Positions 1-32,000 of a DNA stretch of 32,000 nucleotides are shown here, one piece after another. The notes beneath the pieces are model-generated. The model worked only from the letters and a program-made list of their open reading frames with translations. It ran no database searches and was not told where the DNA came from. The position numbers were made by a program, and so were the translations under genes. Origin of the DNA: Chlamydiota bacterium (lineage in GTDB: Bacteria > Auribacterota > JACPWU01); NCBI GenBank assembly GCA_016196885.1, contig JACPWU010000021.1:51038-83037 (forward strand), written 5' to 3'. Position 1 is the first letter of the stretch, and each line of letters starts with the position of its first letter.

Positions 1-764
1 TCTTTCTTCGATAGATTGTGGTTCTTCATCGTTTCTTCCACTTCTTGAACGAGCGTTGACTCATCCAAAGAAGAAACATGGATCTCTTCCTCTTTAAAAC
101 CCTGAACAACCAATACAAATTCTCCTTTGAGATTTTTTAAATCCAACCGGGAAAGAATCTCTTTCAGAAAACCCCTTTCGAAAGTTTCAAACTTTTTGGT
201 CAATTCTCTGGCAACCGTGACCTTTCTATTTCCAAAAATTTCGAAAAGATCTTTAAGACTTTCTTTGATCCGGCGTACAGATTCATAAAAAATCAAAGTC
301 CTTGGCTCTGCTTTCAAATCCATGAGAAATTTTCTTCTGGCCATTTTTCTCTCTGGCAAAAATCCCTCGAAGGCAAAGCGATGAAGCGGCAATCCTGAAA
401 TCGTCAAAGCCGTCAAAAAAGCGGCAGGCCCCGGAATAGCAAAAACGGGAATCTGATGCTCAATGGCAAGAGCGATCACTTTAAAACCCGGATCCGAAAT
501 CCCGGGTGTTCCGGCATCGCTCACCAAGGCAATGTCTTGTCCTTGCCGAAGACGCTCGATCAAATCAAGGGAACGAGACTTTTCATTAAAATCGTGACAA
601 CTGACGAGGGGCTTGTGAATATCATATCTTTGGAGGAGCTTACTCGTTTGGCGTGTGTCTTCACAAGCAATCAGGGTGACCTCTTTCAAAATCCTCAGCG
701 CCCGCAAAGTAATATCCTCTAAGTTTCCAATGGGAGTTGAAACAACATAAAGCGTTCCGGACAT
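1..764 (-). CDS. rsmI: 16S rRNA (cytidine1402-2'-O)-methyltransferase RsmI, C-terminus cut by window edge
   Basis: Absent from ORF track because it runs off the left edge. Hand translation from ATG 764..762 gives MSGTLYVVSTPIGNLEDITLRALRILKEVTLIACEDTRQTSKLLQRYDI...VSDAGTPGISDPGF...RTLIFYES, the RsmI/tetrapyrrole-methylase signature. The frame stays open to base 1. Confidence 0.85.
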   Translation of the reverse strand, partial: MSGTLYVVSTPIGNLEDITLRALRILKEVTLIACEDTRQTSKLLQRYDIHKPLVSCHDFNEKSRSLDLIERLRQGQDIALVSDAGTPGISDPGFKVIALAIEHQIPVFAIPGPAAFLTALTISGLPLHRFAFEGFLPERKMARRKFLMDLKAEPRTLIFYESVRRIKESLKDLFEIFGNRKVTVARELTKKFETFERGFLKEILSRLDLKNLKGEFVLVVQGFKEEEIHVSSLDESTLVQEVEETMKNHNLSKK

Positions 765-772
765 AGATCGCC

Positions 773-1885
773 TCAAGCCTTCTTGAAATACCCTTGTGCA
801 AACTGAATTCTTCTGTGAATACTCGGATGATCATAAAGAAAAATTTCCACCCAGCGGGGTGGATTCATTTCGGAGAGATTTTGCTCGGCCAATTTCTTCA
901 TGGCCCGAGTAAAGGCATCTACATTTCGGGTCTGGTCTAAAGCAAATTGGTCCGCCTGCTTTTCTAATTTCCGAGAATACCCATTTTGAAAAGGCATCAA
1001 CAAAAGTGAAAAAAGAAAAAGGATTAAAAGAAGGATCGGCAGCCCTGCAACGTCGGCAATTCCATTCAGATGAAGGGTTAGAATCAACCGCCCTAAAAAT
1101 TGAGAAGCACAAAAAAATCCCGAAAGACTTGCAAAAAGTCCCAACGTCATCAGCCGCCAAAGATGACGATGGTAATCATGTCCCAATTCATGCGCCAAAA
1201 CCACTTCAATTTCATCTGGCGAAAAATGTGTAATCAAAGTATCCCCCAAAATAATTCTCTTAGAACTTCCGAGCCCCGTACACATGGCATTCGCCTTTTT
1301 AGTCTTTCGACTCATGTCCATTTGAAAAACGCCCAGCACCTTCACGCCCGCGCGATGGGCCAAAGCCTTCAGTTTTTCCACCAAAGAAGAATCCTTGAGT
1401 GGCTCCACCTTATAAAAAAGCGGCAAAATCAAGGTCGGGGTAATCCGCCCTAAAATCACCGTGAAAAGAAAATAGAAAAAAGAGGCAAAAAGCCACCATC
1501 CATGAGGAAACGCCCTCAACAAAATGTAAATGACCTCAACAGAGATAAGAGAAAAAATCAAATTTAAGAAAAAACCCTTCACTCCATCCCACAACCACTG
1601 GAGAAAACTCTGTTTAGACAGCTTAAAATAATGCTCCACACGAAACGCAGCATACCCTAAAGGAAAGGCAATCATCGTCATTAAAATTATAAATACACCC
1701 ATATATAATGCGTTTTTTACATAAAAATTGGGAAAGTAACTATAAATAATACTTAATAAATTAAAAGAACATCCACTTATTTGGAAAAAAAGCAAAAATA
1801 GAAGAAAAATAAAGAGGTTAGCCATAAAAAATAACCTCTTTATTTTTGCATAACTTTTTGACTTAGAATGAGTTTCTTTTTCCAT
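773..1885 (-). CDS. M48-family (Ste24/HtpX-like) zinc metallopeptidase, polytopic membrane protein
   Basis: 370-aa ORF with several hydrophobic segments, HEXXH motif in LAHELGHDYHRH, and a C-terminal YDHPSIHRRI motif typical of Ste24-type M48 peptidases. ATG confirmed at 1885..1883. Confidence 0.85.
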   Translation of the reverse strand: MEKETHSKSKSYAKIKRLFFMANLFIFLLFLLFFQISGCSFNLLSIIYSYFPNFYVKNALYMGVFIILMTMIAFPLGYAAFRVEHYFKLSKQSFLQWLWDGVKGFFLNLIFSLISVEVIYILLRAFPHGWWLFASFFYFLFTVILGRITPTLILPLFYKVEPLKDSSLVEKLKALAHRAGVKVLGVFQMDMSRKTKKANAMCTGLGSSKRIILGDTLITHFSPDEIEVVLAHELGHDYHRHLWRLMTLGLFASLSGFFCASQFLGRLILTLHLNGIADVAGLPILLLILFLFSLLLMPFQNGYSRKLEKQADQFALDQTRNVDAFTRAMKKLAEQNLSEMNPPRWVEIFLYDHPSIHRRIQFAQGYFKKA

Positions 1886-1926
1886 AGTGAATTCTTCAAT
1901 AAAAAAATATACGGTGGGAAATAATT

Positions 1927-2763
1927 TTATGAGGAGACAGCTTCTACAATTCTCTCCAAATCTTCCACAGAATAATATTCAATCTCGATTTTGCCCTTTT
2001 TCTGACCGTGTTTGATATAAACCTTGGTATGAAGTGCCTCTTCTAACTTTTCTTCCATGGCCTTGAGCTCAGGATTTTTCTTCAAAATCTTTCGATGAAA
2101 AGGTTTTTTCTGAACTTGCACCCTCTCTTCAATTTCGCGAACGGAAAGGCCCCTTTTCACAACCTCTTGCGCCCATTTGATCTGGTCTTGCGAGTTGGAA
2201 AGCCCCAAAATAGCCTTGGCATGCCCAAAGGTTAAATCCCCTTTTTCCATCATTTCTTGAATTTCTTTGGGGAGACTCAAAAGGCGAAGAAAGTTGGCTA
2301 CCGTCGCTCTGTTTTTTCCAACCTTCTCTGCTACAGAGTCTTGAGTCAATTCATAATCCCGCATCAGCCGCATGTAGGCCCGGGCTTCCTCCATCAGACC
2401 TAAATTCTGCCTCTGAATATTCTCAATCAACGCCATTTGCAAAGAGGCTTCATCTGTTGCCTCTTTCACAAGCGCTGGAATCCGTGTCCAGCCCAAGGCC
2501 TTGGCAGCCCTGAGTCGCCTTTCTCCAGCGATTAATTCATATCGGGATTGATGTCTGCGAACCAAAATAGGTTGAAGAAGCCCGCTTGTTTTCAATGACT
2601 CTTTGAGTTCTATCAAAGAAGCCTCATCAAAATCTTTTCGAGGCTGCTGGGGATTGAGATCTATCCATTGAATATCCACCGATTCTACTTTCCCATCAGG
2701 TCCTGCAATGGGTGTGTTTTGAATTAATGCACCTAACCCCTTGCCTAAAGCTTGCTTAGCCAT
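1927..2763 (-). CDS. parB: Chromosome partitioning protein ParB/Spo0J
   Basis: N-terminal KQALGKGLGALI, arginine-patch box GERRLRAAK, and LIENIQRQNL HTH region. Sits directly downstream of parA. Confidence 0.95.
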   Translation of the reverse strand: MAKQALGKGLGALIQNTPIAGPDGKVESVDIQWIDLNPQQPRKDFDEASLIELKESLKTSGLLQPILVRRHQSRYELIAGERRLRAAKALGWTRIPALVKEATDEASLQMALIENIQRQNLGLMEEARAYMRLMRDYELTQDSVAEKVGKNRATVANFLRLLSLPKEIQEMMEKGDLTFGHAKAILGLSNSQDQIKWAQEVVKRGLSVREIEERVQVQKKPFHRKILKKNPELKAMEEKLEEALHTKVYIKHGQKKGKIEIEYYSVEDLERIVEAVSS

Positions 2764-2869
2764 AGTTATGCCTCCTCGTTATTTTGATTTATCCCCTTCC
2801 TCGTCCACACCTGCAAACACTTACCCTGACTCGGTCATGTGGAGAGGGCTCCCCCCTTATTTCAAGTTT

Positions 2870-3742
2870 TTACAAGATTTTATAGTCCCCGCGGGATAGT
2901 TCCCTGTGGAAAAGAGGGCTGGGGGAGTTATGAGTTTTCGTAGTGTCGCCAACCTTTAAGGATTCAAAAGATTGAACCCCTAAGTTACGTTCCATAAACT
3001 CCTTAGCAAACTGTAAATAGCTTTCAGCTCCTATCGAAGCCTCATCATAATAAAGAATCGGTTTCCCGAAGCTGGGGGCTTCGCTCAGTCGGACACTGCG
3101 AGGAATGACTGTTTTGAATATGAACTCTGGGAAATACTTGCGCACCTCTTCCATCACTTGCCGCGTTAAATTGGTTCTCAAATCAGCCATGGTGAAAAGA
3201 ATGCCTGCGACTCCCAAATGCGAATTGATATTGGCCCGGACCAGATCCACCGTTTTTAGAAGCTGTGTTAATCCCTCCAAGGCATAATACTCGCATTGAA
3301 TCGGCATGAGAACCCCATCAGCCGCTGAAAGGGCATTGATGGTCAGCACATTTAAAGAAGGCGGACAATCAATGATAATGCATCCATAATTTTCCTTAGC
3401 TTTTGCTAAGAGCTTTCTTAAAATATTATTTCTATCCTCGATTTCTAAAAGCTCAATCTCAGCTCCCGTTAAATCCGCAACTGAGGGAATCACCTCCATT
3501 CCATCCCAAGAAGTGGACACGATTGCTTCGGCTAGAGGCAATTGCTTCACCAAAACACTGTAAATACTCTTTTCAATTTTATTTCGATCCAAACCGACGC
3601 CACTGGTCGCATTGGCTTGGGGATCCATGTCAATGAGAAGAGTTTTAACTTTTAACCGGGAGAGAGAAGCAGCCAAATTAACAGCCGTGGTCGTTTTTCC
3701 AACGCCCCCTTTTTGGTTGGTAACCGCAATGATTTTACCCAT
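2870..3742 (-). CDS. parA: Chromosome partitioning ATPase ParA/Soj (with a roughly 35-aa non-canonical C-terminal tail)
   Basis: Deviant Walker A in MGKIIAVTNQKGGVGKTTT and conserved DCPPSL. The ORF continues past the usual Soj end (...AKEFMERN). Confidence 0.95.
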   Translation of the reverse strand: MGKIIAVTNQKGGVGKTTTAVNLAASLSRLKVKTLLIDMDPQANATSGVGLDRNKIEKSIYSVLVKQLPLAEAIVSTSWDGMEVIPSVADLTGAEIELLEIEDRNNILRKLLAKAKENYGCIIIDCPPSLNVLTINALSAADGVLMPIQCEYYALEGLTQLLKTVDLVRANINSHLGVAGILFTMADLRTNLTRQVMEEVRKYFPEFIFKTVIPRSVRLSEAPSFGKPILYYDEASIGAESYLQFAKEFMERNLGVQSFESLKVGDTTKTHNSPSPLFHRELSRGDYKIL

Positions 3743-3758
3743 AAGGGAATCTCCAGAG

Positions 3759-3830
3759 GACAGAACTCAGAATACAGAATAAATACAACTCCTTAATCAT
3801 TCTGACTTCTGAGTTCTGTCTTCTGTCTTC
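3759..3830. repeat. Hairpin with tandem 7-nt arms (TTCTGNN units) upstream of parA
   Basis: 3759-3780 (gacagaactcagaatacagaat) pairs with 3799-3820 (attctgacttctgagttctgtc): 22 bp with 2 adjacent mismatches and an 18-nt loop. The 3' side continues as tctgact/tctgagt/tctgtct/tctgtct. Confidence 0.7.
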
Positions 3831-3839
3831 CGATCTATT

Positions 3840-3855
3840 AGTTCCACGTGGAACA
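3840..3855. promoter_or_regulatory. parS: parS centromere-like site (AGTTCCACGTGGAACA)
   Basis: Matches the ParB-binding consensus TGTTNCACGTGAAACA in 14/16 positions (15/16 if the N is allowed symmetrically in the right half). The 14-bp core GTTCCACGTGGAAC is a perfect palindrome. Lies about 100 bp upstream of parA. Confidence 0.75.
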
Positions 3856-3978
3856 AAATAATGATACATGGCTTATACAAAAGAAAGCAAGATTTTTGAT
3901 GAGCAAAATTAAGAAATCCGCCTTTTTTATTGTGGGTGACTCTGAAAGGGTCCCTCCAAGTTATTCTGGAAATTGATT

Positions 3979-4034
3979 GTAGTCGCCCCATTTATGGGGC
4001 CATGCATGGATTGCCCGATAAATCGGGCGACTAC
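3979..4034. repeat. REPIN-1: inverted doublet of GTAG-headed 22-nt REP units
   Basis: GTAGTCGCCCCATTTATGGGGC (3979-4000), a 12-nt spacer, then the reverse complement of GTAGTCGCCCGATTTATCGGGC (4013-4034). Confidence 0.8.
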
Positions 4035-4098
4035 GCTTGACGGATCAAGAATACTTGAGCCAAGTCCATATGCCAAAATTTATTTCTCCGACAGGCTC

Positions 4099-4280
4099 CT
4101 AGCCCGCATTTCTCATCAGATTTCGTCGCGAGTCCGCCTAAGGTGGATTGGAGGGGAGGTTGCACGACTGAGGCCATGCGAGGCATACCTTACAGTATGT
4201 TGAGCGTGGCCGACCGAGTCTGCACGGAGGGACGAAGCGGAATCGGAGAAGAGCGGCAGAAATCTGACGAGAAACGGCCA
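4099..4280. repeat. Copy A of a roughly 180-nt structured repeat (degenerate closing stem)
   Basis: Shares long identical blocks with 29182-29367: cccgcatttctcatcagatttcgtc, cgagtccgcctaagg, gccatgcgaggcatac, gttgagcgtggccgacc and gaatcggagaagagc. The termini are inverted repeats. Confidence 0.65.
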
Positions 4281-4317
4281 TGACTTTCAGTCACAAAGGG
4301 GGATGAAAATCACCCTT

Positions 4318-4362
4318 GTAGTCGCCCCATTTATGGGGCTGCCCGATGAATCGGGCGACTAC
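4318..4362. repeat. REPIN-2: inverted REP doublet, same orientation as REPIN-1
   Basis: GTAGTCGCCCCATTTATGGGGC, a 1-nt spacer, then the reverse complement of GTAGTCGCCCGATTCATCGGGC. Confidence 0.8.
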
Positions 4363-4421
4363 AAGTAATCATAACTTATTGTATAAAAATAAGTAAAGAC
4401 TATTTTCAGATGAAACGCGGG

Positions 4422-5078
4422 CTAAAACCCTGCCTGAGATTCTAACTGCTTCTGCCAGGCTAGGCGAATCATTTCTAATTTTCTCAAAATATCTTGGAAA
4501 GAAGACCCTTGGTCTATCATCATAACCAGTTCATCAATATCTTTCGTCGTCAATCCCAGATTGACACTTCTCGTCTCTTGTTGGACCCAGGTCACATTTC
4601 TGCGAATCAAATCTAAGCTGCCCGGTTTCTCCTCTCTGGAGAAGGACTGGACATAAGAGGCCACACATTCTGCACCTTCTAAATGCACTCCCAATATAAA
4701 AAGGCTTGAAATCTGTGTGCTTAAACTCGCCCACGTGTTTTGTTCAAACTCAATGCTGCCAAGCAAACTCTGTCGAATTTCTGGAAAAGTGAGCTGATCT
4801 AACTGAGATTGAAGCTGAACCAGAGAATTGGCTGGATTTCCCATTCTTCGAGAAGTATCAATGCTCCAGGAAAGATTTCGCTTGATTAAATCGAGGGACC
4901 CTGGTCTTTCAGCTGTTGAAAAAGCCTCATTCAAAGAAGCGGTGCACTCGGCCCCTCCCAATTGTATCCCCAAAATAAACACGTCCCTCTTCATTTCATC
5001 AGCCAAGGATTTTCCAGGATGAAAAACAGCAAGGGTTAGAACCAAAAATAAAGCCTCAACAAAGGATTTAAGTTTCAA
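4422..5078 (-). CDS. Hypothetical secreted protein with an internal tandem duplication of about 90 aa
   Basis: TTG start preceded by AAGGAGG with 5-nt spacing. Signal-peptide-like N-terminus MKLKSFVEALFLVLTLAVFHPGKSLA. Two repeats share FILG.xL.GAEC.AS...FS..E.PGSLDLI.RN..W. I recognise no family. Confidence 0.7.
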   Translation of the reverse strand: MKLKSFVEALFLVLTLAVFHPGKSLADEMKRDVFILGIQLGGAECTASLNEAFSTAERPGSLDLIKRNLSWSIDTSRRMGNPANSLVQLQSQLDQLTFPEIRQSLLGSIEFEQNTWASLSTQISSLFILGVHLEGAECVASYVQSFSREEKPGSLDLIRRNVTWVQQETRSVNLGLTTKDIDELVMMIDQGSSFQDILRKLEMIRLAWQKQLESQAGF

Positions 5079-5113
5079 GAAAACCTCCTTTCATTAAGAG
5101 CAGTGAATAGCAC

Positions 5114-5149
5114 TTAAATGTTTTGTTCCACGTGGAACAAAACATTTAA
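5114..5149. promoter_or_regulatory. parS: 36-bp perfect palindrome containing parS (TGTTCCACGTGGAACA at 5124-5139)
   Basis: ttaaatgttttgttccac|gtggaacaaaacatttaa is fully self-complementary. The central 16-mer differs from B. subtilis-type parS TGTTCCACGTGAAACA at one base and fits TGTTNCACGTGNAACA. It abuts the stop codon at 5150. Confidence 0.85.
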
Positions 5150-6604
5150 TTAACTTCCAAAAAAATCATCCAGGGTTAAAATGGTATCAAAATAAGCCCC
5201 TGTCTTCACTGCTTTTTGAACGCCGTGGGAGGCAATGAGGACTCTGCGAAAACTTTTTTTCTTGAGTTGGAGATGCGTTTCAAAAAGTTTTATCTTATCC
5301 TCAAAAGCATGAACTACTTCCATCCCGACAGGCCTTCTCTGATATTTGATTTCGCAAAGCGTTATCACGTGATCATCCCGGTCAAAGACAAGATCCATTT
5401 GAAAACCAGGATTCTTGTCTTGAGTCTTCCGGTTAAAAAAGACCCCGTGGCGATATCGGACAGATGCAAATCCCAAAAGATCGGCAAGGTCTGTATGATG
5501 GCTTCTACAAAACCTCTCGAAGGCCAAACCCAACCATTTTTGATAACTTGAAACATCGAGTCCCATCCCGGGATTTTCGTCAAAGTCACCCAGGGTAATA
5601 CGATTCAGTTGGGGTCGGATAAATTTATTGTAGAATTGAATGTAGTAGTCTCTGATACCGTATCTGACCAGTAGACTTTTGAAATCAGCGAAATAAGGGG
5701 TGTTTCTCTCGATAAAGGTACATCTTTCAAGGTCCTCAAGCACTTTTGTGATCTCGCCGCCAGAACTGATTCCCAGATGATGGGCAATTTCATCACGGGT
5801 TGAAAATTTTTTGCGGGACAAGAAGTCTAGGATTTTTTGATAATGTTTGTTCGAAGATAAACTGCTCGTAAAAATGCGATCGTATTCTCTTACAAAAAGG
5901 CCGGTGGAAGAAAATGCGTTTTGGCAAATTCCTAAAAAGACAGAATCCGCTTCTTTAAGATATTTCAAATACTCTGGAATTCCGCCCACCGTCAAATAGG
6001 CCTCCATGACTTCTTCATGAGATCGGCTTCCAAGAAATGTTTTAACCTCTTTCACGGAAAGTTCTTTCAGGTGAAATTCATGCATGGAACGATTGTATAA
6101 CGCCTTGGAATGCAATACCTTATTAACCAAAAAGGAAGGGGAAGACCCACACAGAATGAGCAAGAGCTTTGGATGATGTCTAAAATGATTGTCCCAAGCC
6201 CACTTCAAATCAGAAATAAATTCATCTTTTTGATCTGCTAGCCACTGAACCTCTTCAAAGTAAAGGGTCCAGATCCCTTTTCGAAGGGCATCTGCCAGAA
6301 TTTTGAAAAACTCCATCCAGGTCTCATGTCCGGAAAAAGGGCGTTTCTTTTTTTTAAGGTAATAGCCCAATTGGATATAACAACGTTTCAGTTGTTCAGA
6401 GCCCTTAAGTCCTTCAACCCCCTCAAATTTCAGGATATTCCGGTCCCGAAAGGTTTGTTCCAAAAGCTCGGTTTTCCCAACCCGGCGACGGCCGTACATC
6501 ACGATGATTTGGGCCTTGGGGGAATGGGCAATCTGGAGGAGCTTTTCTTGTTCCTGCCTTCGTCCAATGAAATTGGAATGAATGGGTATTTGTTTGGATT
6601 TCAT
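5150..6604 (-). CDS. AAA+ ATPase of the archaeal-ATPase/DUF234 type with a C-terminal PD-(D/E)xK-like motif
   Basis: FIGRRQEQEKL...IIVMYGRRRVGKTELL Walker A; C-terminal MDLVFDRDDHVITLCEIKYQ. The track ORF begins at TTG 6616; the first ATG is 6604 (MKSKQIP). Confidence 0.85.
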   Translation of the reverse strand: MKSKQIPIHSNFIGRRQEQEKLLQIAHSPKAQIIVMYGRRRVGKTELLEQTFRDRNILKFEGVEGLKGSEQLKRCYIQLGYYLKKKKRPFSGHETWMEFFKILADALRKGIWTLYFEEVQWLADQKDEFISDLKWAWDNHFRHHPKLLLILCGSSPSFLVNKVLHSKALYNRSMHEFHLKELSVKEVKTFLGSRSHEEVMEAYLTVGGIPEYLKYLKEADSVFLGICQNAFSSTGLFVREYDRIFTSSLSSNKHYQKILDFLSRKKFSTRDEIAHHLGISSGGEITKVLEDLERCTFIERNTPYFADFKSLLVRYGIRDYYIQFYNKFIRPQLNRITLGDFDENPGMGLDVSSYQKWLGLAFERFCRSHHTDLADLLGFASVRYRHGVFFNRKTQDKNPGFQMDLVFDRDDHVITLCEIKYQRRPVGMEVVHAFEDKIKLFETHLQLKKKSFRRVLIASHGVQKAVKTGAYFDTILTLDDFFGS

Positions 6605-6650
6605 AAAAATCGCCAATTACTGTTGTAAAATCTCATAATTGGCGATTTTT
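6605..6650. repeat. 15-bp perfect-stem hairpin abutting the ATPase start codon
   Basis: aaaaatcgccaatta (6605-6619) pairs with taattggcgattttt (6636-6650), with a 16-nt loop. Confidence 0.7.
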
Positions 6651-6659
6651 GTCAATATT

Positions 6660-6697
6660 TTATCCAAATAGTATCATTTTTATAGCTATTTGGATAA
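6660..6697 (-). terminator. 12-bp perfect-stem hairpin just downstream of the mnmG stop
   Basis: ttatccaaatag (6660-6671) pairs with ctatttggataa (6686-6697). No U-tract follows on the minus-strand RNA, so a terminator role is uncertain. Confidence 0.3.
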
Positions 6698-6703
6698 TGG
6701 GTC

Positions 6704-8527
6704 TCATCTCCCGACCCCGCTTTGCTTACGAAGATAAATGAGAAGGGTCGTAATATCCGCGGGTGAAACCCCTGAGATTCTCGCGGCTTGACCGAGGGAA
6801 CGGGGCTGAATGGAAGCGAGTTTTTCCTGGGCCTCTCTTCTAAGGCCTTGAATGGAGGCAAAGTCCATCGCAAGGGGTATGATTTTATCTTCTAATCTTT
6901 GCATTTTCTCTATCGTCTGCTTTTCTCTTTGAATATAACCCTCGTACTTGGCCTCGATTTCGACCTGGCGAATCACATCTTGAGGGAGGGAACTTGCTTT
7001 TCCTTCGAGTCCCAGCAAAGTGGTATAAGAGGACGCGGGCCTTTTTAAAATCTGATAAAGGGTTTCTTGTCCATGTCGTGTTTTCTTTAAACGATTGAGC
7101 TCTTCCTGTATTTTTTCATTTTTTTCTTCCAGGGCTTCAAGGGCCGTTTTAGGAATAAGCCCCATTTTATAGCCGTAATGCATCAAGCGGGTATCTGCAT
7201 TGTCTTGCCTTAAGAGAAGCCGATATTCGGCCCGGGAGGTAAACATGCGGTAAGGTTCCTTTGTTCCCTTGGTCACCAAATCATCTATCAAAACCCCGAT
7301 ATAGGCCTCCGAGCGTTTTAAAATCAAGGGTTCTTTGCCCAGAAGCTTCAGCCCCGCATTGATCCCAGCCATCAGGCCTTGAGCCCCTGCTTCCTCATAG
7401 CCACTCGTCCCATTGATTTGACCCGCCAAGAAAAGGTTCGAGAGGGTCTTGGTCTCTAAAGTTGCATGAAGCTGCGTGGGAGGAGCAAAGTCATATTCCA
7501 CCGCATAACCATAGCGAATGATTTCGGCATGCTCGAGCCCTGTAATCGAATGAACAATCTCTTCCTGAACATCTTCAGGTAAGCTCGTGGAAGAACCATT
7601 GATGTAAATTTCATCCGTGTCCAATCCTTCGGGCTCTAAAAAGATCTGATGCTTTAATTTATCTGGAAATCGCATGATTTTGTCTTCAATCGAAGGACAG
7701 TAACGCGGCCCAATTCCTACAATCCTCCCTGAATAGAGCGGAGAGCGATGAATGTTTTTCCGAATCACTTCGGCCGTTCGATCGGTCGTATAAGTGATAT
7801 AGCAAGGAACCTGTAGGAGTCTCTTTTCCACGGGGAAATGAGAAAAGGAATAGGGCTCGGGATCGCCATGCTGAACTTGAACTTTCGAGTAATCAATAGA
7901 CCGCTCACTGATTCGAGGCGGCGTTCCTGTCTTCAAACGCAAGAGTTCAATGCCTGCTTTTTGAAGGCAGTCCGAGAGCCCGTAAGAAGGAAATTCTCCC
8001 GCTCGACCCGCGGCAAAAGAAGATTCTCCCACGTGACATAATCCCTTTAAGAAAGTGCCTGTCGTAATAATGACAATTTTGCCTTTATAAATCGTTCCTG
8101 AATTTGTCTTAACTCCTTCTACTACATTATCTTTTAAAATTAACTCCTCGACAATCACTTGCCTTAAATCCAAATGAGGCTGCCTCTCAACCACGTGACG
8201 CATTTCGATGGAGTATTGCTTTTTATCCGCTTGGGCCCGGGGAGCCCAGACAGCCGGGCCCTTGCTCATGTTGAGCATTCTAAACTGAATGCTGGTTTTA
8301 TCCGTGATTTTGGCCATTTCTCCACCCAGGGCATCCATTTCCCTCACCAAATGGCCCTTGGCGATTCCCCCAATCGCCGGATTGCAGGGCATTTTGGCCA
8401 CGGTGTCCAAATTGAGCGTGAAAAGGGCGGTCTCCAGGTTCATCCGGGCCGTGGCCAGAGCCGCCTCACAACCCGCATGGCCCGCACCAACCACAATAAC
8501 GTCATAGGTTTTTGGATAGATATACAT
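6704..8527 (-). CDS. mnmG: tRNA uridine 5-carboxymethylaminomethyl modification enzyme MnmG/GidA
   Basis: YDVIVVGAGHAGCEAA FAD fold and full-length GidA-like sequence. Start placed at ATG 8527 (MYIYPKTYDV) rather than the track start 8632, which overlaps the neighbouring gene. Confidence 0.95.
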   Translation of the reverse strand: MYIYPKTYDVIVVGAGHAGCEAALATARMNLETALFTLNLDTVAKMPCNPAIGGIAKGHLVREMDALGGEMAKITDKTSIQFRMLNMSKGPAVWAPRAQADKKQYSIEMRHVVERQPHLDLRQVIVEELILKDNVVEGVKTNSGTIYKGKIVIITTGTFLKGLCHVGESSFAAGRAGEFPSYGLSDCLQKAGIELLRLKTGTPPRISERSIDYSKVQVQHGDPEPYSFSHFPVEKRLLQVPCYITYTTDRTAEVIRKNIHRSPLYSGRIVGIGPRYCPSIEDKIMRFPDKLKHQIFLEPEGLDTDEIYINGSSTSLPEDVQEEIVHSITGLEHAEIIRYGYAVEYDFAPPTQLHATLETKTLSNLFLAGQINGTSGYEEAGAQGLMAGINAGLKLLGKEPLILKRSEAYIGVLIDDLVTKGTKEPYRMFTSRAEYRLLLRQDNADTRLMHYGYKMGLIPKTALEALEEKNEKIQEELNRLKKTRHGQETLYQILKRPASSYTTLLGLEGKASSLPQDVIRQVEIEAKYEGYIQREKQTIEKMQRLEDKIIPLAMDFASIQGLRREAQEKLASIQPRSLGQAARISGVSPADITTLLIYLRKQSGVGR

Positions 8528-8609
8528 GTTTTCACCCACACCCATCATCCGTTTGAGTCTGAAAAATAGCAAAAAAAAACCGTTTTGAATATGAGGATTT
8601 TTTGCTTTT

Positions 8610-9278
8610 TTATTTTGAGGCAATACTAACATCCTTGATTACTTGGGGCAGGTATAAATTCATCCAAGAGGTTTGTTTCTGAGAAAGAACCTCTTTTGTC
8701 CCAATACCCTTTGTCATTTCAAAACAGCCATTCATTTGAATTAAGAGTTCACGGACCTCTAAGCTTTCTGAAAGATTCTCCAAGGCCTTTCTAAATTCAC
8801 TCGGGTAACTCGCATGAAGAAGGCATAGGTCATAAATATCTGTAGGTTCAATTCGATCCACAACACAATAGAGTTTCTCCAGGATCATGTCTTTTTCAGA
8901 TAAAATCGGGCACCGAAGTTCGGGCTCATAAAGCAATGTGACCGGACGCCAAATTTTTCCAATATCGACTTTTGTTTCAAGTTTGGGATATCTGATATAC
9001 AGTTGACAGAAGTGTTCTCCACGACGCGTAATTCTATATTTAACCTTCTCAAGATTACACTGCTTCACAAGCTCAAGCATCGCCTTGTAACTAGAGATTT
9101 CTTCTTTCGGGGAGAGAATATCTACGTCCTTACTGTTGCGCGCATGTTGTGGAAGTCTTAAGGTTAGCCACGTTCCTCCCGAGAGGGCATAATTTTTACG
9201 GATGAGCGGACATTTTAAAATCCATTTGGCAAGTGATAAAATATCTTGCCTTGAAGGCTCTTCAGGCATTTTTTTCAT
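8610..9278 (-). CDS. AbiEii/AbiGii-like nucleotidyltransferase (putative type IV TA toxin)
   Basis: N-terminal ALSGGTWLTLRL.....RNSKDVDIL resembles the GGTAL...R.S.D(I/L)D motif of DUF1814/AbiEii nucleotidyltransferases. Overlaps the upstream HTH gene by 17 nt. Confidence 0.65.
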   Translation of the reverse strand: MKKMPEEPSRQDILSLAKWILKCPLIRKNYALSGGTWLTLRLPQHARNSKDVDILSPKEEISSYKAMLELVKQCNLEKVKYRITRRGEHFCQLYIRYPKLETKVDIGKIWRPVTLLYEPELRCPILSEKDMILEKLYCVVDRIEPTDIYDLCLLHASYPSEFRKALENLSESLEVRELLIQMNGCFEMTKGIGTKEVLSQKQTSWMNLYLPQVIKDVSIASK

Positions 9279-9666
9279 AAAGACCTCGAATCAGACTTTT
9301 GCGAAAAATTCTTTCAAGAAGGGTTCTTCCTTTGCGCACATATTTTTCCGCCACAGACCTTTGAATCATTTTAGGAATGAGTTGTGGGGCACGCCTAAAA
9401 AGAATGGGAATCATTTCTTCTTTCGATGGGATTGATTGTTCTCTCCAGAAGATTGAATAGGGAGCTATTTTTTGAGGTCTTCCAGAGGAATAGTGTCCTT
9501 GAATTTTTTTAAAACGATCGAAAGAAGCTAATGGAATAAACCAGGTATGTCCCTTTTTCAAACATTGCTTCAAGCGCTTTTCCCGGCAATATCGAGCCAT
9601 CAAGGACTTCGTAATTCCTAATCTTGCCGCTGCCTCAGTGGCTGTTAAGAAAACATTCTTCATCAT
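9262..9666 (-). CDS. Excisionase/MerR-like HTH protein, putative antitoxin partner
   Basis: From Met48/49: MMKNVFLTATEAAARLGITKSLMARYCREKRL (HTH_17-like). The 47-aa N-terminal extension in the track is made of repeat-containing intergenic sequence. Confidence 0.55.
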   Translation of the reverse strand: MMKNVFLTATEAAARLGITKSLMARYCREKRLKQCLKKGHTWFIPLASFDRFKKIQGHYSSGRPQKIAPYSIFWREQSIPSKEEMIPILFRRAPQLIPKMIQRSVAEKYVRKGRTLLERIFRKSLIRGLYEKNA

Positions 9667-9822
9667 GATTTTATTATACACTATTTTGAACAATTTTTGA
9701 AAAATTTTGGGATGGTAGACTTTGGTCAAATGGACTGGATTTGATTCGGGAATTTTAAAGGTTAAAGATTTTAAGTATTTTAACCCTTGGACGTTTGAAC
9801 TTTTCAACCCTTAAACTTTTTT

Positions 9823-11232
9823 TCACTTCCCAATGCAAAACCTCGAGAAAAGGGTCTGGATCATTTCTTCATTGACAGAGGTGCCCAATAATTCATCCCA
9901 TTTCAGAAGGGCGCTGTGAAGATCGCTGGAGATCAAGTCATCTCCTAAATTGTTTTCTAAGGCGTTCTGGGCACTCCTCAAGTCTTTCTCCACCGCCTGC
10001 AAGATTTCTTGATGCCGGGCGTTGACGAGGTATTGGCATTCTAAAATGTCATTTTTGGATTTCACCCATTTTAGAAGAGCCTCTTCCAGCGTTTTCAAAC
10101 CCTGTCCCAAAAGGAGAGAAGTTTCAAAAAAAGGATGGCGAGGAAAGGTTTTTAAAATTTCACTTTTCGAAAAATTTTTGTTCAAATCCACTTTGTTAAA
10201 AATCAACATCGCATCTTTTCCATTGCCCAACCAGGGTTGGACCTTGGTAAGATCAAAAGGGGAGCCAGAGACATCAAAAATCCACAAAATTAAATCCGCT
10301 TCTTCATATTGATGATGCGTGACTTCAATTCCCTTTTTCTCGACAATGTTTTCGGGTTCTCTCAGGCCCGCCGTGTCTACCAAACGCAAGGGAACGCCAT
10401 TAAAATTCATTTCGTATTCGATAGCATCTCTCGTTGTGCCCGGTAGTTCAGTCACAATGGCCAATTCTTTTTTGGCCAATGAATTGAGAAGACTGGATTT
10501 TCCAACATTGGGCTCTCCCATGAGAACCCCTTTAAAACCCTCTTTCAAGATGCGTCGCGTTTTGGCCCCTTTTAAAAGATTCTGAATTTCGTCCCTGATT
10601 TCTTTTAGAAGTTGAGCGTAATCTCGCGGGGAAACGCCTTGCGGAACATATTCTGGAAAATCAATGTTGGCCTCGGTCTCGACCATCACGTCAAAAATTT
10701 TTTGACGGAGGTTGAGTAATTTTCCAGAGAATTCTCCTTTCAGTTGCTGGAGGGCATATTTTCTTTGCAGTTCGGATTTTGCCTGAATCAAATCTATAAC
10801 GGCCTCTGCCTGAGAAAGGTCTAAGCGGCCATTTAAAAAGGCCCTTTGGGTGAATTCTCCTGGCCGGGCTAGGCGGGCCCCTTTTTCCAAGATGAGCGAC
10901 AGAATTCTTTGAGCCAGATAGGGGCTTCCGTGGAGATAAATTTCAAAAGAGTCTTCGCAGGTGTAACTTTTGGGAGCTTTAAATACACACCCCATTCCTT
11001 CATCCAAAGCCTCTTTCTCATCCGAAACGGATCCCAAATACAAGCGCTGAATCTCAAAGGAAGAAGGGGATTTGCCTGAGGACGTCCTGAAAATTTGATC
11101 GGCGATCATGAGAGAAGCGCTCCCGCTCAAGCGAAGCACGGCCAAAGCGCCTTCTCCAAGAGGCGTGGCAAGGGCCACAATGGTGTCTTCAGCAATATTG
11201 GAGACATCTTTATTTTTCATGCCCATTTCCAT
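9823..11232 (-). CDS. mnmE: tRNA modification GTPase MnmE/TrmE
   Basis: G-domain GEPNVGKSSLLN, DTAGLR, NKVDL, and the invariant C-terminal FCIGK. Confidence 0.95.
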   Translation of the reverse strand: MEMGMKNKDVSNIAEDTIVALATPLGEGALAVLRLSGSASLMIADQIFRTSSGKSPSSFEIQRLYLGSVSDEKEALDEGMGCVFKAPKSYTCEDSFEIYLHGSPYLAQRILSLILEKGARLARPGEFTQRAFLNGRLDLSQAEAVIDLIQAKSELQRKYALQQLKGEFSGKLLNLRQKIFDVMVETEANIDFPEYVPQGVSPRDYAQLLKEIRDEIQNLLKGAKTRRILKEGFKGVLMGEPNVGKSSLLNSLAKKELAIVTELPGTTRDAIEYEMNFNGVPLRLVDTAGLREPENIVEKKGIEVTHHQYEEADLILWIFDVSGSPFDLTKVQPWLGNGKDAMLIFNKVDLNKNFSKSEILKTFPRHPFFETSLLLGQGLKTLEEALLKWVKSKNDILECQYLVNARHQEILQAVEKDLRSAQNALENNLGDDLISSDLHSALLKWDELLGTSVNEEMIQTLFSRFCIGK

Positions 11233-11254
11233 AACCTTATGGGTTCCAGAAACT

Positions 11255-11662
11255 TCATCGTGTCAGCCATTCCTTTAGAAAGTCTGCGGGAGATCGGACA
11301 TGGACTCCCAACTTTTTCGCGGCATGAAAATGTCTTGCATTGCCCGTGACCAGGACCTCCACATGGCCCGTGACAGCCACCTCGATGAAGGCACGGTCCG
11401 TCTCATCCAAAAACCGATCAGGGATGACTTGTGGCAAAACCAGCAGTGCCTGGTCTAACAAGGCATCCAAAAAGTCGTCAACACTTTGATTAGAAAGGGA
11501 AAACTTTCCACGGGTGAGAACTTCACGATACTCATTGCAAATGCGATCGTCCACGCAAAGTTCCACATCACCTCGTAAGAGGAGTTGAACAACTCGATGG
11601 CAAGTCCCACCTGGTGTGAGAATGGACGACACCAAAACATTTGTATCTAGAACAATCCTCAT
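11255..11662 (-). CDS. PIN-domain ribonuclease toxin (VapC-like, TIGR00305-type)
   Basis: MRIVLDTNVLVSS start and acidic residues spaced as in PIN domains. ATG 11662 overlaps the antitoxin stop as ATGA. Confidence 0.85.
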   Translation of the reverse strand: MRIVLDTNVLVSSILTPGGTCHRVVQLLLRGDVELCVDDRICNEYREVLTRGKFSLSNQSVDDFLDALLDQALLVLPQVIPDRFLDETDRAFIEVAVTGHVEVLVTGNARHFHAAKKLGVHVRSPADFLKEWLTR

Positions 11663-11955
11663 GGTGAAGGATGCCGTCTTCCTCTTCGAACTTGCTGAAT
11701 CCACCCTTCGATCTGTGTCTTGCTCAGCCGATTCAACCCCTTTCGTCTGGCCTCTTCCTGTAGTTTAATCAAAGCGGCCATACCCCGAGCTTGACGCCAA
11801 ACACGCAAGGTTTGTTCGAAGGATCTCTCATTCAGAGGCGCGAGCAATCCCATGGGTTTACCTCTGGATGTCAATACCAGCTCTCTTTCTTCCTTTAGCA
11901 TTCGCCACACAGAGCCAGGGTGGAGACGAAATTCTCTGACCGGTACGAATTTCAT
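11659..11955 (-). CDS. Phd/YefM-like antitoxin
   Basis: MKFVPVREFRLHPGSVWRMLKEERELVLTSRGKPMGLL is typical of prevent-host-death antitoxins. A GGAGGG Shine-Dalgarno lies 3 nt upstream of ATG 11955, and a 4-nt ATGA overlap joins it to the toxin. Confidence 0.7.
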   Translation of the reverse strand: MKFVPVREFRLHPGSVWRMLKEERELVLTSRGKPMGLLAPLNERSFEQTLRVWRQARGMAALIKLQEEARRKGLNRLSKTQIEGWIQQVRRGRRHPSP

Positions 11956-11977
11956 AGGCCCTCCATTTCCTACGTAA

Positions 11978-12006
11978 AGTCTACATGATGTTATCCTCAA
12001 GGTCAA
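11978..12006 (-). promoter_or_regulatory. Candidate sigma70-type promoter of the PIN TA operon
   Basis: The minus strand reads TTGACC-N17-TAGACT. The predicted start leaves a roughly 16-nt leader carrying the Shine-Dalgarno. Confidence 0.4.
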
Positions 12007-12024
12007 CCTCTAAAGATTCACCTA

Positions 12025-12257
12025 CTTGCTAAGATCGTGTATTTAAAAGTGTGTCCTTTTATGGATGCGGGTGGCCCGACTGGGGGTCCCCCGCTGATCG
12101 CCAGCAGATGGAGAACATGGACCTCTCGTTACATTCAAAACCCAACCGACATCGACCCCACGGGGGCTATAACCTCTGTGCCGTCAGCGGGGGTGAGGAG
12201 GGACAGGACCCGCCTCCTCTTAAAAGGACACACTTTTAAATACAGCATCCTTGCTAA
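12025..12257. mobile_element. MITE-like 217-bp GC-rich palindromic element (12033-12249) with 8-bp direct repeats CTTGCTAA
   Basis: 24-bp perfect terminal inverted repeat, 12038-12061 with 12221-12244, extending to 29 bp with 2 mismatches. Inner helices gcgggt/acccgc and cccccgctga/tcagcggggg. Exact CTTGCTAA at 12025-12032 and 12250-12257 abuts both ends. Confidence 0.65.
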
Positions 12258-12317
12258 CGTCCCCTTAAAATTCTATCATTCATGAACAAAAGTCGTTGCT
12301 AAAGAGGGAGAAAGAAC

Positions 12318-12406
12318 TTTAAACCCAGAATTTGCAATAGGCCGCGGAATTCGACGCAAGATCTTGCTCTTGAGTTCTCGCGTCTATTGCAAAATCTGGG
12401 TTAAAA
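12318..12406. repeat. Long imperfect hairpin downstream of yidC
   Basis: 12318-12340 pairs with 12384-12406 (about 23 bp, 2 mismatches). The 43-nt interior contains the 12-bp palindrome gcaagatcttgc. Confidence 0.6.
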
Positions 12407-12481
12407 AGTAACCCTCCCATTCCCCCCTTACAAGCGAGTCCGGGTGCTCTGAAGAAACGTATCTCGAGAAAAAAAGGGGGT

Positions 12482-14149
12482 TCAAGCCCTCTTCTGAATC
12501 CGATACTGCTGTAAGATGGTAATCACGGTGTTGGTAATCCAGTAAAGGACGAGGCCTGAGGCAAAGCCGTAGAAGAGGAACGTGAGCATCACGGGCATGA
12601 AAACCTTCATCATTTTCTGGCTGGGGTCTGAGGGCGTCATTCTCTGTTGCCAAAACATCGCAGCACCATTCAACATGGGAAGGAAATTGACCGGAAATGT
12701 CCCCAGATGAAAAAGGGTATCGGGCCTGGCCAAATCCTTGATCCAAAGGAAATCGGCCCCTCTCAATTCCAGAGAAACCATGAGAATTTGATAAAAGGCA
12801 ATGAAAATGGGCATCTGAACCAGCATGGGCAGACAACCCGCCAGGGGCTTGATGTTGTGCTCTTTGTAGAGGGCCATGGTCTCTTGCTGGATTTTTTTAG
12901 GATTCGAGCCGTGTTTCTTTTTGATTTGATCTAATTTGGGTTTCAAGGCCTGCATTTCCTTCATGGAATGAAAGCTGATGGCACTGAGCGGATAAAAGAG
13001 AAATTTAACAATCAGGGTTAAAACAATAATGGAAATTCCATAATTATGGAAAATGCGGTTGAGGCCATGAAGACTCATCACGAAGCCACGACATAAATGT
13101 CCCCATAAGCCGTCAAACCCTAAAAGGCTTTCAAAATGATGATTAAAGGATTTAAGGAGATCATAATCCTTGGGGCCCTCGTACAATAAAAAATGCATTT
13201 TCTTCGTCTCATTCGGAGCCAATACGAAAGAGGTCGTGCGAAGTGCACAGGCGTAATAGATTTGGGAATTTTCCTCCACGCTTTCGGTGATTAAAGAGAA
13301 GGCATCCACGTCCAGAGGCTTTGCCAACAGGGTAAAATATTTGCTTTTCATGGCGGCCCAGGAAAGCTCAAAATCCTCGACCTTGCGCTCTTTAATGGAT
13401 CGAATGGATTTTCTCATATAAGATCCGCTGCCCCCAGCCAAGTAAAAGTCGACTTCAAGGGGCTGCAATTCGTCCGTTCCCGCAACAGCATTTTTGTTGA
13501 AGGAAGAGGTACGGTGACTGATTTGCTTCATAAATCCGAGAGAAAGGTCATAGCCTTTGTAGAAGCTGTAGGGCTTCTTGCGATGGTTGGTGAGAGTGAT
13601 TTCTAAATCAATGGTATAATTTTCTTTTAAGGTGAATTTCTTTTGGAGCGTGATTTGGTGATCTCGAACTTCAAAGAGCACAAAATCCGAACCCCGGTCT
13701 GCCACTCGATAGGCTCGAAAAGCATCGTGGGAAAAATCGCTCACCCTCGGCAAAGCACCGGGTTGAACGTCTGGATTTTGAAAGTCCACCAAGGGGACTT
13801 CGCGATCGTGAATGAGTCCTGTTTCTTTCAACGTGAGGGACTTCACGGCCGCCCTCCAACTGGAAAAGGTGACCTTCACCAAAGAATTTTCAAGGACAAT
13901 TTCTTGCTCCTCAGGCATGGGAGTTTCATCTACCTTGGGCCCTTGAAGCAGCTCTTCAGAGGGTTTTTCACCCAAAGCCTTTTCTGAGGAGGGAGTCACT
14001 CCTTGAGAGACATTCGAAGTGGGCTGTGGAATGTGCTTGCGATAAAAATAAGACCAGCCGATGGAGATAGCAAAGCAAAGGGCAAAGGCTAAAATGATGC
14101 GCCATCCCATAGAGGGATCATTATCTTGCATCTGTGAATTTTTAGGCAT
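12482..14149 (-). CDS. yidC: Membrane protein insertase YidC
   Basis: Large periplasmic domain followed by the conserved 60-kDa IMP core (...KPLAGCLPMLVQMPIFIAFY...). Start set at ATG 14149 (MPKNSQ) because the upstream 27 codons lie in repeat DNA. Confidence 0.93.
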   Translation of the reverse strand: MPKNSQMQDNDPSMGWRIILAFALCFAISIGWSYFYRKHIPQPTSNVSQGVTPSSEKALGEKPSEELLQGPKVDETPMPEEQEIVLENSLVKVTFSSWRAAVKSLTLKETGLIHDREVPLVDFQNPDVQPGALPRVSDFSHDAFRAYRVADRGSDFVLFEVRDHQITLQKKFTLKENYTIDLEITLTNHRKKPYSFYKGYDLSLGFMKQISHRTSSFNKNAVAGTDELQPLEVDFYLAGGSGSYMRKSIRSIKERKVEDFELSWAAMKSKYFTLLAKPLDVDAFSLITESVEENSQIYYACALRTTSFVLAPNETKKMHFLLYEGPKDYDLLKSFNHHFESLLGFDGLWGHLCRGFVMSLHGLNRIFHNYGISIIVLTLIVKFLFYPLSAISFHSMKEMQALKPKLDQIKKKHGSNPKKIQQETMALYKEHNIKPLAGCLPMLVQMPIFIAFYQILMVSLELRGADFLWIKDLARPDTLFHLGTFPVNFLPMLNGAAMFWQQRMTPSDPSQKMMKVFMPVMLTFLFYGFASGLVLYWITNTVITILQQYRIQKRA

Positions 14150-14170
14150 TGGAGTTACCTTGTTTTCTAA

Positions 14171-14260
14171 AATAAGTGAAAAATGAAAAGTGAACAATGA
14201 AAATTTGCCAAGAACTTTAACGAAATTCACTTCTTATTCTTAATTTTTCATTCTTAATTT
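14171..14260. repeat. Tandem 7-nt-unit repeats forming an imperfect hairpin between yidD and yidC
   Basis: gtgaaaa/atgaaaa/gtgaaca/atgaaaa at about 14176-14203 faces ttcacttcttattcttaatttttcattcttaattttt at 14226-14262. The complementarity is partial. Confidence 0.5.
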
Positions 14261-14476
14261 TTAACTGTCCTTTATTGGATCATATCCGCCCGAGTGAAAG
14301 GGATGACATTTTAAAATTCTTTTTAAACCCAAAAATAAACCTCGCCAGCCCCCTTTTTTCTCGACCGCAAGGCGACAATACTCCGAGCAATTGGGCTGGA
14401 AACGACAGGCGGGCCCGAGAAAAGGTGAAACGAGCGTTTGATACATCCGAATCAAAAGAGAAACAAGCATTTTCAT
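14261..14476 (-). CDS. yidD: Membrane protein insertion efficiency factor YidD
   Basis: CRFQPNCSEYCRLAVEKKG...KCHPFHSGGYDP, the YidD signature. Canonical position between rnpA and yidC. Confidence 0.9.
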   Translation of the reverse strand: MKMLVSLLIRMYQTLVSPFLGPACRFQPNCSEYCRLAVEKKGGWRGLFLGLKRILKCHPFHSGGYDPIKDS

Positions 14477-14483
14477 GAAATTT

Positions 14484-14831
14484 TTAAGTGACCCGCATGG
14501 ACGCTAATTTTCCCATTTCATCTAAAATCACTTCGTATTTCCAAACCTTCTGATCTGTCTTTGCCAAAAACACCCACCACCTGGCCTTTTGAAAAAGATG
14601 TTTTTGTTGCCTAAAAGATTCGCGCATCCAGCGCTTGATTTGATGACGCTGGACGGCAGAACCGATTCTCTTCGCAACCACAAAGCCCCCCTTCAAATCG
14701 CCGACGGGGGACTCTCTAACGTAGGCTACCAGGGAGGAAGTGACATGCTTTTTCCCCTTTTCAAGAACCCAGCGAATGTCCTGGGAGGCTGTCAAACGTT
14801 CACTTTTGGGAAAGGACAAGTCCAAAGGCAT
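14484..14831 (-). CDS. rnpA: RNase P protein component
   Basis: From ATG 14831: MPLDLSFPKSERLTASQDI...FVVAKRIGSAVQRHQIKRWMRE (RNR-like motif). The 69-aa N-terminal extension in the track overlaps rpmH in another frame. Confidence 0.9.
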   Translation of the reverse strand: MPLDLSFPKSERLTASQDIRWVLEKGKKHVTSSLVAYVRESPVGDLKGGFVVAKRIGSAVQRHQIKRWMRESFRQQKHLFQKARWWVFLAKTDQKVWKYEVILDEMGKLASMRVT

Positions 14832-14842
14832 GGAAGTCTGGG

Positions 14843-14980
14843 TCAAGAAACGACGAGACGACGGCGCCCTTTCCTTCTGCGGCTTTTCAAAACCGCACGC
14901 CCCCCGTGCGTCGAAGATCTCTTGCGAAATCCATGGGTGCGGCGCCTTCTCAAACGAGATGGACGAAAAGTTCTTTTCAC
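14843..14980 (-). CDS. rpmH: 50S ribosomal protein L34
   Basis: Not in the ORF track (45 aa, GTG start). Hand translation gives (M)[44 protein letters not shown], unmistakably L34. Canonical position upstream of rnpA. Confidence 0.9.
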
Positions 14981-15113
14981 GTGAAAACCCTCTTTTCAAA
15001 AATAAACCTCCCCTGACCCTCTTTGAAAAAAGGGGCAAGGGGGAATTTTTATTCTATTTTGTTCCGGTTTAACGACATTTTATAATAACACCGCTTTTAA
15101 ATTTAAGGGCACC

Positions 15114-15142
15114 ATTCTATAGAGGGAAGCGCTCGGTGTCAA
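15114..15142 (-). promoter_or_regulatory. Candidate sigma70 promoter for rpmH-rnpA-yidD-yidC
   Basis: The minus strand reads TTGACA-N17-TAGAAT (reverse complement of 15137-15142 and 15114-15119), about 125 nt upstream of the rpmH GTG. Confidence 0.45.
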
Positions 15143-15172
15143 GAGCCGTCATTAGATCGGGATAAACAGCCT

Positions 15173-16429
15173 TTAGGCAAGTCCTTGCATTAGCTTAATG
15201 AGAGGCAGGAACATGGCAATGACAATGAATCCAACAATAAAGGCCAGGCAGATGATGAGCAAAGGCTCCAAAATAGAGGTGAGCCCCTGGACGGTGACGT
15301 CCACTTCTTCGTCATAGGTGTCTGCAATTTTGACCAGCATTTCTGCCAAGTTTCCAGTTTGTTCTCCGACATCAATCATGCCGATCACCATGGGCGGAAA
15401 CACCTCACTCTGCTTCAAGGGATCGACAATGGATTCTCCTTCACGAATGCTGTCATGCACAGAGGTGACGGCCCTGGATACGACTTCATTGCCAATGGTG
15501 TCGCGGACAATCATGAGTGCCTTCAAGATGGGAACACCACTCGTCATCAATGTGCCCAGCGTTCTTGAAAAACGGGCGATGGAGATTTTTCGAATGATGT
15601 CGCCAAAAATCGGCATTTTTAATTTGAGTTGATCCAACTTTAATTTGCCCTTGGGCCTGCGGTTGGTGATTCTTAACGCTGTGATGAGAAGGGATACAAT
15701 CAACACAAAAACATACCATCTTCTTTTTGAAAAGTCGCTGATGTTGATCATGACGGTGGTTAAGGTCGGTAAATCAATGTCCAATTCCAGAAAAATATCT
15801 GCAAATTTTGGGATGATAACCGTGATTAAAAAAGTGACAATGCCAAACGCAAAAACCATCACCAAAATCGGATAGATCATGGCTGATTTAATGCGGGACT
15901 TGAGGCGTTGACTCTTTTCCATGAACTCGGCCAGGCGGTTCAGCACCTCATCTAAAACGCCTCCCGCCTCACCGGCCCGAACCATGCTAACGTAAAGTTT
16001 GGTGAAAATCTTTGGGAATCTCTCCAAGGCCTCTGAGAAAGTGCTGCCGCTTTCCACAGCATTGGCCAAGGTAAGAACCGTTTCCTTCAAGGCCTTGTTT
16101 TTTTCCTGCTCTTTCAAGAGATGAAGACATTTTAAAATGGGGAGTCCCGCATCAATTAAAACAGCGAGCTGGCGGGTGAAAACCGTGAGCGCCTTTAGGC
16201 TCAGGGTCCCTCGAAAGAATTTTTTTAAAAAGGTGAAGGATTCTCTCCTTTCCCCAGGGATCGGTATGCGTCCTGATTCAAGAGACTGGCCCCCCGAAGC
16301 CTCTGTCACATTGAGTGGGAAAAGGCCGCGGCCGCGAAGAATATTGATGGCACTGATGGTGTTATCAGCACCCACCGATCCCTTGACCTGCTTGCCTTGC
16401 GCATCGGTAGCGATGTAATCGAATTTCAT
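15173..16429 (-). CDS. pilC: Type IV pilus/T2SS platform protein PilC/GspF
   Basis: Two GspF repeats and three TM segments. N-terminus MKFDYIATDAQGKQVKG is typical; start set at ATG 16429 rather than 16480. Confidence 0.9.
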   Translation of the reverse strand: MKFDYIATDAQGKQVKGSVGADNTISAINILRGRGLFPLNVTEASGGQSLESGRIPIPGERRESFTFLKKFFRGTLSLKALTVFTRQLAVLIDAGLPILKCLHLLKEQEKNKALKETVLTLANAVESGSTFSEALERFPKIFTKLYVSMVRAGEAGGVLDEVLNRLAEFMEKSQRLKSRIKSAMIYPILVMVFAFGIVTFLITVIIPKFADIFLELDIDLPTLTTVMINISDFSKRRWYVFVLIVSLLITALRITNRRPKGKLKLDQLKLKMPIFGDIIRKISIARFSRTLGTLMTSGVPILKALMIVRDTIGNEVVSRAVTSVHDSIREGESIVDPLKQSEVFPPMVIGMIDVGEQTGNLAEMLVKIADTYDEEVDVTVQGLTSILEPLLIICLAFIVGFIVIAMFLPLIKLMQGLA

Positions 16430-16480
16430 GAAGACCCTTTCAAAATCCAAAATTTTCTCACGCAATGATCTTGGGAACAT

Positions 16481-16530
16481 TTTAGATTTTGATCTGTCAT
16501 TTTGATTTTTGCATTTTGATTTTTGATTTT
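16481..16530. repeat. Tandem 7-nt T-rich units (TTTTGAT-like) between pilB and pilC
   Basis: ttttgat/ctgtcat/tttgatt/tttgcat/tttgatt/tttgatt. Shares gtcattttgatttttg with 26047-26062. Confidence 0.7.
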
Positions 16531-16531
16531 A

Positions 16532-18226
16532 CTACGTCTCCTTCACCACTTCTTCAAAGGTTGTCAGCCCATCATAAAGCTTTAGCAGGGCGTCTTCCCT
16601 CAGCGTTCTCATGCCCAGTTCTCGAGCCTTTTGTTTTAGGAAAACCGCCGGGGCCCGTTCCAAGATGAGCTGGCGGATGGGCTCTGTCACCCGTAAGATT
16701 TCATACGCCGCCGTCCGTCCACGATAGCCTGTTTTATTGCATTGGGGGCATCCCTTGCCCTGATAAAATTGAATGCCTCGAATCTGTTCAGGGTTTAAAT
16801 TTAATTGCTCCATAAAATGTTGTCCAGGAGTGATGGCCTCCTTACAATTTTCACAAATTTTTCGGACCAATCGCTGTGCAATGGCGGCCTCCAAAGTGGA
16901 GGTGATGAGAAAAGGTTCCACCCCCATGTCCACAAGCCTCGTGATGCATCCGGCGGCATCGTTTGTGTGGAGCGTGGTGAAAACCAAATGGCCGGTGAGA
17001 GAGGCCTGAACGGCGATTTGAGCCGTTTCAATGTCGCGAATCTCGCCCACCATGATGCGATCGGGATCCTGTCTTAAAATAGCCCTTAAGGCTCGGGCAA
17101 AGGTGAGCCCAATTTCACTTTTCACTGGAATTTGCATGATGCCATCAATTTCATATTCTACCGGGTCCTCTGTGGTAATAATTTTGGAATCAATCGAGTT
17201 CACTTTCTTGAGACAAGAATAAAGCGTGGTGGTTTTTCCGCTCCCCGTGGGCCCTGTGACAATGACGATGCCGTTGGGTTTTTCAATCATTTCCTCAATC
17301 ATTTTTAAATGATCTTCACGAAGACCCAATTGATTTAACTCCAGAGAGACAACGGTTTTGTCTAAAATTCTCATCACAATGCTTTCGCCGAACTGAGTCG
17401 GAAGGGAAGACACGCGCAGATCCACATTGCGGCCTGAAACATTGAGTTGAATGCGGCCATCTTGGGGAAGCCGCCGCTCAGCAATGTCCATATCGGCCAT
17501 TACCTTGATGCGAGAGGTCATGGCCAAACTCAATCGTTTGGGAGGTGGAACCATTTCATAAAGGGCACCATCCACGCGGCAGCGCACCTTAAATTCTTTT
17601 TCAAAAGGTTCCAAATGAATGTCGCTTGAGCGATCCTTAATCGCCTGAAGCAAAATTAAATTGACCAATTTGACAACCGGTGCCTCCCGGGCCAATTCTT
17701 GAAGGCTCGCTACATCCACCGCCCCCGATTCTTCCTCGGCTGTGGCTGTGACCTGAGCATCAATTTCTCCCAAAAGTTCATCCAAAGACTCTTCGGCCTC
17801 ACCATAATATTTGTCAATGGCCGCAAAAACATCTTCTTCAGAGCTGATGACGGCATGAATTTCACAGCCCAAAAGAAATCGCAAGTCATCCAAAATGGTT
17901 GGATTGAAGGGATCTGCCATGGCGACCGTTACGTCATGCCCTCTGGCACGAATAGGGAGTACCCCGTAGAGCTTGGCCGTAGAAGGGCTGATGGTTTTAA
18001 TCACTTGGGGAGGAATGTCAAGCTCTTTGAGATGGACCGTTTCCATGCCTAAGCGCCGACCGAGGGCCTGAAAAACTTCCTCTTCTTTCACAAATCCAAA
18101 ATCCACCAGGGCTCGGCTGACAGATTTTCCAGTTCGGACATGCTCCTCCCGCGCCTCTTGCAATTGTTGAGGCGTCACCATGCCTTCTTCCAGCAAAATT
18201 TTTTCCAAGGGGTCTAGGTCACTCAT
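16532..18226 (-). CDS. pilB: GspE/PilB-family assembly ATPase (paralog 1)
   Basis: N-terminal T2SSE_N/MshEN-like domain, Walker [11 protein letters not shown], Asp and His boxes, tetracysteine CENC...CPQC. Confidence 0.9.
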   Translation of the reverse strand: MSDLDPLEKILLEEGMVTPQQLQEAREEHVRTGKSVSRALVDFGFVKEEEVFQALGRRLGMETVHLKELDIPPQVIKTISPSTAKLYGVLPIRARGHDVTVAMADPFNPTILDDLRFLLGCEIHAVISSEEDVFAAIDKYYGEAEESLDELLGEIDAQVTATAEEESGAVDVASLQELAREAPVVKLVNLILLQAIKDRSSDIHLEPFEKEFKVRCRVDGALYEMVPPPKRLSLAMTSRIKVMADMDIAERRLPQDGRIQLNVSGRNVDLRVSSLPTQFGESIVMRILDKTVVSLELNQLGLREDHLKMIEEMIEKPNGIVIVTGPTGSGKTTTLYSCLKKVNSIDSKIITTEDPVEYEIDGIMQIPVKSEIGLTFARALRAILRQDPDRIMVGEIRDIETAQIAVQASLTGHLVFTTLHTNDAAGCITRLVDMGVEPFLITSTLEAAIAQRLVRKICENCKEAITPGQHFMEQLNLNPEQIRGIQFYQGKGCPQCNKTGYRGRTAAYEILRVTEPIRQLILERAPAVFLKQKARELGMRTLREDALLKLYDGLTTFEEVVKET

Positions 18227-18230
18227 AGAA

Positions 18231-18290
18231 ATAGCGGACAGCGTTCAGCGTACAGGAAAATGAATCCGTTCCTTATAAACTGTCCGCTAT
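18231..18290. repeat. Intercistronic hairpin (11-bp perfect stem, 38-nt loop)
   Basis: atagcggacag (18231-18241) pairs with ctgtccgctat (18280-18290). Confidence 0.6.
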
Positions 18291-18306
18291 ACGTTGCACG
18301 CTCCTT

Positions 18307-19389
18307 TCATCTTCCCTTCTTCTCCCGCTCCATCTCCTTTGGAAATTTCTCACGAATTTGGTCTAAGTCATAAGCCTTAGAAACCATCGTGTCATAGCTG
18401 ATAAGTTTGTTCCGATAGAGCTCGGCCAAGTGAGCGTCCATGGAGATCATGCCGTACTTGGTGCCCGTTTGAATATCAGAAGTAATGCGGTAGGTTTTAT
18501 TCTCCCGAATTAAATTCTGAATCGAAGGAGTGATCACCATGATTTCAAAGGAGGCGATGCGGCCCAATGCATCCGATCGTGGCAAAAGGAGCTGAGAAAT
18601 CACGGCCAAGAGAGAAGTCGCTAGCTGAGCGCGGATCTGCTCTTGCTGATTCGTAGGAAAGGCTCCGATGATACGGTCCACGGTTCGGGCAGCACCCGTC
18701 GTGTGAAGCGTTGCAAAAACCAAATGTCCGGTCTCAGCCGCAGTGATGGCAGCCTCCATCGTGGCCAAATCCCGCATTTCACCCACCAAGATCACATCGG
18801 GATCCATTCTCACACCTCGCACAATAGCCTCTGCAAAAGAAGGAACATCCACGCCCAACTCTCTTTGAGTCACCACTGCACGCTTGTGCTGATGATAATA
18901 TTCAATGGGGTCTTCAACGGTTAAAATATGGACCTCCCTTTCCATATTGATCACGTCAATCATGGAGGCCAAGGTGGTCGTTTTTCCAGACCCCGTCGGG
19001 CCCGTGACCAAAATCAGGCCGCGTGGTTTGTAAAGCAATTCCTTGATCATGGGATTAAATCCGATCTCTTGCAAACCGAGGATACTAGAAGGAATGAGGC
19101 GTAAGGACATGCCGTAAAAACCCTTTTGCTTGTAAATGCTCACCCGAAAACGGGCCTTATCGCTAAAGGTAAATCCAAAATCGCTACCTCCCATTTTGCG
19201 AAGTTTTTCCCAATGCTCTTCAGAGGCAATACCCCGAATCAATCGCTCGGTATCCTCCCCTCGAAGGGCGTCCATTTCCAGGGGGAGCAATCTCCCATTC
19301 AATCTCACATGGGGAGGGGTTCCCACACTGAGATGTAAATCAGATGCATTCTCATCCACTACAATCTCTAAAAGTTCGCTGATTTCCAT
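18307..19389 (-). CDS. pilT: Twitching-motility retraction ATPase PilT
   Basis: 360 aa with no N-terminal extension. [10 protein letters not shown] and a PilT-type AIRNLIRE-like motif ([10 protein letters not shown]). AGGAGG Shine-Dalgarno upstream. Confidence 0.9.
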
Positions 19390-19397
19390 AAACCTCC

Positions 19398-19423
19398 TTT
19401 GAACTTTTAAACTTTTGAACTTT
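19398..19423. repeat. Tandem 8-nt units TTTGAACT/TTTAAACT between pilB paralog 2 and pilT
   Basis: tttgaact/tttaaact/tttgaact/tt. Related to 21137-21196 and 9793-9819. Confidence 0.7.
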
Positions 19424-21123
19424 CAGTCTTCGTCTCCCACCGTAATCCTAAAAACCTCTTCCAAGGTGGTGACAGCGCCCAATACCTTTTGAATCCCATC
19501 CTCCCGAAGAGTTTTCATCCCCAATTCTCGACCCCGCTTACGAATCAGGGTACTGGAGGCCTTTTGATAAATCAATTGCCGAATGCTTTCATCAATGGTT
19601 AAAAGCTCCATGATCCCGATACGCCCCCGATAGCCCGTCCCATGACAATTTTCACAACCTTTGCCCTTATAAAAAACCATGTCCTTTAATTGGTCTGAAG
19701 GGACTTTCATTAATTTCAAATGCGGCTCTAGAGGGGTGTAAGGGGCTTTGCATTGTGGGCATATCGTTCTCACCAGTCTTTGCGCCAAGACCCCAATCAG
19801 ACTCGAAGCTACCAAAAAGGGCTTCACGCCTTGATCGATGAGACGCGTGATGGCCCCCGGGGCATCATTGGTGTGAAGCGTGCTAAAAACCAAATGGCCT
19901 GTGAGGGCAGCATGAATAGCAATCTCAGCCGTTTCATGATCGCGAATCTCTCCGATCATGATGACATTCGGAGCTTGCCTCAAAATGGACCGGAGCACAT
20001 TGGCAAAAGAAAGACCAATGGCCTCACTCACTTGAACTTGATTGATGCCCGGTAACTGATATTCTACCGGATCTTCCACGGTGATTAATTTACGATCCGG
20101 CCGATTGATGAAATTTAAACATGCATAAAGCGTCGTGGTTTTGCCGCTCCCCGTAGGACCCGTGATTAAAAGAATTCCATTCGGCTGACTGATCAACTGC
20201 TCATAGCGCTTTTGCTCTTCCGAGAGAAATCCCAATTGCCCCAGCCCCATGAGAACATTGGATTTATCCAAGAGGCGCATGACAATGCTTTCGCCATGGC
20301 TGGTCGGAATGCTGGAGACGCGTAAATCAATTTCCTTGCCCAACAAATTTGCCTTGATGCGGCCATCTTGAGGGAGTCTCCTCTCTGCAATGCTCATGTT
20401 GGCCATGATTTTGAGCCGCGAAATGACGGAGGGCTGAAGGCGCTTGGGAGGGCTTTGCACCTCTTGCAAGACGCCGTCAATACGATAGCGCACTCGAAAT
20501 TTTCTTTCGAGTGGCTCCAAATGAATGTCGCTCGAACGATTTCTAAAAGCCTCTACCATCAAAAGGTTCACAAGTTTTACAATCGGGACATCGGGATCTT
20601 CTTCGGCAATCTCTTCGGCCGCTTCTTTCGAGAGAACCGTGACATCCGTGTCGGCAAACCCCTGGATCACCTGATCCACCACCTCTTCCGTAGCCCCGTA
20701 ATATTTCGTGAGGGCTGCCTCGATTTCTTGAGGATCAGCGATGAGGGTCAAAATATCTTTACGCAAAAGATAATGCAGATTGTCCACCGCATCCAGGTCG
20801 AAGGGATCGGCCATGGCCACCTTCACCTCGCGCCCGTCGTCCTCCAATGGAATGGCGTGATAGCGCTTGGCATAAACGGGATCCAGCAAATGAACAGCAT
20901 CGCAAGGAGGGGAGGCTTCAGCCAGTTCCACTTTCTCAAAATGGAAATGCTGGGCCACAAAATTGATGACTTGAGCCCTTTGGACAAAGCCCATCTCACA
21001 AAGGGCATCGAGAAGGGGTTTTCTGACAATTTTACTAAACTCCTCGGCCTTCTCTCTTTGATCCTCAGAGATGACACCCGCCTCGATCAAAAGATGAATC
21101 ACCTGGGATTCATTCTTGAACAT
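19423..21123 (-). CDS. pilB: GspE/PilB-family assembly ATPase (paralog 2)
   Basis: Same architecture as 16532-18226: N-terminal T2[14 protein letters not shown], and CPQC...CENC zinc motif. Confidence 0.9.
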   Translation of the reverse strand: MFKNESQVIHLLIEAGVISEDQREKAEEFSKIVRKPLLDALCEMGFVQRAQVINFVAQHFHFEKVELAEASPPCDAVHLLDPVYAKRYHAIPLEDDGREVKVAMADPFDLDAVDNLHYLLRKDILTLIADPQEIEAALTKYYGATEEVVDQVIQGFADTDVTVLSKEAAEEIAEEDPDVPIVKLVNLLMVEAFRNRSSDIHLEPLERKFRVRYRIDGVLQEVQSPPKRLQPSVISRLKIMANMSIAERRLPQDGRIKANLLGKEIDLRVSSIPTSHGESIVMRLLDKSNVLMGLGQLGFLSEEQKRYEQLISQPNGILLITGPTGSGKTTTLYACLNFINRPDRKLITVEDPVEYQLPGINQVQVSEAIGLSFANVLRSILRQAPNVIMIGEIRDHETAEIAIHAALTGHLVFSTLHTNDAPGAITRLIDQGVKPFLVASSLIGVLAQRLVRTICPQCKAPYTPLEPHLKLMKVPSDQLKDMVFYKGKGCENCHGTGYRGRIGIMELLTIDESIRQLIYQKASSTLIRKRGRELGMKTLREDGIQKVLGAVTTLEEVFRITVGDED

Positions 21124-21136
21124 ATTATAAGACCCG

Positions 21137-21196
21137 GGTTTAAAGGTTTAAAGGTTCAAAAGATAGAGTTCCTTTGAACCTTTAAACCTTTGAACC
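21137..21196. repeat. Hairpin with tandem 8-nt arms (GGTTTAAA/GGTTCAAA)
   Basis: 16-bp perfect stem, 21145-21160 with 21173-21188, and a 12-nt loop. Extends to 24 bp with 1 mismatch. Confidence 0.8.
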
Positions 21197-21206
21197 TTTC
21201 TTTACA

Positions 21207-21875
21207 TCACCTCGCCAAAATTCTTCTCATGCAATCGCCCGTGTTATCGGCGTGGTTAGCAATTTCCCCAATTTGCTTGATGATGGTCATGAGAAAATAA
21301 ATATGGATGGGGTTCATCTGGCTTTCGAGGGTGAAAAGTTTTTCCAAAAAGAGCTGCTGCAAACTGTCTGTCTCCCATTCTTTTTTCTGAACCGACTCGA
21401 TCAAATCATAAATTTCATGAATAGCCCGGTCGGAAGAATCCTCTTCCAATTTCACGAGTTTTTCACTGGCTTGACAAACGAGGAGAACCGTTTGAGTGAC
21501 CTCTTCCACTGTTTGAATAAGCAAAGCGGCAAGTTCCTTAGGAAGCTCCGTTTTTCGCACGGCCAAAAGCATGCCGACCTCCTCACAAACGTCCGCGATG
21601 TTGTCCTGCTCCTTCAGCATGGCCAGCACATCGGCCCGATGAATCGAGGCAAAGAGGCTTTTGGAGAGATGCTCGCGGATGCGCTTTTTGATTTGATCTG
21701 CCGCATGTTCCTCTTTTGAAATATCTTTTGCAATCGCTTTAATTTCTTCCTGATTGGCTTCTAGAAAGGCCTTCATCAAAGAGGGCAAAAGCTCTATACA
21801 ATCTTTCACCTTCAAAATATGTTCTCTCAAGGGGCCGAAAGGAGACCGCCCAAAGGGTCCGCCAATGGTTTTCAT
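21207..21875 (-). CDS. DUF47/TIGR00153 PhoU-related phosphate-transport regulator
   Basis: Length, helical composition and N-terminus (F.....L.EH..KV..C...L) are typical of the DUF47 family. Adjacent to a phosphate transporter. Confidence 0.75.
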   Translation of the reverse strand: MKTIGGPFGRSPFGPLREHILKVKDCIELLPSLMKAFLEANQEEIKAIAKDISKEEHAADQIKKRIREHLSKSLFASIHRADVLAMLKEQDNIADVCEEVGMLLAVRKTELPKELAALLIQTVEEVTQTVLLVCQASEKLVKLEEDSSDRAIHEIYDLIESVQKKEWETDSLQQLFLEKLFTLESQMNPIHIYFLMTIIKQIGEIANHADNTGDCMRRILAR

Positions 21876-21979
21876 ATGAAAATGGCTCTCTCCTCTCCTT
21901 ATAACCCCTCCATCTCCCCTTAAACTAAGGGGAGGGAAAAAGCTCCCCTCTTATTATAAGAGGGGTTGGGGGAGTTAAT

Positions 21980-23569
21980 TCATTCCAACACCGTCCGTGC
22001 CAAATGAAGAGCGTGGTCCAAGATCCGATCTAAATCTGTGATAAAATCCAAATGGATGGCACTCGTAGCCACGGTTTCTCGAATGCTTTTTCTCAAACGC
22101 TCCAAATGAGAAAGATACATCTTGCGCTTCAAGCGCTTGGCCACTTCTGAGCCCTCAACCATTTCTTGAGCCTTCTGGCGGTTTTTTTCCGCAAAGGCCC
22201 AGAAAGAACCTCGGAATAAATGATAAACCATTTGATGAAATTCTTCCAGCTCCGTTTGACCCTCCATGGAGAATTCTAAATCTTTTCGGATCTTCTTACG
22301 AGCCAAAACCGCCAAATCCTTGCTGATTAAATCACCGATGTGTTCCAGTTGATCGCTTCCATAGAGAAGCCTGACCTCTTCCTGCGTGGCCTGGGATCCC
22401 CATTTTCCGGAGGCCTTTTGCGTCAGAAATTTCACGAAATGAAAATTCAAGAGATCTATTTCCTCATCCGCATCAATGATCTTTTTAAGAAGTTTGGCAT
22501 CATTGTCTCGAAATACATTGAGCATGTCCAAAATCATTTGACCCACGCGATCCGCCATTTCAGAAAGGCCTTTTCTGACCCCCGAAAGACCTTCCTCTTC
22601 TAAAAGATAAGGCTTCCTCACAGGTGCGGGAATCAACCAGCGAAGGAATTGACCCGCCCATTTTGTCCCGGGAAGAAGGACGAGAGATGTCACCCCATTA
22701 AACAACGTATGGGTATTTGCAACAAAGTGGCTGGGCGTGAAGAGGGTCGGCCAAAACCCTTCGGTCAAAGAATGGACCCATTTCCCAAAAAGGGGCAAAA
22801 GGGGAATGACGAGGGCCACCCCTGTTAATTTCATCATGAGATGCCCCACGGAAAGACGCCAGGCATTGGCGCCTCGCCCGAGGCTTGCGAAAAGGGCGCT
22901 CACGCAAGTTCCCACATTGGCCCCGAGCACCCAGGCGACCGATTCCTGAGGGCTGAGCGAGCCTTGACTCACCAAGGTCATCACAAGTACAATGGCCGCG
23001 GCACTCGAATGAATCAAGGCTGTTAAAAGGAGGGCCGCAAAAAAGCCCAGAGAGAAGGAGTGGCCGATCCAAATGAGTCCCTGAGCAACCCAGGGAACAT
23101 CTTTCAGAGGACCGAACGCGGCGTTCATCAAACCGATCCCATAAAAACTGAGGGCAAATCCCAAGAGACCCCGGCCCAAGGATTTGAGCCGCTCCCCCTG
23201 AAAAAATTTCATCAAAGCAAAGCCCAGCGCCACCCCTGCCAAGGCTAGGCTCGATAAGTCAAAGGCTAGAATTTGAACTGTAAAGGTGGTCCCAATATTG
23301 GCCCCCAATAGAATCGCCAGGGCCTGCTCCAATCCCACCAGAGAGCTGTTCACAAAACTCACCAACATCACAGAGGTCACACTGGAAGACTGAAGCGTCA
23401 GGGTGGATAAGATCCCAAAAAAAAGAGCCGCCAGATGGCTGCGCGTCGCCCAATTCAAAATCACACGCATTCTCTGAGCGGCAAATTCCTGAAGACCTGT
23501 GCTTGCCAGGTCCAGGCCATAGAGAAAAAGCGTTAGACCTCCGATAAGTTTGAGAATTGGAATGAGCAT
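21980..23569 (-). CDS. Na+/phosphate cotransporter family protein with C-terminal PhoU-like domain
   Basis: Duplicated Na_Pi_cotrans membrane repeats (SSSVTSVMLVSF..., GANVGTCV...) followed by a soluble helical tail. Confidence 0.85.
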   Translation of the reverse strand: MLIPILKLIGGLTLFLYGLDLASTGLQEFAAQRMRVILNWATRSHLAALFFGILSTLTLQSSSVTSVMLVSFVNSSLVGLEQALAILLGANIGTTFTVQILAFDLSSLALAGVALGFALMKFFQGERLKSLGRGLLGFALSFYGIGLMNAAFGPLKDVPWVAQGLIWIGHSFSLGFFAALLLTALIHSSAAAIVLVMTLVSQGSLSPQESVAWVLGANVGTCVSALFASLGRGANAWRLSVGHLMMKLTGVALVIPLLPLFGKWVHSLTEGFWPTLFTPSHFVANTHTLFNGVTSLVLLPGTKWAGQFLRWLIPAPVRKPYLLEEEGLSGVRKGLSEMADRVGQMILDMLNVFRDNDAKLLKKIIDADEEIDLLNFHFVKFLTQKASGKWGSQATQEEVRLLYGSDQLEHIGDLISKDLAVLARKKIRKDLEFSMEGQTELEEFHQMVYHLFRGSFWAFAEKNRQKAQEMVEGSEVAKRLKRKMYLSHLERLRKSIRETVATSAIHLDFITDLDRILDHALHLARTVLE

Positions 23570-23597
23570 GAATACCCACTAACCTCAAAGAAAAGCG

Positions 23598-24752
23598 CTA
23601 TAAAAATTTTTCAGTAAAAGAGGAAAAGTTCTTCAACGTTTTCACAACCTCCTCGTAGCCCCAGATCTCACAATGGGCCTTGGGATATTTTTTACTGAAA
23701 GGGAGAACACCCCGTCCTTTCGCAAGTTTAATTCCTGACTTTATCTCGAAGGCAAAAAGACCTCTCGATGTTTTTAAAACATAGTCTACTTCGTCATTGC
23801 CTTCACGCCAATAAAAGAGTTCGCTGTTGGGAATGCTTGCCAAGTGGGCCCCAACCACGGATTCAAAAACATGGCCATACCACAGCGGATCTTCGTCTAA
23901 ACGATTTTCAGATTGGTAGGCGTGGATCAGGGCTGGATTGAGGACAACGATTTTGGGGCTGGATGCCTTCGTTTGAATCGGAGTACCGCTGTATTTTTGC
24001 AGTGCTCGAATCAAAAAACTTTTTTCCAAGAGCAGCAAATAATGTTGAATGGTCGTTGCGTTGCCGCGATCTTGAAGTTGTCCCAACATCTTTTGAAGAC
24101 TGATGATTTTTGCAGGATGTTGCATGGCCAACTCAAAAGTCTGTCGAAAGAGGGCCGGTTTTTGAACAGGGTGAAGACCTAAAATATCTCGACCCAACAC
24201 AGGCTCAATAATGCTGTCCAAAATGTATTTGCGCCAGCGGGATTTGTCTTGAATAAAACCTGTAGCACCCGGATAGGCCCCAAAACGAAAATAAGTTTCG
24301 AAATTCCACCCGAAAACGCTGTGAAATTCCTCATAAGACCAATGGGGAGCTTCAATCAACTCGAAGCGTCCGGATAAGGACTCTGTTAGCCCTTTTTGAA
24401 GATAGAGACTGGAAGAACCCAGAAAGACCACTCTGAGGTCTCTTTTCCCGCGGTCCTCATCAAAAAGAATTTTGACCTGTTCGCTCCAGGACGGAATCTT
24501 CTGGATTTCATCTATGATAAGAAGGGTTCCATCTCCTCTCTGCCTGGCTTTTTCCCAAGAAAATCGAACCCAATCTGGGGTTGGAGGAGAAGGTAAATCA
24601 GCGCTAACCATGAATTTAGGTCCTGCCCATTCATCAAAAATGGCTTTTGCCATCGTTGTTTTCCCTACCTGCCTGGGGCCTAGGAGAACCTGAATCAAGG
24701 GATTTCTTTCTCTTATCCTTTCTGAAAGAGTGAGATATAATTTTGTTCTCAT
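23598..24752 (-). CDS. AAA_14/DUF4143-type ATPase with C-terminal PD-(D/E)xK-like motif
   Basis: Walker A LLGPRQVGKTT, Walker B LLIIDEIQ, and C-terminal DEVDYVLKTSRGLFAFEIKSG. Confidence 0.85.
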   Translation of the reverse strand: MRTKLYLTLSERIRERNPLIQVLLGPRQVGKTTMAKAIFDEWAGPKFMVSADLPSPPTPDWVRFSWEKARQRGDGTLLIIDEIQKIPSWSEQVKILFDEDRGKRDLRVVFLGSSSLYLQKGLTESLSGRFELIEAPHWSYEEFHSVFGWNFETYFRFGAYPGATGFIQDKSRWRKYILDSIIEPVLGRDILGLHPVQKPALFRQTFELAMQHPAKIISLQKMLGQLQDRGNATTIQHYLLLLEKSFLIRALQKYSGTPIQTKASSPKIVVLNPALIHAYQSENRLDEDPLWYGHVFESVVGAHLASIPNSELFYWREGNDEVDYVLKTSRGLFAFEIKSGIKLAKGRGVLPFSKKYPKAHCEIWGYEEVVKTLKNFSSFTEKFL

Positions 24753-24810
24753 ATGCTAATAATTCTATGAGATATATCTAACAAAGTAAATAAAATTGTT
24801 TGAACCTCAA

Positions 24811-24943
24811 TAGGCATATGCACTTGATTCCCCTAGTAGTCGCCCGATTCATCGGGCAATCCATGCAAGGGGCACAAGGCTGCCCCATAAATGGGGCGAC
24901 TACAAATTCTTGCTATCTGAGGGGAATCAAGTGCATATGCCTA
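24811..24943. repeat. Nested palindrome: 24-bp perfect outer inverted repeat enclosing REPIN-3
   Basis: taggcatatgcacttgattcccct (24811-24834) pairs with aggggaatcaagtgcatatgccta (24920-24943). The right arm overlaps the last tsaD codons. Confidence 0.8.
24836..24903. repeat. REPIN-3 (inverted relative to REPIN-1 and REPIN-2, 24-nt spacer)
   Basis: GTAGTCGCCCGATTCATCGGGC, a spacer, then the reverse complement of GTAGTCGCCCCATTTATGGGGC. Confidence 0.8.
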
Positions 24944-25956
24944 ATCTTCAATTTCGGATTCGCCTCAAGAGGCTCTCCTGGCAAACCCGCCTCAAAACGA
25001 GCCAAGCCCAGGGCTGCGATCATCGCCGCATTGTCCGTACACAGCGTCTTCGATGGCAAGGATAAATGAAACCCTTTTTTTTGGGCCAGCTCTGTCAATC
25101 GCTCCCGCAGCCTTGAATTGGCAGCTACGCCGCCCCCCATGGCCAAATTTTCCACGCCTGTTTTTTCTAAGGCTATCATACACTTTTTCGTGAGAACTTC
25201 CACCACCACCTCTTGAAAACTCGCGGCCAAATCTTCTATCCGCCCCTTTTTAAAAGGGGTAGAGCCCGTGTTGCGAGAGCCATACCCTTTCACCAAATAA
25301 AGAACGGCCGTCTTAAGCCCGCTGAAACTAAAATCCAAGGAATTTTTGGAAAGATACGGTTTGGGAAGACGAAAAACTTTCGGATTCCCTTTTTGAGCCA
25401 ACTGGTCTATCACCGGGCCTCCGGGATAGCCCAGACCCAAAAGTTTTGCGACTTTATCATAGGCCTCCCCGGCCGCATCATCAAAAGTGCATCCTAAAAT
25501 TTCATATTGTCCCAAGCCTTTGACCCATACCAATAATGTATGACCGCCCGACACAATGAGACTCACCAGAGGAAATTTTAATTCGGGGTCTTCCAGAAAA
25601 GGCGCATAAAAGTGGGCCTCCAAATGATTGACGCCGATCAAGGGCTTTTCAATCGCGTAAGAAAGTGTTTTCGCAAAGGTGACACCCATTAAAAGGGAGC
25701 CCAAAAGACCCGGCCCTACGGTCACACTGATCAAATCCACACTCGTTAAATCACATCCCGCTCGAGTGAGACTCTCTTCTATCACGGGTCCCATCATTTC
25801 GACATGCCGGCGAGAGGCCAGCTCCGGCACCACACCCCCATATTCGTGATGTAAAGCGATTTGACTGGAAATCACATTGGAAAGAATCCTGCGCGGACTT
25901 TCAAGAATACAAGCCGCTGTTTCATCGCAAGAGGTTTCTAGCCCTAATACTTTCAT
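24913..25956 (-). CDS. tsaD: tRNA N6-adenosine threonylcarbamoyltransferase TsaD
   Basis: MKVLGLETSCDETA start, HHEYGGVVPE, GVNHLEAH and full-length Kae1/TsaD similarity. Start set at ATG 25956. Confidence 0.95.
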   Translation of the reverse strand: MKVLGLETSCDETAACILESPRRILSNVISSQIALHHEYGGVVPELASRRHVEMMGPVIEESLTRAGCDLTSVDLISVTVGPGLLGSLLMGVTFAKTLSYAIEKPLIGVNHLEAHFYAPFLEDPELKFPLVSLIVSGGHTLLVWVKGLGQYEILGCTFDDAAGEAYDKVAKLLGLGYPGGPVIDQLAQKGNPKVFRLPKPYLSKNSLDFSFSGLKTAVLYLVKGYGSRNTGSTPFKKGRIEDLAASFQEVVVEVLTKKCMIALEKTGVENLAMGGGVAANSRLRERLTELAQKKGFHLSLPSKTLCTDNAAMIAALGLARFEAGLPGEPLEANPKLKIRHMHLIPLR

Positions 25957-25977
25957 GAATGAAAAGTCTACCTTGGT

Positions 25978-26067
25978 AAAATCAAAAATCAAAATGACAA
26001 ATCAAAATTAAAAATGAGGCAGGGTATTATTTTTAATATTTGCATTGTCATTTTGATTTTTGATCTT
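25978..26067. repeat. Long hairpin with tandem 7-nt arms (AAAATCA units) spanning the ctpA stop
   Basis: 18-bp perfect pairing, 25981-25998 with 26047-26064, plus ttaaaaat/atttttaa nearer the loop. Confidence 0.8.
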
Positions 26068-27265
26068 TGATCTTTGATTTTAAAACATCCATGGCCGCTT
26101 GAAGCTGACGATCCGGAAAAACAGATTTCTTTTTGCCCGCTTTGTTCTCCTCGCGCCTTTGTTCCTTCATCTTCTTTCTCTCCTCGCGAGGGATGTCAAC
26201 TTCTATGTCCGGTTGAATGCCTGTTCCTTGAATGGATCGGCCTTTCGGAGTAAAGTATTTAGACGTGGTTAATTTCAAGGCCGAGCCATCTTTCAAAGGA
26301 ATAACGCTCTGAACAGATCCTTTCCCAAAGGTTTTTTTACCCACAATTTTTCCTCTTCCCAAATCTTGAATCGCCCCCGCCACAATTTCAGAAGCACTGG
26401 CGCTCCCTCGATTCACCAAAATCACAAGCGGCACATCGCTCACCGGTCCACGCTTCGCTTCAAAGCTCAAATTCTGACTGGGCTTTCGTCCTCTCGTTTC
26501 CACAATCAAGGAACCCCTTTTCACAAAAAGCTCTGTCACTTCCACCGCCGATTGCAAAAGGCCGCCAGGGTTATTGCGAAGGTCCAGAATCAATCCTCTC
26601 CATTCTCCCTGAGCCTGGGAATCCTTCATCACCTTCTCCAAATCCTGAGCCGTATGTTCTTGAAATTCAGAAATGCGCACATAACCAATGCTGTCTTCCA
26701 TCATTTCAAAAGCTGAAATGCTCTTAATTTGAATCACGGCCCTTTCAATGGTAAATTCCAAAAGTTTCTTTCCCTCCCTCATAATAGAAAGTTTCACACG
26801 GCTTCCCACTCGGCCTCTCAAGCGCTTAACCGCCTCCTCCAGATTCAAATCTTTAATCGCCTTATCATCAATCCTAACAATGCGATCGCCCGATAAAATC
26901 CCAGCGGTCCAGGCGGGGGTCCCTTCCATCGCCGCAATGACGGTGAGAAAATCGTCCTTCATCGTAATCTCAACGCCCAGCCCTCCGAACTGGCCCTCCG
27001 TCTCCACTTGAATCTCCCGATACGCCTCGGGATCTAAAAACTGGCTGTGCGGATCCAAAGACCTCAACATCCCTTTCAAAGCCCCATAAATCAGCTTCTG
27101 CGGCTCCACCTCATCCACATAGTCCCGCTGGACCAAGGCCAAGCCATTCGCAAAAAGATCCAGATTGTCATAAATATCTTTGGACGCCACTTGCTGACTG
27201 TTCTTGGCCCAAGCTAGGACAAGAATCGCCGCACCCAGGAGGCTCATCCACTTCATGTATTTCAT
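26048..27265 (-). CDS. ctpA: Carboxy-terminal processing protease (S41 family)
   Basis: Signal peptide, PDZ segment (GLGVEITMKDD...GDRIVRIDD), and catalytic region RGSASASEIVAGA...TFGKGSVQ. Confidence 0.9.
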   Translation of the reverse strand: MKYMKWMSLLGAAILVLAWAKNSQQVASKDIYDNLDLFANGLALVQRDYVDEVEPQKLIYGALKGMLRSLDPHSQFLDPEAYREIQVETEGQFGGLGVEITMKDDFLTVIAAMEGTPAWTAGILSGDRIVRIDDKAIKDLNLEEAVKRLRGRVGSRVKLSIMREGKKLLEFTIERAVIQIKSISAFEMMEDSIGYVRISEFQEHTAQDLEKVMKDSQAQGEWRGLILDLRNNPGGLLQSAVEVTELFVKRGSLIVETRGRKPSQNLSFEAKRGPVSDVPLVILVNRGSASASEIVAGAIQDLGRGKIVGKKTFGKGSVQSVIPLKDGSALKLTTSKYFTPKGRSIQGTGIQPDIEVDIPREERKKMKEQRREENKAGKKKSVFPDRQLQAAMDVLKSKIKDQKSK

Positions 27266-27285
27266 TTTATCTCTCCGCTCAAAAC

Positions 27286-27360
27286 GGTCGTGAGTCGTGA
27301 GGGGTGAGTCGTGAGTAAAAAATAATACATTTAAAACTCATCCCTCACGACTCACGACTG
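27286..27360. repeat. Hairpin with tandem 7-nt arms (GTCGTGA units)
   Basis: gtcgtgagtcgtgaggggtgagt (27287-27309) pairs with actcatccctcacgactcacgac (27336-27358): 23 bp with 1 mismatch. Confidence 0.8.
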
Positions 27361-27371
27361 TTTTTTCAGAT

Positions 27372-28313
27372 TTACACACTACTCAACTCTCTCTTAAAAT
27401 ACTCTATCGTCTTTGAAAGACCTTCTTCTAAACCCACCTCCGGTTTCCATCCCAAAAGGGTCGTGGCTTTTTGAATATCCGGTTGACGCACATGAGGATC
27501 GTCTTTCGGCAAAGGCTCAAAAACAATTGGACTCTGGCTTTTTAACAATTTCTTGATCAAATGAGCAAAATCTAAAACCGTCATCTCGTTGGGATTTCCA
27601 ATGTTGACAGGCTCATTTAAAGAAGAAAAGGCCAGCGCATAAATACCCCGAATCAAATCCAAAACATAACAAAAACTCCGTGTTTGCTGACCCTCTCCAT
27701 ATACCGTGAGAGGCTTATTCTGAAGAGCCTGACCAATAAAATTAGGAACCACACGGCCATCTCTTAAACGCATGCGAGGGCCAAAGGTGTTAAAAATTCG
27801 CACAATCTTTACATCCAGGCCATGGGTGCGATGATAGGCCATCGCCATCGCCTCTGCAAAACGCTTCGCTTCATCATAAACTCCCCGCGGGCCCACCGGA
27901 TTCACATTTCCCCAGTAATCTTCCTTTTGGGGATGGACCAAGGGATCCCCATAAACTTCCGAAGTTGAAGCGAGAATAAAGGCGGCTCCCTTGGCTTTCG
28001 CCAACCCTAAGGTTTTATGCGTTCCCAAAGCGCCGACTTTCAGAGTTTGAATGGGGTATTCTAAATAATCGCGCGGGCTGGCCGGAGAGGCAAAATGAAA
28101 AACGATGTCTATTTTACCCTCCACAAAAATATATTCCGTCACGTCGTGCTTATAAAACTTAAAGCGCTCATGTCCCAGCAAATGCTCAATGTTGCGGGTA
28201 CTTCCGGTGAGCAAATTATCCAGACAAATCACTCGGTGCCCCTTTTCAATCAGAAAATCACAAAGATGCGACGCTAAAAATCCAGCCCCGCCCGTCACCA
28301 AACATGTTTTCAT
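27372..28313 (-). CDS. UDP-glucuronate decarboxylase (UDP-xylose synthase), SDR family
   Basis: [12 protein letters not shown] Rossmann motif and YDEAKRFAE catalytic YxxxK followed by [10 protein letters not shown], characteristic of UXS enzymes. Confidence 0.85.
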
Positions 28314-28339
28314 AAAAGCCTTTCAGTAAAAAGACAGGA

Positions 28340-28374
28340 TTCTGAATTCTGACTCCTGAATTCTAAGTTCTGTA
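28340..28374. repeat. Tandem 7-nt units TTCTGAA/TTCTGAC/TCCTGAA/TTCTAAG/TTCTGTA in a divergent intergenic region
   Basis: Same unit family as 3801-3828. Confidence 0.65.
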
Positions 28375-28390
28375 TTATAATCGATCTTTG

Positions 28391-28771
28391 ATGACTGAAA
28401 AAGGAATTGTTCTATCTTTTGACCCAAGCTTGATGAAGGCATGCATCCGTGTGAAGAATGAACGCAAGAACTTTCATCACGGGGAAGTGCTTCCCCTGGA
28501 GGCCTTGACTCAAAGACCTCTTGATTCTGGAAGCGAAGTTGAAATCCTCTTAAATCCCTTGCGGCCTTTTAAAGCGCGGCCCACTCGACTCTGGATCAGT
28601 TTTTCCCTTCTTCTCCTTGGAGCTTTTTTCAAAGTCATGTACATAGGTTTTCTCGTGGGCACTTTCTTGCTCGTCGCATCTTTTTTCAAAAGAAGACCCT
28701 CTAGCAAGTCTTTCATTCCTCTGGTTCTGCCGCTTTTCGAAGAGCTAAACAAACGAAGAAGAAATAAATGA
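28391..28771 (+). CDS. Hypothetical small membrane protein
   Basis: 126-aa ORF from ATG 28391 with a soluble N-terminal half and two hydrophobic segments (LWISFSLLLLGAFF, IGFLVGTFLLVASFF). I recognise no family. Confidence 0.45.
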   Translation: MTEKGIVLSFDPSLMKACIRVKNERKNFHHGEVLPLEALTQRPLDSGSEVEILLNPLRPFKARPTRLWISFSLLLLGAFFKVMYIGFLVGTFLLVASFFKRRPSSKSFIPLVLPLFEELNKRRRNK

Positions 28772-28775
28772 CAGA

Positions 28776-29181
28776 TTATGAATACTCACAGCCGATATTT
28801 TTTTCCAGAGGATAAGTCTCCTTCCCAGGATAGACAATCCAAATGTGCTCGAGGGTAAGTTCTTCAATCGCTGATTTCATGGACTTGGTGACCTTTGGGG
28901 TATCTGAATATTTTATTTCAATACCGAAGGGCTTTCCATTTTTGAAAAACAGAAGATCCAATTCTGCTCCCGTATGAAGGGCCCAGAAAAAAAGTTCTTC
29001 TTCTCTCAAACGAAGGAGCCTCGCGACCTCTTCCATGGCAAAACCTTCCCAGGAGGCGCCCAGTTTTGGATGATTGAGAAGATCATTCAAACAAGCGACT
29101 CCGAACCTTGTGAAACAAGATGACGGAAGGCGCTTCCCAGAATAAAATATTTTGTGGAATTATGGGCGTCTGCAAGCACTC
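28776..29181 (-). pseudogene. 5'-truncated, frameshifted remnant of a DUF4143-type ATPase
   Basis: C-terminal part LNHPKLGASWEGF...AELDLLFFKNGKPFGIEIKYS is paralogous to 23598-24752. The preceding segment NSTKYFILGSAFRHLV lies in a different frame. No Walker-A region is present upstream, where repeat copy B and suhB lie. Confidence 0.7.
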
Positions 29182-29367
29182 TTAACCCGCATTTCTCATC
29201 AGATTTCGTCACGAGTCCGCCTAAGGCGGATTGGATGCGAGGAAGACGCTCCGCGCCATGCGAGGCATACTTTGAAGTATTGTTGAGCGTGGCCGACCTC
29301 TCTTGCGACGCCAGACGAGGCAGAATCGGAGAAGAGCAGCAGAAATCTGATGAGAAATGCGGGCTAG
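29182..29367. repeat. Copy B of the roughly 180-nt structured repeat (intact 22-bp closing stem)
   Basis: cccgcatttctcatcagatttc (29186-29207) is perfectly complementary to gaaatctgatgagaaatgcggg (29342-29363). Internal hairpin gagtccgcc-taa-ggcggatt, and gccatgc/gcgtggc pairing. Confidence 0.7.
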
Positions 29368-29454
29368 CATGAAACCAAAAACATAATGGACCCCAAAAAT
29401 CGGGTTTGGTGATAGAATGCAAGACCATTGGAGAAAAGATCAAAACCCACAAGC

Positions 29455-30270
29455 ATGAAAACATCCACCACCCCAGAATTCCCTTCCCTACCCTTTCTTG
29501 AAAATATAGCGCTCGCAGCAGGACGTTTCTTGATTCAACGTCTCTCAAAACTTAAGAAAACACACATCTTTCCCAAGGAAAAAAACGACTACGTCACCGA
29601 AGTGGATCAATTGTCCGAACAAATGATTATTCGAAAAATCAAAGAAAAATATCCGGGCCATGAAATTCTTGCGGAAGAATCAGGGCATTCTGGAAAAATA
29701 GACTCGGAAAAACCTTTGTGGATTATTGACCCTTTAGATGGGACAACGAATTTCATTCACGGTCTACCCATTTTTGCTGTTTCCATTGCGCTTCAAGTCA
29801 AAGGCCAAATTGTTCTGGGCGTTGTTTATGATCCCAATAGAAATGAACTGTTCAGCGCAGCTTATCAAAAAGGGGCCTTTCTCAATCGAAAGAAAATCCG
29901 CGTTCCCGGCATGAAAAAATTACCAGAAACTTTACTCGCCACAGGTTTCCCTTTTCGTTCCAAAAAGAATTTAGAGGCTTATTTAAAAATTTTTCGCAGT
30001 CTTTGCCCAAAAGTCAGTGGCATTCGAAGAGGAGGTTCCGCAGCCCTTGACCTTGCGTATGTCGCGTGTGGAAGATTCGATGGCTTTTGGGAATTTGATC
30101 TAAAGCCTTGGGACATTGCAGCCGGTTGGTTAATCATCGAAGAAGCGGGGGGATGTGTTTCTGATTTTAGAGGACAGGGATTCTCGCTCGGATTTCAAAA
30201 CGTGGCAGCAGGGAACCCTTTTATTTATCAGATGTTGAGAAGGGAAACTAAGAGATTCACACTGCCATGA
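29455..30270 (+). CDS. suhB: Inositol monophosphatase family protein (SuhB-like)
   Basis: WIIDPLDGTTNFIHG and WDIAAG motifs. The track ORF starts at TTG 29428; the first ATG is 29455. Confidence 0.9.
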   Translation: MKTSTTPEFPSLPFLENIALAAGRFLIQRLSKLKKTHIFPKEKNDYVTEVDQLSEQMIIRKIKEKYPGHEILAEESGHSGKIDSEKPLWIIDPLDGTTNFIHGLPIFAVSIALQVKGQIVLGVVYDPNRNELFSAAYQKGAFLNRKKIRVPGMKKLPETLLATGFPFRSKKNLEAYLKIFRSLCPKVSGIRRGGSAALDLAYVACGRFDGFWEFDLKPWDIAAGWLIIEEAGGCVSDFRGQGFSLGFQNVAAGNPFIYQMLRRETKRFTLP

Positions 30271-30504
30271 CTCCCCAAGCCAGATCATTTAGCTTCCGCT
30301 TCGAGCAGCGTCGAGAAACCGAAGAATCATTTCAGCTGCAAGTTGATTGCCTGTATGACTATGACTATGGTATCATCTATGAAAACGGGATGCAAGGAAA
30401 AAATGGAGCGCCATCCCTGAATAAATCTACGGAAGTTTTTCCATTACCGACCTCTTTTCGTTTTTTGCATTTTTATTTTTTGTCTTTTCGTTTGTTTTGA
30501 GTTT

Positions 30505-31745
30505 ACCCCAGTCATCTATGCATGAGTGCTTATTCAAGCCTCATATATTATCGTACGGGGGCAGTTCCCTAATCAAATCGCAGAATCGTGAAGGCGCAAT
30601 TTATGCTGCCAACCGACTAGACCCCTTCGAGGGTAAAGACCTGAGTAAGAATTCCTGATATGGCTTTTCATTTTTCATTACGCCGAACACAACCTCCGCA
30701 ATTTTACGCGCAGTCGCAATTCTGGCGCGATCCCATCCTGCCTTTTCTTTGATTCGTTCATAGTACTGGCTGAAATAAGGGGAAGTGGCCGGCGCTCTTT
30801 GAGCCGCCTCCACAAACGCCCATCGCAGCCATTTATTGCCTTGTTTGGTAATACCTCCATGGCGTGTTTTCCCGCCCGAGGAAAAAGTGCTTGGAGCCAA
30901 ACCCGCATAGCCCACCAACTTTTTTGCTGAAGCAAATCTATCGATTTCATCAATCTCATAACGAATTAATATTGCAAACGTATCACCAATTCCTGGAATG
31001 CTTTTTAGAATTCTACAAATAGAATCTTCCTTGACATGATTCCGAGTCCATAGATTGGCTCTCAGAATTTCCTTGTGAAGGTGTTCTAGTATTCCCAGCC
31101 ATGATTTGAGTATTTCTGTGTCGTCTCCGGGCAGAACAACTTTAGTCAGAAGTTCCAATCCCTGCTTCCCAAAAATATCCGATAATTGGGCAAGCGTTTC
31201 TTTTTCTAAAAATACATGCTGATCCAGGAGCGCGTGAATCTTGTTTTTGATTTGTGTGCTTAGGGCTGTCAAGGCTGCTCGATATCTCAAATAACTCTTA
31301 ACCTGTCTTGTCTCCTTTCCAGGAATATAAGACAAAGGCAGAAAGTTGGTTCTGAGTAAATCCGCCAGTGCTTTGGCATCAATGTGATCCGTTTTGATTC
31401 TTGCCTCTGCGATGAGCTTTGTTTTCAGGGGATGCGCTAGAGAAATTTCATCGGCAACTTCTCCCAAAATGTCCATGTAGTATCCCCAGTTATAGCAGGC
31501 TTCCATGGCGATGTGACATGGCTCATTAACCTTTTCAAAATAATTTTTAAGAGCCTGTGGGTTGCTGTCTATTTTCGCCCGATCGATCATTTTCCCTTCC
31601 TTATCCATCACCGCGCTGATACAATATTTCTTGTGGATGTCGAGTCCAACGTAGTACATAAGCGCCTCCTTTTGGTTGATGTTTTCTAACACCATTCATC
31701 ATATCAGGGTGGCGCTTATTTTTTCATGGTATCAAATCTCCTGTT
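30505..31745 (-). mobile_element. IS110-family insertion sequence (ends not resolved)
   Basis: Single transposase ORF. The left flank is limited to at most 88 bp by the neighbouring stop codon at 31748. The right boundary was chosen where T-rich native-looking repeats end. The coordinates are approximate. Confidence 0.5.
30601..31659 (-). CDS. IS110-family (DEDD) transposase/recombinase
   Basis: MYYVGLDIHKK N-terminal DEDD motif and C-terminal GLAPSTFSSGGKTRHGGITKQGNKWLR. AGGAGG lies 5 nt upstream of ATG 31659, so the track start 31695 is unlikely. Confidence 0.9.
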   Translation of the reverse strand: MYYVGLDIHKKYCISAVMDKEGKMIDRAKIDSNPQALKNYFEKVNEPCHIAMEACYNWGYYMDILGEVADEISLAHPLKTKLIAEARIKTDHIDAKALADLLRTNFLPLSYIPGKETRQVKSYLRYRAALTALSTQIKNKIHALLDQHVFLEKETLAQLSDIFGKQGLELLTKVVLPGDDTEILKSWLGILEHLHKEILRANLWTRNHVKEDSICRILKSIPGIGDTFAILIRYEIDEIDRFASAKKLVGYAGLAPSTFSSGGKTRHGGITKQGNKWLRWAFVEAAQRAPATSPYFSQYYERIKEKAGWDRARIATARKIAEVVFGVMKNEKPYQEFLLRSLPSKGSSRLAA

Positions 31746-31747
31746 GC

Positions 31748-32000
31748 CTAATTATTAAGTTCGTTCATCAGGATCTCTACCTTTTTTGCAAATATTCTAT
31801 CATTCGCTATTCTCTCCCTCACATTCTTACAATGCCAGCCGATGGTCTTGTAACTTCTCACCCTAAATTTCTCGGCGACTCTGGCTTGGTTAAGATTGCA
31901 CAGTTCGCATGCTAAATAAATGGCCAATTGTCTAGCCTCATTCTCCCGCCCCCTAATCCCTTTTTCAAGCTCTTGTCGATTGACTTTATACCTTCTCCCG
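31748..32000 (-). CDS. C-terminal DnaA-C-like HTH domain of a gene continuing beyond the window
   Basis: Not in the ORF track. Hand translation gives GRRYKVNRQELEKGIRGRENEARQLAIYLACELCNLNQARVAEKFRVRSYKTIGWHCKNVRERIANDRIFAKKVEILMNELNN, then stop at 31750..31748. The pattern ARQ(L/I)A(I/M)YL...L..(I/V)...F.....(T/S)(I/V)..... matches DnaA domain IV. Confidence 0.6.
   Translation of the reverse strand, partial: GRRYKVNRQELEKGIRGRENEARQLAIYLACELCNLNQARVAEKFRVRSYKTIGWHCKNVRERIANDRIFAKKVEILMNELNN

Follow-up and report, generated by a model that had tools for sequence, protein, structure and literature searches.

What is a 217-bp palindromic element, bounded on both sides by the same 8 bp, doing between yidC and a toxin-antitoxin pair: is it mobile DNA, a gene for a structured RNA, or an accident of local sequence? 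The element lies in what we call the window, the whole 32,000-nt stretch of DNA analyzed here, which corresponds to positions 51038-83037 of contig C30 in the host genome G000 (2.23 Mb, 66 contigs, 44% G+C). The host was compared with three genomes of the same family (G001-G003) and, more widely, within a set of 79 species genomes of the phylum. Both G001, whose proteins are only ~55% identical, and G002 (record CAZXEQ01) belong to a genus different from that of the host, and G003 is incomplete. Positions below are those of the window unless a contig is named.

The element occupies 12033-12249 and ends in terminal inverted repeats (TIRs) of 29 bp, 24 bp of which are perfect; the outer 5 bp (GATCG vs GATGC) contribute 2 mismatches and carry the arms to 12033 and 12249. 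A repeat search drew the arms slightly wider, at 12028-12061 and 12221-12254 (34 nt, 88% complementarity), that is, 5 bp into each flanking repeat. The features of the element are as follows:

12025-12032, no strand: target-site duplication, left copy, CTTGCTAA, 8 bp
12033-12061, plus strand: left TIR, GATCGTGTATTTAAAAGTGTGTCCTTTTA, 29 bp, AT-rich
12066-12214, minus strand: GC-rich structured core with covariation, in the orientation of covariance model R1
12067-12072 and 12208-12213: closing helix of the core, GCGGGT/ACCCGC
12088-12097 and 12184-12193: main helix of the core, CCCCCGCTGA/TCAGCGGGGG
12156-12180, no strand: optional 25-nt insert m1 within the core, CCCCACGGGGGCTATAACCTCTGTG, delimited by comparison of copies
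12221-12249, minus strand: right TIR, reverse complement GATGCTGTATTTAAAAGTGTGTCCTTTTA
12250-12257, no strand: target-site duplication, right copy, CTTGCTAA, 8 bp
Both termini: pattern GAT(C/G)NTGTATTTAAAAGTGTGTCC

The interior (12062-12220) has a G+C content of 63.5%, compared with 31% in the TIRs, 47-48% in the flanks, and 45% in the whole window. Either strand was predicted to fold into one long rod (-101.9 kcal/mol and z -5.8 for the plus strand, and -109.6 kcal/mol and z -8.0 for the minus strand), and for neither strand did any of 200 shuffles fold equally well. The element overlaps just two open reading frames (82 and 62 aa), both called mechanically, and the 82-aa frame had no match in Pfam; the element thus contains no transposase gene. 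A sequence-only reading of this DNA had described a 24-bp perfect inverted repeat extendable to 29 bp with 2 mismatches, an exact 8-bp duplication, a GC-rich interior with several helices, and a position just upstream of a toxin-antitoxin promoter. The coordinates of the inverted repeat were reproduced, CTTGCTAA directly abuts both ends of the element, the interior is richer in G+C than the flanks by the values given above, the helices GCGGGT/ACCCGC and CCCCCGCTGA/TCAGCGGGGG were both found, and a promoter-like site of a Phd-like/PIN_3 gene pair lies where the promoter had been placed.

The surroundings of the element, all read on the minus strand, are ordered as follows:

14230-12482, minus strand: yidC
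12417-12301, minus strand: a second, unrelated palindromic repeat
12249-12033, minus strand: the probable MITE
12006-11978, minus strand: promoter-like site, TTGACC, 17 nt, TAGACT
11955-11659, minus strand: Phd/YefM-like antitoxin
11704-11255, minus strand: PIN_3 toxin
11232-9823, minus strand: mnmE

The core of the window copy is sense to yidC, to the Phd-like/PIN_3 pair, and to mnmE. The promoter-like site lies 26 bp downstream of this copy, and, when the duplicated 8 bp are counted, 19 bp separate the insertion point from the -35 hexamer downstream of it. An independent Logan contig (SRR12113416), which has an identical antitoxin, shows this junction filled in the same way and breaks off within the TIR. 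The gene order in G002 is yidC, a VWA-like gene, and mnmE. No precise empty site was recovered for any copy of the element, and at this locus the relatives share only yidC (~55% protein identity).

Two further observations concern the DNA between the element and yidC. The duplicated motif recurs a third time in slightly altered form, as TCGTTGCTAA at 12293-12302, 45 bp past the right duplication. Ahead of it stands TCCCCTTAAAA, a sequence similar to the inner end of the right TIR (12215-12257 vs 12260-12302); the site may thus preserve an older end that has since decayed, or the similarity may have arisen by chance. The second palindrome (12301-12417, ~115 bp, arms at 12318-12340 and 12384-12406) separates the element from the 3' end of yidC. 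The host genome has one copy of it and G001 at least 7 copies with 87-100% identity, which, given the ~55% identity of the proteins, suggests recent horizontal spread or strong conservation.

The evidence for mobility comes from the other copies. The element matched ~51 places in the host genome, ~24 of them with TIRs, and the sister genus represented by G002 has ~35 copies. An automated search for the ends retrieved 15 TIR pairs from the host genome, 14 of which could be evaluated. Exact 8-bp flanking duplications were present in 11 of these 14, and one further pair showed a single mismatch, whereas the control with the next 8-mers outward gave 0 matches. The 11 duplicated 8-mers (TATCGCCA, CATAGAAT, CTTGCTAA, CGAAAATT, TGAACTGT, GGATGACT, ATAAACCG, GTTGAACC, GGGTAGAC, CATTGATC, and GAAAATAG) are all different and yield no consensus. 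One copy, at C61:21220-21275, consists of 56 bp comprising only the two TIRs, and it has its own 8-bp duplication, ATAAACCG; thus, the ends are the part that is recognized and are enough for transposition. The TIR 16-mer TAAAAGTGTGTCCTTT (at most 1 mismatch) occurred 42 and 39 times in G000 and G002, respectively, compared with 0 occurrences of the reversed control in both, and 0-2 times per genome across the 77 other genomes of the phylum, including 2 in G003. The copies in G002 are ~147 bp long, and one is flanked by the exact duplication CAAATTAA.

Members of the family are spread over more than 20 contigs, and their flanks are unrelated. Within the subfamily of the window copy, identity is 91-98%, with 98% between this copy and the one on C2, a module indel aside, and five contigs break inside family copies. 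The high identity and the contig breaks suggest recent amplification. The search for further copies, on which the sequence-only reading had staked its claim of a mobile element with a target-site duplication, came out in favor of that claim, as many copies exist with their own, differing 8-bp duplications. The element is small, devoid of a transposase gene, bounded by TIRs and by duplications of fixed length and variable sequence, and dispersed in many copies, as prokaryotic MITEs are. We conclude, with a probability of about 0.85, that the element at 12033-12249 represents a hitherto unnamed family of non-autonomous DNA transposons (MITEs), and that it is a composite containing a recurring core.

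The source of the transposase was sought in several ways. No TIR pairs spaced 0.7-5 kb apart were found in G000-G003. A scan of genome_contigs with the TIR 16-mer gave only chance matches besides G002 (CAZXEQ01), a scan of metagenome_contigs with a TIR 19-mer gave 41 chance matches, one 23-nt match being located in rpoA, and blastn of the TIR against plasmids gave only chance-level matches. Consequently, the full-length insertion sequence (IS) with the same termini for which the sequence-only reading had proposed a search was found in none of G000-G003, genome_contigs, metagenome_contigs, or plasmids. The compared assemblies are metagenome-assembled genomes (MAGs), and an IS could be missing from the assembly. 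Among transposase families, no IS256 transposase (PF00872, Transposase_mut) was detected in G000-G003, with control genomes responding to the same model; no IS1595 transposase (PF12762) was detected in these four genomes, and ISL3 transposases (PF01610) were likewise absent from them except for one fragment in G001.

Orphan MITEs are common, and a cognate IS is not strictly required. In the mechanism that we propose, a transposase supplied in trans would have bound the 29-bp AT-rich TIRs and made staggered cuts 8 bp apart in the target, the repair of which would have produced the duplication of CTTGCTAA. Judging solely by the 8-bp duplication and the TIRs, the enzyme would be of the DDE type. 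The element at this locus would be an orphan, either a fossil or one mobilized by an unassembled or foreign IS. The ends of this MITE family may resemble those of the IS256 family, while ISL3, IS1595, IS6, and IS66 are further IS families with 8-bp duplications. IS256-family elements generate duplications of 8-9 bp and have inverted repeats of ~25-40 bp beginning with G(a/g). The IS256 family is thus a possible source of the transposase, being akin in duplication length and TIR length, although PF00872 is absent from G000-G003 and public collections yielded no IS with these ends; ISL3, IS1595, IS6, and IS66 are possible alternative sources.

The composite nature of the element became apparent from its interior. 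Between the AT-rich ends lies a rod-like GC-rich hairpin core of ~149 nt, and the same core without the ends occurs 27 times in the host genome as a solo unit. In the orientation sense to its neighbors, the core consists of the closing helix GCGGGU/ACCCGC, a main helix of 12 pairs, a third helix, and a variable AU-rich tip, with a near-invariant asymmetric internal loop formed by CCUGUCCCUCCUCA opposite ACCCCCAGUCGGGCC. In alignment A1, which contains 32 consensus pairs, both sides had changed with pairing kept in 15 of the 32, and the main helix exists in at least 9 different complementary versions. Paired cells amounted to 97.6%, compared with 89% after shuffling and 32-48% when the partners were slid, and the covariation score was 0.319 vs 0.152, with none of 500 shuffles attaining 0.319. 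The wobble test counted 16 G:U pairs in the sense and 9 in the antisense orientation, with 93% of pairs being Watson-Crick.

Covariance model R1, built on this structure, retrieved 46, 37, and 11 copies in G000, G002, and G003, respectively, the G002 copies being mostly a shortened 81-nt form within MITEs, and only two weak matches elsewhere among the 79 phylum genomes. It matched the window copy at G000:C30:63103-63251 on the minus strand (95.5 bits, E 3e-18). An Rfam search with the element and five solo copies (E up to 1) gave no match, and the core pattern was not found in viral contigs. Solo cores showed a modest T enrichment after the closing helix (19, 14, 13, 11, 12, and 12 of 26 at positions +3 to +8). 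On the window copy, there was no terminator-like call and no U-run after the hairpin.

Comparison of the copies revealed mosaics of several modules, namely the ends, the core, the 25-nt m1, a ~75-nt m2, and differing tips. The window copy contains m1, which was found in some copies only, MITE-borne and solo alike. A stretch of 110 nt is 100% identical between the solo core on C34 and the MITE at C62:89739, the remaining halves of which differ, and the solo core on C31 matches the core of the MITE on C32 at 95% identity, with the homology stopping exactly at GCGGGT/ACCCGC. These two comparisons indicate that solo and MITE-borne cores exchange sequence and that the core is the unit of exchange. 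The mosaic copies show gene conversion between copies, and such conversion could spread paired changes without selection on each copy.

Some solo cores have peculiar borders. Several, including C34:15527-15716, C62:82959-83077, and C63:65836-66022 of the host genome, possess copy-specific AT-rich extensions of the closing helix of 4-16 bp (e.g., AAAATTTTATTTAGGT / ACCTAAATAAAATTTT), and it looks as if a palindrome already present at the site had received the core at its tip. At C12:14608-14705 and C65:10768-10920, the upstream open reading frame seems to enter the core 25-30 nt before its stop, and the C-terminal codons of that reading frame may there come from the solo core, as far as crude ORF calls indicate.

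The placement of the 27 solo cores in the host genome is far from uniform. The modeled strand coincided with the G-rich (leading) strand in all 27, at a local skew of 0.04-0.18 (absolute). Both neighbors were sense to the core in 22 cases and antisense in 1, 3 cores were in convergent contexts, and 1, whose right neighbor is missing, was left unclassed. Divergent spacers, which make up 16% of all spacers, contained none of the 27 (P = 0.008), and co-directional spacers on the C-rich strand, which make up 23% of the co-directional ones, contained no sense solo copies (P = 0.003). The core usually starts at most ~25 nt from the stop codon of the upstream gene, and 18-60 nt separate its end from the next start codon. 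The placement of MITE-borne copies is looser, as 14 of 19 lay on the G-rich strand and their contexts were sense (8), antisense (4), and divergent (6). No conserved target motif was found beside the solo cores beyond the closing helix. Solo cores are not orthologously placed between the genera: the spacer between an ispB-like gene and ligA contains a solo core in G002, and the orthologous 45-bp spacer in G000 is empty. The G002 core in this spacer is antisense to its genes and runs against the local skew.

The nucleotide composition of the host genome is itself unusual. Its GC skew is strong (0.1-0.18 absolute over 30-kb spans), and the G-rich strand holds 71% of the ORFs. The sense strands of intergenic regions are very poor in C, and the C-rich core stands out sharply from them.

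What might the core do? We infer, if only weakly, that it acts as a structured nucleic acid. Its most likely role, again put forward with little confidence, would be that of an RNA hairpin in the 3' or intercistronic parts of transcripts, serving as a REP/ERIC-like stabilizer, a processing site, or an attenuation site; the alternative would be a single-stranded-DNA hairpin tied to replication. A role in transcripts is favored by the sense orientation, the position behind stop codons, and the absence from promoter-only spacers, while the perfect agreement with skew and the near absence of wobble pairs mean that a single-stranded-DNA hairpin fits equally well. The near-invariant loop CCCUCCUC (sense) is complementary to the Shine-Dalgarno-like GAGGAGG, which hints that the core may take part in translating the flanking genes or in processing their mRNA. 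A broader proposal, which we hold tentatively and at somewhat below even odds, is that the core is a hitherto undescribed structured element maintained by selection, which spread without TIRs or duplications and was then captured and ferried by a minimal MITE. Selection would in that case have acted on RNA in leading-strand transcripts, in their 3' or intercistronic parts, or on a single-stranded-DNA hairpin at the replication fork.

The structure of the core also bears on the proposal that the whole element is a stand-alone small-RNA gene or a cis-regulatory RNA, for instance one that insulates yidC from the toxin-antitoxin pair or terminates transcription between them, with the flanking 8-mer being incidental. 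The very strong predicted folding of both strands would fit such a gene, as would a module with covarying helices and a bias for the sense strand. However, 11 of the 14 evaluable copies have exact 8-bp duplications that differ from copy to copy, and because each copy has its own, the 8-bp repeat is read as a footprint of transposition. The mixed contexts of the MITE copies, with 8 sense, 4 antisense, and 6 divergent, argue in the same direction, and so do the lack of an Rfam match and of a U-tract or terminator-like site on the window element. We therefore regard a stand-alone RNA gene as very improbable here. As its other possibility, the sequence-only reading had named a stable RNA or a transcriptional insulator, and the interior does belong to a module that conserves its structure.

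The host genome also encodes elements of the REP type. A GTAG-tagged REP hairpin, GTAGTCGCCCCATTTATGGGGC..., occurs in ~300 copies across the genome (e.g., C57:16520-16570), and a single RAYT-like Y1 gene was found at C7:8418-9419, between perfect 29-bp inverted repeats. These GTAG-tagged REPs are probably the substrate of that Y1 gene.

It could accordingly be supposed that the family, and above all its core, is of the REP/REPIN type or derived from IS200/IS605 (PATE-like), that it was moved by an HUH Y1 transposase, and that the TIR form is secondary; movement would then have taken place through single-stranded DNA at the replication fork. Solo cores without TIRs or duplications, long GC-rich hairpins with compensated arms, the same strand in 27 of 27 cases on the G-rich, lagging-template strand, almost purely Watson-Crick pairs, and the one Y1_Tnp gene encoded in the host genome are all in line with this origin. 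Nevertheless, the 29-bp inverted repeat that borders this Y1 gene is an unrelated one, and the ~300 GTAG-tagged REPs are its likelier substrate. Across genomes, the core does not follow the enzyme, as Y1_Tnp is missing from G002 despite its 37 or more cores, whereas the five Y1_Tnp genes of G001 are accompanied by no more than one weak core. The flanks of the solo cores share no conserved target tetranucleotide. The window copy, moreover, has TIRs and an 8-bp duplication, and HUH transposition makes no 8-bp duplication. Two specific candidates were rejected: a RAYT-driven REPIN, because no core-flanked Y1 gene and no co-occurrence of core and Y1 were found across G000-G002, and an IS200/IS605-derived PATE, because the end bears no conserved tetra- or pentanucleotide and the core is a single rod hairpin rather than two subterminal ones. 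An origin of this kind appears very improbable, slightly more so than an RNA gene.

That the palindrome and its flanking 8-mer are an immobile product of chance or local duplication is next to inconceivable, since the local recurrence of the motif suggested by the third near-copy TCGTTGCTAA 45 bp farther on is set against the family as a whole, with a TIR 16-mer found 42 times vs 0 in the control, duplications in 11 of 14 pairs vs 0, copies on more than 20 contigs with unrelated flanks, and a second genus that also has the family, all of which excludes a chance origin.

Taking the element to be a MITE, we compared it with known repeat systems. Correia and ERIC elements duplicate TA, whereas the sequence duplicated here is 8 bp long and arbitrary. 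In other respects, the prokaryotic MITEs exemplified by Correia/NEMIS in Neisseria and ERIC/IRU in enterobacteria (reviewed in PMC10969869 and PMC2229807) are alike: they are small, non-coding, and mostly intergenic, have TIRs and duplications, exist in tens of copies, and fold into long hairpins that can be co-transcribed with neighboring genes. MITEs are typically AT-rich (PMC10969869), whereas in this family only the ends are AT-rich and the cargo has 63% G+C. The present cargo also differs from Correia and ERIC elements in occurring solo, without TIRs, and with covarying helices, and no parent IS is known for it. A literature search returned general MITE reviews and nothing matching this family with 8-bp duplications.

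The solo core is most readily compared with REP/REPIN sequences and their RAYTs (Bertels and Rainey 2011, PMC3116915) and with GTAG- and CGTC-tagged REPs (PMC3733652). Both are GC-rich extragenic hairpins with compensated arms that are present in tens of copies, lack duplications, and lie at gene ends. However, a REPIN consists of two inverted REPs of 20-40 nt, whereas the core is one rod of ~120-190 nt in which asymmetric internal loops are conserved; it is devoid of GTAG and CGTC tags and is not associated with a RAYT. Modular mosaic repeats, such as BIMEs in E. coli and BOX, RUP, and SPRITE in S. pneumoniae (PMC3049150), resemble the family in that interchangeable modules are shuffled between copies and in that they occupy transcribed intergenic DNA. 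They have no sequence relationship to it, and the ends module of the present family differs in carrying a clear footprint of transposition.

As a MITE, the element is ordinary mobile DNA, which adds a new orphan family with 8-bp duplications, found in an uncultivated lineage where insertion sequences seem to be nearly absent. The family is worth masking before small-RNA genes or small ORFs are annotated. The core is the more useful point, as it combines compensated helices and invariant loops with 46 copies in 2.2 Mb, both free and transposon-borne. Should the core prove functional, for instance by protecting mRNA 3' ends, by serving in processing or attenuation, or through a link to replication, the MITE would lend itself to carrying a regulatory or structural module to new loci, and at the locus studied here it would have placed that module beside the promoter of a toxin-antitoxin pair.

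Follow-up and report, generated by a model that had tools for sequence, protein, structure and literature searches.

Bacterial MITEs, including Correia/NEMIS, ERIC, RUP, Nezha, and the Tn3-derived TIMEs, are short, non-coding, and intergenic, fold into a long stem, carry terminal inverted repeats that derive from those of an autonomous element, and vary in presence between relatives. Two structured RNAs are of a similar size, approximately 180 nt. The 6S RNA forms a rod with a long terminal stem and a central bubble, while the bridge RNA is located in the non-coding flank of an IS110 recombinase gene and carries two programmable internal loops that match the target and the donor. Insertion sequences of the IS1380 family have ends that start with CC, and short direct repeats have been reported to flank them, such as the 5 bp of IS1247 (PMC3281130). 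The IS1380 transposases serve as a prokaryotic outgroup, or sister, to the piggyBac superfamily, which targets TTAA (PMC10813416) and to which the eukaryotic piggyBac elements and their MITEs belong.

A repeat of approximately 185 bp, found twice in a 32,000-nucleotide stretch of Chlamydiota DNA (the window), has features of each of these systems. With the IS1380 insertion sequences, such as the pKF715A element and IS1247, it shares an identical terminal sequence (CCCGCATTTCTCA), the CC at the start of the ends, and short flanking repeats, which in the two full-length elements compared here (L012 and L013) are CTAG on either side. It differs from them in its length, the missing transposase gene, a terminal repeat that reaches 22-26 bp, and an interior that does not detectably resemble the subterminal regions of L012 and L013. 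It resembles the bacterial MITEs in all of the features listed above, but its central hairpin is kept across phyla by compensatory change, which goes beyond typical MITE descriptions. A limited full-text search of the literature found no report pairing MITEs with IS1380 parents. The likeness to piggyBac and its MITEs includes the related transposase superfamily, ends that begin with CCC, and flanking tetranucleotides with a TA core (TTAA in piggyBac; CTAG, TTAA, or TTAG here), although the host is a bacterium and CTAG is preferred rather than strictly TTAA. Finally, the size and the long terminal stem recall the 6S RNA, and two variable segments in a conserved scaffold recall the bridge RNA. 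Unlike either RNA, the repeat has no Rfam match, is built of a terminal-repeat stem and a central hairpin, has no association with a recombinase gene, and ends in transposon ends.

Taken as a whole, the repeat is very probably a MITE with IS1380-family termini. It is short (less than approximately 500 bp), non-coding, and bounded by terminal inverted repeats, its ends match those of a transposase-encoding autonomous element, and it shows a presence/absence polymorphism.

Two copies of a short intergenic repeat

The two copies, A and B, were found in direct orientation at the positions described in the initial annotation (Table 1), with lengths of 182-186 bp. All five exact runs that had been described as shared between them were verified, with lengths of 25 nt (CCCGCATTTCTCATCAGATTTCGTC), 15 nt (CGAGTCCGCCTAAGG), 16 nt (GCCATGCGAGGCATAC), 17 nt (GTTGAGCGTGGCCGACC), and again 15 nt (GAATCGGAGAAGAGC). 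The two internal blocks said to differ wholesale between the copies were also real, and were mapped in both as V1 and V2. Outside of these blocks the copies are approximately 90% identical, and approximately 85% of the interior is conserved at this level, whereas the similarity inside V1 and V2 is that expected at random. The terminal repeat of copy B is a perfect 22 bp. In copy A the right arm has decayed, while its left arm shows 100% complementarity over 26 nt to the right arm of copy B.

Table 1. Positions of the two copies and of their parts in the window
Feature	Position	Strand	Sequence or detail
Copy A of the putative MITE	4099-4280	+	nhmmer against the family profile, E = 1.6e-50
Left flank, copy A	4099-4102	+	CTAG
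Left terminal repeat, copy A	4103-4124	+	
V1, copy A	4160-4172	+	TTGCACGACTGAG
Central hairpin, copy A	4173-4210	+	
V2, copy A	4216-4230	+	GAGTCTGCACGGAGG
Right terminal repeat, copy A (decayed)	4259-4277	+	GAAATCTGACGAGAAACGG
Copy B of the putative MITE (complete)	29182-29367	+	nhmmer against the family profile, E = 1.2e-51
Left flanking tetranucleotide, copy B	29182-29185	+	TTAA
Left terminal inverted repeat, copy B	29186-29207	+	CCCGCATTTCTCATCAGATTTC; pairs perfectly with 29342-29363
V1, copy B	29243-29254	+	AAGACGCTCCGC
Central hairpin, copy B	29255-29293	+	GCCAUGC-GAG-GCAUAC-loop-GUAUUGU-UGA-GCGUGGC
V2, copy B	29299-29313	+	TCTCTTGCGACGCCA
Right terminal inverted repeat, copy B	29342-29363	+	GAAATCTGATGAGAAATGCGGG
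Right flanking tetranucleotide, copy B	29364-29367	+	CTAG

The sequence had initially been judged unlikely to be coding, and this was borne out: the reading frame is shifted between the copies, and the NCBI annotation has no gene called at the element. The single open frame that runs through it was searched against the protein collection in the hope of mis-called open reading frames at other copies, and no homologues were found.

The window is a chromosomal origin-proximal region of an environmental Chlamydiota, and its genes include parA, parB, mnmG, mnmE, yidC, type IV pilus ATPases, a Na/Pi transporter, an S41 protease, and suhB. Both copies are intergenic. Copy A lies between parA and a 218-aa ORF and is antisense to its neighbors, while copy B lies between a fragment of a DUF4143 gene and suhB and is in the sense orientation. 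These unrelated settings counted in favor of the MITE reading. The copies are 25 kb apart in the 41 kb examined, which combined the window with the 9 kb beyond its start (contig L002). No further copies were found in the window, in these 9 kb, or in 50 kb of related Chlamydiota loci, and no IS1380 transposase was found in the window or in L002. Both the count of two copies in 41 kb and the lack of an IS1380 transposase in the window weigh against the MITE reading.

Termini shared with IS1380-family insertion sequences

A 20-mer from the right terminal repeat of copy B identified five real relatives in JGI metagenome contigs (L007, L008, L010, L011, and L012); the terminal-repeat matches in two additional contigs, L006 and L009, were rejected as chance matches in coding sequence. 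One of the five relatives, the soil metagenome contig L012, contains a complete insertion sequence with a 504-aa transposase (NCBIfam transpos_IS1380, E = 2.5e-115; Pfam DDE_Tnp_1_4, E = 7.5e-154), whose ends read CTAG followed by CCCGCATTTCTCATCAGATTTG on the left and TGAGAAATGCGGG followed by CTAG on the right. Its closest plasmid relative, at 57% identity, is the annotated IS1380-family element L013 of the Pseudomonas putida plasmid pKF715A, with CTAG and CCCGCATTTCTCACAG at one end and CTGTGAGAAATGCGGG and CTAG at the other. The same terminal sequence is present at both ends of L012 and of L013, as in the window element, and the first 13 nt of the left repeat of copy B match the left ends of both. 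Since L012 and L013 share these ends, the closing stem is a terminal inverted repeat that belongs to a subgroup of IS1380. An autonomous element with a matching subterminal interior was not found, which is a point against the MITE reading. Searches of the viral contig and plasmid collections yielded no copies in either, and a 38-nt query from the left end returned weak or solo matches alone in plasmids.

In the proposed mechanism, both copies would derive from, or mimic, an insertion sequence of the IS1380 family. They are short and non-coding and would be non-autonomous, and approximately 22 bp of IS1380-type end bounds each of them. The perfect closing stem described initially is formed by the two terminal inverted repeats. 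A cut-and-paste transposase of the DDE type would be supplied in trans, and YTAR would be its 4-bp target-site duplication. An IS1380 transposase may have mobilized the element in this genome.

This origin of the closing stem bears on a different proposal in the initial annotation, namely that the two copies are paralogues of a free-standing RNA gene of the 6S type or of a programmable guide type, with variable blocks that specify targets. The rod-like size, the stable fold, and the conserved scaffold with two replaced blocks would suit such an RNA, but its stem would then coincide with an IS1380 terminal repeat. Additionally, Rfam, including the 6S families, returned nothing relevant for the whole window at gathering thresholds, for copy B at E <= 10, or for L003, L007, L008, and L010 at E <= 1, such that the GC-rich relatives were without a match as well. 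Searches for promoters and terminators at A and B revealed no shared or consistent site, and no gene for a partner protein is consistently adjacent.

A ribozyme was also considered for the terminal repeat, which contains the hammerhead-like sequence CUGAUGAG...GAAA. It was ruled out, as CUGAUGA and GAAA do not enclose a stem II, the arms form a perfect duplex with one another, and the Rfam hammerhead models gave no match.

Short relatives at unrelated sites

Unrelated metagenomes contain elements of 140-190 nt that have these ends and whose interior is related, and a Terriglobia genome also carries one; the family reaches both environmental Chlamydiota and Acidobacteriota. Against the family profile, the relative in L010 (approximately 185 nt) scored E = 1e-46, that in L008, which is truncated by the contig end, E = 6e-41, and the shorter one in L007 (approximately 141 nt) E = 9e-14, while L011 retains one end only (E = 2e-19). 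In the Terriglobia MAG (L003), the profile matches the terminal repeat alone (E = 1.1e-06). This contig has an exact 26-nt match (GAAATCTGATGAGAAATGCGGGCTAG) to the right repeat of copy B with the CTAG that follows, and a partly matching left end, CTAGCC...GCATTTCTCA, approximately 190 nt upstream. The relatives were collected with the terminal-repeat pattern rather than with the central-hairpin pattern, GCCATGCGAGGC...GTTGAGCGTGGC, which had no match in the genome or metagenome contig collections. Their sites are in different phyla and at non-homologous locations, which also counts against a free-standing RNA gene.

Two of these contigs carry other elements beside the relative. In L008, an IS4-family transposase gene (324-1760, minus strand; NCBIfam transpos_IS4_1, E = 1.3e-68) adjoins the MITE relative and is probably an independent insertion. 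In L003, two copies of a GC-rich hairpin repeat, GCGCCGGGAYGAGTCCCGGCGCGGC..., are located at 2440-2660, inside and just past the MITE-like element, and this repeat looks like a separate REP-like family.

All of the flanks examined fit the pattern YTAR. CTAG was found at both ends of L012, L013, L007, and L003 and at the left end of copy A, TTAA at the left end of copy B and in L011, and TTAG in L008 and L010. The flanks of copy B are unequal (left TTAA, right CTAG), which speaks against a clean duplication at this copy, and the flanking repeat of L010 is 7 nt rather than 4 nt. CTAG is palindromic and, without an empty site, is indistinguishable from an extension of the terminal repeat. The flank variants remain within YTAR rather than being random, which points to target choice with a 4-bp duplication over such an extension. 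YTAR is most simply read as a putative 4-bp target-site duplication.

Gene order at the locus of copy B

The suhB locus was compared with the Chlamydiota contigs L014, L015, and L017. In L014 and L017 the gene order is epimerase, small ORF, and suhB, where the small ORF abuts or overlaps suhB, while in L015 the epimerase and suhB are kept with no gene called between them. A 127-aa ORF in the window is a homologue of this small ORF (E = 6e-19). In the window, the approximately 680 bp between the 127-aa ORF and suhB consist of the DUF4143 fragment and copy B, and neither the terminal-repeat 13-mer nor the family profile detected an element in the L014, L015, and L017 loci. By this comparison copy B appears to be an insertion at the locus, with presence and absence seen at the level of gene order among distant relatives (SuhB 61-64% identical). 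The absence of the element from the syntenic locus is a further point against a resident 6S-type or guide-type RNA gene. Together with the IS1380 ends and the scattered relatives flanked by YTAR, it favors the MITE with terminal inverted repeats of 22-26 bp, which the initial annotation had considered to fit equally well.

The DUF4143 fragment is a 104-aa ORF (28776-29090, minus strand) that matches only the C-terminal end of DUF4143, and is hence a gene fragment. It lies between the conserved small ORF and copy B, is absent at the syntenic loci of the related Chlamydiota, and is weakly similar to a full-length AAA_14/DUF4143 gene at 23598-24752. The fragment may mark a rearrangement junction. 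The non-syntenic DNA to the left of copy B and the mismatched flanks of this copy would fit a conjectural recombination between two MITE copies. In addition, a Logan assembly contig from another run (L001) starts inside the right terminal repeat of copy B, as is expected for repeated DNA.

An IS110-family transposase gene (30601-31695, minus strand; DEDD_Tnp_IS110 and Transposase_20) is located 1.2 kb from copy B. This proximity, along with the resemblance to bridge RNAs, would be accounted for if the repeat were an orphan bridge or seek RNA of this recombinase, with the two blocks as target and donor guides. Such an origin is scarcely credible. The suhB gene separates the repeat from the recombinase gene, and the repeat is in neither flank of the latter. 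Copy A is 26 kb away from the gene, and the relatives L007, L008, and L010 have no IS110 gene nearby. The ends of the element are those of IS1380, V1 and V2 flank a single hairpin instead of forming two separate internal loops, and no match of V1 or V2 to the ends or the insertion site of the IS110 element itself was seen.

Directly upstream of the IS110 gene, an ORF at 31748-32000 (minus strand) that runs off the window end has a weak DnaA_C-like helix-turn-helix match (E = 1.8e-5, below the Pfam cut-off). The matching NCBI contig JACOUD010000001.1 (GCA_016178005.1) ends inside the IS110 gene, at approximately window position 31656 by coordinate arithmetic, which suggests that the assembly breaks at an insertion sequence present in several copies.

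Predicted fold and the central hairpin

Folding reproduced the secondary structure that had been proposed initially, including the closing stem of copy B, the 8-bp hairpin, the GCCAUGC/GCGUGGC helix, and the change of a G-C pair to a G-U wobble in copy A. The fold is much more stable than that of shuffled sequences in both copies, with z = -4.5 in A and z = -6.1 in B. Owing to G·U pairs, the plus strand of copy A folds better than its minus strand by approximately 12-13 kcal/mol. The predicted structure is multi-branched and includes the central hairpin, unlike the 6S rod with its central bubble. Only the terminal-repeat stem and the central hairpin are common to A, B, L008, L010, and L007. 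P2, the 8-bp hairpin near the left end, is missing in L007, and L008 and L010 have not conserved it.

The internal hairpin was correct as first described, and compensatory changes in the relatives strengthened it. Its motif is RCRUAC-loop-GUAYGU followed by YGAG. Across the five sequences, 88% of the cells in the hairpin are paired, compared with 26-45% when the partners are slid by 1-3 columns, although in the shuffle controls 52-138 of 500 shuffles reached the observed values, which is not significant. Four pairs change on both sides, for example from A-U to G-C in L008 and L007, and two pairs vary from G·U to G-C and from G·U to A-U, which is compatible with pairing on the plus strand alone. 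The full-length IS1380 elements L012 and L013 lack the motif. The linker motifs are kept in GC-poor as well as in GC-rich hosts. The conservation of the interior between A and B and the compensatory and strand-specific changes in the central hairpin amount to a constraint beyond what transposase binding alone would demand of a MITE, and they speak against a plain MITE.

In the MITE reading, selection for mobility would have kept the ends and the central hairpin, along with a small number of linker motifs. That the interior is a strand-specific structured module, made of the central hairpin and the linker motifs, acting as RNA or single-stranded DNA and selected from Chlamydiota to Acidobacteriota, seems unlikely. 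The related view that the MITE also carries a functional single-stranded module, which would act as RNA or single-stranded DNA on the plus strand of the element, is if anything slightly less probable. Its parts would be the central hairpin and the flanking motifs GAGG...YGAG, CGACC, and AGACGAGGC.GAAUCGG, and a processing site, a transposase regulator, or a small RNA exapted by the host are possible roles. The paired cells and the four two-sided changes speak for such a module, as do the single-sided G·U changes that fit the plus strand only, the better fold of copy A on this strand, the presence of the motif in all five short sequences but not in L012 and L013, and the linker motifs kept across hosts. 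Against it stand the small number of sequences with shuffle controls short of significance, the failure of P2 to be conserved in three relatives, the lack of a shared promoter or terminator and of an Rfam family, and the opposite orientations of copies A and B relative to their neighbors.

Variable blocks

The two variable blocks of each copy had also been described as sharing a short motif. In a comparison of the longest common substring with shuffles, this stood at a nominal p = 0.017 for copy A but not for copy B (p = 0.16), and the corresponding values were p = 0.37 for L008 and p = 0.19 for L010. In copy A, the TGCACG motif includes the self-complementary TGCA. Duplex energies between V1 and V2 were no better within copies than between copies, and were matched by 6% of the shuffles for copy A and by 27-33% for copy B, L008, and L010. 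The idea that V1 and V2 co-vary as partners, or that they carry a repeated guide motif, was rejected, as energies and substrings are at chance except weakly in copy A.

The relative in L008 is a mosaic, in which V1 begins like that of copy B and ends like that of copy A, while V2 begins like that of copy A. This mosaic points to old sub-lineages and recombination rather than to programmed guides. V1 and V2 are most simply taken to be spacers free of constraint, set between the constrained modules of an old family. Copies A and B would then belong to old, diverged sub-lineages, and their V1 and V2 would have drifted, or would have been shuffled by recombination between lineages. With no Rfam match, no consistent promoter or terminator, and no guide-like covariation in the blocks, the interpretation as a 6S-type or guide-type RNA did not hold up, and we regard it as very improbable.

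Other repeats and genes in the window

A second MITE-like family was found at 24811-24943, with partial copies at approximately 3950-4080 and 4290-4370. It has perfect 24-bp inverted repeats (TAGGCATATGCACTTGATTCCCCT) that surround a palindromic core, GTAGTCGCCC(C/G)AT..ATGGGGC / GCCCGAT.AATCGGGCGACTAC. As core-only or decayed copies of this family flank copy A on both sides, this region is a nest of small repeats. In addition, a perfect palindrome with 23-bp arms, TTAAATGTTTTGTTCCACGTGGAACAAAACATTTAA, is located at 5114-5149, upstream of the 218-aa ORF, and its core, TTGTTCCACGTGGAACAAAA, recurs upstream of parA at 3838-3858; this looks like a shared operator site and is a candidate for one.

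AT-rich arrays of TTTTGATTTTTG-type units occupy two intergenic stretches, 16478-16538 and 25976-26089. The units are present in direct and inverted copies of 37-59 nt with 78-87% identity, and shorter relatives are found at 14234 and 30453. A pair of 34-nt inverted repeats at 12028-12254 (GCTAAGATCGTGTATTTAAAAGTGTGTCCTTTTA), 88% complementary and 159 nt apart, may be another small inverted-repeat element. Between mnmE and mnmG, a gene for an AbiEii-like nucleotidyltransferase toxin and an HTH_17 gene are inserted (8610-9807, minus strand).

Implications

For annotation, these results provide a clean label for a repeat that is easily mistaken for a novel guide RNA. For genome finishing, assembly breaks and rearrangement junctions in this MAG are likely to lie at these elements. 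If the interior did prove to be a selected module, the element would be a small functional nucleic acid that rides on a bacterial piggyBac-like transposon or is required by it, beyond the two ends that bind the transposase. The analysis documents a MITE family tied to IS1380, whose members are related to piggyBac but bacterial. The TTAA and CCC of piggyBac have their parallel here in the YTAR flanks and the CCC ends, and efforts to trace the evolution of target choice in this superfamily may benefit from the comparison.
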